Assembly: GCA_951406725.2 (NCBI GenBank)
Contig: OX597829.1
Coordinates: forward strand, 32,302,001-32,366,000
Direction of reading: 5' to 3'
Length of the DNA stretch: 64,000 nucleotides
DNA from: Octopus vulgaris
Lineage: Eukaryota
Part shown: one piece after another, positions 1 through 64,000 of the stretch
Position numbering within the stretch: the first letter of the stretch is position 1
How the letters are laid out: every line of letters starts with the position of its first letter
Notes under the pieces: generated by a model
The model's database searches: none
What the model saw: only the letters and a program-made list of their open reading frames with translations
Told to the model about the DNA's origin: nothing
Translations under genes and position numbers: made by a program

Positions 1-121
1 ACAGGGAATGGCTAGTTTTAGATTGGGCATAAGTTTCTAGTTGCATGCTTTGATAATTCAGTTGTGTGCTTGTATAATTCTGGTATGTGTGTGTGTGCGT
101 GCGCATGTGCAAGACTTGTCT

Positions 122-575
122 CCTGGCACATCTCATCAGTGATGTGATTTCGAGTCATCAGGGGTTTAGCCTTCTTAATATAGATGTTCTTGTCCAGACA
201 ACCCAGCCAGTGTCTGTCCTAGCTACAATTATTCATAGACCAACCCCTGAATCCAAAGCCACGAGGATTTTTTGCAGCTTCTCTTGTTAATTGTATTGTC
301 CTTCTTCGTTAACCCATGTAAATCCAAGTTGCTTGAGGACTGTGCAGAATGAGTATCTTGCAATGTCTCTACCACCACTTCTATAGGATCATGTATTTTG
401 AAGATTTGCTGACCATTTGCTGGTACTTCATACATTTTAGCAGCAGCACCATTCCTAGGGTGCTGCATTCAATTGTGGGCCTCTCTTGACTGTTGTAGAG
501 TTATCAGCAGCTCTTTAGTACTGTAAAATCTTCTGGTTCTGAAGTGAACCATTAGTATTTTTGAAGTAGTTCACA
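122..575 (-). mobile_element. Decayed 3' end of a Hero/NeSL-like non-LTR retrotransposon (restriction-like endonuclease region plus 3' UTR)
   Basis: Frameshifted minus-strand reading gives PIEV(G)...GLTKK...EAA.K.S.WLWI, the C-terminal signature of RLE elements. It is followed by a 3' UTR ending ...CACATCACTGATGAGATGTGCCAGG. Related copies lie at 2255-2480 and 16860-17190. Confidence 0.55.
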
Positions 576-577
576 TT

Positions 578-1239
578 AAAAAAAAAAAAAAAAAGTCTCT
601 AAAGATGAGGTTAATTAAGTTCAGGAAATTATATTTGTTCTTTAGTTTCTGTATTTCTTTTACTATGAAGTATTACATTAACTGTTCCTTATGAATACAA
701 CTTGATAAAATTAATGTTTTCAGCAAGTTATTTTGCATATTCTAAAACAAAAAAAACAAAACAAAACATTCAGGCTTTTATCATTCAGGCTGCATCTGAA
801 AATTTCAAATCAATGAATGAAGAATTTTTTCATTCAACTAAAAAATTTTCAAGGCGGTGCTGCATCATGGCCATGGTTGGTCTGAAACAAGTAAATGAAA
901 GATGTGATATCATCTATAGACATTTTGAGCTCTAGTATTACTATTAAGTTTTCTATGTTAAATCATGCATTCAGATTAAATTTTAATGAAGCAAGAAGGA
1001 TGTCTTCATTGCAACAATAAAAATGTATCAGTAATTATGATTTTCTAAAATCTTGATTAGTGCTTTAATTTCTTGTGAATTTGGCAACATTAGTTGTTTT
1101 GAGTAGTTCTATAATCTGATGTTCCAACTGTAACCATCTCACCTTTTCATTTATAAAGGGCAACATTCTTTGAACTGGTTTAAAATTGTAGGGGTTTAAA
1201 AAAAAAAAATTTAACTGTTATTTCTTATAGCTTGAGCAA
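578..1239. repeat. Local segmental duplication, copy A (about 650 bp, direct repeat of 4762-5380)
   Basis: Colinear and highly similar by eye, from attaagttcaggaaattatatttg through ...tttcttatagcttgagcaa in both copies. Confidence 0.9.
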
Positions 1240-1339
1240 ACCCTTTAGTTAGCATATTTCTGTAGGATTGTTTTGGTCATCTCTGATGAGCAGGTGATAG
1301 GCCCAAACCACCTGAGCTTGCGTTTCTTTATTGTGGTGA

Positions 1340-1910
1340 GAAGTTCCTTATAGGGCCCTATTGCCTGCCTTATCTTTCTTTTCACTTCCTAATTCATGAC
1401 ATGATCTCTGTATGATATTCCCAAAACATCTGAAACATTTCTTCTCTGCAGCCTGGATTCTTCTTTTGATTTCGGCTGTCAGTGTCCATGTCTCACAGAT
1501 GTACAGAATATTGAGATTACTAGTGATCTCATTAGTTAAATTTTGGAGCTCAGTGAGATACTTCTGACTTTCCACAGTGAAGATTTAATCCAAGTCTTTG
1601 GAACTGTTAAAGCCACTGACTCTAATATTAGTATTGATTCCGTTTGGGCTGTTTGTCATAACTTGTTTTCTCTCTGTTTATCTCCATGCCAAATTCATTG
1701 GAAGTCTTGTCTAGATGCTCTACTAGTTGTTTCAATTCTTGTTCTTAACCCATCAGTCTGACAATATCATGTATAAAGTGCAGGTTTGTTAGGTTTCTGC
1801 TGCCAATGCTAATTGTACCATGTGATCTTCTAAGTGCAACTATCATAATCCTCTCAAGGAAGATGTTGAACAAGTTCGGCAAGAGAAGGCAGCCTTGTCT
1901 TACACCAATC
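1340..1910 (-). mobile_element. Degenerate RTE-clade LINE, reverse transcriptase fragment
   Basis: Minus strand encodes IGVRQGCLLLPNLFNIFLERI (1850-1910) and ICETWTLTAEIKRRIQAAEKKCFR (ORF 1348-1575), with frameshifts and stops. Confidence 0.8.
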
Positions 1911-2254
1911 GACTAAAACAAATAAATAATGTAAAAGATAGTTGTAACTAATGTTTTTATGATAGTTCTACTCTTTGTAGAGCAACACCACAGAATGGAC
2001 ACCTATCACATACAAGCACTGGTATTGTCACTGAATATCTCAGTATTTCGTATTGAAAATGTTTTGATATTATATAATACATAGACATATACACATGCAT
2101 TTTAGTTCCAATGCTAATGGTATATAATACTTTGAAGATATTCATAATGATGTAACTTGTATAATATTTAGCAAATCAGCCTTGTGGGTTGTGTATATTG
2201 ATGATGATGATGATGATAGATTCTGCACAGTCTTAGTTTTATTTTATTTTCATA

Positions 2255-2480
2255 AGATAATGTGTTTTGAAGACTTGTTGATCAGTTGCTGGTATTTCTT
2301 GCATTTTAGTAGCAGCACCATCTCAGGGGTGCTGTATTCAATTGCAGGCCTCACTTGACTTTTGTAGAGTATCAGCAGTTATTTGTTTCTGAAATATTTT
2401 CTGGCTGGAGTGAAACATTAATGTTTTTGAAGCAGTCATCACTATGCTGAGGACATGCTTTTGACAGGCGAAAACTTAGC
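2255..2480 (-). mobile_element. Second Hero-like RLE fragment, homologous to 380-575
   Basis: gcattttagtagcagcaccatctcaggggtgctgtattcaattgcaggcctcacttgac aligns with 413-490. Confidence 0.5.
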
Positions 2481-2934
2481 TGATGGTGAGCCCCCCAACA
2501 TTTGGTGCATTAAATATGTTTATGTATTAAGTGTGTGTTCATACACACACACACACACACACACACAAAGTAATCAGAAATAATTAAATTACATTGATAA
2601 GTTTTAGAATTCAACTGCGTTACTCAAGTTTTTGTTTTTTATTTTTTAAATAGATCTTATTTGAAGATTAAAAATTTATTTTTAAATGTTAATATCTTGT
2701 CCTCTTGCCTACCATTTTTTGGTTTTGTTTTTACAAAATTAAATCCTGTTTTTCTTTCTCTTCCTTCCATTTATTGCTCTTCCTCTCTCTTGCTATCCCT
2801 CCCTCCCTGTCTACATGCTCTCCTCTTGTCTTTCTTGAGTTGAAAAGAAAATGTTAAAGATATTGTCAATTTAAAATTATAACCCTAAATTGGTTTTGAC
2901 ATTTAATAATTACCTTAGGATAATTAAAAAAAAA

Positions 2935-3390
2935 TTTATTCCTTCTAATTTAAATACAAGGCCAGCAATTTTAGGAGATTGTTGTTGGTTGGTTACATTG
3001 ACCACAGTGCTTAACATGTGTGTTATTTTATTGACCCTGAAGGGATGAAAGGCGAAGGATTTTGCCTTTCATCCTTTCAGGGCTGATAAAATGATACCTG
3101 TCAAGCCCTGGTGTCAGTGGTATGAATAATTCCCTTATCTTCAATTTCAGGCTTTGTGCCTATGCTTGAAACCAGAAAAAATGCTTTGTGAAGCATTACA
3201 ACATCAGAAACATATGCTTGTGGCATTTGTTCCAAGTAATGTTCTGAGTTCAAAACTTGTCAAGACCAATTCAACCTTTCAAACTTTTGGGGGATGATAC
3301 TATAAAAGTACATCAGGTTGATGGCATCAACTAAACCCTCCTTTCCCTTAAATTGTTGGCCTTGTACCTAAATGGAAAATTATTATTTAT
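2935..3390. mobile_element. Cluster of tRNA-headed SINE fragments (family with ctgagttcaaat...gactttgcctttcatcctttcgggg); the first two are back-to-back inverted
   Basis: gaccctgaagggatgaaaggcgaa is immediately followed by ttgcctttcatcctttcagggc. A third copy starts at about 3210. Confidence 0.65.
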
Positions 3391-4518
3391 CTATTTAAAA
3401 AGCTGCATGATTTGGTACTTCTAGAAATTGGGTTACTTTAGAGTTTTTGTTTTCAGTCCAACATAACTTTCTGTTGTAATTCTTTTAAGCTTCTTATTTT
3501 GTAATTTAGAAATTATTTTTTAATATACTGAAAAAGAAAAAAAAAATTAGAGACTAACCTTCTTAATTTGGTTTTAATTCCTAATTTAACTATCAATTTT
3601 TAGAATGTTGTAATGACTGGATTCTTTTACACTTTAATTATAGTTCTTTATCTTTAGTCCTTTCTTCAACTTTTATTTTGTTGGTTGGTTTTTTCTTTGG
3701 TGTTATCTTTATATATATATTACATAATTTTTTTTTTTACTTATTGACATTTTAAAATTTATATTTTACTTTATAATTTTCCTTGGGCGTGTGCATGCAT
3801 ACACACATGTACATATACACACTGGAACACATGCATACAGACACAATTTAAAGACTAACTGATGTATATGATTTTTATTTTCTTTCTTCAGAAAGTTGTC
3901 AGTATATTTGTGTTTGCACTTTTGTGTGTTGTGAATATTAACTTAATGTTTTCATTTGATAGTAAGAAAAAAAAATTTAAGACATTTAAAGAAAGATTTA
4001 CATGTTCAATATAACAAGATATTACTTCAGCATAATTACCAATAATCTACAGAAATGAATTGTATATGTTCAAGAGTTACATATTTATTAGTTCTTGTTA
4101 AAGAAGTCTTCGAAATAATATTGTAAAATATTGCAGAATGCAAGCATATTGAATTCTTTATTCAACTATCCACAATGCTGTGAAATTTCTTGTCTATGTT
4201 ACTACGGGTCTATCTTGCCTTTGTATCTACAGGGGGAAATTTCCTTTAAGAATAGTAAACAAATCAATGTTTTGATGAAAAATATTAGGTGGGTGGGCAA
4301 TATGTTACAATATTATGTTGGTTTTGTAGAAACTGTAACAATTTTCTGGCAATTGGTTGTACTGTCTTTTCAGTTATCAAAGCAATGAGTAAAAAAAAAA
4401 AAAAAAAAAAAAAAAATCACTGTCTTCTAAGTCATTATGATACCAGATCTACTGATATGAAACATGATGAGCTATCACTAAGAACTATATATATGTCTGT
4501 GTGGCTGTACTTTTTCTC

Positions 4519-4557
<39 letters not shown>

Positions 4558-4761
4558 TAGTTGATATTAGTTGATATGACCAGCCTCTAGGTGAAGCCTG
4601 AGAAAGTAATTTTTTGTTATAATATACATGTTACCCTCTACACCTAGTATTAATTTTTATCACATGTTTGCGTCCTATAATTAGCAAATTATATGATAAA
4701 AGTCATGGCCATTTACCCTTCCTCTGAGACTCAACAGGTTTTTTAAAAAATTGTAAATATA

Positions 4762-5380
4762 TAAAAAAAATATCTTTAAAAATGAGATTAAGTTCAGGAA
4801 ATTATATTTGTTATTTAGTTTCTGTATTTCTTTTACTATGAAGTATTACATTAGCTGTTCCTTATGAATACAACTTGATAAAATTAATGTTTTGAGCAAG
4901 TTATTTTTCATATTCTTTGAAAAAAACCCAAAAACATTCAGGCTTTTATCATTCAGACTGCAACTGAATATTTCAAATCTTTCATTCAACTAAAAAAATT
5001 TTTAAGGCAGTGCTACATCATGGCCATAGTTGGTCTGAAACAAGTAAATGAAAGATGTGATATTATCATCTATAGACATTTTGAGCTCTAGTATTACTAT
5101 TATTCAAATTAAATTGTAATGAAGCAAGAAGGATGTCTTCATTGCAACAATAAAAAAAGTATCAGTAATTACGATTTTCTAAAATCTTAATTAGTGCTTT
5201 AATTTCTTTTCTTGTGATTTTAGCAACAGTAGTTGTTTTGAGTAGTTCTATGATCAAAGCTGTTCCAACTGTAACCATCTCACCTTTTTATTTATAAAGG
5301 GCAACATTCTTTGTTCTGTTCTAAAATTGTAGGGTGTTTTTTTTTTAAAATTTAGCTGCTATTTCTTATAGCTTGAGCAA
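4762..5380. repeat. Local segmental duplication, copy B
   Basis: Direct repeat of 578-1239 with small indels. Confidence 0.9.
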
Positions 5381-5699
5381 TCAGTGAGTGGCTGTCTTGT
5401 CCTGTTGAAGTTGGATTCTGAAGCACATTCTGAAGCTTATGAAAAGAAATTTCTCAGCTCACTTGCACATCCTTTTCATTCTGTTTAATACATTTTTGGG
5501 GATATTTCTGTTGAGACAGACTGCCTTTGTTCCAATTAAATATGAAAATAAATTAGTAAAATAACTTTGTAATCATTAAGCTGTGTAAGTTAACATAAAA
5601 TTTGGGTGGAAAGTTTTTAGATCACTTTAAAACAAGTTTGTACCCCAGAAACAATTTCAGTTGGGTTGGTATCGAAAAAGTTAACTGGGTATGTTTTTG

Positions 5700-6616
5700 T
5701 CCTTTGATATAAATATAGTTAAATTTATATTATTTAACCATGCAATTGAAAAGATTAGGTGAATGGTCAGTGTTTTTTTTGTACATTTTCTTTGCAATTA
5801 AAAGATGTCTTTTGGAAAATGGTATTGTACTGCCTAGCATATTTTCTGAAATTTCCCCCACATCTGTCTGATCTTCAAATAATTTCCTCATTTCTGGTGG
5901 TAAGTCAGGTAGTGGTGCTAAATTGAGTTTTCTGTTCATACAGTAAAAGTTGGCAGTTTCTCCCAGAAATTTGAAAGCTCTACAATGGGGGAACGATAGA
6001 CAACAATATCTTGATGGTTGCAGTGTCGAAAGTGTTGGTTTCAAAGTCATTGAAGTTGTCTGTTCTTCATTTTCATTTAAATGAACTTGCTGTTGTCTCA
6101 TTTGAGCTTGCTTTAGTCTTTCAGCCCTTTGATTATAATTTTCGTTTAAACATCAGATTTGTTGACTTTTCAATCTACATTGTCTCTGTTCTTCAGTTTC
6201 AAGTCTTAATTGCTCTCTCTTTTTATTCAGACATCTTTCTCTGATTAGTTGATACCCCTCCCTTTCTCCGATTCTTTTGGCTTTGGGTATTGGATGGCTC
6301 AAATCAGGCCTTTTTGGTGGCATCTGGAAAAATTATTCTTATGAATTTTATAAAAAATATCTCATAAAAATATAGGGAGAATATCTATCTTTCAGTCCAT
6401 GGCACTCCGAAAGTTGTATAAATGATTTGGGGAAGGAAAAAAGGCTGGACGGCAGTAGCTGTGACAACTCTCTGAAGTGCCGCCGCCACTATTTGACATT
6501 TTCAACTTGATTTTTTTTTTTTTCATAAAGGAGGAAATGACTGTTTTCTTTGTAATCTTTGTCATATTAATCAAAGGGCAGGAAAACACAAACTTTGAGT
6601 TTTAGTAATATATATG
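5700..6616 (-). mobile_element. Helitron 5' fragment with decayed N-terminal part of Rep-Helicase
   Basis: ORF 5730-6101 contains PHCRAFKFLGETANFYCMNRKLNLAPLPDLPPEMRKLF, matching the C..C.A.KF..E...CC..GK..LP.L...P motif of RepHel. The minus-strand start TATATTACTAAAACTC resembles Helitron 5' ends. Confidence 0.7.
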
Positions 6617-7049
6617 TGTGTTATATTTATTGCACTAGGTGCAACTAAAAGTTACTGTTTTATTTGCATCTCTTAATAGTAATCATATTAAACTTCTGCA
6701 TTATTCCATGGGTTCTATGCAGTCTGAAAAGAGCTATACATAATTGTCTTATATCTCCCAGGCATTCTATAAAAATTGCATGTCCATGATATATATCTTG
6801 TCTTTGCCTAAAGATGTGTTTGGTATGATTAAACGTATCTGATGAATTTTTTTGCTATATTGTGGTTCACTTGGTTATTGCCTGATATTTATTGTCCAAT
6901 CTGCATCACTTAAAAAAATACCAGACATATTTAAATTCTATAGAGAGAATATGTGGATTTTCAATAAAATTAAAGTTTTAGTCATCATACTGTGGTTGTC
7001 ATTCAAACTCTTTTAATTGTAATACCAAACTTTTTTTCTGAGCAAAACA

Positions 7050-7096
<47 letters not shown>

Positions 7097-7534
7097 CACA
7101 CACACACACACACACATGTGCTTATGTTCAGACATACTCTACAGAAAATTCTTTCTTACCCTGTGGCATGTTAAAATCAACTTTTCTATAAGCCATTGTG
7201 CGCTTGTGTCTATACACATAAAGGAAGACTATATATTCGTATTAAACTATTGTGTGGAAGGTTTAAAAATACAAGGATCTAGAATGTATTTATTGCAATA
7301 ATTACATCATTTTCTTTTCTCTTCTACTGTTGTTTAATGAAATATCTGAAAATGTTTTTGAATGCTTTTTTTTTTTGTTAAAATTGCTTTACATTTTATG
7401 CTTAACTGTTTGTCTTGAAAATAAAATGTAAAATCAAACAATATCTATTTCAATTTGATTAACCATTGCTTTATTAATATAATTACACATGTATCATTCT
7501 TTATTTTCTTTTTCTTTTTACCTGCTATCTTCAG

Positions 7535-7552
7535 TGAGCGACAACTTTTTCG
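7535..7552 (+). CDS. MAPK8IP3: 18-nt microexon of the JIP3/JIP4 gene, (x)SDNFF(G), phase 1 to phase 1
   Basis: Long pyrimidine tract, then cctgctatcttcAG|TGAGCGACAACTTTTTCG|GTAAGA. It joins in frame to the 16617 exon to give SDNFFGMGKE, matching DDFFGMGKEV of vertebrate JIP3. Confidence 0.85.
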
Positions 7553-8651
7553 GTAAGATTACTGTCCTAAGCCCATCTCTCTTTAAGTTGTTGCTTTGCA
7601 GCATTCAAGCACTGTTGAAGAGGCTTTAAATATTGTCCTTTCTTTTTTTATTTGTTAAATAGATCCCATGATTTGGTTTATAATATAGCATTATATAATA
7701 TCCATAAGGAAAGAAAAAAATTATGCAACAAGGCTTGACAAGGATTGTCTTTTGTGTTCTGCCATGTCTTGCTACATTTCCTTGGATGTCTGTGTTTTTT
7801 GTGCGCGTGTGCACATTTGCTTGCTTTTGTATTTGTACTGTTTTGTTTAATGTCCTTGTAAATATCTGTACCATTTGTATGTGAAGTCCTGATGAATCAG
7901 TATTCTTTATTTGTACTGCTTATTCTGTTGGTCATTGTCATTTTATGTTTAACATTCTCAGTGTATTAAAACTATTATGTTGTATATGAATCAACATATT
8001 TTGTAACTTCAATGTTCTTACATTAAAAAGTGTCCCACAATATTTGTCAAGTGTTCAAATTGATTTCTCGTAACATAGCATGTTGTTGGCATTTTTATGT
8101 TTTATCGTCTGCAAATGTCTGAATTGTTCACTGTTGTAAACTGCTTTCCGTCAGTCTTTGTTGTGTATGTGTGGTCTTGTTGATGTGATTCTTCCAGTAA
8201 GTCCCAGTAATCTACTGGGTCTCGTCAATCAACTAGAATTCTTCTCTGCAAACTCATGACCCTATTTCTGTAGAATAAATCATTACTGCAATCTAACTTT
8301 GAGTATTAGGATTTAGCCCTGCAAGCTCAATGCATTTTTCACTGCAAAAAGCATTGATTTTTGTACTTTCTCCTGATACATATTTAACTCAGACATTGTA
8401 TTTTTTAGTAGCATTTCTAATAGACACCCATCCAACACATCAAGTAGAAACAACTAAATAGCTGAGTTGCTACAATGAGTGGTTGAAATCTTTTGAGCTA
8501 AATCAATTTACACATTTAAGATTGTATAATTTTCGATCCTGGACTTCACTATGTAGTGTATTTTGAAAATTTACACTAAATCATAGCATCAAAATGTGGT
8601 TTTCAAAAAAAGTGTCATATTGAAAATAGAAAATATCTAGAAGCAAATATA

Positions 8652-9452
8652 TCTGGCCTGTTGTCATAGTAACGAAGCTAAAGCATGCAGAGTGAAGCTG
8701 CTAGGCAAAGAGTGTCCTTTAACTCTACAGTGCATGCACACTAAGTTATCACATTCTAGCTCACTTCTGCTGTTTCCAGCAGTACTTGGAAGGAATGTGT
8801 GTAGCGTGTGATTGTCACATTGACCATGATAGTGAAAGTTGAGCAGAGAATCTGCTAAAAGCTTGGCAATACCGGCTCAGAGGCCTATGCAAAGTTTTCA
8901 AAAAGTTTTCCTTGTTCTCAAGACTATCAAGGTCTTGTGCAACTGAAACCCATGTCTTTTTGGTCAGCTGAAAGCAGTTTTGTCACAAACTTGGCAGACA
9001 TGTATCTTATATACAAATCCTCAGTGATAATGTACTGAACTAAACTGCAACTAATCTGCACATCCTCTAATAACTCAAGGATGGTGATTCGATGATTCCC
9101 CCCCCCCCCCCCTTCACAGCTGCAGGAACACCTGTGATGTTTTTCTTGGCCATCTTGGAAACATCTGAACCACTCATACACTCGTGTGCAGCTCATACAT
9201 TTTCTATAACTGTGTAGGCCTCTGAGCAGGTATTGCCATAACAACTTTCCCTATCATGGTCAATGTGATGATCACATGCTACACACCTTCCTTCCAAGCA
9301 CTGCTGTAAACAGTGGAAGTGAGCTAGAATGTGATAACTTAGTGTGCATGCACAACAGAGTTCAAGGTCAATCTTTACCTAGCAGCTTCACTCTGTGTGC
9401 TTTAGCCTCGTTATTATAACAGTCTGGATACTTATTGGTCAGACCTTGTGTA
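8652..9452 (-). mobile_element. Mariner-derived element with about 240-bp inverted arms and a decayed N-terminal transposase
   Basis: ORF 8927-9244 contains RVYEWFRCFQDG...RITILELLEDVQIS...IITEDLYIRYMSAKFVTKLLSADQK (HTH plus a WVPK-like linker). 8652-8897 is the reverse complement of about 9200-9428. Confidence 0.8.
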
Positions 9453-9457
9453 TGTAA

Positions 9458-9503
<46 letters not shown>

Positions 9504-9514
9504 CATATAGGTAC

Positions 9515-9862
9515 AGGCAGGTCTGTATGGGAAGAAACTTGCTTCCCAACCACATGGTTCCATGTTGGTTCAGTCCCACTGCATGGCATCTTGGGAAAGT
9601 GTCTTCTACTATAGCCTTGTGTTGACCAAAGCCTTGTGAGTGGGTTTGGTATATGGACAATGAAAGAAGCCTGCCATATATGTATATGTCTGTATTTGTC
9701 CCTACCATCACTGCTTGGCAACCAGTGTTGGTGTGTTTATGTCCCTGTAACTTAGCAGTTCAACAAAATAGAACAAGTCCTGGGATTGATTTTTTTTGAT
9801 TAAAATCCTTCAAGGTGGCACTCTAGCATGGTTGTAGTAAAATGACAAACAAATAAAAGAAT
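9515..9862 (+). mobile_element. tRNA-headed CORE-like SINE
   Basis: Head ...gcttcccaaccacatggttcc...ggttcagtcccactgcatggcatcttgggaaagtgtctt and tail ...aaacaaataaaagaata. Same family as 36878, 49895, 57517, 58630 and 60420. Confidence 0.75.
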
Positions 9863-9929
9863 AGGAAAACATGATAAACACAAGATGAAATTTATATCAT
9901 TTGTTCCCAACATGTTTCACCATTGTGGT

Positions 9930-10850
9930 TAACTGCAGCCTCTGCAGTGGATGTTCCTAGTGCAAGAGAAAGATAATGCCATTATTATCACTGAGGCAAT
10001 CTCTAAGAGGGTGACCTGGTGCACTGCATACCCGGTGCTTTTCCTCTTGGAACTGCTTGCAAAAGGAAGAGCATCAGGTATGTATCAACAAAGTGTAATC
10101 TCCCAGTCATCCTACATAAGTCCACAATCTTGGTCTCCAGGTACTCTGTTATGGCTTTTGAGGGGTTTGGGGAACCAAGAATGCAGACAGCGTTCCTTGA
10201 TATCAGCCAAGCCTCTGCCGAGATGGGATGAATGCTGAGTATGGTGTCTTGGAATTCAGTTTCACCATAGCTCATGTTTATCACCTCTGACTTGGATGGG
10301 TTGATTTCAAGCCCAAGAAGCTTTAGGACTGAGATGATTTGCTGAAGGTCGCCAACTACAGACTCAGCTGAGTCACCTAAGGTCACGTCATCCAAGTTAT
10401 GAGACATTGAAGGGTGAGAGGACTAATTGGGTAACATCATTGACAACCAATGCAAAAAGATGTGGACCAAGAGGGTCACCCTGCTGGACACCTGTTAAAG
10501 AAACAGCCCTGTTAGCAGCAGCCATGAGTGTGTTGGAGTTCCATAGGTGATGTATGCTGTATGTAATGTCTGGCCACATGGTCAGCAGCCTCACATTCAC
10601 ACTTGACTCCCGCCCCCAGCTAGACAGGGGTTAGTGCCTCCTTCAGGTCATCCCAGTCTGATCTACATGCTATCCCAGCCACAAACCATCGAAAGATGTT
10701 GTCCCCTATTATTGGATGGATGCCTCTGCTCTCTTCCCTGAGCATTTTCTGATTGGCTGAGAAGAGATCTTGGGCATGGCAGGAGAAGGTCTGCATGAAG
10801 ACTATCTGTAAGTGCAGTGATAAATCAGAGCAAGTGTGCGCCCACCTTTA
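9930..10850 (-). mobile_element. Degenerate CRE-like (RLE-class) non-LTR retrotransposon, RT fragment
   Basis: GVQQGDPLGPHLFAL (ORF 10397-10600), then after a frameshift LDDVTLG...LGLEINPSKSEV (ORF 10003-10407). GC-rich relative to the flanks. Confidence 0.75.
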
Positions 10851-11139
10851 GTAATTGTTATAGAAATTAAGTATTGAAAATAGCTGTTCATGTCCAACAA
10901 TATAATCATAACCAAATAGTCATACAGTACAACATACCAACCCATAGATCAATGGTTACATCTATATGGATCTAAAGACATTATATATATGATGTATATA
11001 TAGATCAAAGTACAAATGAGGATATGAACCTCAGAGGGATAAACATATCCAAGATTAGACTGGTTTAATGCCTAACAAAGCAGGCACATACATACATAGT
11101 ATTATTAATATTGTACAAAACAAGAGAGAAGATAGCGAT

Positions 11140-11594
11140 AGGATTAATAAGATCTGGTCATCAAATCTAAGTAGAGACTTCAAACTTGAAATCTTCAAAG
11201 CCACAGTCGAACCAATTCTACTATATGGCTCAGAAACCTGGATGTTATCAAAGAAGCCTCCTTATGAGAGCTCAAAATCTCTTGTGGAAGCGTCATCCAT
11301 CCAAAATGCAAATATATGGGAAACAACCACCTGTGTCATCTCTTGGGAAAGGTAGGAGAGTCCAGTTTGCTGGACATTGTTGTAGAGCTGAAAACGAGGC
11401 AATTTCTACTCTTCTCCTCTGGAAGCCATCTACTCGCAATACCAGAGGGCGCACACTCTCTTACCCTGATGTAATCTCCAGGGATACAGGCATCCAGCAA
11501 CAGGACCTCCATAATGCCATGATGGACCGTGAAGTCGGGCGTAACATGGTAAATTCCATTGTCTCAACCACGGTCGAACAATGATGATGATGAT
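11140..11594 (+). mobile_element. 5'-truncated RTE-X-like LINE 3' end with (TGA)n tail
   Basis: KLEIFKATVEPILLYGSETW, then RRVQFAGHCCRAENE...LLLWKPS...AMMDRE, ending in tgatgatgatga. Confidence 0.8.
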
Positions 11595-14053
11595 TAATAA
11601 AAGTTTATTAGCATTGACAAGACCAGACTTACAATTGTTTCAATTCATTACTTACAGCATAACATTAACCAAATATAATTTAACTAAATTAATTTGGTTA
11701 ATTACTACAAGTGAGAATATCTTCATGGAAGGATGCACAAGGAAATTTTTTTATATTTAAAACAAAATGAAAACATAAAACAGGAAGAATACAGGGCATT
11801 ATCATTGTTAAAAATATATACATAGTTATAAAAATTGATACACACACATGTGATTTTCAATTCCATCTATTATTTGAAATAAATTCTGAAAATTGTGACC
11901 AACGAATTAAATTAGATCAGAGGTAAAACTGATGATGTTTCACCTATATATTCATTAAGCATCTGGACATTAAATAACTCCAATTTTCTTGCAAATTAAA
12001 CCATCAATGAGAATTATGTAGATCTGATGAAATCAATCGTAGTATACTTGCAATGTAAAGGAATATTATATATTCTACAGAATAGTTCTCCACAACACTT
12101 ATAATAAATGTTCTATAATCATATTAATAAAAATTTATTACCATGAGGAGCTCACGTCCCCAAGTATTTTGTGATGTCATAATTAAATGTTGCTTTTTTT
12201 GTTGCTTCTGTGTATTATTTCCTGACAAAATCTTGTCAGGCCTTGTTAGATGTTAATTGAGATCATATAATTAATCAAAAATATATAGCTTATTCACTTA
12301 TTTCAGTTTTTAGAAGTTATTTCTTTACCCCCTTTCTTGGTTGTATTTATTTATCCCTCTTTATTCCTCTCGTTATGTACATATTTATTCTAGTTACCCT
12401 TATCCTCTTCTCTTACATTGAAAATTTATTTACTCTGTATTTGTTTATTTTTCATGGGAATGGTGAAGGTGAATAATTGATGTTGTCATTATTGTTGTTG
12501 TACACATGGCTATGTTCAACAGGGAACAAAATCAGATAAATTCAGTTTGCATGTCTTGCTTTTGCTTACAGTAGACAAACTGTCTTGCATTTATTATAAA
12601 ACAGCCAACTCCATTGGCCATGACTAACAGATCACCTGAATCACACTTCTCTTTCTTTTACCCTTTTTTGTTTTGTTTATGTGTTTAAAATTGATTTTTG
12701 TTAAATGTGCTATTATTGTTATCATTATTAAGAGTGATCAGTATTTGGGGTCTTCCAATTATCCCTAATTTTCTGATCCTATATGGTGGACTGTTTGTGT
12801 GTGTGTGTGCAAATACAGAAATTATTTGAATATTTAATACCAATGCTTATTATAATTTAATGTTGATAATTTTATTTTCTATTTCTGTCTTTTATGATTA
12901 AATAGTTGTTGATTTCCAGTTCATTGAAAGGATTTCTCAGTTTTATATTTTATATTGTCACTTGTAAATAAAACTTACTTTTTTTTCAATTCAATGTATT
13001 ACTCAAATAACACTTATAAAATCAGGTGCACATAAAACACCCATACTAATTATTTTATATATTCAAAACTTAATTTTTCAGTTCTGTGAATTAAACTATT
13101 TTAGCTAATTAATATTCTAGATTCTCTTTGTGTATATTGTATTACTAGGTAATATAAATGTTAGCTGTGAACTTATTTATAGATTAATTCATTTTACAAT
13201 GTTGTCTAGGAAAATAGTACATGATTACACATACAGGGGTTATATGTATTTTGTCTTACTGTAAAATTAGACCCTCCTGTAATAGGTTCACAGAACCTTT
13301 TCATGTTCACTACTTTAATATATGCTTCTTTGACCTATTGCTAATACATCAAATTATTGTCTTTGGAAGGATTTTAATTAAAGTATTTGTACAGCTGATT
13401 ACCAATTTAACATAATTAGTGATAGAGAGATGATAGATAGAGATGTGTGTAATCAACAGCTAAACTTTTTAATGTCCTAAAAATAGGGACCATGTACGTC
13501 ACTGAAAGAGTTCCCATGTAGTCCCATCTGTTTAATGTAGTGAAATTTCCCTTTTAAAAACTGCATATCTTTTAAAAATAGGAATCACACTGCCCAGCTT
13601 TTGTACAAATTAAATAGCCTCAATATAAAGCACAAATCCTCTATGTAAACTCCCCACTGTCTTGGAAATTTTTCAGTTTGCAAATCTTATATCAACATTA
13701 CTCAGTAATGGGAAAATATGAAGAAATTTTAAATATAATTGCTTATGTAATTTGCATAGCTTTACTGTAAACATTATCAATGGCAGATTTAGTTGAGCAG
13801 TGATCAAAATATCTTCTGGTATCTAGTTGTGTTCCTTTACATTCTAAGTTCAAATTCCTCTAAGGTCAACTTTTCTCACCCTTCTGAGTATGATAAAATA
13901 AGTATCAGTCAAATACTGTTGTTAATATAATTAAATTATAACTCCTTATATGTTGGAAATTTGTAATTTAATATTCATTAATCATATATGATTTAATATT
14001 CATTTTGTTTTCTATTAAAAACACTGAGGTTTTATGGTTGACTAATTCCTGTT

Positions 14054-14212
14054 TTAACCCTTTTGCTATCAACCTGCCTAAAATAACCTCTGATAGCTTG
14101 ATACAAACCTAGATGAAAGTAATCTAAATTAAAACCTTCCATTTAAATTTCATGTTAATTTATGTTCCAAATTAAGTAATGAGTTAATTTACTAAAATTC
14201 AAAATTAATTGT
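14054..14212 (+). mobile_element. Partial TTAA-flanked (piggyBac-like) MITE
   Basis: Starts TTAACCCTTTTGCTATC; the body is similar to 59809-60021. Confidence 0.5.
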
Positions 14213-14399
14213 ATCATCACATCTTCACCATCTCATCAATCTCCCACTGAGGTAACCCTATATCTCCCTCAATGCAAGATACCAATTTCTGTCCCTTTGT
14301 TCATACATGATCCTGTCATCACTTGGCACAAAGCCACCTCTCTCAATACTACCCCTGCCCTCAGTTCAGGGTGTTCTTGTCTTGCAAATAAGTTACTTG

Positions 14400-14590
14400 G
14401 TGAACTTCCCTGCTGCTAGTGCCACCTAATACACTCTGTAAAGTGAATGGCATCAGGAAGGGCATCCAGCTGTAGAAACATACAGCATACAGTAAAGCTT
14501 GGCACAGTCTTCTGATTTGCCAGCACTTGTCAAACTGTCCAACCCATGCCAGCATGAAAAAAGGATGTTAAATGATGATGATAATGATAG
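14400..14590 (+). mobile_element. RTE 3'-UTR-derived short element (aggaagggcatccagctgtagaaac...ccaacccatgccagcatgg...(TGA)n). Other plus copies at about 17840-18072, 19090-19275, 42428-42565; minus copies at about 22095, 22880, 23765, 51040, 62355, 63620
   Basis: Same motif order as the 3' UTR of the RTE LINE at 53608-53830. Confidence 0.75.
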
Positions 14591-15844
14591 GCAGTATATT
14601 TCAGCATAAAAACATCTTGTTTTGTACTTGTTTTAAATATTTTATCTATCTTGTTTAACAATTTAATTTACATTATATACTAAAATTTTAAAATAGGGTA
14701 TCAAGATACCCTATAATTGGTTTCATTGTTTCTGTATCAATAATAGCCCTTAATTAGCTGAGATAATGAACACATTCTTGTTTTAATGACATAGTCATAA
14801 GAAGACACAGTGTCTGTGTACCTTTTCTGAAATTCCTTGATTAAGGAAGTTATCCTCTTACCAGGGACTGTTCTATAAAAGGCACCCATGGCAGGTGGTA
14901 GCTAAAGCTTTCTACTCTTTGTTAGGTCCTTATTTATTTGAGGGTTTTTTTTAACCTCCTTCATATTTATTTGTTTTTTTTTACCCTCTTATTATGACAG
15001 AGAAGTGGTATCTGACTTTAACCTTAACTTTGTGCTATTTTTATGCAGAGAAAAATAGCCACACAAAGAAATATTTGTAATGATAAAAGATGTTTCTGCA
15101 AGAAATGGAACACATGACAGCCTGAGATCTTGTTTCTGACAGTATATTGGTGCTAATATTGCCCTTCCTAATGCTAATCACTCCAGTGTACAGAATGCTT
15201 TTTATATGGCACCTGCACCCACAGGGATAAATATATCTATGAAGTGCTATAAACTCTTGCTAAAAATATTTTGTTAACACTAATTACAGTAATATTTGTA
15301 CCATTTTAATCCTAATATTTACAAAATTCAATAGCTTGTTTTTAAATGTTAACCATTTACAGGTGTAAAGGGAGAAGAGTCTCTTCAGTGGTTTACTGTA
15401 TTTTTCATTACCTCAGTTCATCAATAACTATTAGAACTTCTGCATAGAAAGTTACCTATGGAAATCTACTGTATTATTTATTATTAGTTATTTGTGAAAG
15501 TAACATTGTTGATAATTTGCAATGAACCAATCTAGTTCACTGCATCTCTGGTGGCAGATGTTAGAAAAATGTCTTGACATTGGTGGACTTTGAAGAGCTT
15601 TTCCCCCAAGGTTTATATTCTAAACTGGTTGGTTTTTTCACTGTGTTTTCCACCATATAACATCAAATCCCAAAGGTGTCACAACACCTTAACTAGAAAC
15701 AACTGGTCCTGTTTTACAAAGCTAGGTGTTATAGTGTTTGAGCAGGCCTGGAGCTGATGAACTGAATAGAAAAGAGACGTGGGAGAGTCTAGAGCTGCCA
15801 ATGTGTTGACACACATCCTTGTAATGCTATGGTCATGATGTTCC

Positions 15845-16055
15845 TTAACCCTTTAGCATTTAAAGCAACCATATCTGGCTCAAATACTCTACATGTTTTA
15901 TGGTCAGATCTACCTCTCACACTTACCATAGTGTCATTTTAAAAATAAGCAATGGCATCATCAAATTCTTGAAGCAATAAGATAATGATTATTCAAAACA
16001 ATGTGAATGAATAAGCATTATATTTGATGGCATAATCTGGATGCGAAAGGGTTAT
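15845..16055 (+). mobile_element. piggyBac-like MITE (TTAA-CCCTTT...AAAGGG-TTAT)
   Basis: Short TIRs ccctttagcatt / atgcgaaaggg. Same family as 47288-47519 and 53426-53600. Confidence 0.7.
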
Positions 16056-16616
16056 GGATCACTGCACAAGAAGTCAAGCAGAGGAGTGTTGCAAAAATTC
16101 CAAGATTCTTTAATTCAGGAATGTTGTGATTTAAATGTTTCAGAGGGTTTTTTTTTTATATCTGAAGAAATAGTTTTATTGTACAAATATAAGGAAATGG
16201 AATATTTTTTGCTAAATTTCTTATATCTTTTGATATCTTTTTCTTCTTTTATTTTTAATGATTTTTTTACGACCTAAAAAGATTAGAAAAGTATACACTT
16301 AACTCAACAATTAAAGCATATCCTAAATAAAATTAAAGCAAATTAGGTGTTAAGTATTTCAAGGTTCTATGTTTTGTTTGGTTGTATTTATTTATTCTTT
16401 ATAAAATTGTATTTGTTTACATTTTCTTTTCATTGTGTATATCTATGTATGTGTTTATATACTTACTTATTGGCATGTAAAGTTAACTTAGATTGAATAA
16501 TGTGGATTCTGAAGTTTTGTTTTTGTTAATGTTTTCTGTTCTCTGCAAAGAAACATCTTGTCTCCTTGTCATGTTTTTTTTTACTTGTAATGTTTTTTTT
16601 CTATTATTTATTGCAG

Positions 16617-16674
16617 GTATGGGTAAAGAACTTGAAAACTTGATTCTAGAGAACACTGAATTATTGGCTACTAA
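16617..16674 (+). CDS. MAPK8IP3: JIP3/JIP4 exon, (G)MGKELENLILENTELLAT(K), start of leucine zipper II
   Basis: ttgcAG|GTATGGGT...GCTACTAA|GTAAGT, 58 nt, phase 1 to 2. Close to JIP4 GMGREVENLILENTQLLETK. Confidence 0.97.
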
Positions 16675-16859
16675 GTAAGTTACCTTAGTTGACTTTTTGT
16701 ATAATTGAGTGCTATGAAATCTGTAGTTAGCAGATTAATTGTAAAGAAACTGAGAAAGCAATTGGATATCATTAGGATTGTGAACAGGAGGGGTGGGGCA
16801 ATTTGCATTAGTAAAAACAAGGGAGATCATGTTGGTTTGAAAAGCATTGCAAGTTGTCA

Positions 16860-17190
16860 GCTCAAGATACATCTGTGATGCATTGTCAGTGTTGTATCCT
16901 GGAATAACTGGGCATTTGTGTCTTACAACACACACCCTCATCCAGGCAACCCAACATGAATTGATGAAGCCTAGTCTTGTGTCCAACTGGCATTCTGCCG
17001 TCCCCATCAATCACCTTGTTTCCGGTCAGATCCATCTAAATGCTTTCTCAGCAGCCTCTATATTGTTCTTTTTCTTTACACTCCTGTAATGCTCAGTGTT
17101 CCATAAACCTGCAAACACTTCACTCTCAACATCCAAGTATGTTTTTTGTTCCCAACCTGTTTTTGTGCCAGTTCTCTCCCAAAACTCCAT
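16860..17190 (-). mobile_element. Third Hero-like RLE 3' end
   Basis: YGTLSITGV*RK...EAAEKAFRWI, followed by a UTR ttggacacaag...gggttgcctggatgagggtgt...ccaggatacaacactgac. Confidence 0.55.
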
Positions 17191-18503
17191 AGGCAGGATT
17201 TAAATATGAATTGGTAATGAAAATAGGTGGAAGAACAGAGACAGGTGATTACAGTTGCTTTGTGATAAATTAAACTGCACACAAACAATTACATTTTGGT
17301 CATTTGTTTTAGCTTTCATGTGTAATGACATTGTACAGAGTGGTTGTAAAAGAGCATCAGTGTCATAAAGGAATGCTGTTCACTATCACTCTTCCATGAA
17401 AAATATGTCTGGCCATGGAGAAATATTAATATGCTTGGAAATGGGTAAAGGTATCTGGCCATAGAAAATTTGCTTCACCAAATTCTAATTAACCCATGCA
17501 AGCATAGAAAAGACAATAAATGATGATGATGATGACTTTTTGCAACAAATGATTCTTTTAAGCTGTATGTACATATGTCATGTAACTATAAAATGGATGC
17601 ATAGTTTGTATATTTAAGTCATTTAGTCCTACAGTAAGCAAAATGTATTTCAGGACTAAAAGTAGTGTATACAACTTCATGTTTAGTTTGATGTGATACA
17701 TACCAAAATAGGTTTACATATGACAGGAGACCATGACTCCTGGCAGTTTCTGTGCTTAAGAACAGACATCAAGCTAAATAAAATTGAGGTTGTCCTTTCA
17801 TACAGGCATGTCCCCTGCATTCCTAATCTTGTGGGCTTGTGGGTGCTAGTGCCATGTAAAAAGCATCCATACTAGTACCATGTAAATGAACTTGTGCTGG
17901 TGCTGCATAAAAGCACCCAGTACATTCTGAAAAGTGTTTGGCATTAGGAAGGGCATCCAGCCATAGAAACCATGCCAAAATGGTCATAGAGCCTGGGCAG
18001 CTCTTCAGCTGGCCAGACCCTGTCTAATCGTCCAACCCATGCCAGCATGGAAAACAGACGTTAAATGATGATAAAATGAAAAAATAATTGTACATATTTT
18101 TGGTTACTGGTGAAAATCAATGTGCACATCATATTATTTTTCTGCGTATAGACTATTTTACCATTAAAAGCAACATTATAGGATTAATTTAAAATGATTT
18201 TCATCATAAAACTGACATTGAAATTTTAATCACCCGTTGTGTGAGTAATAGTAATGTGGTGATGGTGACAGTAAGTTGTAGTTACTGCTTTTGCAGTCAA
18301 TTGAATCTTTAGCAATTATTTCAGTAATTGTCTTTATAGGATATTGATTTGATTGTTTTAATATCATATATTTAAAATTGAGAGGAAGTTTTAGGTAGAA
18401 AATTTAAAAACATGATTAATAAATTGATGAAAGAATTCAGATACACAAATTTTTTCTTTTATCATTATTTTTCTCATTTTCCTCCTCTCTCTTTCTTTTT
18501 CAG

Positions 18504-18560
18504 AAATGCTTTGAATGTTGTAAAAGATGACCTTATTGCCAAAGTTGATGAACTTACCAG
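18504..18560 (+). CDS. MAPK8IP3: JIP3/JIP4 exon, (K)NALNVVKDDLIAKVDELT(S), leucine zipper II
   Basis: ctttttcAG|AAATGCT...ACCAG|GTGAGT, 57 nt, phase 2 to 2. Confidence 0.97.
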
Positions 18561-19826
18561 GTGAGTTGAGTTTGCTCAGCAATTAAATTCAGTTTATATC
18601 CTTCTTTTGTTTGAATTTGTATATTATAATAGATAATTCAGTATGAATCTGGCAAACAAAGCCTGTAAACCATTTTGGAAATATTTTACATCTTTTCATC
18701 CATATTGCTCTTTCCTCTGGTATGAATATCATAATTCTGTCTTTTCTAATTCATCAAGGATATCACTAAAGCTAGTGACTCATTGATGAATGTAACTGAT
18801 TATGAAAATGGAAGATATTTATCACATTTTATTGTGGAGCATACAATTCTAAGAGAACTTTTAAAAAAAACCATGGTTCTTATTGTAAAGACAGCTTTGT
18901 TTACAGACTTTGAATGATTACATCGTAATTCTTTCATGCTTTTCATGGTATTTTTGAAAAAAATATTAGTATTCATTATTAAGTATTTTGCCATTAGTTT
19001 TGCAGTGAGGAACTTATTCTGTTCTGGTGTCTTCTTCCATACTTTAATCTGCCATCTCCTTGCATAAAGCTGTCTCCCTATTTACTGTAGCCCTATTCAG
19101 TGTTGATGCCATGAAAAATCACCCAGTATACTCTGTAAAGTGGTTGGTGTTAGGAATGACATCCAGTCACAGAAACCATGTTGCTGGAGCATGATGCAAT
19201 CCTTAAACCAATTTGATGATGTCAAACCATCCAACCCATGCCAGCATGGAGGATGGATTGTAGATGATGATGATTGCATAAGAATGATCAATAGTCAGTA
19301 CTCTCTTCCACTAAACACCTGGTTTTATATGTAGCATATTTGATGTTTATATTCTGTCTCAGACACAGCCATTAACCAAAGTTATCTAAATCATGGAATA
19401 CACCTTTGTAATTGTTGTAGTAGAAGGCATAGTGGGCGCATTCTTAAGAATTTTATATATTTAAAATATTTTATAATTTTTTTCATTACTTACATCAATT
19501 TGTTGAACTTAATATTTTTTGATACATTGGTTGGTAGATGTATCTGAGATGGTAGATGAATCGCATTATTGTTAAAATTTTGTATCTCTTAGATTGATAA
19601 AGTACGGGTTTCAGCAATAAGTTGAGTTGTAGAATGTGTGATTCAAGTGACCACATGTTTGTTCATATGTCTGCTCTTAATTCCATTTGGGAGATTCATC
19701 AATGTTACCACTTTCTCTTTGTCCTCCTCCTTCATAAATTTTGTTTTGTCTTTACAATAATAATCTGTAATGTCATGCTTGTGACAAATAAAATAATTTG
19801 TTGCTAATCTTCTATTTCTATTCCAG

Positions 19827-19974
19827 TGAACATGAAATTATGCGCGAGGAAATCAATTCTCTACAAACAGTAAAATCACGTCAAATACAGCGCATCTCAG
19901 AATTAGAAGATAACTTAAAGAAAGTGAAAGAAGAATTAGAGAAAAAATCTCAGGTTGCTCAAGCTGATGAAGAA
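19827..19974 (+). CDS. MAPK8IP3: JIP3/JIP4 exon, (S)EHEIMREEINSLQTVKSRQIQRISELEDNLKKVKEELEKKSQVAQADEE, coiled coil
   Basis: ttccAG|TGAACAT...GAAGAA|GTGAGT, 148 nt, phase 2 to 0. Confidence 0.96.
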
Positions 19975-20210
19975 GTGAGTGTCAAATTTTATCTTTTAAA
20001 ATTTTTTTAGTTATTTTATTTATTATAAATTGAATTTGTAATTTGTTGGTGAATATATATCTTTAACTAGGCATACATAAAACTGTATTTCTGGGATATT
20101 ATAATGCTGTATTTCTATACTGTGTTACTATGTTTGAAATCTAACAACTAAATGTTGCAGATGAAATTGGAATGTTTTGAAATTAACATTTTCTAAACAT
20201 GTTCTTACAG

Positions 20211-20401
20211 GATGATATTCCAATGGCTCAGAGGAAACGGTTCACACGTGTTGAGATGGCACGGGTATTGATGGAACGCAATCAATACAAAGAACGTCTT
20301 ATGGAACTACAAGAAGCAGTCAGATGGACAGAAATGATCCGTGCTTCAAGAGAACATCCAGATTTAGCTCCAACCAAGAAGAAGTCCTCTATTTGGAATT
20401 T
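20211..20401 (+). CDS. MAPK8IP3: JIP3/JIP4 exon encoding the RH2 domain, [50 protein letters not shown]...KKKSSIWN(F)
   Basis: ttacAG|GATGAT...AATTT|GTAAGT, 191 nt, phase 0 to 2. [39 protein letters not shown] is diagnostic for JIP3/JIP4/Syd. Confidence 0.99.
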
Positions 20402-23400
20402 GTAAGTATTACTTAAATTTCCATTATTTTTCCAGATTTTTATTACCATATTGAATAAATTTTTATTTTAATGTTCTAAATTTATCAAAATATTTTAAAA
20501 CTTAATTTTGAATAAAAGAAGAAATAAAAAAAAAAATAGGACCCCGACAGTATTTTCATTAAATCTTTTATACTTTTACTTTTTATGTAAATAAAATTAA
20601 TGTAGGTTTAATGATTTTTTTTTTATAAATTGTCAGTTTTCGTCTCGTGTTTTTCTGATTATGCAGAGAACTAATAAAATTTGACATATAAAACAAAGCC
20701 AAAAAATGTTCCCTTAACTTTAGGGTATAAGGGTCATATAAACTTAGAATGTTGCATGCATTTCATTTTATATCATAAGAATTTAGAAACTTTGAGAGAA
20801 CATGAAATAATTCATTTTCAGCAGTTGAACTTCTTGCTGAAGTCATAAATAATAGCATCTATATAACATGTAAATATTGAGTTTAAAATCCCTTTGCATA
20901 GAAAAGGTTGAGGGCTGACCATGGAGCTCACAGAAGATGACATATTTCGTGTTCTCTTGAAATTTTAAAATTTTGATGTAGGCAATATACAATTCTCACT
21001 GGTAAGATCCATGTTTCTAAAATGGATAGAGAAATTCGAAGGAAACATTTCATTTTTTGATATTTTAAATCTATATTTATTAAAACACTCTCAGATTACT
21101 TTCTTTTTATTTTATATCTCTATTTTTGAAAATGTTATTTGATACTTTTAAATAAAATTATTTTTATTATTTCAATACTTTTTTATTTAGCAATTAAGTT
21201 TAACACAATTTGCTTTCTGTTTTTAGTACTTAATTTTAGTAACTTCACTTCCCACCTTATAAATTTTTTAAACAGATTATAATGGAGCTATAAATACAAA
21301 CTGAAAACAAATTTAGCTTGAAATTTAATCATTTCTTCAGATTACTGTAGATTAATAAATAAAAGACACATATGTCTATGTGTGTGATGGTTGTTCAAGT
21401 TTATTATAAGAAGTCTGCTAGTCAGAACATTCATGTTGACATACAAATATTATAAAGCCTGGCAGAACAAGAATATACAGTTTCTTTAAGTTTGTGCTGA
21501 AGTTGGTGCTGACTGGACTTATGTTTTCATCAAAATGAATCTTTAAAAAGTTGCCAAAAGACTCTCCACTCTTTTTTGTTTTTTAATATGTTGACGAATT
21601 TAGGGACATGTTTTATATAGTGTCTGCATTTGAAATATTTTCCAATCACATTTAGGTTTGTTAATTCATGTCATTTGTGCAACTGCAATATGTATGTGTG
21701 TGTGTGCATCTAGAGAACTGTGGTGACAAATAGTTCATTGTTAGCTGCTAATATTTGAATTGGTTGAATACAAACAAGGGTTTGTTTACTGCCTGCTGGG
21801 TGGTGTTGGTGGATGCAGTGACAGTGTCGTGTTTAGTAGGCATGATCTTCCTTTGTGCCAAATGCAAAAATGCGCAATCAGTTTTTCTGTGTTGATGAGT
21901 TTTATAGAAGTCACTAAACAGATGGTTCTGTGTTAGCAACAAAGAAGGAAAAAGAAAGAGGGTAGGGAGGATAGTAAATCGTAGAAAAAGGAAGTGGAAA
22001 ATAAAAACACAAGAAGGGTAAACTGAAGATGAAAGAAAATGATACAATGTAAAACATGTTTGGATGATTGTTTAGTATGGTCATCTTATTTCAACACCAT
22101 CATTTAATTTCCATGTTCCATACGGGTATGGGCTGGATGGTTTGACAGGATCCAATGGGTCCAAGAACTGCATTGCGCACCAATGTCTGCTCTGGCATGA
22201 TTCCTAAGGCTGGATGCCCTTTCTAATGTTAACCACTTTACAGTGTTTACAGGGCACTTTTTCATGCCACCAGCAATAGTAAGATTGCCATACAGCTCAC
22301 AAAACTACAAAACCCTTGCTGGGGGAAGTGGGCAGCTTTATGTTGGAGATCAGGAGTTAAAGTATGAGAGAAGGTGATGGTGAACAGATTCTTCTAGAAG
22401 AGTTATATGACACAATGTAAATGTAAATGTATTAAAAAATAATTAGGTTGTGAATTGATGTTCCAGGTGAAGTATGAATGCTATTACCTGTTTCAGATAT
22501 TTACTGGAAACCTAATTGCAGCAGTACAAATACCTACTTTTTTCCAAACATACCTCTATATACCTTTTTATTAGCCTTCAACCTACATCTGCCAATGGGT
22601 GAAAGAGTCTTTCTTTGGAAAGATTGCCAAGAGGGAATGTGAACTTTCTACATACAAATGTTATATAGTTTTATTAATGAGTTAGTTGTGCAGCTAAAGC
22701 ATACCTTGTGATCTAGCTGTACATGAAGAAAAATTATAACTCCGTTTAGTATAGATGTGACCTTTTTATACCTAGTGATTGATGACAGCTCTATAAATAC
22801 TTTATTTTATGTATAAAATGTCTCTATAAACTTTTGCTCACTCACCTCAAGCAAATACTGTCACTTTGTAACCAACTTATCATCATCATCATGCATCTAC
22901 TTTCCATGTTGGCATGGGTTAGACAGTTTGAAACTGGAGAGCTGCACTAGGTTCCAGTCTGATTTGGCATGGTGTCTGTGGCTGGATGCCCTTCCTAACA
23001 CCAATCACTCCAAGAGTGTAATGGGTGCTTTTTATGTGCCATTGGCACAGGTGCCAGTTGCGTGAAACTGCATCAGCCATGATTATGGTTTCACTCACTC
23101 CCTTCAAAATTCCTGTGCCAAAATTAGAATATTCTTTTAAGATTTACTTTTTTTAAGATTTTTCAAATTCAGTTCCAGCCAATCTTGACATAACTTAAGT
23201 TTTCAACCCTTTTGTGATTGACAAATTAGTACTAATAGTATTACAAGTGTTGATACAATTACCTCTCTCTCTCTTTCTTTCTACGTGCAGTCTTGTATGA
23301 CTGAAAAATTGCTGATGCTACTACCTTCATCATGCCTACCACCTTTATCATAAAACAATGCATTACAGTATAAAGTTAACATTGAAGAACAACACTTAAT

Positions 23401-24174
23401 AATATATCCTTGTCAGATTCTAAATCTTTGGCAAAAAATATATACAGAATGTGTGAGTGTGTCCTTTTATTTTAAGATAAGTCTCCCGCATCCATGATTA
23501 GTGATTAGTTTTGATCAGTCATGCGCGTGCGCGCACACATACACACACACACACACACACATATAGTGTTGAAGTAATTGCTGTATTGTTAAGAGGTTCA
23601 CTGCACATGCATGTGATTCTGTGTTTGATCTTACTATTGGACATATATGGCATTGGGCAAGACTCTTTTACTCTGTGGGTTGCAAAATTCCTTATGATGG
23701 AATTTGGTAGACAGTAAGTGTGCATGCAGAAGCCTGTCGTGTGTGTTTGTGTAATGTACACATGTATATCATCGTCATCATCATCAAATGTCTGTTTTCT
23801 ATGCAGGCATGGGTTGGATGGTTTGGCAGGAACTGGGAAGCTGGTGGATTGCACCATGCTCCATTGTTGCTTTGATATGGTTTCTGCAGCTGGATGCTTT
23901 CCCAAATGTCAACTTTTTTACAGAGTGCACTGAGAGCTTCTTATGTGGCACCAGCAGGGTCATTCAGTAACTTGCAAGAAAAAAAGACTCCTCAACTAGG
24001 AGGAATAGTATTGAAGATGGCTTTGTGCTAGTTGATGAGAAATTAAAAAGTATTGTAGAGGGATAGAGACTGGTGTCTTCTTGTAGAAGAGATACATATA
24101 TACAAATGTATATGTATATAAATGTGTGTGTGTATATATATATAATCTTCACCATCATTAGCACCAAGCAGCGT

Positions 24175-24568
24175 TTAGGCATAAGCAAACTTTAGGTGAA
24201 TTAAAATATGTTTGTAACATATTTCAAATTCTAAAGGCAAATTCACTACATTTGATATGGAGAAAAAAATTCCCTCTTATGGTAAGAGGTGTAGAAACAT
24301 CATATCTGCCCAGTGCTGTCCCCTATCAGATTCCCAAATGCATTTATAGCCCTTTAGTTGTTATCAATGAGAAATAGTGAGGAGAAATAACTCTGAGCAG
24401 ATTTTAAAAACATAGCTTTAACATTGACTGAGTTGTGCCATGGGGCTGCCAAGTTGGAAGAAATTCAATAGTATTAGTGCCAAATAGTAATTAGGCATAA
24501 GCAAACTTCAGGTGGGTAAAAATATGTTTGTGACATATTTCAACTTCTAAAGGGAAATTCCTTTACAT
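24175..24568. repeat. Imperfect direct repeats of about 75 bp (24175-24250 and 24491-24568) flanking about 240 bp
   Basis: ttaggcataagcaaactt.aggtg..taaaatatgtttgt.acatatttcaa.ttctaaagg.aaattc occurs twice. Confidence 0.8.
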
Positions 24569-26017
24569 GATCAAAATTATTTGGTCCTCTGTACTCCATT
24601 CTCAAGACATTTCCTAACATATCCAAACAGTCTCTACAATATCAAAACTAAATTGTTTGCAGTTACGATATTTTAGTATATCAACTTGTTTTGTTATTTT
24701 CTTAATTATTTTCTATAAATTCTTATAAAAAATGTTTTAAGTTTCCTGTTATATAAATGTAGTTATTAGAATTCATTTTAATTAATCCTTTGCTTGTCCA
24801 AACCATTTTCATAAGTTTGTCCTAAACATCCACGAACCATGCTTGATTTCAGACTTTCAGTTAGCCCTTGTTTCATATGTTCTGAATAATGCTAAAGTTT
24901 CCTTTCATAAATCCTAAGTTACACTGGTGGTTGAAAAAAATAAGGGGGTTGTTTATCATATATGATACAGGGACACCAGGGAAATAAGTGCTGTATATCA
25001 CATGTAATACATAGGACTGGCAAAGGGTTAAATAAAGAAATTAGCTCGGCAACAAAATTAATAAACATGGAAGAAGCTTTTCTTTACATTGATTTAATAT
25101 ATTTCCATAATGAAACTGAATATTTTCCCTTTCTATTTTTCCCTGAATTTTCTTGTAAGCCAATGGTTGATAAATAACTTATATGAAGAATATATTTTAT
25201 TTTTTGCTCCTAAGACAATTGCATTATCGTTGTTGTTGTTGTTGCTAGCATGTTTAGCTTTCATTGTTGTACTTGTGAGAAGTATTTGTTCTATATATAT
25301 ATATAATATTGTTGTTTCTAACCTAATTGCTTTTTGTCAGTAGTTGTATTATTGTTGAACATTTGATGTCTTTTGTGCATAATGGGTATTATAGACTAAA
25401 ATATAACTGTCATACCATTTGATATTAAATATATATATATGTTTTAACCCTATTTGGGAAAAAAAAAATTCTCCAAGCCCTTAAAAATAAAGCTTGCATG
25501 TATACACATTTATTTTTTAAAATATGTGTAATAAAGTAGACTTTTTACTGAGATAATCTGAATCGATGGAGATCTATATATTCATAATGAATTGATAGAT
25601 ATGGAGGTAACTTGTGGACGTCATTTTATATCAGATAGTGGTAATCAAATATAATGATTAACAACTAGTTAAGTTACTTTGGTAGAGATTGTGTTTTCTC
25701 TTAGCTATATTGTGTGGTAAAATTTTAACCAACCACTACAAACTAATGGAACACTTATGGCTTTAATTTGTGCCTGTTCATGGTACTTTTTGACAACCCA
25801 ATAGACTAGGCCAGTTACAGCCAAGTGTTTTGGTCATCGACTTGATTGGTGAAGAAGATAGGATACAAACTAGCATCTCTTTAAACAGTAATTATATCTC
25901 ATTAACAAAATTTGCTCCCAGAGAAAAATTACCATTCTTAAATTTAAAACTTTAATTTTGATCCCAATTTAAAAACATATTTTCCTTTATATATATATGT
26001 GTATATGTGTGTATGCA

Positions 26018-26076
<59 letters not shown>

Positions 26077-29000
26077 TGTGTGTGTAATGTATATAATGTA
26101 TGTGAAACAAAAGTGATCTGAGAAACAAGTCACTGACAACAGTTGTCCTCTTGTCTCCAAATAAGAAAAGTGAGGACATGGGTTTCTGCCTCAATGGGCA
26201 TCATCAGTACAGCAGTTGACTTTGACTTGAGATGTGGACATGTAGAAAAAAAGTGAAGAGCATTTGTAGCTTATGTAATTAGCATAATTAAGACAAAAAT
26301 GATCTAAGACAAATAAATGAATATGGCTAGTAGTATGAGTTGAGATAATTGATAAAGGTACATTATATACCATACAGGATAGATTCTTGGTTTATTGAAA
26401 TTATCTTTGTTTCAAGAGAAAGTATAGTATTGTCTTGTGTTTGATTTGTTTTGTGTGTTGTTTATGTTGGAACACAATGTCAGCTATATAATTCCCTTTG
26501 TTTAGTTGTAAACCTCATTAGTTTTCAGTGCACATAATATGGAAATATGGTAAAGTGCAATGGAAAGAAGCAGATTTGTAGTCCTACAAGCCCCCCCCCC
26601 CCCAAAAAAAACCTCAGTTACTCTGTTCTTTGAATCTACATCTTTAACTTAGCTGTTCTTGTTGAGATATTACACATCTAAGCATTTTAGATGTCAGCCT
26701 CAGCTGTGCATCAATGAATTCATTAATAGTTAATATTGTGTTGTGGTTGACATAAAATATTTACCTGCTTACTTTAGAATTGCATTAATCCTGAGTAAGA
26801 GTCATTAGTGTAGGTTTTTGTACATTTTCTAACAAACTCTCCTCACAGGTTATTGGTCAACTTGAGCTTATGGTAAAAGACATAGCCAAATAAACCATGT
26901 TGATATGAGATTCTTAATTGTGCAACAATAGAAGTAAAAAGAAAAAAGGAAATCAAGTTAAAGTTAAAATAGCAGTTTGTTTGAAATACCAAGAAAGAGA
27001 AAAGAAAAAGTGAATTTTTTAATATTTCCAGTTGCTTCATGAATCTATCAACAAACATTTAAAGTGAAAGTAACTTATTTAGACACAGTATTTCCAAAAG
27101 ATGAAATGGTACAACTATCCTGTTTAGTATAATTCTGTTCTGGATATTTTATAATTGATATCACTAAACATGCTAATGTTTAAACATACAGCTGTTACAA
27201 TTGTACATTTAAGTCATTGGACTATAGCCATACTAGGGTACTGTCTTCAAGGGTTTTAGTCAAACAAATTGGCTCCAACATTTATTTTTTTAAGCCTCAA
27301 ATTTGTTCTATGTATATTCATATAAAATTATATTGTAGGCCATTATATCTGATAGAAAGCACCAGCCATATGTTGATATTGTTTATCTGAGGCCCTGACA
27401 TATGTATTGCAATTATGACAATATCTGCAGAAACAGCCAGTCTATACATATGCACTGAAGCCTTAATCAAAAATTTCTCTGTTCTTAAACCTACTTAATT
27501 CTAATTCAAAGAAACATACATTTACACGCAACTCTCTCTGTTTTTCACTCTCCCTCTTTCACTATACAGTACATAGGTGTTTGTATGTATGTATGTATGT
27601 ATGGCAATAGCTTGTGTGTAGAGGAGAGGGCATGTAGGAAGGTTTCTTAAAACAAAGAAGATAATGAGATCTGTTTGACAAATAAGTTTGGATTGTTGAA
27701 GATTTGTTTGCTGTAGAATCAAAGATGAAGGTAGTAGATTCTGCCATATTTTAAGGAACACAATCTGATGTAATGTGCACGCACGCACGCACACACACAC
27801 TTTTATAATATACATCCTAAGACAGAAGTGAACTGTTGGAATAATACAGTGGATTTAAATACTGAAGAATCAATTAGCTAAAAAAGCAAATAAACATTTA
27901 AAGCTGATTGGGCAGTGCGTTGTCACATCTTAAAATTGATGGAATCTGCTGGATGTGTCAATTGACAAATATAAACATTATAAATGAGTGAAATAAAGCT
28001 AAATAAAATGAAGTGTTGATAAAGGAATATAAGACATTATAAGCACTGCTTCTGCAAAAGAAAAAAAAGTTGGCAAAAATCAAATGAGTTTGGGAAACAT
28101 CAATGAAGTAAAATGATAAAAAAATGAAAACAAGAGCGTGTGTGTTGTGTGTATGTGTGGGTGTATATTTATTTATTAAATTTTTGCTGTCAACATAGAT
28201 TACTCAAAGCTCTTTTCTTATCTCTGTGTTATCATTATCTTAGTAATTATCTAGTGTTAAATATTGTAGTGATTATCTAATGTTAATTATCCTAGTGATT
28301 ATCTAATTATTGTAATCAGTAATCAGACATGTACAAGTAGTATTTCACTAGATCTGTTTGGGCAGGTGACAGCAGTACCACAACACTCTCTCCCCACCAC
28401 ATAAGCATACTCACCTATAGACCCATGGTGATCTTTCTGTATGTGTATAGTTATTTATTATCATCATAGAGAAAGACAGTGAATTGGTAAAATTGCTAGA
28501 ACATTTACACCTCAACATTCCAAGTTCAAATTCCATTGAAGTTGATTTGCCTTACAAAACTGAAAAAAAATTATAATATCAGATTAGGTTAATGTCACAT
28601 TTTGTGATCTTGTATTTTGTATTGGAAATTCTTATTATTGGTAGAAACCTGGAAAATCATAATGTATATATTGTATGTTGGTAGATGACACAAATATTCC
28701 AATGCTTGTTGTTGGATTCACCATTTTTAGCTAATAATAATGCATCCATGGTATTCATTTACATCTTGGTAAATTTAAGCAATAGTGTCTCAACAATGGA
28801 CATGGCAGAGTGTGAATAGTAGAATACCAATTGATAGGACCTTTCAGTTTGTTTGTTTATGACTTATCAAGTACTGATAAGAATTCAAGAATACATCTTA
28901 GTTTTTCCATATATATCTTCAGATTGTTGAATAATACTATGTAAGCACATTTCTCTTTTACACCGTTTTTAATTTTTAACAATAGTTATTACAAATAAGG

Positions 29001-29385
29001 ACTTGAATTTGGATTTAATAATTATTTATTATTCAAATTTTTTGTGCCACTTGTTACTGCTTCAAGATGCTTCTTCCTGAAATTTCAACATGAAATTTGA
29101 AAACCAAATACACAGATAGCTCACACAGACATAATGACTAGAGCTTACATCCCTTGTATATTAATAATCATTTAAAACTAGATACATTTAGGTGCGCTAA
29201 TAATTTCATATAAAAAATTAGATTGTTATAATTGATAATTGAAATTATTATTATTATTATAATTCTTTTTACTATAAAACTCCGATTGTCGCACCTAGTT
29301 TTCTTACTATTTGAATGTAAATAAATAATATTGGTGAATATTATTTTTTGTTAGGTTTCAAAACTAATTTTGTGGTTATTTTTAG

Positions 29386-29461
29386 TTTCAGCCAGCTTGT
29401 CTCACCAAACCCTCCTGTCTCCAATAAGAAGAAAGCAGCCCCACCGACACAAGTCATTTAA
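29386..29461 (+). CDS. MAPK8IP3: Putative alternative terminal coding exon of JIP3/JIP4, (F)FSQLVSPNPPVSNKKKAAPPTQVI*
   Basis: Branch-like actaat, then ttatttttAG|TTTCAGCCAGCTT. It has the same phase-2 start TTTCAGC as the 63061 exon, forms a GC-richer coding-like island in very AT-rich DNA, and ends in TAA at 29459-29461 with no good donor. Confidence 0.7.
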
Positions 29462-30436
29462 TCTGCACTTATGAAGACAAATAGTTTTTTCTTTGGTCTC
29501 AACTTTGACATGAAACTTATTCATCAATACACACACATGTGCACACACACACACATGCACGCACACACACTTAAATATAAAAACTATAGTAACTATTTCG
29601 ATCACCTTTTTTTTTCCTGTGAAGAAAAAAGTGAAAATATAAAAATTATATTTTAATTTATTTTTATTTTTATATTTACTTTCATTTTTTAATATTTTAT
29701 TTCATTTATTTAAAAAAGAAAATGATAATTAAGATCATTTATTTGTAAGTAAAATGTTGAGGCCAAAGGAAAGATAAATTGCAATTGTCCTCGTTACTTG
29801 TAGATAATTGACAGGGTATTTAAAGGAAAGAAGTCTAAAAAGAAATTGATTTTTAAAAAAAAAGTCAAAGTAAAGTTAAATTCCAATCAATAGGGATCAA
29901 TAATCGATTGAAATGCTTACTATAGGCTTCAAAAAAAAAAAAGAAAATCATTTTTGACTAATTCTTTTGGCTCCTTTTCTGTTAAAATTTATGGTGCTGC
30001 ATTTTTTTTACCCACTAAAATCTGAGGGAGTGGTTTGTTTGATAAGTCTATTTGATAATTTAAATAGAAAGATAAAGTTTACTAAAAAAATTAATAAAAA
30101 TAAAAAAATACACACACAGAAAATTAAATCTATTTGGAGAAATCTTTAAATGGAAACAAAAACATTATATATACATATGTGTGTGTGCATGTGTGCACAC
30201 GTGTGTGTGTGTATATATGTATATGTATGTGTATAGATGTGTGTGTATGTATATATGTATATATATATATTGTGTATACATGCATATATATATATATATA
30301 TACACACATATATACACACATACATATGTATGCATATGTATTTAGATCTGGCATGTTGTCTTCTGTCCAGTCGCATGTTTTGATATTTGTAGTAACATGT
30401 GTATATATGTATATATAATAAATATATGTATATGAA

Positions 30437-30478
<42 letters not shown>

Positions 30479-31110
30479 AACATTATTCTCTGTATGTGTG
30501 TACATATATACAAATATATACACGTGTGTGTGTATATATATGTATATATATGAAAGAGAAAGCAAGCCTCCTGCCATATTTGATCCATATTGATCCCTGT
30601 TGGTTCAAATTGTTTCATGTTCTGTATTATTCAGGACATTATTTAACACATTCTATTATTGTATAATACATACCTAAATACTGTGATATACATACATGTT
30701 GTTATGTATATATAATAAAATAGGTAATATTATATATATATATATATAAAATATATATCTGCCATTGTATTTCAAATCCCCCGAAACAAATAAATTGTTT
30801 GTTTTTAATACATATTTTTTTTGTTTTTAATTTTTATAATTTTTAATATGGATCAAATGTGCAGGCTCTAAAGCTCTGTTGTACAAATATCAATTGTTAT
30901 GGATTGTTTGTTTTTTTCTTCAATTTTCTGTAAATTTATCTTTTGTCACTGCTTTATCTGTAATTTGTTTTCAAAGAGCTTGGCTTTAATATTTTTTCTT
31001 TTTCCTTTCTCCACGTGCATTTTTTTTTTTTGCATACTGTTTTGGAAAAGTGCAACATATTGCTTTTTTCTTCTTTTTTAAAAGAAAAAGAGAAATAAAT
31101 CAAAACAAAA
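29462..31110 (+). other. Putative 3' UTR of the short isoform, with candidate AATAAA signals at about 30714, about 30789 and 31094-31099
   Basis: About 1.6 kb of U/A-rich sequence with no recognisable transposon, directly after the stop. Repeats resume at about 31270. Confidence 0.45.
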
Positions 31111-32237
31111 AGAACCCCCAAATTATATTTCAAGTTTTGCTAAAAGAAAATTATATTTTTAAGCAAATTTTGATTATTTTCTTTCAATTATTTCACTATT
31201 TGGCTAGTGGCTTCTTTAAAAATCAAAACAAGCTTTTTTTTAAAATTATCCTTAGCTTTATTCAATACATTATGGTAATTGGAGATGGTCAATCAGATAT
31301 TGCCAAACTATATGCTTTCAAGTATTTAATTTTATCCTCTTCGTCTGATGTTCAAATCCTGTGAGAGTTGGCTTTGTTTATCATTGTTCTAAGGACCAGT
31401 AACTTGTGTCCACAGACAAGGCTCTTCACTTGATGCTGCTCCAGTCCAGTCAGTTGAAAATGAGTGCCAGGAGTAGTTGGTGATTAACCTTACAATGGAC
31501 AGGCATCCCGTCCAGGGGGGAGGTTTTCTACCCTCAGTCATTTAAATGGCTTACAAATTGGGTTAAGTTCTGACCTAAAGAATCTGTAAGCTTGAGGCAA
31601 TGTTTTTTTTTTTTTTTTTTACATACATTCAAGATAATTTATCTAATTGTGCCGTCCCTCTTTACAAAAATAGGCTTTTATGCTCTCCACAACCTCCATA
31701 TTAAAAATATAAATTATTTTTGTAGAATTACTTTCACTAAGGTTGGCATGTCCAACCCTTGTTTTTAAAATTCCAATTATATTTCTTTTGGTATTTTAAC
31801 AGCTTTTAATTAATTACAGTTAGTATCCATCCCTCTGCCTCCTCCTCCATTTTCGTTTCCTTTTCCTTTTTCTTTTGTTCTTTTCCTTCTTTTTCTTCTT
31901 CTTCTTCTTCTTCTTCACTGTCTTTCTATAAGTTCCATTCACCTAGATAATGTAGTTGACTCTTGTCTACATTAGCAATAAATATTTTCACTCATAATTT
32001 CAAGGTGGGGAAAAACCCCTCTATAATCTTCTCTATGAAATTAATCTTTACTAGTTATATGTATATATCCATATGTTTATACATATATGTATATTTGGGT
32101 GTGAATATATGTGTCTATGTATCTGTGTGTGTGTATACACACACGTACACACACACACACAGAGTTGAACCGATGTTTTCAAACAACTCTGATCACGAAT
32201 AAATCGTACTTTATCTCCTGTTCATATTCATTTAATA

Positions 32238-32347
32238 CAGTAGTACCTCAGTTTATGAACGCATCTGATCTCAAATATATATCTATATCTACCTATATAT
32301 ATATATATATTCGCAATCAGAGTTGTTCGAAAACTGAGGTACTGCTG
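32238..32347. mobile_element. Tiny pogo/Tigger-like MITE
   Basis: TA-CAGTAGTACCTCAGTTT...AAACTGAGGTACTGCTG-TA: 17-bp TIRs with one mismatch and a TA target duplication. Confidence 0.7.
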
Positions 32348-33022
<675 letters not shown>

Positions 33023-33024
33023 TA

Positions 33025-33915
33025 CAGGGAGTACCCAAAAGAAACCGGATTTTGCAATATTATTTTATTCACTTAGTTGTACATGTTTACACTTTTATTG
33101 CCTTCAAAATATTCTTCATTTGAAGCAATGCATTGCTCCAGACACATTTTCCACTGCTGGATTCTTGTGAAGTGATGTCTTTTAATGCCACCATTGTTTT
33201 TTTTTTTCTTCACCTCTTCCACATTTGCAAATTCTGTAGCACCAGTTTTTGTCACCAGTGATGACCTTTGAAAAAAGGCCTGGATCAATTTCCGACTGTT
33301 CTTTCAGTTCACAACATACATTCAGTCATGACTGCTTTTGATCTTCCATGAGCAAGCAAGGCACAAATTTTGCTGCAACTCTTTTCATTAGCAATCCTTG
33401 CTAAAAGTTCGTTGGCAGGGGCTTCAGGACACACCAGTCATATTGACAAGTTCATCAGTTGTTCGGCAACATTCCTCCGAAATCACTTCATGAATTTTCA
33501 TGATATTTTCTTTTGTTCAGGAGGTTGACTGTCACCCTGAATGAGGTTGGTCCGCAAGTGACGAGTGACCATTCCTAAAGCATGAAAGCCACTAGTAAAC
33601 TTGTTTTGCTCATGACAGTGTCCTTGTAAGTTGTTTGAAGCATGACAACTGTTTCGGCTGCTGTTTTCCCAACAGAAAATAGAATTTCACGGAAGTATGC
33701 TGTTCCTTTGTTTCAGCCATTGCAAAAATTTACGAACAGGGGAGAAGCACTGTAAAACAGAGATGCACCACATGGCAGTATTACCTCAATGGACAATGAG
33801 GTATGGACAGACTGATACCTGAGGGTTGCATCAAGTGGCTTCTAGCAGCAGAAGCCTGAACTACAATGGACCTGTCCCACAAGAATGCTTCTGGTTACTT
33901 TTGGGTATCCCTTTG
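33025..33915 (-). mobile_element. Internally deleted mariner element with both TIRs
   Basis: Left TIR TA-CAGGGAGTACCCAAAAGAAACCGG versus reverse complement of the right end CAAAGGGATACCCAAAAGTAACCAG. C-terminus EFANVEEVK...[20 protein letters not shown]. Confidence 0.8.
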
Positions 33916-34014
33916 TGTGCATAGAGAGAAACAATATTCCATCCAAAAATTAAAGTATTTAAAAAAATCAAAAAATATCAATTAGATTATGGCTGGGAGA
34001 TGACAGTTGCTGTC

Positions 34015-34170
34015 CCTAGTATCCACCACAACCCCAAGACAGCTCTAGCACCTGGTGCATGTGGTTCCAGGCTGTGTCCTTGGGAAGATCTTTGAATATT
34101 TCCTTAATCTTGGTTACTAGCTTGGCCTTGGTGGTAAAGTGGCTGGTCTCTTTCTCAACCACAACCCATA
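34015..34170 (-). mobile_element. Tc1/mariner transposase C-terminal fragment
   Basis: VWVVVEKET...TKAKLVTKIKEIFKDLPKDT...GGY. Confidence 0.55.
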
Positions 34171-34291
34171 CATTGTTATCTGTGTGTGTGGGCATGTGTA
34201 TATACATGTGTGTGTGTGTGTATGTACATATGTTTGTGTATGTACATATGTTTGTTTATATTTGCATGGATATATATGTTTATATATGTAG

Positions 34292-34331
<40 letters not shown>

Positions 34332-34397
34332 GTGTGCATGCATATATGTATGTGTGTGTGTATAATACAATGTATAATACATACATGTATACATAGA

Positions 34398-34446
<49 letters not shown>

Positions 34447-36877
34447 TTCAGTAAATATTTTAATCCATGCTGATCTAATATAGTAATTAAAAAGGGCAAT
34501 ATAATCTAATATGTTTTTGTTAATTATTGTGAACCAAGTAATGTACAAAATAGTTACACAATTATTTTTCATTTCATTTTATATTTCTAAATATTTGTAA
34601 ATATAAGAAATTTATTTAGAATTTAATTAATCAAGAAGTAAAAACAGTATCTTTAACCCTTTTAGGATGACATTTCAGATGAAAAACATCACCTGTGAAT
34701 TTCACTTAGCTTTGAAATAATCTGGAGAGATTTTATAAAAAATTACCATTTCATTATGAAGTTGGTTTAGAACAAACTTTAACAAAGCAAAGATATGAAT
34801 GAATAAATTATATTATAAATAAAATAGTTAAATTAAAGTCCAAGTCTTAACTTAGGCTTTGTTTAATACTCAAAGATGGTCTCAAATGAATTGGCATTGA
34901 AACATTTAATGGAATCTGTTCTTGGAGACTCCTAAAATGCCTTGATATTAATATTTACTTAAAATATAACAATTCCATAGAGTTAGTGCTTAAGTTTTGG
35001 TTGTAGCATTTGATGACTAGGAGATAAATATCCTCTAGGATAGGACATTATTAATTTTTACTAGTGACTTTTACTAAAGGTTCTTATTCATAATTCCACA
35101 TAGTAGTTATTGTTGATTAGCATCAGGTCTGCTCTGATTCAGCATAGATATCTGTGACCAAAGTTCTTTCATCCATGACCATCACTTTTTTTTTTTTTTA
35201 AGGTACAACGCACCCAGTGTTGTATTCTCCTGTGTCTTTCACTTTCCAATATGGGAAAGTGTGTGATAGGGAGATTTGGTTGATATTTCTAGCAAGATTT
35301 TTTCATCAGGTTGTAACTCACATTAAAGTTCTATGATGAACTGAGTGAAAACAGGGATCAGGACACCTGAAATAGATTTCGATTTACTGATTATTTATAG
35401 ACCTTAGCTGGTAGTCCAACTAATCAGCTCATCTAAAACTACCTCATTATGAACAACCGATAAATAATTGATTTTTAGCTAGATATAAATTTGCAAAATG
35501 GTACAGAGTCGGTCCGTCTGCAATAGTGCCAACAGTTTAACAAGTAATTAGCTGAAATATAAACAAGCTGTTTGTCATGGACATACATACTTGTGTGCAT
35601 TTACATGCACATTGCATGTAGTTATTTCTCATTCTGAAGATGGACCTATTCTGATAGTTTTTAATAAGAGCAACGATCAGTTTTTAAAAAATATATTTTG
35701 AAGTCCTAACAGTTTAAGAGATGTTACTGTGTTGTCAGGGATGTAGTACAAATGAGTCCAAAAACACCATCTTCAGTGACTACTACTACATTTAGCTACA
35801 ACCATTCCTTATGTAAGCCTCATTGACTATGGCCACTGCCTTTGGAATACTCCAGCTAATTTACCTAAGTGTAAATTTTTGTTTACAGTGATTAGGTGTT
35901 GCCATTGGAAAAAAAAAAACAAACAAACAGAGCAGTATTACTTTCACTTGTGTTTGTACTGTCATTAATTTTGTTTATGTTGATTATGTTGGTGATGGTG
36001 ATTCTGTTTATAAATTGTTAAAATATTTCTGATTCCCTCCTCAATATCATTGGCATTAAACTTATTTCATAGTCTAAAAGCTGTTACTGCTTAAAAAATT
36101 TGTTGAAGTAAAAAAAAAAAAAAAAAAAGATATGTTATTTAGGATGGATTATATTTTAATATAAAGCAGTTTAATGAGAAAACGGCAACAATATGATACG
36201 AAAAAAAAAGTTCTCTGAACTGAAACAGTTATATACCTCTCACTCACATTATTTGCATGTTATTATTTCTTACACTCTTTCCCACAAACCAGAATCCCCT
36301 CCTCCTCCTCCTCCTCCTCTTCCAGTAAAACTCCCTAACTCTAATTAAATAAAGTCGCTGTTTGGTGGGTAGACTAACTGATGCTTCTACCAGCAATGTG
36401 GAAAACTTAATCTTCGATGTTGCAACAGTGAAGATGATAATTATGTTCTGATTTCGGCACAAGGCCAGCAATTTCGAGAGGAGGCCATTGCCTGATTTTA
36501 AAAATTTTTATTGACCCTGCAAGGATGAAGGGCATAGTTCACTCCAGCAGGATTTGAACTCAGAATATAAAAAGCCTAAACAAATGCTACAATGATATTT
36601 GTTCCTGACACTGTCACAATTCTGAATTATTTTTCTATGTCACAATTCCTTTCGTAACAGGAATGCTAGATAATTAAATGCTCAATAAGTATTGCAGGTG
36701 TTTCCTGTTGTAGACTTGGGTTAAAGTTATGGTTGAAATCACAGTCTAGCAAGGTCATATTTTGATGACTGGCCAGTGGAAGAAAAGAATAAACCTGTGT
36801 GTGTGTGCGAGTGCGTATGTGTATGTGTGTATATATATACACACACACACACACACATATATACACACATATACATA

Positions 36878-37130
36878 CTCTTTTACTTGTTTCAGTCATT
36901 TGACTGAGGCCATGCTGGAGCACCGCCTTTAGTCAAGCAAATCAAACCCAGGACTTATTCTTTGTAAGCCTAGTACTTATTCTATCGGTCACTTTTGCCG
37001 AACCGCTAAGTTATGGGGATGTAAACACACCAGCATTGGTTGTTAAGCGATGTTGGGGGACAAACACAAACACATAAACACACATATATTTATATATATA
37101 TACATATATACGACGGGCTTCTTTCAGTTA
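36878..37130 (-). mobile_element. CORE-like SINE, 3' half
   Basis: ttttacttgtttcagtcatttgactgaggccatgctggagcaccgcctttagtc..., close to 57517-57770. Confidence 0.8.
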
Positions 37131-38992
37131 ATGTCTTGTGATATTTGCTTCTGCATATTCTCTGTATTCTGAGTTTGAATTCCACTGAGGTGAACTTTGT
37201 CTTTCATCCCTTCTGATTTGTGGAATTTTTAGAACATCAGATGTGATACCGTGCATATAGTTCTAATTCTGTGCATTTTGAGTTCAAATCTTGCCTCATC
37301 AGGGGTGGGGGGGATGGCTGTCACCACACATGCAAAGTCTCACATATATGTGCACTTTTCACTTTTGCAGTTTCCAAATTACCAAATTCAACTTCTGAAG
37401 TCAATATTGTATTATTATAACTAATATTCTTTGATTGGATTTGTTTAATTGAATATGGTCATCTTGAGTCCATTACGGGAAGGGGCTTTCAGACAAGCAT
37501 TTTGATTCTCAGTCCTTATTTCTGCATGGTGCATATTTTGAGTGGCTAATTTTTTTAAATGCCAAGTTTAACTATTTGATGTTATCAAATCCCAAAACAC
37601 AAACACACACACAAATATATCTCACACAGTACCAGTCAAGTTAAAGTTATAGAAAACAGTTGCCTGCCCATTGTGATGCACAGTGCAATTGAAAATAGAA
37701 CTACATGATTGTGACCCAAACTTCTTAACCACACATCGATACATGTACACATACACATGCATATAAATGTGTATGTATGCATGTGTGTATTTGTTGCTCA
37801 TGTATATTTGTGAAAGATATAAACAGAAGTGAGGAAAAGGAAAGAAAACAAAGTTCTTTCAAATAAAAATACTTTGTATTTCTTCAACTCAAGTTGCACA
37901 GACAATCTCTTGGCATTCTCACTGTTATTAATGCAGTGATTGGACCATTAAAATCCATAACTGTTTTTATGGGACTTAATGGGCTGTATAAACATAAGAA
38001 TAATGTTTTTATGCGTGATTAAATACACTGTATTTTAATGAATTGTAAAAACACAACTTTAGTATAAGTTTTACATGTTAATGCACTATCTTAGTATAAA
38101 ATAGACATTAAAGCAGTATTCAAAGTTTTAGTGTAAATTAAAATATTTAAACATTGAAAAATGTGCTAAACACAATTTTTACATGTTTTTGATTTGTGTT
38201 TAACTATTAAAGACATTTTAAAGGTGTTTTTTAATAGTGTTAAAAAAAGCATTTTTCACCATATACTATAGAAAAGCTACAAATATATCACAATCTCCAT
38301 ATGTTTTGCAGCTGCTTCTTTGTTACAATAATAAAGTACACTATTTATCAATCAGTTTAGCATGTGAAGATGCATTTAATATTTATAACATAATTACATG
38401 TTTAAGTCACACATACTCTTTTTGTTGTGTGTGGGTAAATATATATACAGGATTACATGCCAAAACATTTCCCTGGGTCCTCTCTAATTTGTAACTCTGC
38501 TTAAGAGTTTTCTTGTAGTCTCTCCAAGCTAACATAGTTATGTAACTGTAATATACATATTTGGTTTGTTTGATTTGAAAATAGATCTGTTACCAATAAA
38601 CCAAATAATATTGTGTAGACATGAAGCATTTGATGTGATAAATTTTTAATGCCATACAGCATGACTACAAAACTATCTGCTTTTTAAGCAGCCATTTAAC
38701 AATGCTCCTTGCATACTCTGGTTGTATTGTATTGTACACTTGAAAAATAGCCAAGTAAGTGCCATTGAATGGAACCTGTTCTGTGTTGGGCTTCCTAATT
38801 TAACTTCTTCCTATCTCCCATACACGTGACCATGTTATGTTGTAAAGAAAACAAACAGTAATGTATAATAACGATTTTTGACATTGATTAATAATGATAA
38901 TAATAATTTCAAATTTTGGCAGAAGGCCAGCAATTTTGTAGGAGGGGGTAAGTTGATTACATCAACCCCAGTGCTCTACTGGTACTTATTTT

Positions 38993-39197
38993 GGTTACAG
39001 GTAAGTTCATCGCCATCAATTTATCACAGGGAAAATTCATCACCATCAACTCACCATGAGGAAAGTTCACCAAGAAAATGTATCCATAGTATCTCACCAG
39101 TAATAGTTCAAAAATATTTTATTGAGATAAAAAACAGTGAATTAACGACTGAACTTTCCCTGTGGTGAATTGATGATGGTGAACTTACTGGAGATGA
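38993..39197. mobile_element. MITE with about 40-bp imperfect TIRs and subterminal repeats, inserted into a SINE
   Basis: gtaagttcatcgccatcaatttatcacagggaaaattca versus reverse complement gtaagttcaccatcatcaattcaccacagggaaagttca. ttatttt occurs on both sides, and the SINE text resumes after the insertion. Confidence 0.7.
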
Positions 39198-39691
39198 TTT
39201 ATTTTATTGTCTCTGAAAGGACGAACGGCAAAGTTGACCTCCGTGAAATTTGATATCCCTTCTAGTATAGGCAAAAGGTTTGAAATTTGTGGGAGGAAGG
39301 TCAATCAATTATACTGACCCTAGTATTCTACTGGTATTTATTTCATTGACTCTGTAAAGATGAAATGCAATGTTGACCACAGTGGAATTTGAACTCAGAA
39401 TGTAAATCTGAAATACTCCTAAGCATTTTGTCTAGTGTGCTATTGATTCTGTCAGCTTGGTCCCTTAATAATAATAATAATTGTTTCTATTATATGCACA
39501 AAACCAGCAATTTTGAGTAATGAAATACAAAAGCTATCATTTGTCCATGAACATACTGTAAAATAACATTTCTCTTGAACATCAATATTTGCATTAAGGG
39601 GCTGTGTGTGATTGACTATCATGAGAATTTTATAAACCTTTGGAAAATGTGAAATATATATTTTTGAACAATATATCTCGAAGCACTTGAA

Positions 39692-39822
39692 GCTATAAAT
39701 AATAGAATGTGAATGCTGGGTTGGAAGACTCTTTTGGATAGAAAATTTTGGGATCGAACAACTTTCAACTTCTCCTATCCAAAAGGATTTTTCAACTCAA
39801 TATTTCCATTATTATTTGTAGG
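39692..39822. repeat. Imperfect inverted repeat, probably a MITE relic
   Basis: ctataaataata...cttttggatag versus ctatccaaaagg...tattatttgtag. Confidence 0.6.
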
Positions 39823-40734
39823 CAGCAATGTTTAATGTTCCCTTCCCATCCAAATTATTATTAACAAAAATACAAGGTAATAAGATTGTATCCTTTAGAT
39901 AATTCTTTTTATATTATATAGATTTATTTTATATAAAAGAAAATTATATCAGATTATAGTAGGCTGTCCACTCCGTTTTTCTGTGTGTGACTTCCATGGG
40001 TTTTTAAAACCATTTAAGCTCCCAAATCGAGATTTGTATTTATACATGGGAACATATTTATACATGGGTTTTTACAGTAATTTTTGCTGTAATTGTAATC
40101 TGATTAGTAATAAAACAATGATAGTATAGGAGTTGTAATAACAATAACAGATTTGTTTGGTCACATAGGGCAATAAAGAGGGAGCAGCTTTACAGTGATT
40201 TGACCTGCCAGGTGTAGAAGATGAATGTCCCTCAAAATGATACCTTAACATACCATTTTAAATGGAAGGTGTGTATCTAGGATAGTGTAGTCTAAGGTAC
40301 ACTGTACCTTAAACAAAACCATGTCAGATAAATGTGTAGTCAAATAAATTTTAAAACCTGAGTAAAAGACTGGATGGTCATGATTGGTGTGCCTTTGATT
40401 TAACCTGTTAGATAAGGAAATCATCTGGAACTAAACAACACTCACTCACATGCTACGAATATTTCATATCCAGAGCCTTGAAGCCATTAAATTATAGATT
40501 TCTATTATATAATTGTTTTACAAGGAGAAGGGTAATAGTAACTTCAAAGTTTCAGACTGCTAGCAGTCGTCCAACAAATATATATATATAATAATATATA
40601 TATTATTTTTCATGCAATTATTGCAGCCTGTATTTATTCATGCATGCCTGTGCTTGCACACACACACACAATGGGATTTGTAGGTTCTGTCTGCCAAATT
40701 TACTGTTATCCCAAAGCTGAACTTGCCATTTACC

Positions 40735-41189
40735 CAAGCTTTACCAGGTGCTCATGAACGACGGATTTTGATAGGTTGTGGCTTTCTGTGGGTCATTCTC
40801 AGTTAATGACTTGATTTGGTCATCATCTGTAGTGGATGGTCTGTCTGATCGCTCTTTATCAATAAGGCTACAATCTCCAGCACAGAACCTTGCGAACCAC
40901 TTCCGTACAGTTCTTTCGGATAAAGAAACATAACATATTTCGCACGTTTCTTTGGTTGCTTGTGAGGCATTTTTCCCTTTACGGAAAAAGAAAAGCATCA
41001 AGTGCTGAAAATGAACTTTATTTTCCATTTTAAAGGGTTACTGAATTAACACAGGTTATAAGAACATAAACACTTCTTCCATGAAAAGATAGCTTAAACT
41101 GTGCTCTAAACAGAGGTGTAGTCAAATGCTATTTCTAAAATAAAGGTAAGCTACTATAAATTGGCATGAACTTTCCGGACAATCCAATA
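40735..41189 (-). mobile_element. Mariner (Mos1/SETMAR-type) 5' fragment
   Basis: MENKVHFQHLMLFFFRKGKNASQA...SERTVRKWFARFCAGDCSLIDKERSDRPS (HTH). The TIR reads TA-TTGGATTGTCCGGAAAGTTC on the minus strand. Confidence 0.85.
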
Positions 41190-42367
41190 TTGCTGGTGTA
41201 AATGTAATGGAAATATTATGCTAATATTTTGCTCTTGGCACTTGTCTATGAATTCTTAAGCTGTTGATATCACTGTACTGAATGGTATAGCCCAGTTGTT
41301 GAAACCATAATGATACCCATTTGGTAGATGATGATGAGAATATGTGTTTGATATACTTGTTGTCTGTGAATGGTTTATATATTTTGGATTCTTCTTATTC
41401 TGAGTTATTCTTTATTCTTGAATGGTTGAACTTGTGAAAGGAGTCAATGATTATTATGATTTTGATGTTTCTATTATTACATATATTGATATTGCATGAT
41501 TGTCTCCATTGGTGGTGTAATTATGCTAGGCTAAGACTTAAGGGTTTCTAGTTTTAGGAGGTTCTACAGAAGTATGGATTGGTAAAATGGAACATGCTTT
41601 TGCTGATTGTTTTAGGTACCTGTGTTGTCATAAGCAGACATAGATACTCTCTTCACCTTCTCACTCATGACCTAGTAATGTGTCCAGTGTGTTTGTGTGA
41701 GAAAGAGAGAGAGAGAGACAGACATACATTAGCAATCAGCTTGTATTCATTTACCGTTGAGTAGGCTGAAGCAATTTGAAATAAAGTGCCCCTTTTTCCA
41801 GGAATTGAACCCACAGCATTATGATTGTGAGTTAACACCCCAGTTATTAGGACACATGTTTTCATGCAGCACTATTAAAGAACACCGTTAAAATGCTTTT
41901 AATAGTTGAACACTAATCAAAAATGTATAAAAGTTGAAGGGCCTTTATAAATCCAAGTGGTTATTTAAGTCACCATTCCTGGTAATACTGGCTAACAAAG
42001 TGTATGCTTGCCATTGTTTGTTTGGAAGTCATGGAGCCTTCAGCTGCAGAGACACACAGGGATTGGTAGATATATTTGAAAAATAGTTTATGAAGCAAGC
42101 TCAACAGATAATCTTTAAGTGCCATTGGCACAGGAAGTAAAGTCAATTGATACTTGAATGTCTACTTCTCTTTTTCTGGTTTTACAAATGGCGAGGATTG
42201 TTTTTTTAGTATATTTTCTACATTCTCCATGCGTGTTTACATATAGTGAAAGAAGCATGGATTTGCAGAGTTTTAACTCTTCTTTCTAGCAAACCGGTGC
42301 ATATTATTGTACTTTGACTTTCAATAATATATACACACACATGTATGTGTGTATATATATACTTGTA

Positions 42368-42413
<46 letters not shown>

Positions 42414-42573
42414 CACACGTGTGTGTGTGGAGTGGTTGGCATTAGGAAGGGCATTCAGCTGTAGAAACACTGCCAGATCAGACTGAAGCCTGGTGCAGCC
42501 TCCTGGCTTCCCAGGCCCTGGTCGAACCTTCCAACCCATGCTAGCATGGAAAACAGATGATGATATACTTGTA

Positions 42574-42641
<68 letters not shown>

Positions 42642-42803
42642 TACACACACACAATATCCTTGTATATTTTTACATGCACACACATATATATACATATATG
42701 TATACACAGTGGGAGATGCATGTCTTTGGAGAGTTTAACTCTTCTTTCTAGCAAACAGGTGCATACTGTACCCTGACTTTTAAATATATATATATATATA
42801 CAC

Positions 42804-42841
<38 letters not shown>

Positions 42842-42896
42842 GCATATGTATATACACGAGTGTGTTTATGCATATATAATATAAAGACATGCGTGC

Positions 42897-42945
<49 letters not shown>

Positions 42946-43318
42946 TACACAATGTCCTTACATATTTCTTTTGTATGTATATATATACATGTATGCATGT
43001 ATATATACATATATTTTAAATAATTATTACCTTTGAAGGATTTTATTCCCATGCTGGCCACCTGAGAAGATCGGTATTTAAATATCAACCTTATCCTTAT
43101 TTATATAAATTTATATACATATATGCATGTATATATACATATATGTATGTATATATACATACATATATATATATATATCTATATATACATACTTATATAT
43201 ATCTATATATACATACTTATATATATATATATAAATAATAAATATTAGGGAATAAATCCAAATTTACAGGGAAAAAATCAGATTTAGGATTAAATCCAAT
43301 TTTATAGTAAAATATTAT

Positions 43319-43478
43319 AAAATATTATTAGAGACAAAACCACTATTTTGCAAAACAAACAAGGAAAGACTTAATCAATACATAAAATTTTAATATTTTG
43401 ACTATTTATTAAAATTTTATGTATTGATTAAGTCTTTCCTTGTTTGTTTTGCAAAATAGTGGTTTTGTCTCTAATAAT

Positions 43479-43483
<5 letters not shown>
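43319..43483. repeat. Perfect 77-bp inverted repeat with an 11-nt spacer
   Basis: 43319-43395 is the exact reverse complement of 43407-43483. The spacer is ttttgactatt. Confidence 0.95.
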
Positions 43484-43525
<42 letters not shown>

Positions 43526-44349
43526 ATACATATATGTATATATATGTATATATATACATATATGTATGTATGTATATATATACATATGTTTGTATGTATA
43601 TATATATATATGTATGTATATAGACACATGTATATATATATATATGTATGTATATAGACATATGTATATATATATATGTATGTATATAGACACATGTATA
43701 TATATATATGTATGTATATATACACATGTGTATATATATATATATATATAGATATATACACACGCATACAGATAAAAGAAAGGGAACAACAATTAACAAT
43801 TAGATGATCATCGGTATTAATTGGTCATAGTGTAATTGTAATTGAAGAACATTTATTACTGTTTCAGTTTATTTTGAAGTAAAATTACATTTATCTCATT
43901 CAATTTAACGAACATCGTCAGAATGATTTAGAGTTTATTGGAGGAATATAGAGAGGAGAAAAAGGGAAATGAAAAGAAAAAGGCTGAAAAAGAAAAAGTT
44001 TGTGAAGTCTGTAGGCTTACATTTTCGTGCCGTTTTTGGTTCCACGTGTGTGTACGTTTCTTCAATTAGATGAATGGAGCAATAACTAAATTTGGCCTGA
44101 CATGACTGCAGTAATGTAAAAGTTCGGTTATTTTATATATTCTCTATATTAAATTAAAGACACACACACACACTCATTTCACCATATATTTGTGTGTGTG
44201 TGTGTGTATAGATATATTTAATGGTCACTAATTACAGATAAATTTCACAACATGCGACATCATATCACTATAGTACTCATCCACTGATAATTATTGCATT
44301 GGTGTCATTGTTGGTCAATTAATAAAATCATTAAAGTATCAGTCTTGTA

Positions 44350-45080
44350 GTGTTTTCTTTGTTGTTAGTTCAGAATCTCATCAAAGTCAACTTTGCCTTC
44401 CAACCTTTCAGAACTAATAAAATATACGTAGTATTGACTTAATTCCTGTTTCCCAAAATGTTGGGCTGTACCTAAACTAAAAAACCATCATCATCACCAT
44501 CATTTTTGTTATTTAGTATGCTGAGCAAAATGCTAAGTGGCATTTTGTCCATATTTGTTTTCTGAATTCAAATTCCTTTCAGGGTCAATAAAATAAGTAC
44601 CCATTGAACATTGGGGTCAATATAAATTGTCTAACTTCATCCGAATTTGCTACCTTGTGCTACAGTTTGAAACCATTATTATTATCATGGTAGCAGGGTG
44701 GTTGAATTGTTAGTGTCAGGCAAAATGCTCAATAGTATTTCTCTTGACTCTTTCCATCCAAATGTCATTGAGGTTGACTCTGCCTTACATCCTTTTAGGC
44801 TCTATAAAATAAAATACCAAGTAGTGGAGTAATTGCTGTCCTTGTGCCAAAGTTTATTATTATTATTATTAAGACACACGCTGGGAGAAATGCTTAGTGG
44901 TATTTCGTTCACCTTGATGTTCTGAGTTCAGATTTTGCTGTGGTCAGTGTTGCCTTTCATCCTTTCGGGGTCAATAAATAAAATCAGTGAAACACTGGGG
45001 TCAATGTAATTGACTAGTCCCCTCTCCACTAATTTGAGGCCTTGTACCTCCTGTTGAAAGGATTATTATTATTTTTATTA
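44350..45080 (+). mobile_element. Head-to-tail run of four diverged copies of one SINE family
   Basis: The pattern aaatgctta...ttctgagttcaaat...gcctttcatcctttc...ataaaata..tacc...ccttgtgcc...attattattat recurs at about 44350, 44510, 44690 and 44875. Confidence 0.65.
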
Positions 45081-45818
45081 TTATATAGAATTTACAAACA
45101 CTCCGGTCCTTTTCCTCTGACTGCCGTCCCTACCACACACACACACACACACACGTCCTCATTTCTTCATTCTTGGATCCTGTTTATTTTTATCAAAACA
45201 TGTTTATTAGAAGTGATGAAATTGTTTGACATTGTCTTTTTTATTTCATTTTTATTTTTGTGACTGCCTGTTTTGAGTTAATTGAAGTGGCATAACTGGA
45301 ACTCTTGAAAACGATTTTTAAAATTTTAGTTCTATTATTTATATTATTACTATTATTATTATTATTATTGTTGTTGTTATTTTTATAATAATAATAATAT
45401 TGTGTAATAGTCAGTGAGTTGTGTCTGTTAGACTTGCCAGATTATGGATCTTTCAAAGATTTTGCTGCCAAAAATTTTTTATAAAAGATTTTAAGAAATA
45501 TTAATGTGTAAAAAGCTTCACATAGATTTTAGTTTTATTTTTTTTATGATGATGCTGGTAGTGGTGGCGGTGTTGGTTGTGGTGGTGGTGATGTTGGTGG
45601 CAATGTTGGCAGTAGTAACGGTGAAGTGTTAGTGTGGTAAAAAATATTTTATTCCATGCTCATTGGCTCTCTAGTCTCAGTGATGTATATGAGTGAGTGT
45701 GTATGTGTAATATATGCATATGTTCATATTTGTATGTATATATGTGAGCATATTTATGTATTTTATATCTATTCTTATAAGTATATTTTTTGTTTATGTC
45801 ATATACACACACGCATAC

Positions 45819-45875
<57 letters not shown>

Positions 45876-46879
45876 CGCATGCATGTGTGTGTAATATATA
45901 TGTATTGTTTATTTCTTTATATTGATAAGAAAGGGGAAGGAAACATTATTCACAATTAAAATTTTGCCAGACATGCCATCAAGTGTGATATGTAAAAATT
46001 GTGTATTTTTCTACTTTGAAACCAAACTGGTGTTCAGGCTTAAACCTTTTCCACAACTACCTTGTATTATTAAAAATTTCCTTTTGTTATGCTTCGCTAA
46101 AACTTGAAAAAAAAATTTTTTTAATGAAAAAAAGATAAGACTGAAAGTAAAAGATACCTTCCAAAAATTTGTACAAATTGAAAATTACATTTTAAAAATA
46201 TATAATGATCAGTAAAAGGGTCTTTTATTTGTTTGTTTTTATTTTTTATTTTATCTTTTTTTTTTCTGAGATGGGGGAAATCATTTTGTTGGTTCAGTTT
46301 TGCTATGTGATGGAATTACTGAAAATGATATTTAAAATTTCACTAAAAACTACAAAATTCTTTGTTGTTTTCTTTCGTTTTCATATTTAGAGGTAGATTT
46401 TATTGACATTGCTTTCTTTGTTTTGCTTAAAGACTATGAATATACCATTATTTTTTTTTAGGAAGTATGGGTTAATCAATATCTATCTCTACCAGATCTG
46501 TTCTTAAAGATATTGCATTTAATTTCATCTCTTATCAAGACTAGGTTGTTGTTTATATTTCTTTGGTCAACTTTGATCATGCTGACCTACATGTTAGCAG
46601 GATTTATGCTGTGACCATGCTATACTTTATATATCAAGGATTACATTGTTCAGTATAAGATGGTTGAGGGTGATTTGAAGGTAATTTGGTTGCTATTTCT
46701 AACCACATCAAATTGACTGCATATAGGCTTTCTCTTCATTCCTCATATTGTGGGGAATTGGGTCAGTTTCATATTTCAAGGTCCTAATACATTTTAGGAC
46801 ACAAGTTTTCCCCATGTTTCAATTATAATTAATGATTGTAATCATGATGAAATTGATACTCTGGTGAATCTTTGCTCAG

Positions 46880-47034
46880 ACTTCTCAAACATGCCATCCA
46901 TCACAATCTTATACAGTGTTGGAGAGGTCAGCAGCTGTATTCTGGGTCTGTATAGAACCAGTTGTTGAATATTTTGTTGGGTGGGTGCTGTATCACTTAC
47001 AAATTTGTGCTAAGCTCTCCAACAATGTCCTGAA

Positions 47035-47099
<65 letters not shown>

Positions 47100-47700
47100 G
47101 GCACCAGTGATTGCACAAAGACAAATCAAAACAGTCACACACACACTGCTTGGTCTGAAGCTTTTCCACAGCTTGTAACATGTGGATGTAAGCACCTTCA
47201 AGTATTATTCCCATGTGTCTGGTGAGTGTCCAAGCAGTGGGACCATGCAGTAGCACTGATTTCACTGTGGCATGGAAGAGGCTTACCTTAATCCATTAGC
47301 ATTTAAACTGACCATATCCAGCCAAAATATTCTACCGTTTTTATGTTCAAACCAGCCAGATACAGCCTCTTGCACCCATGCTACAATGTCATTCTAAAAA
47401 ATAAAACAGTCATATCACTGAAATCTTGAAGTTAAGAGATTGTGCATGATTAATTCAAAACAAGGTGAATAGATAAGCATTACACATTAGATAGAGCAAT
47501 CTGAATAATAAAGGATTAAGCTTTTCTTGTGACAATGACTACATGAAACTGAGGATACTAAGAACAAAATCTACTTTTGCAATATGAATTTTTATACTCT
47601 TTTCTGTGGATGTGATGTTAACTTCCTATGTGAAATAAATCATCATTGGAGAGACTGTTAGCTCTGTAAATATTAACTTTTATGTATTACACCTAGTCAA
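46880..47700 (-). mobile_element. Degenerate RTE-X-like LINE fragment interrupted by (CT)n and a MITE
   Basis: KSVLLHGPTAWTLT...LEGAYIHMLQAV resembles ESVLLYGSxAWTLT...LDGxYTRMLRA. Confidence 0.6.
47288..47519 (+). mobile_element. piggyBac-like MITE with duplicated TTAA
   Basis: TTAA at 47288-47291 and 47516-47519; the body is homologous to 15845-16055. Confidence 0.8.
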
Positions 47701-48059
47701 AATGTAGACAAAGTTATAATTTCACTTTACTACAACATTGTGTATGTGTGAGAGATCACATACATATACACTGTTCTCATTTTATCAACCATGTGGGTCT
47801 CACAGATGTGAAGGAACAAATGGTAGAGGTTATTCCTGGGGAAGATTTATTCAACAGCTTTTGGAACATTTTCCTAGATTATGATGGCTGAATGCAGTTA
47901 AGTTCATATTTAGATTGGATTAAAAGTGGGGCATCTGGTATACAACAAGGGCAATTCAGCTGATTGGTAAAGACTTGTTCATCAACACACTACAGCATTT
48001 GGTGTACAAATTTTCTGTATTTTTTCATGGTATGTGTGAAAGATAGAATGCGTGTCCTT

Positions 48060-48112
<53 letters not shown>

Positions 48113-49894
48113 GTGTCCTGTTATCAGCTCATATGAATGACTTATTCATTGAATTAACATGTGAAGTGGATGAGAATTTCACAGGTACTCATATTCTTGA
48201 TATATACCCTTGATATAACAATTGCAACTAGGCTGGGCTTCGAAATTCCACAAGAATCCATCAATGGACTTCCACACAGATATTTTCTACTCAGACTTAC
48301 AGTTTGAATTGACGTAAAGCTATGATAAAGGCTCACATTGAGATTGAACTCGGGACATGGTTGCAAAACAAACTTGTTTACTAATCAACCATGCCTGTGT
48401 ATGTGCATGCATGTATTGGCTTCTGTGCTTCTGAACTTTTGAGTTGCAATCCATATCTCTTATTCAAATTTTGCCTATTTCATGTCACTTTCTTGTTTCA
48501 CTTTTGCATTTGACTCTGGAAGAAAAAAAATGTTAAAATGAGCCTTGATTCTTTCTTTCTAGATTTGTAAGTTTGTAATACATTTGTTTGTGTGTGTGTG
48601 TGTTTTTTTTTTGTTTTTTTTTTACTGCTGCAGGCTTTGAGACCTACTGAAATTCAAATTGAATATCAATTGCAACCAGTCCACTGGTTGGAAGAGTTAT
48701 GTCCCTTTTCTTCTGATTAAATAATTAAAAAGAAAAATTATGTGAAAGTTTAGTAGTGCTTTGACATGTTCAAGGAGCCAATGGCCACTTTACCCAATAT
48801 GATGTTTTTTGACTGTGTAGGGAAATTTTTGTTGCTACTTCTAGCATGTGAAATGACTATTTATTGGCTCCCTTGCTCTCTCCAAGTTACACTGGCATGT
48901 AATGGGTTTGACATACTATTTTTATTTTAGTAAACATAGTAATCTCAGCAACCGGTCTTCTGTGTAAACTATGTATGGCCAACTGAAATATGACTAATAG
49001 CTTCAACTTGATCAGCTATACCGATTCTGATGATTTTGTTTTAATTTAGTTAAGCTGGATGAAGTTATGTGTAGTATTCCTCCAAGATAGACTGAATTGA
49101 TGATATTTCATACTAATAGTGAATTTTCAATTTGTATTCTTCTTGTTTGCTATTTTATGTTGTATCCAAAGGTTTTCTTATGTTGATAGAGGAAATATAC
49201 TTGAAGTGCACTAGGGGGCTGTTCATACTGAGACATCAATGAAGAATTTGTGTTTTTGTTTTTGTAGTTATGCAATTCAGATTTTTTTATGGTATTTTTT
49301 AATACTTTGAAATTAAACCATCCAGGCCTTTAACTTGTAAAAAACATCTGTGCTGACACTACATACTCTGTCACAACTTGTGTTTGCATTACAGTTCTAA
49401 ACAGCAGAAAATCACAGGTATAGAGCTATAGTTTGTTTTCATAAGTGTTATGTGGGAAGACTGAGAACAAAAGCAGGTCAAGTTTACCTTGTGAGAGTGC
49501 TTTGATGTGTGTACATCACATTTGACCTGAAAGGATGACATTAATGGGTCTTCTGTTAAATGCATTTGGCAACACTACTCTTTGCAGTTTTCTTGCAGAG
49601 TCTGTTGTTCTAAACTCTTTTGATGTTGAGTGCTATGATATACACTTTCTCTGTTATTTGTCTGGCAAAAGGATAATAAGAAATTTTGTTGTGTTGTTGT
49701 TTCATTGGGAGTTGAATATTTTGTTTGATATGTGGTAATTTTTGGACAGGTAACCATATAAAAGAACAAATTAAAATATATCATTTGAAAGTGCTAGTTG
49801 ATGAACTAGATGACCAGCATGAAAGTAAAGGATTCAAAACATTTTAGTGCTGATAGTTTATATTTGTACATAATTTTACTATAATTTGCATGTA

Positions 49895-50232
49895 GGTTTA
49901 GGCATGGCTATGTGGTAAGAAGCTTGCTTCTCACCTACATGGTTTTGGGTTCAGTCCCACTGCATGTAATTTGGTAGATGGAAGCTGTCTCTTTGTGTCA
50001 GTGTTTGTCTCCCTTCTCCATCACCACTTGACAACCAGTGTTGGTGTGTTTATCTCCCTGTAAGTTGTCCTTGTCAGTTGTCAAACCACTAACTTAGTGG
50101 TTCGACAAAACAGACCAATAGAATAAGTACTAGGCTTAAAAAGTTAGTCCTGGGGGGGATTTGTTCAACTAAAACCCTTCAAGGTGGTGCTCCAGCATGG
50201 TTGCAGTGAAATGACTGAAACAAATAAAAGAA
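49895..50232 (+). mobile_element. tRNA-headed CORE-like SINE
   Basis: ggcatggctatgtggtaagaagcttgcttc...ggttcagtcccactgc...atgactgaaacaaataaaagaata. Confidence 0.8.
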
Positions 50233-52611
50233 TAACACTGACTGCTACCATATGTTTGAGTTCAAATCCTACTATTACAGCTGCTTTGTTGGAATGTAAA
50301 ACCAGTTTCATTCAGTTTTCATAGTTCAGATACTCTTCTTAACTGGTTGCAACTGAGTTGTGTCTCATTGTGCTGCATCAGGAATCTCTGTCCATTATTA
50401 ATTTGAGTACATTTTCAGTTTCATGTATGTGCTGTCAATAATGTTAATGTAGTTGAGTGGATTTCTTCCTCTATTTGAGTGTAGAATTCTCAAAATATGA
50501 CTACTTGTATGGCCTATTGTTCAGTAGGGTATCAATGACCAGCAAAATCAATCTTGTATGAAACAGTAATAGTAGAGATGGTTGGAATGTGATAATGAAT
50601 TTCCTCTCTGGTCTTATACTCACAACATGAGATGAGATGTTTTGAGCCCTCTTGAAAAGTTTGATATAAATACCATCAAGGTGATTTTGAAGCTGTTCCT
50701 ACAGATGTGTCTTGTCTACCAATAGAAAGAAAAACCAAACAGTTATTATCTGTAACCAGAGTACTTAATGTACAATGTCTCTACCCACTTACCTATATAG
50801 GTACCATCAATGCAGGTGTAAAGCTCACTTCTATTAACAAAAGCTGAGACACTACAATTAAGTCCTTGAAGTAAGTTTAAACTCATTTTAGCAAAAAAAC
50901 TTCCTCTCTCCAAAGACTTCCTATTTGCATCATGTATGTCTTATGCTTTTACAGTTTATTATGGGAATTTCTCCAGAATTTGCCTCTCTTCGATTTTCAG
51001 GGAAAATAGCATGTGGTACCTCTAGCAGTGAATCACAATTTCATCATTGTCATCATTTAATGTCCATCTTCCATGCATGCATGAGAAGGATTGTTGACAG
51101 GAGTTGGCCATGTAGAAACTCTACCCAAGGCTACTATGTTTTGGCAGGGATTTTTTACAGTTGGATGCCCTTCCTAACACCAGCCACTCTGCCTGTGCTA
51201 ATGCCACGTAAAAAGCATTGAGTCCACCCTGCAAAGTTAGTTTTGGTAAGATTTTTACAGCTAGGTACCCTTCCAGATGCTAACCATGTTACAGTGTGAA
51301 CTGGATGCTTTTAATATGGTACCAGTATTGGTAGGGTAACCAAGAAACACACAAAACATGGAACTATGAAAAGAGCAGGGCATTTGTGTCAGAGGATGAA
51401 AGTTAGTGTGACAAAGAGACAGAAGCAGGTGTTTTGCCACAACAGAGGGGACATAAGAGGAGGTGATCCAGTATCAGATAATGAAAGGTTTGGGTGTAAC
51501 AGAGAAATAGAGAGGCAGAAATAGGTGTCTTGTTATAGAGGAGCTACATGGTTATCCAGTGAGAGAGAGAGAGAGCGGGGTACAAGAAAGAGGCCAGAAG
51601 CAAGTGTGCTGATGTAAAAGTGATACTTGGTTACATAGTCAGAGGAAAAACGAGGTGAGTAGGAGACAGCAAAAGTGTAAGAGAGAATAAAAGAGAGATG
51701 GTGTAGTGCTGGGGTATACTCACAAGTAACAAGAACATGAGCATAGAACCTGGGTAGAGAAATAGGGAGTGAATGTGATCTGTTGTGCAAGTCATTTAGG
51801 GATACCAGCTCATTGTATTGCATGGTCGATTATGTGAGCAACTCGTGTGTTCTACATTGCCAGGTACAAGATGTAGTTGAAAAACATATATTTTATAGTT
51901 GACAAATGTTTCAGCAGCAAAAGCACAGTATTCAATGGTCCAGATCATGATGGTAACTGAAAGTTAAAAAAATATAAAAATATTTCCTATATGAAGACAT
52001 TGTTACCATCTGTCTAACTTCACTAGCTAACAGGCATCAAAACAACAGGAACGGGAGGATTCTTTATCACATACTGTTTTTTCAGTATCTATTTCTTAGG
52101 ATCATCATAGTGCTTTTCATTGCCTTTATATTTCTAATGACTCCTTCAGTCATATATCCATCAATATCAATGGCTGGTCTCTCTTTTTGGTGTACTTAGA
52201 ATAATCTCCCTCTCTCATATATGTATTCTTTTCATTCTTATAGTATGTTTCTATGCTTCTTTGCAATGTGAGTGAGGGAAAATGCTTTGCATTCATTTTA
52301 TCCATACTTTTGTGGTTGATGTTTGATTTACACTGTGCTCATAGTCCATTGGATGACATACAGTATATATGTGACTGGGCTGAATATTCATAATCATGAA
52401 ATGGAATGGCAAAGATACATAGCTAAGCAAACACATGACCAGGTACATGTGCATATGTTTAAATGTGTGTGTATAACATACATACACAAAGAAAATTCAT
52501 AGTGACTTTGAAAGTTTTACCTTGTGCTTGCTTCATCAGACTGCACACTGGCATGCAACAAACCTTCAAAGTCACTGTTAACTTTGCTTTTTTTTAAATA
52601 CATTTTATATG

Positions 52612-52644
<33 letters not shown>

Positions 52645-53607
52645 TGCGCAATCCTTCAGTTAATGTTTGTCTTATGCAAGTACATAAAACACATGCCTAT
52701 ATCTATGTGTGTATGATGTGCATGCACAAATGTGTCTTTTCTTCTTTTTTTTTGACCAAGAGGAGGTAGTGAGGTTATAGAGCCTTTCTTCAGTTGAGAG
52801 TGAATAATATAAATTTTGTCCTATTGTATATTATACATGTATGTGTGTGTGTGTGTGTGTGTGTATGTATTAGAGGCACAGGAAGCAGCATTTATTGAAT
52901 ATACATACATATTTATGTTGCTCATCATGGATGTTTGAATAAACTAACTGAAACAAACTATGTGTTTAAAACAAATAAAACATTCTTTCCCTGATGTCTA
53001 TTGTTGACCTGACATCATTGTTTATTGTCTTACACTCAGTTGATTGAAAGATGGTTATCCTGACATCCTTGTCTATTGTATTTTGTTGCTTAATACAGTT
53101 GATGTCTCACAATTGCAATGACTTCTTCATAATGCAGCAGGCGTTCTCATACTATATACACTAATGTCACTTGAAAAGAGGAACTACTTTCTGGGGTATG
53201 ATTAGCTGACGTTATTGACAAGAATGTAGCATGAGTGTCTTCAAAGACACAGTATTCAGTATCATATGTAACTGTTGAAAATAACAGATAATGAACAAAA
53301 AGTGGAGCAAGAAGGAAAGAAAGATACACTGCTCAAATTATTTAGAATGATTTTTAGTATCAATAACTGAATTTACATTCAAGGTTTGAGCCATTCAAAG
53401 TTATATCACCAAATAGAACTAGATATTAATCTTTTAGCATTTAAAGTGCCCATTCCTGGCCCAAGTAATCTACCAGTTTTATGTTCAAACCAGCCAGGTT
53501 TTGCCTATCACACCTACCTTACAATGACATTCTAAAATTAAACAGTCTCATCATCAAAATCTTGGAGCTGTTGAGATAATGTATCATTAACTCAAAACAA
53601 TTTTAAT

Positions 53608-54923
53608 ATCATCATCATCATCATCGTTTAACGTCCGCTTTCCATGCTAGCATGGGTTGGACGGTTCAACTGGGGTCTGGCAAGCCCGAAGGCTGCACCA
53701 GGCCAGTCAGATCTGGCAGTGTTTCTACAGCTGGATGCCCTTCCTAATGCCAACCACTCTGAGTGGTGATTTTATGTGCCACTGACACAGGTGCCAGACG
53801 AGGCTGGCAGATGGCCACGCTCGGATAAGCATTATATTGGATAGAGTGATCGGAATGCACTCTGCACTTGACTTGATGGGTCCTCTTAAGCAGAGCACAT
53901 CACCTAAAGTCTTCGTCACTAGTCATTGCCTCTGTGAGGTTCAAAGTTCGAAGATCATGTTTCACCACCTTGTCCCATGTCTTCATGGGTCTACCTCTAC
54001 TACAAGTTCCCTCCACAGTTAGAGATCGGCATTTCTTTACACAGTTGTCCTTGGCCATACACATCACATGACCATAGCAGCGCAGTTGTCTCTCTTGCAC
54101 ACCATCTGATTCCTCTTATACTTAACTTTTCTGTCAAGATGCTTACAGTCTTTCAAACATGCACACTGACATTGCTCATCCACAAAGCATACTAGCTTTA
54201 TTTATTTCAAGCCTACGCATGTCCTTGGCTGTCACTGCCCATGTTTCACTGCCATACAGCATAGCTGTTCGCACTCAGGCATCAAACAATCTGCCTTTCA
54301 TTCTGAGAGAGGGGCCTTTTGTTGCCAGCAGGTGTAGGAACTCTCTGGACTTTACCCAACCAAATCTAATTCTTACAGCTACACTCTTGGAACATCTACC
54401 TCCACTACTAACCTGGTTGACTAGATAAAAGAAGCTATCTACTACTTCTAGGTTGCCCCCTGGTAGTTGATGAAGTGTATTTTCCACTCATGTTCAGCAT
54501 TTATTATACCTGTGCACCTTCCATATACAAAAGTTAGTTTCTCTGTTAACTTTCCTTTGATGTTGCTGCACCTTTTATGTGTCCAAAGCTTACACTGGGT
54601 GCATCTTATGGAATTTCTACCTACACCTTTTCTACAAATTGTGCAAGGCCAGCTACCCGAGGGGATTTGTGATTTGTCTACCTTCCTATTTACTATGACT
54701 TTAGTTTTTGCTAGGTTAACTCTAGGGCCTTTTGATTCTAGACCTTGTTTCCATACCTGGAACTTCTCTAGTTCAGGTAGTGATTCAGCTATTTGGGCAT
54801 GGTCATTGACATAGAGGAACACCCAGGGGCAGCCTGTTTCGAATTTCTCTGTTATTGTCTGGAGGACTATGATGAACAAGAGGGGACTGAGCACCAAACC
54901 TTGGTGAACCCCTACTTGTACTC
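53608..54923 (-). mobile_element. 5'-truncated RTE-clade LINE (RT core, Cys/His-rich insert, 3' UTR, (TGA)n tail)
   Basis: VQVGVHQGLVLSPLLFIIVL...GCPWVFLYVND...GLESKGPRVNLAKTKV...PCTICRKGVGRNSIRCTQCKLWTHKRCS...LEVVDSFFYL...RQLRCYGHVMCM...RGRPMKTW, spread over ORFs 54448-54897, 54275-54487 and 53900-54100. Confidence 0.92.
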
Positions 54924-55262
54924 AATGCCAGCACTGCCTGACTGGCACCCATGCCGTGGCACGTAAAAAGCACCATTCAAGCTTGGTTGATACAAATGCT
55001 GCCTGACTGGTTCCCGTACCAGCAGCCTGTAAAAAGCACCATTCAAGCATAGTTGATGCCAGTACTGCCTGACTGACCCTAGTGCCAGTGACATGTAAAA
55101 AGTGTAAACTACACTCTCGGAGTGGTTGGTGTTAGAAAGGGCATCCAGCTGTAGAAACTCTGCTAGATCAGATTGGAGTTTGGTACAGCCTGCTGGCTTT
55201 CCAGTCCTCAGTCAAACTGTCCAACCTATGCCAGCATGGAAAGCGGATGTTAAATGATGATA
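54924..55262 (+). mobile_element. 3' UTR of the same RTE family in the opposite orientation, with tandem subrepeats of about 57 bp
   Basis: gccagcactgcctgactgg...taaaagcaccattcaagc occurs 2-3 times, then gaaagggcatccagctgtagaaac...gttaaatgatga. Confidence 0.8.
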
Positions 55263-55921
55263 TGTGTATATACCAAAGACAGAAATATTTTCTGTTGCAC
55301 AGTTGTCTCACCTGTTAAAGTATTGCTCTAAAGAACACCCAATGGCATCCATTGCATCAACCATCCTCTATCTAAAACGTTTAACTTAAAACAGTAGTAG
55401 TTTGGGAATTGAAGGTGTCAAAGGTCTCAACAGTGAATGGCAAATATAAAAAATTTAAAAAATCTCTCAGTTAATAACTCATATTTAGTCATCTTCCATC
55501 CTCTGCATTGCAACCAACAGCTCCCAGATTTGTGATCAAAATTTTCAAGATATTGACCAAACCCAGAGTTATCTGATACATATTTTACTTACACAAAAAC
55601 CACAATGTTTTGACAGTGTTTCTTTTGATAATAAATTGTCTAATTATTTTGTGCCTTTGAAGTCTTATAGAATAAGAGGTTCCTTAATTGAAAAATATAA
55701 GGATGAGTATCAGGAAGTGCATCTGGCTGTAAAACAATGCCTCAGTAATCTATACATATCAAGCTGAAGTTGTCTGTGTGTGTGGCAGGTCTGGAAGCCT
55801 TCAACTAACACTATCTCCTCCAAGACCCTGCAGTGCAAGTTGACCAAAATTGAGAGTATGATAGATAAAAAGGCTTGCTCTTCATTCAGTAGAAGAAAAA
55901 ATTCAAATCGGAGCATGTTAA

Positions 55922-56188
55922 GACCAAAAATTATTTACATCAAAAAGGTGCTTTTTTTCTATGAAAATCCCTATTTTTTAACGATTTTTTTACTGCTGTC
56001 TTGCCATTTTTTGGTGTATTTCAACCTCAAAAATGTTCACTTAAAGAGAATAACAAGCTACATGATGCAAAATTTTTACTTTTCAAAAAAAGATTGAAAA
56101 TATGTCAAAGCTTTAACACGACGTCAAAGTCTGCTGTTTTAAGTGCAACTAGAAAACAAACCCGAGCAACACCAGGCTATTCTGCTAG
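55922..56188 (+). mobile_element. Non-autonomous Helitron 3' end
   Basis: Ends with a degenerate GC hairpin cccgagcaacaccagg followed by ctattctgCTAG|T, the canonical hairpin-CTAG-T terminus. Confidence 0.6.
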
Positions 56189-57516
56189 TATATTTATCTA
56201 GCCTATGCTAGCATGGAACACTGAATGTAAACAAACAAATTATCATTATATGAAATGAATGGATCTAGGGCAATTGAGCCTACCTACATCATAAACTTAC
56301 TAGAAACTTCACATTCTATTTGTCTATCAAAAAGATTAATGTAAAACAATATATATATTCTTTTCACTTATGAAAGTGGACTCTTGAGGGATGAAAGACT
56401 AAGAGTACAAGAGATAGATTCGAACTTGGGGTCAAGACAATGAGTGTAAATACCGTGTATCTCCCTCTTTTACTCTTATGTATGTACTTGTTGGTAGTTA
56501 TGTTCTATATTTCTCAAGATATTTACAGAACCTGTACAGTGTGTCTGCCTCACTTCCATTGTTTCAATGTATGAAAAGCTAATTTGACTCTAGTGGTGGG
56601 GGTTGTAGTTGTTTAACACCAGGTCAGCCTTGATTGAATAGATCTTTGGTCAAAGGAATATCAGCTGTGATCATCCTGTCTTACTGCGTATGAGCAACTT
56701 CATTGGTCAGCGTGTCCTATTATATCAAGCATTAAGGTCTTATTTGAAGTATACTTGGTTGTTATTTCTATTCTAGCAGATCAAGCGATTATGAAGAGGT
56801 TCTTTCTTTCATCTGAAGTTCAATCTAGTGTTACAAAAACAGTGAAAGAAGGATAACTAAACACTGCAGAGTATTTATTCCAGTTTGGTGTTCAGCTTCT
56901 GGTAATGCTTCAGTAACAACAATAACAAAATTGAAACAAATAAGAGAGGAGATGAAAATTTCATTTAGTCAAATTACATTAAAATTAAACTTGCAAAAAT
57001 AACCTGACAAAAATAAAAGAGAAGTGATTTTATGGACAAAAGTTATGTAATGAAGTTCATATAATGGAACAGATTTGTATACATTCAGGACATAAGAAAT
57101 ATCTGACATTTTGTCAAGCAAAAGAAAAAATTTTCAAACTGGAAAATCCAGTTGGAATTTTTTTCTTCCTTTCAAAGTGTCAAATCTCAAAACGTCAGCT
57201 TGCTTTTCTTCTTACAGCATACAATTTTATCTCAACTTGTGAACTACATTATATTTAGATTAAGTTTTGTAACATCTTTGTAACACAGAAATTAGGTCAC
57301 TGCGATCTTGTTTCTTTTGTTAATTATGAAAACAAATCATTGAGGTTAATTAGGTGAGAAACTATCAATTTATTCCTTTGACCTGTGTTTTAAAATTTTT
57401 TGTTGTTGTTACTTTTATTTATCCAGATTTATCTTAATAATTGCCAAGTTAAAATGCAGATGCTAAGCAGTTGTTGGTAACAGGTAATCCATGGGAAAGA
57501 GTAATATTATATATCT

Positions 57517-57905
57517 TTACTCTTTTACTTGTTTCAGTCATTTGACTGCAGCCATGCTGGAGCACTGCCTTTAGTTGAGCAAATCGATCCCAGGACTTAT
57601 TCTTTGGAAGCCTAGTACTTATTCTATCAGTCTCTTTTGCCGAACTGCTAAATTACGGGGACGTAAACACACCAGCATTGGTTGTCAAGCGATGTTGGGG
57701 GGGACAAACGCAGACACACAGACATGCACACATACACACACACACATATATGACGGGCTTCTTTTAGTTTCCATCTACCAAATCCACTCACAAGGCTTTG
57801 GACGGCCCAAGGCTATAGTAGAAGACACTTACCCAAAGCGCTATGCAGTGGGACTGAACCCAGAACCATGTGGTTGGTAAGCAAGCTACTTACCACATAG
57901 CCACT
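57517..57905 (-). mobile_element. Near full-length tRNA-headed CORE-like SINE; a further minus copy at 58630-59015
   Basis: Reverse complement begins gtggctatgtggtaagtagcttgcttaccaaccacatggttctgggttcagtcccactgc, with A- and B-box-like motifs. Confidence 0.85.
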
Positions 57906-58034
57906 CTTGTTTTATTATATTAATGTATATTTATTTAAGGTTCTCTTGCATATGACCATTCTTAGGAATTAAAAAAGAAAAACATGAGGAATAAAATAAA
58001 AAGTCTGAGTTGTGAATAACACCAGTGGAATAAT

Positions 58035-58400
58035 ATAATATAATGTTCGTCCTTCGGGTTCGAAGATGACCATTGACATCATTTGGTGGAATTGCTGCTA
58101 TGAGATCGAAGGTGGCTGGTGAGGCCAATCCGGGCAAGAAAGCCCCTCCCACAGGTGGGGCAGAAGTGGGTAGGGGCTGTGCTATTGGTGCAGGTGGCTC
58201 TGGCTTTCCGTATCTGGCGTTTCTGTTCTGCTGACTGAATCCGTCTCTCCTCGGCTGTCTTTGCTCCTGTGGTGATTGCACTGCGCCAGGATGAGCGGTC
58301 AGCAGCAAGTGTCTCCCAAGTCTCTGTGCTGATGGAGAAGTCTTTGAGAGAGACTTTGAAACTGTCCTTGAAGCGCTTCTTCTGCTCTCCGACCAGTGGA
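58035..58400 (-). mobile_element. 3' end of a BovB-like RTE LINE with a C-terminal C2H2 finger
   Basis: GEQKKRFKDSFKVSLKDFSI...WETLAADRSSWRSAI...HFCPTCGRGFLARIGLTSHLRSH. The frame is intact, the sequence is GC-rich, and it has an (ATT)n-like tail. Confidence 0.85.
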
Positions 58401-59808
58401 ATATTCAGAGCTTGGAAGCTGTTTTGTTCTCCTTTGTGAAGAAGGGCCCATTTCTTACATATCATATACAAATGTAGTAAAATTTATGAACTGCTTAAAA
58501 TTTTGTTTCTATAAATTTTCTTAATATACTTAATAAGAAATGATGATGTGAGGTATTTTGTATTGCACTAATTATGGTAATTATAATGTTTCTTCAATAA
58601 TGAACTTGAGAAACTCTGTCAACTAATTTTTATCTTTTATTTATTTCAGTCATTTGACAGTAGCTATGCTGGGACACTGTCTTGAAGGGTTTTTAGATAA
58701 ACAAATCGACCCCAGGACTTATTTTTTAAAGCCTGGTACTTATTCTATTGGTCTCTTTTGCTGAACCACTAAGTTATGGGTGAAATAAAAGCACCAACAC
58801 TGGTTGTCAAATGGTGATGGTAGGGGACAAACTCAGAACAAATGCACACACACACATGGTGGGCTTCTTTCAGTTTCCGTCTACTAAATCCAGTCACATA
58901 GCTTTGGTCAGTCTGGGGCTATGATAGAAGACACTTGGCCAAGGTACCTTGCAAGTGGGACTGAACCTGAAACTATGTGGTTGGGAAACAAACTTATTCA
59001 TCATACACCATGCCTTTGTGTTTGTGTATAAGTCACACATGATATATGTATGTGTGTGTCTCATCCTATATGTATAAGGTGTGTGTCTACTAGCAGGTAG
59101 ATATATATATGTGTATGTACATATACAATAACAATCCTGGACTGAGTGCTTTTTATTAATTTTGAAATGTTTAGCTTTTTGGTTCTTCAGTCTACTGGAA
59201 TGAGCATTAGTGTATTGCTGGAAGGATATTGAACCTGACATATTTTCTTTACAAGTAGAAGTAACGCAAAAGTAAAGAAAATGAGGAAATTTTAGCATTA
59301 TTACTATTTCACTTTGGTTCTAACTGAAAAGTGCAAATTTGCTGGCACAGTAGCATTTCATAGTTCTTAATATCTTGAAAGTCTTAAAAGGATCAAACAA
59401 AAATTCTGGCTACAATTCTGCTTGTAAAAGGAAAAACAAGGCTGTAGTGTTAGTATTATTGTCTATGGGAGAAATTTTAATGAAATTTTAAAACATTATT
59501 ATAACTATAGATAAAATACTACTCAAATAAATAAGGTGGGGTGGCATTATAAGCAACAGTTCCTCTTTACCTGAATTTCTAACCTCTGTTAAAAATAATC
59601 ATTCTCATCATCTTTATCAGGTTCTAGATTCTGATATCAACATTCTTGTCTTCTTCAGTCTTTCTCAACTTAGTATAAGCTCAAAATGTATCTCTTCCTA
59701 ACCAGTTTTGCTATACAACTCTTTCTGTTACTTTGCATAACTTGGCCCATCAATCTGATACTTCTGTAGCAGTTGACAATGACCTATGCATGCCTTGCTG
59801 AAGATATC

Positions 59809-60021
59809 TTAATCCTTTTGATACTACCCCTGATTCTATGATACAAACTTCATGTTTTAGAGTGATTTAAATTATAATCTTCCATCAAAATCTCATAATC
59901 TATGTTCCAAATACTAGGTTAAAAATGGCATAAATTATTTTTACTATGTGCTTCATTATTTTCAAAATTAATTGGAACAAAAGCAATATATTTCAAAAGA
60001 ATTTTGGTAACAAAAGGTTAA
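59809..60021 (+). mobile_element. TTAA-flanked MITE, second family
   Basis: TTAA-tccttttgatac...gtaacaaaagg-TTAA. Confidence 0.7.
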
Positions 60022-61029
60022 GAAGTACCTCAGTATCTGTCCCTGAAGGTTCGGTTGCTCTACACTTTCATATCAACTTTTGTTGCTGATCAGTTTCCAG
60101 ATGCATGGTGCAGTCGTTCTTTCTTCCATGCATTCAGTATATTCATCACTCTCTCACCATAGCATTCCCATGTTCCTTTCTTCTGAAAGTAACTACATGC
60201 ACTGCTGTCATTCTATAAACAGAAGAAAACTGTTCATAGAATGACACACTGCTTTTGATTTACTGTTACTGTACTCTTAATCAGGTCACCTTAATCTTGA
60301 CTCACATCTCCTCCTTAAAGCTGCTAAGGGTCTTTGCTGTGGTGGAGGTATGAATTTTGGTTTGTTTGGATGAACCTTCAGAAGAGGAAGAGAGACAACC
60401 AAAGCATTGTGAACAGGTTTGGTAGAGTGTGTGTGTCTTTGCATTTGTGTTTGTTCACTACAACTGTTTGACAACTGGTGTTCGTTTGTTTACATCCCTA
60501 TAACTTATGTGGTTTGACGAACGGGATCAATAGAATAAGTACCAGGTTTGAAAATATAAATACTGGGGCCAATTCACTTGACTTAAAAAAAAAAAATCCT
60601 TCAAATTTGTACCCCAGCATGGCCACAGTTCAATGACTGAAGCAAAATGAAAGATAAAAGATATAACATACAGGTGGAAGCATGGCTGTGTGATTAGAGA
60701 GTCCACTTTGCAACCAAATGATATGTTGGGCAAGTGTTTTTCTGCTATAGACCTATATAAACCAAAGCCTTTAGAAACTGAAAGAAGCCTATTGTGTTTG
60801 TGTATGTATGTATATGCACACATAAGCACACTGACACACCTTTGTGTTATGTGCGCGTGCACACACACAGATGGGAATTGGTAATATGAAGAGCATCCAG
60901 TTATAGAATAATCTGTCTCAACAAATTTTGTGTGACCCATGCAAGCATAGAAATGTGTAAGCTAAATCTGATGATGGTGATGACGATATGTATTTGATAT
61001 GTGTATTTCTTACATACATACATACATAC

Positions 61030-61912
61030 ATCATCATCATCATTTAACGTCCGTTTTCCATGCTGGCGTGGGTTGGATGGTTTAACTGAGGACTGGCAAG
61101 CGAGAAGGCTGTACTAGGCTCCAATCTGATCTGGCAATGTTTCTACAGCTGGATGCCCTTCCTAATGCCAACCACTCCGAGTGTGTAGTGGGTGCTTTTT
61201 ACGTGTCACTGGCATGGGAGCCAGTCAGGCGGCACTGGCATTGGCCATGTTTGGATGGTGCTTTTTACGTTCCACTGGCACAGGGAACCAGTTAAATGCA
61301 CTGGCAACGATCCACACATAAATGGTGCTTATTGTGTGCCACTAGCATAAGAGCCAGTCAGGTGGCATTGGCATCAGCCACAACTACAATTTCCATTTGT
61401 GATTTGATTTTACTTGACTCAATAGGTCTCCTCAAGCACAGCATGTCACATGACGATTCAAAGGTACTTTTTAAATGGGCTGGTTATGTGACACTGGTGT
61501 AGGCTACAGGTGTGATCTCACTTTACCTGCCAGATTCTCTCAATCACAGCGTATCTCCAGTGGTCTCTGTCTTTCGTCATTGCTTCTGTGAGGCCCAACA
61601 TTTGAAGGTCATGCTTCACCACATCATCCCATGTCTTCCTGAGTTTCCCTCTTCTACAGGTTCCTTCCACTGTCAAGGGAGTGACACTTCTTCACACAGC
61701 CCTACTCATCTGTACGCAGCACATGACCATACCAGCACAGTTGTCTCTCTTGCACACCACATCTGATGCTTCTTATGCCCAACATTTCTCTCAGGGTGCT
61801 TACACTCTGTCATGTGCACACACTGACATTACACATTCAGCGGATCTTACTAGCTTCATTTCTTTCAAGCCTACGCATGTCTTCGGCAGTCACGGCCCAT
61901 GTTTTACTGCCA
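61030..61912 (-). mobile_element. 3' end of an RTE LINE, same family as 53608-54923
   Basis: 61560-61910 aligns with 53905-54255; it has the same 3' UTR and (CAT)n tail. Confidence 0.85.
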
Positions 61913-62353
61913 TATATATAAATATAAAAAAATGGAACAAAAATGCAATAGAGGACAATAAAACATTCAAAAAGATAGATGATATAAAGGTGGGGAGGAA
62001 AAACAATAATTACAAGAACAGGAAAAAAAAAAAAAACAGGTCATTCATGGCCTTCTTTCTTCAGTCAAGTTACCAGATGTCCTTGCAGTTTCGGGCAGTT
62101 ACACTTGAGACTGTTCAATCTGGTTGTCCCCCAAAAAGTCTAAGCTAAAAGCATAGAATTTTTGTAAGAAAGGTAGCGAATGTGTACAGCATCGAAGACA
62201 AAAAAATGGAGAATATGGTACACAATTACAGATACAAACAATATTGATGCAGCATGGCCACTGTGGTTACAGTACTTGTGTTTTGACCATGTGCTTCCAG
62301 ATTCAGTCACACTGAGAATCATTTTGGGCAAATGCCTTCTGGTGATTAAAGTA

Positions 62354-62355
<2 letters not shown>

Positions 62356-62403
<48 letters not shown>
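62356..62403. repeat. (CAT)n trinucleotide repeat, an expanded tail of an RTE-UTR element
   Basis: Visible directly; it explains the poly-M and poly-I ORFs. Confidence 0.9.
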
Positions 62404-63060
62404 TTAAAATTCATATTCCATGCTAGCATTGGCTGGACAGTTCAACAGGGTTCAATGGGTCTAGGAATTGTATCATGCTCCTGTGTCTACAACTGTATGT
62501 CCTTCCTAACACCAACTACGTTACAGTGGTGCTTTTTACATGCCACTGGCATGTATGTGAGATCACCATGCAGCTTGTAAAACTATGAACCAAGAGAGAG
62601 GCAGCTGTATGTTAGGAGTTGAGGGTTGTATATCTCTATTCACATATATATATGAATAGCAATATTGTTCTCTATTCGTATTCATCTATCATTATACTTT
62701 ATACTACTTTAAATGTGTAGCACATTGTTATTACATTGTTATTATACAGAATTCCTTATATCATAAATTAACTAGAAAATATCACATAGTTTGTTATATT
62801 GACTGATTGATCAATAGAGAGTATCTCTGGTATATCTCCCAAGGATACTTTAGCGAGATACATGCAGGAGTGTTAAAAAATATTTTTTAATTAAATCTTT
62901 CTTACCTTGTGATGAACAGATCCATTGAACCCATACCAATATGGAAAAGTGAGTATAAAAATGATGGTGATGTTATGTGCAAATATGTGTATGTCCATAC
63001 TCTATCTAATTTTCCTCAATTCATGTCTTCTTATTTCTATCTGTTCTTTTCTTTCCACAG

Positions 63061-63240
63061 TTTCAGCAATCTGTTTAACACCTCCAATAAGCCTAGCAAG
63101 AAACCACTGCCAGTCGCTACCGTACGATACAATGCTCCAACCACCCATGTCCAACCAGTCGGAGACCCCAACAAAAAGCAACGTAGCAAGTATAACTTGG
63201 GAGAAAAGGCAAAAGCCTATGAATTTTTACAAGACGAAGG
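63061..63240 (+). CDS. MAPK8IP3: JIP3/JIP4 exon, (F)FSNLFNTSNKPSKKPLPVATVRYNAPTTHVQPVGDPNKKQRSKYNLGEKAKAYEFLQDE(G), linker between RH2 and WD40
   Basis: ctttccacAG|TTTCAGC...GAAGG|GTAAGT, 180 nt, phase 2 to 2. Similar to JIP4 FSRLFSSSSNTTKKPEPPVNLKYNAPTSHV...KSKAFDFL. Confidence 0.95.
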
Positions 63241-64000
63241 GTAAGTAGACTTCCAGGATTCATGTTTGGTCTCTCTCTCTCTTCCCATAATTCATTCAGT
63301 GTTCTCAAGATGTTGATGTTTAACCTCCTCATCATCCAGCTGTGGTGAGTCATTCCTGGTGTAACCATCCCGTCATTCATTTTCCTATGTGCAGGGAACC
63401 CAGGACTAGATAATTCAATGAATCCATCTCTTTGAAAGACAACGAGGTACAGTTTGAAGGATATTTGGACTGCTATTTCTCACAGGTTGATCAGCCATTT
63501 TGAGGCTTCCTTCTTGGCTCATTCTTGTTATGAAGTTTATGTAAGGTAGCATACAGCAAGAAATATAAAATCCAGAAATTTCAAGAATCTGGTTAGTTGG
63601 ACACGAGAAATCAAAAGGCATTACCATCATCATCATCATTTTACATCCATGTTTCCTGTTGGCATGGGTTGGACAGTTTTCCAGGGTCTGATAGTTCCAA
63701 GGACTGCACTATGCTCCAGTGCCTGCTTTACCATGGTTTCCATGGCTGGGGCCCCTTCCTAATGTCAATCACTTTTACAGCTTGCACTGAGTGAGTTGTG
63801 ATTAGTAATGGAACTAAATATATGGAAATGTAATTGTGGTAGTAACTCAGCAGAGTTGTCAGAGAGCAAAACCAAATGATTTGTGGTATTCTGGGTCTCT
63901 ACACTCTGAGTTCAAATCCTGTCAAAGTCAACATTGCCTCTCATCCTTTTTTGGCTGATGAATAAAAGATCAGCCAGGTATTAGAGTAGATTCTTCTTTC

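What the first reader, a model, noticed from the sequence alone, without database searches (positions are those of the whole stretch)
7500..7560. 18-nt microexon (xSDNFF) with the upstream UGC motif typical of SRRM4/eMIC-regulated neural microexons
Seen: a long U/C tract, TGC about 10 nt before the AG, an 18-nt frame-preserving exon and a GTAAGA donor. The exon is isolated 9 kb upstream of the next exon, and at least 7.5 kb from any confidently called upstream exon. Established: vertebrate JIP3 has VRDDFF immediately before GMGKEV, JIP4 lacks it, and UGC near the 3' splice site marks SRRM3/4 targets. Inference: this is a deeply conserved neural microexon that tunes the N-terminal edge of LZII, the region that binds kinesin light chain and ARF6. 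Gene predictors easily miss it.
Basis: partly seen in the sequence, partly recalled or inferred. Interest (0 to 1): 0.7.

Follow-up and report, generated by a model that had tools for sequence, protein, structure and literature searches.

The report
Ancient JIP3 microexon in octopus
An 18-base optional exon in the octopus gene for the nerve-cell cargo adaptor JIP3 is spliced in by some RNA samples and skipped by others, and it closely resembles exons at the same spot in flies, bees, worms, a sea star and vertebrates, so it is likely a single ancient, probably nerve-enriched switch rather than the repeated invention a recent preprint proposes.

Summary
The exon is real. Window 7535-7552 is an 18-nt, phase 1-1 cassette (VSDNFF) of the Octopus JIP3/4 (syd/UNC-16) gene. 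Of 8 RNA-type runs laid, 3 join it to 16617, 4 skip it and 1 shows no inclusion joint. Tissues are unlabelled. NCBI already annotates it as a cassette in O. bimaculoides, and 18-nt exons next to LZII have been deleted in zebrafish and fly, so the exon itself is not new. The added point is homology. A same-position xxD[NT][FY][FY] peptide occurs in molluscs, a priapulid, a nematode, arthropods and a sea star, and vertebrate JIP3 has VRDDFF (same length and phase, 13/18 nt identical to mouse). A 2026 preprint treats the fly exon as convergent and accepts only two bilaterian-ancestral neural exons, so this is a candidate third. The splice architecture fits eMIC targets, but neural inclusion and eMIC dependence are untested: the fly exon is only eMIC-sensitive and the mouse exon is absent from that table. 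The peptide lies between the dynactin-binding Spindly motif and LZII, outside the kinesin light chain contact site. No earlier scan finding names this gene.

The parts
7283..7532 (+). 250-nt AG exclusion zone before the microexon acceptor
   Evidence: longest AG-free gap on the + strand of the window
7495..7519 (+). U-rich polypyrimidine tract (TTTTC-type, not UCUC repeats)
7523..7525 (+). TGC (UGC) at -12..-10; none of the five downstream acceptors has one at -20..-6
7535..7552 (+). 18-nt phase 1-1 cassette microexon encoding (V)SDNFF(G)
7553..7558 (+). 5' splice site GTAAGA
   Evidence: joint GT..AG
7553..8200 (+). UG-rich downstream intron, a possible CELF/ELAV-type element (inferred)
   Evidence: 16 TTGT in the first 500 nt, reached by 0 of 127 fixed 500-nt bins (mean 5.2); one TTGTTGTG at 8158, motif class not enriched in the window
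16617..16674 (+). exon starting LZII (GMGKELENLILENTELLATK)
18504..18560 (+). LZII exon (NALNVVKDDLIAKVDELT), holds most of the KLC-contact region
19827..19974 (+). exon completing LZII
20211..20401 (+). RH2 exon, ending inside the FFxxL autoinhibitory helix
63061..63240 (+). next coding exon after a 42.7-kb intron

Best explanation
This is an optional 18-base exon of octopus JIP3/4 that is included in some samples and skipped in others, is likely inherited from the last common bilaterian ancestor, is probably switched on mainly in neurons by eMIC-containing Srrm234 with likely help from CELF/ELAV-type proteins, and adds six residues that are predicted to tune how the LZII coiled coil docks on and releases from dynactin. 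Shown: the exon, both splice forms, its position and the shared peptide. Inferred: common ancestry (about 0.8), neural enrichment in octopus (about 0.7), a substantial eMIC contribution (about 0.55), and the protein mechanism (about 0.4). In detail, the exon is the last of three small optional exons between the Spindly-like motif (IYNEF in octopus; LYHEL in human, which binds dynactin p25) and LZII. Octopus isoforms set that linker at 35, 41, 46 or 52 residues. Because the acidic residue and the two aromatic residues are kept across phyla, the peptide likely makes a contact (dynactin pointed end or the N-terminal cap of the LZII dimer) rather than acting only as a spacer, and would shift the balance between dynein-dynactin engagement and Arf6/kinesin-1 binding on neuronal cargo.
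For: Cassette: inclusion in X4, X10 and X19 (inclusion contig depth 35.3, non-inclusion contig depth 4); skipping read directly in X2, X6, X7 and by an identical 1,503-nt contig layout in X8; X4 and X6 are one study and show opposite forms. RefSeq O. bimaculoides X1 and X4 differ only by VSDNFF. Homology: bivalves VSDNFF, snail VGDNFF, priapulid VSDTFF, nematode VNDTFI, bees/ants V[NS]DNFF, beetle VNDNFY, Daphnia VTDNFY, mites VTDNFF/VSDNIF, Drosophila ANDNYF, sand fly VNDNFF, sea star VMSPDNFY, human VRDDFF. The peptide is also absent from sister isoforms in Drosophila (X1 vs X3 differ only by ANDNYF; 37 of 120 dipteran hits skip it), bumblebees (4 of 15 listed) and sea star (1 of 7). Zebrafish and mouse exons are 18 nt, phase 1-1, with 10/18 and 13/18 identity to the octopus exon. 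The upstream small exon is shared too (GEYASS-type in molluscs and insects, PSEFS in sea star, GEFS in human). Neural hints from counterparts: zebrafish inclusion rises from 0 at the 12-h point to 0.92 at 48 h; the fly exon is called neural-specific and eMIC-sensitive. Splice architecture matches the eMIC description (long AG exclusion zone, UGC, long tract). Position; an AlphaFold2 monomer of the oyster orthologue leaves the peptide as coil just before the LZII helix, which starts at residue 538.
Against: No tissue labels, so neural inclusion in octopus is unshown; contigs drop minor forms and give no true PSI. The taxon survey is biased, since searches ranked by likeness to an inclusion-form query (top 120 of 1,335; top 150 of 332). 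The peptide was not seen in lamprey (9 of 9 models), Ciona (2 of 2), Styela, a rotifer, Seison or Fasciola; amphioxus and hemichordates were not sampled; the sea-star version is 8 residues. Exon borders outside octopus, zebrafish and mouse are inferred from isoform differences, not genomic DNA. The preprint's ExOrthist analysis, which included O. bimaculoides, did not group these exons. eMIC: fly only 'sensitive', mouse exon not listed, UGC common by chance (17 of 84), no UCUC repeats or CUAAY branch point. Protein: by my count the mouse fragment that bound Arf6 and the pointed end together was six residues shorter in this linker, so the exon is probably not needed for either binding; the zebrafish deletion is mild. 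The cryo-EM model assigned human 406-495, which covers the peptide, to LZII, against the coil prediction (pLDDT about 62 there).
Confidence: 0.6

Rival explanations
1. Recurrent origin: octopus, fly, other arthropod, echinoderm and vertebrate exons arose separately in the same intron and converged on a similar peptide, as the 2026 preprint infers for syd/SPAG9/MAPK8IP3.
For: The preprint reports the fly exon as conserved only in hoverfly, with convergent events elsewhere. Gaps in lamprey, tunicates and flatworm models; 8-residue sea-star form. Six residues carry little information.
Against: Same position, length and (where visible) phase; a graded series ANDNYF, ANDNFF, VNDNFF, VSDNFF across flies, sand fly, bees and molluscs; scores of 17-32 against the octopus peptide, reached by none of 86-238 linker 6-mers per protein in 9 lineages (lineages chosen because they carry the peptide); the neighbouring small exon is shared as well. 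The preprint says its criteria cost false negatives.
Confidence: 0.15
2. The exon is ancient and alternative, but its inclusion is set mainly by CELF/ELAV-type or other factors, or follows development or gonad state, with eMIC minor.
For: UG-rich downstream intron; fly exon only eMIC-sensitive and also included in ovary; mouse exon not among eMIC targets; a different unc-16 exon is run by UNC-75 and EXC-7 in C. elegans.
Against: Acceptor architecture (250-nt AG exclusion zone, UGC at -12) is typical of eMIC targets; the exact UNC-75 motif occurs once, 606 nt downstream, in a class at chance frequency (30 found, 26 expected).
Confidence: 0.35
3. The six residues directly extend the kinesin light chain or ARF6 binding surface of LZII.
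For: The exon abuts LZII: the Pfam JIP_LZII match starts at its last Phe; the cryo-EM LZII assignment includes it; the preprint raises the same idea.
Against: KLC2 contacts are mouse residues 433-450 and the construct (417-487) starts after the exon; the ARF6 complex used the equivalent JIP4 construct.
Confidence: 0.15
4. The exon acts only as a length spacer in a disordered linker, with little effect of sequence.
For: Predicted coil with modest confidence; many linker lengths exist (20-71 residues); mild zebrafish phenotype.
Against: Asp invariant and Val, Asn and first Phe at 90% or more in 23 chosen inclusion forms; fly deletion of the 18-nt syd exon causes age-dependent hyperactivity and fewer offspring.
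Confidence: 0.15
5. A chance look-alike in a large intron, not an exon.
For: Short motifs occur by chance; 4 of 100 shuffles gave a similar site.
Against: Spliced contigs contain it in 3 of 8 runs; NCBI isoforms of three octopus species and a cuttlefish contain it.
Confidence: 0.01

Closest known systems
Vertebrate MAPK8IP3 (JIP3) 18-nt microexon vRDDFFg (zebrafish chr3:15,944,966-983; mouse chr17:24,908,411-428; PMC12626420 supplementary file 1)
   Same: Same position before GMGKE, 18 nt, phase 1-1, 13/18 nt identical to mouse, D-x-F-F core.
   Different: S-D-N for R-D-D; octopus has UGC at -12 while the zebrafish UGC is 'Maybe (40 bp away)'; octopus has two further small optional exons upstream (36 and 33 nt by peptide length).
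Drosophila syd 18-nt microexon (DmeEX0009788; PMC8797185 table S2; bioRxiv 10.64898/2026.09.05.749416)
   Same: 18 nt, adjacent to LZII, follows the same GEYASS segment, cassette; the six-residue cassette at that place in Drosophila isoforms is ANDNYF, which I take to be this exon (inferred, not checked on fly DNA).
   Different: 3 of 6 residues identical; short flanking introns in fly (about 0.5 kb) against more than 7.5 kb and 9 kb here; described by its authors as convergent with other lineages.
SRRM3/4 (Srrm234 eMIC)-dependent neural microexons
   Same: Length, frame, long AG exclusion zone, long pyrimidine tract, UGC near the acceptor.
   Different: No UCUC repeats or CUAAY branch point found; neural inclusion and eMIC dependence not tested in octopus.
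Bilaterian-ancestral neural microexons in APBB1/2/3 (6 nt) and MADD (9 nt) (same preprint)
   Same: Small in-frame exon at a shared position across protostomes and deuterostomes.
   Different: Those passed the preprint's orthology and tissue criteria; this one was not counted.
C. elegans unc-16 exon 16 (84 nt, UNC-75/EXC-7 regulated; PMC8378409, PMC3627589)
   Same: Neuron-regulated cassette in the orthologous gene.
   Different: 84 nt and exon 16, so most likely a different exon; not mapped here.

Membership tests
JIP3/JIP4 (syd, UNC-16) gene | RH1, LZII, RH2 and WD40 architecture | tested here: met
   Window exons match NCBI octopus JIP4-like proteins at 100%; Pfam RH1, JIP_LZII, WD40_2 on P0303; PDB hits JIP3/JIP4.
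SRRM3/4-eMIC neural microexon | 3-27 nt, frame-preserving | tested here: met
   18 nt, phase 1-1.
SRRM3/4-eMIC neural microexon | Alternative cassette (both forms made) | tested here: met
SRRM3/4-eMIC neural microexon | UGC between branch point and AG | tested here: met
   TGC at -12..-10; weak alone, 17 of 84 comparable sites have one.
SRRM3/4-eMIC neural microexon | Long AG exclusion zone and long pyrimidine tract | tested here: met
   250 nt, longest in the window; pyrimidine fraction 0.86. Constitutive neighbours have 48-131 nt.
SRRM3/4-eMIC neural microexon | UCUC repeats and strong CUAAY branch point | tested here: inconclusive
   One TCTC in the upstream 250 nt; only TTAAC (-76) and TTAAT (-61) type candidates; no branch-point model for octopus was run.
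SRRM3/4-eMIC neural microexon | Strong 5' splice site (mammalian targets) | tested here: inconclusive
   G|GTAAGA scores 3.6 on my rough matrix; three downstream donors scored 4.2-9.2 in the same call.
SRRM3/4-eMIC neural microexon | Inclusion enriched in neural tissue | not testable with these tools
   Run labels are coded; only sample-to-sample switching is seen.
SRRM3/4-eMIC neural microexon | Inclusion depends on the eMIC domain | not testable with these tools
   Needs perturbation; fly counterpart eMIC-sensitive only, mouse counterpart not listed.
Orthologue of the vertebrate JIP3 and fly syd 18-nt exons | Same position and length | tested here: met
Orthologue of the vertebrate JIP3 and fly syd 18-nt exons | Same intron phases | tested here: inconclusive
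   Phase 1-1 in octopus, zebrafish and mouse; not seen on DNA for other taxa.
Orthologue of the vertebrate JIP3 and fly syd 18-nt exons | Sequence similarity above background | tested here: met
   13/18 nt with mouse; peptide scores above all linker 6-mers in 9 of 9 chosen lineages.
Orthologue of the vertebrate JIP3 and fly syd 18-nt exons | Presence in lineages that bridge protostomes and vertebrates | tested here: inconclusive
   Sea star has an 8-residue form; not seen in lamprey or tunicate models; amphioxus and hemichordates not sampled.

The most novel reading that the evidence does not exclude
This is a third bilaterian-ancestral neural microexon. The octopus, fly, bee, priapulid, nematode, sea-star and vertebrate JIP3 exons are one exon kept since the bilaterian ancestor, so a showcase example of convergent neural exons is conservation, and the peptide is a neuron-specific contact in the Spindly-to-LZII linker that sets how JIP3 hands cargo between dynein-dynactin and Arf6/kinesin-1.
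Probability: 0.5. Interest if true: 0.62.

Novelty: new member of a known kind. Interest (0 to 1): 0.42.

Why it matters
The exon is annotated and its fly and zebrafish counterparts have been deleted, so its existence is ordinary. It matters for an open question: how many neural microexons are truly shared across bilaterians. One paper states that fly and vertebrate microexons do not overlap, and a 2026 preprint accepts two ancestral cases and uses syd as an example of convergence. The octopus exon, identical in peptide to some bee and bivalve forms and matching the mouse exon in length, phase and 13 of 18 bases, bridges the two and suggests that automated exon orthology undercounts deep conservation. 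It also gives a cheap test on a disease gene (MAPK8IP3): the JIP3 constructs used in the kinesin, Arf6 and dynactin studies appear to differ in whether they carry these six residues.

Tried and rejected
No run was on record as RNA and no tissue was given, so neural inclusion could not be read; spliced joints show the laid runs hold RNA. I laid 8 of 22 listed runs. The two upstream small exons were sought in 1-7534 and not found; they lie outside the window and their splice sites were not seen. An idea that the exon's FF mimics the DLIC helix and serves autoinhibition was dropped: the known FFxxL autoinhibitory helix is human 570-582, encoded at 20401/63061. The exact UNC-75 motif is not enriched. 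The C. elegans 84-nt unc-16 exon was considered as a counterpart and set aside (exon 16). A second candidate microexon at 52244-52267 lacks TGC and has no protein support. The AlphaFold2 model is a monomer of the oyster orthologue with low confidence over the linker, so no fold search or complex job was run. Literature searches; none returned a paper on a cephalopod JIP3 microexon or one calling this exon bilaterian-ancestral. The 2019 eMIC paper by Torres-Mendez et al. was not read, and the preprint's Fig. 5j and supplementary datasets were not seen; either could already list the octopus exon.

Full report
Observation. A U-rich tract (pyrimidine fraction 0.86 over -40..-4), TGC at 7523-7525, AG at 7533-7534, an 18-nt exon at 7535-7552 and GTAAGA at 7553 are present. 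The next coding exon starts at 16617 and the frame continues as xSDNFF-GMGKELENL through exons 18504-18560, 19827-19974, 20211-20401 and 63061-63240. The 250-nt AG-free stretch before the acceptor is the longest among 3,310 AG dinucleotides on the + strand. A scan for pyrimidine-rich acceptor, TGC, 3-27 nt and GTRAG finds this site alone on both strands; 4 of 100 Markov shuffles gave a hit, with thresholds set after seeing the site. TGC by itself is weak evidence: 17 of 84 pyrimidine-rich YAG sites have one at -20..-6.

The gene. Exon 19827-19974 is 100% identical to NCBI JIP4-like proteins of Octopus vulgaris and O. bimaculoides; the species was not resolved. The protein has RH1, JIP_LZII and WD40 domains and matches human JIP3 and JIP4 structures. 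The exon is already annotated: all 5 O. vulgaris models retrieved carry VSDNFF, 9 of 12 listed O. bimaculoides RefSeq isoforms that reach this region carry it, and X1 and X4 differ by it alone. These isoforms show three small optional segments between GADIT and GMGKE (GSAVNPGEYASS, ESDKENDREST, VSDNFF); the first two are not in the window.

RNA. I laid 8 of 22 listed runs, all Logan contigs, none on record as RNA and none with a tissue label. X4 and X10 hold the joint 7552>16617 (GT..AG) in the same contig as the downstream exons (depth 312 and 124); X1 and X8 hold the downstream joints but not this one. X2, X6 and X7 each have one contig in which the GEYASS exon is joined straight to 16617; X19 has an inclusion contig (depth 35.3) and a short non-inclusion contig (depth 4). 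The X8 contig is 1,503 nt with the same layout as the X6 skip contig, 18 nt shorter than the 1,521-nt X4 and X10 contigs. The tally is 3 inclusion, 4 skip, 1 without an inclusion joint. X4 and X6 come from one study and one organism label. The pattern looks switch-like, but contigs drop rare forms, so no PSI can be given and the tissue is unknown.

Relatives. Of 123 proteins carry a V[SN]DNF[FY] peptide before GMGKE, 4 lack it and 1 has no anchor; these are top hits to an inclusion-form query (120 of 1,335) and mostly Hymenoptera, so the proportion means nothing, only the presence. Among 150 representatives, 15 by eye end in such a peptide before the LZII start (9 of 81 by a stricter pattern); most others are fragments that begin at the LZII exon, skip forms or divergent taxa. 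Named ones are Priapulus VSDTFF, the nematode Mesorhabditis VNDTFI, Drosophila sechellia ANDNYF, a beetle VNDNFY, Daphnia VTDNFY, two mites VTDNFF and VSDNIF, a snail VGDNFF and the sea star Patiria VMSPDNFY. Among 120 dipteran hits, 81 carry it (ANDNYF, ANDNFF, VNDNFF), 37 skip it and 2 have another peptide; D. sechellia X1 and X3 differ only by ANDNYF. It is also optional in bumblebees (absent in 4 of 15 listed) and sea star (absent in 1 of 7). Human JIP3 has GEFS-VRDDFF-GMGKE. The zebrafish and mouse exons are 18 nt, phase 1-1, with 10/18 and 13/18 identity to the octopus exon. In 9 chosen lineages the peptide scores 17-32 (BLOSUM62) against octopus, above every 6-mer of the same proteins' disordered linkers (maximum 5-13). 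Against continuity: it was not seen in lamprey (9 of 9 models), Ciona (2 of 2), Styela, a rotifer, Seison, Fasciola or the JIP4-type vertebrate representatives. Gene models often omit such exons, so these are not proof of loss. Amphioxus and hemichordates were not sampled.

Regulation. The acceptor fits the eMIC target description (long AG exclusion zone, UGC, long tract; PMC8797185 passages), without UCUC repeats or a CUAAY branch point. UGC is in 74-79% of SRRM3/4 targets and is not strictly required (10.1101/2024.09.17.613571, section 10). The fly 18-nt syd exon DmeEX0009788 is classed eMIC-sensitive, the weaker class; the mouse exon's coordinates are absent from the same tables; the zebrafish UGC is 'Maybe (40 bp away)' and its inclusion rises from 0 to 0.92 between the 12-h and 48-h points. 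The 500 nt after the octopus exon have 16 TTGT, more than any of 127 fixed bins, which hints at CELF/ELAV-type input, but the UNC-75 motif class is at chance level in the window. Neural enrichment in octopus is therefore an inference from the counterparts and the architecture, and eMIC may be one input among several. An earlier scan note says the Srrm234 eMIC switch is annotated in an abalone; I did not check it.

Protein mechanism. In human JIP3, LYHEL (382-386) is a Spindly motif that binds dynactin p25; LZII docks on the pointed end and is proposed to detach when Arf6 binds, about 7.5 nm away (PMC7615804 passages). Counting along the chain, VRDDFF is 409-414 (the count puts L444 where the paper does). 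The matching octopus motif IYNEF lies 35, 41, 46 or 52 residues before LZII depending on the small exons. KLC2 contacts are mouse 433-450 and the crystallised construct, 417-487, begins just after the exon (PMC6224480 passages), so a direct KLC or ARF6 contact is unlikely. The mouse fragment that bound Arf6 and the pointed end together has L383 and L439, six residues closer than human L382 and L444, so it probably lacked the exon (my inference). An AlphaFold2 monomer of the oyster orthologue leaves the peptide as coil (pLDDT about 62) with the helix starting two residues later, while the cryo-EM work assigned 406-495 to LZII. I conclude that the exon likely modulates, and does not create, the docking of LZII on dynactin, and that the kept Asp and aromatic pair point to a contact. 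This step is inference only.

Prior work and novelty. PMC12626420 (passages and supplementary rows; file 13 not searched) deleted the zebrafish exon with mild effects and states that fly and vertebrate microexons do not overlap. bioRxiv 10.64898/2026.09.05.749416 (abstract, sections 9, 11, 12, 24, 26 and passages; figures and supplements not seen) deleted an 18-nt fly syd exon next to LZII, found age-dependent hyperactivity and fewer offspring, calls it conserved in hoverfly with convergent events elsewhere, includes O. bimaculoides in its 20 species, and accepts only APBB and MADD exons as bilaterian-ancestral under criteria it calls conservative. PMC8378409, PMC3627589 and PMC12772503 were seen as passages only. 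Searches returned no paper on a cephalopod JIP3 microexon or calling this exon ancestral; the library lacks most subscription papers.

Verdict. A real, annotated cassette microexon, a new member of a known kind. It works like a neural microexon; membership of the eMIC-dependent class is untested on its two defining features. The worthwhile claim is that it is the same exon as in flies and vertebrates (about 0.8) and, if neural in octopus, a third bilaterian-ancestral neural microexon (about 0.5 overall). Interest 0.42.

Noticed in passing
window 20401 / 63061: The FFxxL autoinhibitory helix (SIWNF|FSNLF) is split by a 42.7-kb intron. In the mite Tetranychus, isoform X1 has six extra residues at this spot, so an optional exon here could alter autoinhibition. 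No such insert in the listed O. bimaculoides isoforms.
   Followed up: partly
upstream of the window: Two more small optional segments (GSAVNPGEYASS, ESDKENDREST) precede the microexon; the first is shared with insects, priapulid, nematode and sea star, the second is an acidic insert of variable length.
   Followed up: partly
window 7352-8032: Run X1 holds two unspliced contigs (depth about 5) across the microexon and its downstream UG-rich intron; pre-mRNA, intron retention or DNA cannot be told apart.
   Followed up: no
window 52244-52267: A 24-nt AG..GT candidate with a pyrimidine tract and no TGC in the large intron; no protein support.
   Followed up: partly
window 577-1239 and 4754-5380: A roughly 650-nt intronic segment occurs twice at 84% identity.
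   Followed up: no
window 54448-54921 (-), 10003-10422 (-), 11171-11584 (+): Retrotransposon-like fragments: the first has a weak RVT_1 match below the Pfam cut-off; the other two look RT-like by eye and have no Pfam hit.
   Followed up: partly
proteins P0222, P0235, P0246, P0133: In some unnamed fragment predictions the peptide is directly fused to the LZII exon, in others it sits a short read-through intron upstream, suggesting intron loss or shrinkage in some lineages.
   Followed up: no
window 5730-6152 (-): A 140-codon stop-free frame on the opposite strand with no Pfam match.
   Followed up: partly

Follow-up and report, generated by a model that had tools for sequence, protein, structure and literature searches.

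A putative alternative last exon, conserved in molluscs, that would yield a WD40-less and still autoinhibited JIP3/4 in Octopus vulgaris

Introduction

As the JIP3/4 gene of Octopus vulgaris carries a 42.7-kb intron with a second, much nearer acceptor inside it, we asked which protein the use of that acceptor would give, and whether it would be a freed or an inhibited adaptor. Autoinhibition of JIP3/4 was mapped in 2024 via engineered truncations (Singh et al., 2024; accessible parts of PMC7615804). According to that text, human JIP3 is kept inactive by a helix within residues 561-582, whose FFxxL motif mimics the helix in dynein's light intermediate chain (DLIC) and binds RH1; JIP3(1-582), without WD40, stays inhibited and 1-560 is active, and either F576A or L579A abolishes the binding of the helix to RH1. 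A preliminary description of the octopus locus had proposed that one gene makes both full-length JIP3/4 and a short RILP-like adaptor by means of a duplicated terminal exon.

Results

The window, the whole stretch of 64,000 nucleotides analysed here, is part of one JIP3/4 gene, as its exons match Octopus proteins at 98-100% identity (tblastn), and the RH2 exon has a single match in the genome. The RH1 exon (PF09744) lies upstream of the window on the same strand (G000:C16:32215114), and exons of the WD40 half extend to G000:C16:32396625, ~65 kb beyond the alternative stop; the downstream transcription spared by an early end would accordingly be that of ~65 kb of gene, where more than 30 kb of intron had been claimed. 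The features referred to below are, in window positions:

7535..7552, + strand: optional microexon VSDNFF, 18 nt, with AG/GT flanks; peptide exact in P0136, missing from P0011
16616..16675 (tblastn bounds), + strand: exon with the start of leucine zipper II (LZII), 100% to P0003/P0011; PF16471
18502..18603, + strand: LZII exon, bounds approximate as the tblastn match overruns the exon end
19822..19974 (tblastn bounds), + strand: exon with the end of LZII, 98% to P0003
20211..20401, + strand: RH2 exon with the shared phase-2 donor, GT at 20402; aligns to human JIP3 in PDB 8PR2
29363..29385, + strand: acceptor region of the putative alternative exon; ACTAAT at 29363-29368, T-rich tract, AG at 29384-29385
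29386..29461, + strand: putative alternative last exon, coding part; starts TTTCAGC, TAA at 29459-29461
29462..30104, + strand: likely 3' UTR, to the first two AATAAA (30093, 30099); end putative
29745..29750, + strand: donor-like GTAAGT, 284 nt past the alternative stop; would give a stop-containing cassette if used
63061..63240, + strand: canonical exon, 180 nt, phase 2-2, AG at 63059-63060; 100% to Octopus long forms

The final two bases of the RH2 exon open the first Phe codon of FFxxL. From there a short intron of 8,984 nt (20401 to 29386) leads to the alternative exon, which completes FFSQL and continues into a Pro/Lys-rich tail ending TQVI, 24 residues after the junction, and a long intron of 42,659 nt (20401 to 63061) leads to the canonical exon, which starts with the same seven bases in the same phase, completes FFSNL and runs into the WD40 half. 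Acceptor, branch-like actaat, heptamer, phase, peptide, stop and coordinates were all confirmed in the sequence as first described. Since the intron interrupts the brake motif within its opening codon, restoring the motif falls to the exon that is spliced on, be it the near or the far one.

By themselves, the seven-base identity and the acceptor and branch-like signals are at chance level. In Markov simulations of the intron, YAG followed by TTTCAGC was expected 0.25 times per intron and appeared at least once in 12 of 60 simulations; YAG followed by F-S-x-L behind a phase-2 acceptor was expected 0.45 times (20/60 simulations) and is observed twice, the other site being 21879. A branch-like motif stands ahead of 263 of the 1109 YAG sites. 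GC content is 47% in the coding part of the alternative exon and 20% in the 200 nt upstream. With a background frequency of 1.4 AATAAA per kb in the long intron, the copies at 30093/30099 are weak evidence for poly(A) addition. Since the local signals alone do not exceed chance, the reality of the exon rests on the identical or homologous tails found in molluscs.

Such tails are already in databases without comment, in P0003, in Sepia CAE1329087.1 and in Magallana UniRef entries, which settles the question of annotation that the preliminary description had left open. P0003 (UniParc UPI0006955FFF, 549 aa, N-terminally partial) ends with the alternative peptide in 24/24 residues; up to the junction it agrees fully with O. 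bimaculoides P0136 and shows one mismatch each to the O. vulgaris and O. sinensis models. An older O. bimaculoides model, P0148, begins at the canonical exon, so that one gene may have been divided at the long intron between two models, with P0003 as its 5' half. Among the listed members of the current Octopus long-form clusters (15 of 18 for O. bimaculoides) there was no short tail. For Sepia pharaonis, long (CAE1329084.1) and short (CAE1329087.1) forms are both annotated, on a contig of the same size, and the short form P0152 shares 20/24 tail residues and the stop with octopus. The Logan record P0270 has the same tail as Sepia (20/24 to octopus) at the end of a 563-aa multi-exon open reading frame, and as this frame fits on a contig of 2,123 nt, the contig represents spliced RNA. 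The spliced junction from the shared donor is present in these contigs of relatives and in the Octopus-identical record P0003. A search of sequencing runs with the exon plus its following sequence gave no RNA run among the matches listed and was not used as evidence. We infer that O. vulgaris would likewise use the alternative exon and form a 3' end after it. That the exon gives a JIP3/4 without WD40 is supported by PF19056, detected in P0136 and in none of P0003, P0270, P0152 and P0155; RH1 (PF09744) is present in the short forms P0270 and P0152, and LZII matches PF16471 with E=8e-32.

Homologous terminal tails were found in the bivalves Mercenaria (XP_053398939/40), Magallana (two UniRef entries) and Mytilus edulis (CAG2203616.1), and four oyster-like Logan records also carry the short tail on spliced contigs; the Mercenaria short form, which differs from the long form in one upstream residue, may be a separate locus. 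M. edulis P0498, not part of the tail profile, was retrieved at 60 bits compared with 48 for canonical Mytilus forms, a gap of 12 bits between sequences with the same upstream residues. After removal of its first five residues, the octopus tail still matched those of Sepia and Mytilus (p=0.0005 each), Mercenaria (p=0.0045) and Magallana (p=0.045; 2000 shuffles), and octopus, Sepia and bivalve short tails all end T[QH][IV][IVL]. Together with the 20/24 identity and shared stop in Sepia, this bears out the conservation in related species that had been asked of the exon. Gastropod tails beyond the motif did not match that of octopus (Bradybaena p=0.33, Haliotis p=0.69; 2000 shuffles). In land and freshwater snails the WD40-less tail is longer and opens with FSELV or FSEFM, the Bulinus tail reads FFSEF and lacks the motif Leu, and in abalone the counterpart is a 31-residue internal cassette ahead of the canonical exon, spliced in frame in Haliotis cracherodii and H. 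rufescens (P0095, P0096, P0128).

The junction pattern was matched in 406 of 543 stored proteins, counts that are redundant by isoform: 276 are canonical, 65 have an insert, 16 a terminal alternative tail, and 49 are other, mostly read-through or fragments. The motif Leu is kept in 15 of the 16 terminal-tail records, and the residue after it is Val or Met in all alternative tails (Val in octopus) against a canonical Phe. No named non-mollusc had the same exon among the entries listed (120 of 161, and 150 of 635) and 85 matches from 8000 scored candidates, an absence of little weight because short forms hide inside long-form clusters. P0221, starting FSGLV and ending PTVI, is a possible non-mollusc exception; it is one of several divergent WD40-less RH1-LZII-RH2 proteins (with P0388, P0400, P0407 and P0258, including Styela) that end soon after the helix, some of which may be stand-alone short paralogues. 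The alternative exon is thus found in three mollusc classes, its gastropod tails being related and without a match to the octopus tail beyond the motif, and from the compared sequences it appears to be a real, mollusc-conserved alternative last exon.

Alignment to 8PR2 gave an offset of seven residues, with V60 and the LYHEL motif in agreement. With this offset, the active construct 1-560 ends at ASRE, just before the helix, and F575/F576 coincide with the octopus splice junction. Both the FFxxL motif and the Val of the RH1 pocket (human V60) are kept, and AlphaFold2 (52 sequences) predicted for P0270, at low confidence, a helix across the junction (535-544, pLDDT ~55) and disorder in the remainder. 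The preliminary description had correctly noted that the exon completes a helix (FFSQL), and had overlooked that the known autoinhibitory FFxxL helix is interrupted by the intron; as the completed helix is this one, the predicted function shifts from a freed to a still-braked adaptor. We infer that the short product would be the natural equivalent of JIP3(1-582), with motor, ARF6 and Rab sites and the brake kept and WD40 lost.

As to the origin of the exon, we lean towards tandem duplication of the canonical exon before the mollusc classes split, which seems likelier than a new exonisation. Both exons have the same phase and an F-[SG]-x-L start, FSNL is identical in clam and oyster, the octopus tail end PPTQV resembles canonical PTT[QH]V, and the canonical exon is symmetrical, with the abalone copy still in frame. 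Shuffling (300 shuffles) gave p<=0.05 against the canonical exon for 4/10 alternative tails with the motif and p=0.013 for octopus beyond it; the old duplication first suggested is thus plausible from phase and motif, but beyond the first five residues only 2/10 tails reach p<=0.05.

The same junction carries further variants. Small cassettes are inserted there in mussels, scallop, Littorina, Aplysia and fish (P0042, P0098, P0067, P0111, P0232, P0235, P0236); judged from their sequences, they come between the first Phe and FxxL, which would disrupt the autoinhibitory motif. Models of Mercenaria and Mya (P0015, P0017, P0019, P0022) have ~30 largely hydrophobic residues inserted, possibly a membrane anchor, and Mytilus-like transcripts (P0032, P0352, P0355) show a further terminal exon, FFMPS-stop, without the motif Leu. 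Among 246 candidates in the octopus intron there was no convincing homologue of the bivalve and gastropod cassettes. A 27-nt phase-2 candidate at window positions 50480-50506 has EFSK in common with a bivalve 9-residue insert, has weak splice sites and is probably a chance find.

Discussion

Choice of the near acceptor probably leads to a short, WD40-less JIP3/4 that stays autoinhibited, because the alternative exon rebuilds the FFxxL helix which the intron splits. The RH2 exon donor at 20402 likely picks either the acceptor at 29386 or that at 63061. The near choice would give a protein of RH1-LZI-LZII-RH2 layout that dimerises. Its RH1-LZI part would bind the dynein light intermediate chain and kinesin-1, its LZII would bind ARF6 and kinesin light chain, and its RH2 would bind Rabs; its own helix, folded onto RH1, would keep it off until it is freed by a cargo signal. 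The conserved terminal T[QH][IV][IVL] may be a separate binding site; the tail end is not known to fit a PDZ or LC8 consensus.

In flies, according to the accessible parts of PMC12772503, RUFY binds Syd via WD40 and does not bind Syd 1-529, which nevertheless connects Rab2 with kinesin light chain and binds DLIC, and a stop deleting WD40 is a strong loss of function in dense-core-vesicle transport. From these facts the short form would either serve RUFY-independent cargo, which we prefer, or act as a decoy. In the first case, lacking WD40 and with it RUFY binding, it would bypass the Arl8-RUFY route and handle cargo marked by Rab/ARF6. As a decoy, it would heterodimerise with full-length JIP3/4 or occupy Rabs, ARF6 and motors, and so damp WD40/RUFY-dependent transport. 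Both dimerising zippers and the brake are indeed kept, and in the fly syd-z4 truncation hardly any retrograde vesicle transport is left (same source); however, the terminal motif shared by cephalopods and bivalves suggests that the short form has its own partner, and the activity left in Syd 1-529 also speaks against a mere decoy, which we regard as unlikely.

It is quite unlikely that the exon is a stop-containing cassette or early terminator which lowers full-length JIP3/4 (nonsense-mediated decay), with the peptide incidental. The GTAAGT past the stop has the same context as the true donor and abalone splices its counterpart in as an internal cassette, but with 10 such sites in the 42.7-kb intron (0.23 per kb) a nearby one is unremarkable, FFxxL and the terminal motif are kept across classes despite indels, and the short-form contigs were assembled from RNA.

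The brake of the short form may be weaker, as Val instead of the canonical Phe follows the Leu, and the Leu-less tails of Bulinus and of three Mytilus-like transcripts speak against a brake in every short form. That this Val and the changed tail weaken helix-RH1 binding to the point of a constitutively active or less inhibited protein is very improbable: the loss of Phe in all alternative tails and the Leu-less Mytilus-like form would fit, but F576 and L579, the residues known to matter (accessible parts of PMC7615804), are kept. That the acceptor is fortuitous or the exon a dead remnant in this octopus, and entered the records when a split gene was annotated, is hardly credible, since chance-level signals and the older model broken at the long intron are outweighed by the cuttlefish tail and stop, the spliced contig and the homologous tails in three bivalves.

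The preferred product, an autoinhibited short JIP3/4, can be placed among known systems. Full-length JIP3/JIP4/Syd/UNC-16 (MAPK8IP3, SPAG9) comes from the same gene, and RH1, LZI, the Spindly-like motif, LZII, RH2 and FFxxL are retained from it; the short form differs in lacking the WD40 half (~790 residues shorter) and in its distinct 19-residue end after the helix. In alternative last exons and intronic polyadenylation generally, one donor faces a near terminal and a far internal acceptor, and truncated isoforms result. This class of mechanism is ordinary; here, unlike in ordinary cases, the junction interrupts a regulatory motif, which each of the two exons has to restore. Mouse JIP3a is possibly a C-terminal truncation; it is not defined in the accessible parts of PMC9965202, PMC13499124 and PMC6002436. 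Macaque SPAG9 X15/X16 (P0216, P0534; RefSeq predictions) and a Styela JIP4-like protein of 598 aa are likewise RH1-LZII-RH2-helix proteins without WD40, but end after canonical-type sequence and not with this exon; the macaque forms stop at the canonical exon end and are thus WD40-less one exon later. The engineered human JIP3(1-582) is also an autoinhibited construct that ends just after FFxxL without WD40 (Singh et al., 2024; same parts of PMC7615804), whereas the octopus form would be made naturally, by conserved splicing, and would have Val in place of Phe plus a further conserved tail.

RILP, RILPL1 and RILPL2 too combine RH1, RH2 and an inhibitory-type helix without WD40 (accessible parts of PMC9284427). 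The short form, in contrast, keeps the JIP LZII, has no PF11461 match and lacks a C-terminal TMEM55B-binding motif. PF11461 had no match in the 10 proteins scanned, and its sole match in the genome is on C1, in a separate RILP-like gene on the minus strand (G000:C1:52336980-52423463; L002, L004) whose RH1 and PF11461 matches lie 86 kb from each other. For these reasons the earlier label 'RILP-like' holds for architecture only. Loss of a TMEM55B-binding motif (accessible parts of PMC12393467) from the short form was considered and rejected, as [EQ]x[GA]xEA occurs in 0/10 invertebrate long forms and is present in human JIP4.

Molluscs (cephalopods, bivalves, gastropods) thus appear to keep a natural counterpart of the key JIP3 truncation, with the brake motif rebuilt in a second exon, and such a natural truncation would be comparative evidence, obtained independently, that the helix does not need WD40 to work. 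The role of the WD40 half is only beginning to emerge, and the short form could serve to tell cargo that depends on WD40/RUFY from cargo that needs Rab/ARF6 only, in animals whose axons are very long. No description of a short mollusc JIP3/4 isoform was found in the literature searched, most subscription papers lying outside it.

That many animals have variants at this junction suggests that splicing controls the off-switch of a dynein adaptor, for which vertebrate data are relevant. A tentative and rather doubtful extension is that the intron is an ancient splicing dial on the JIP3/4 brake: the terminal exon would give a WD40-less braked adaptor whose T[QH][IV][IVL] recruits a partner that substitutes for RUFY, small cassettes would lift the brake, abalone would have two helix halves in tandem, clams would add a possibly membrane-anchoring segment, and splice choice would let neurons decide on the direction and the cargo of transport.

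Finally, the 18-nt microexon at 7535-7552 is included in some Octopus isoforms and sits just ahead of LZII. It has a long pyrimidine tract and a TGC 12 nt upstream, which we take to be the layout of neural microexons. A stretch resembling its peptide also occurs in human JIP3 (8PR2).
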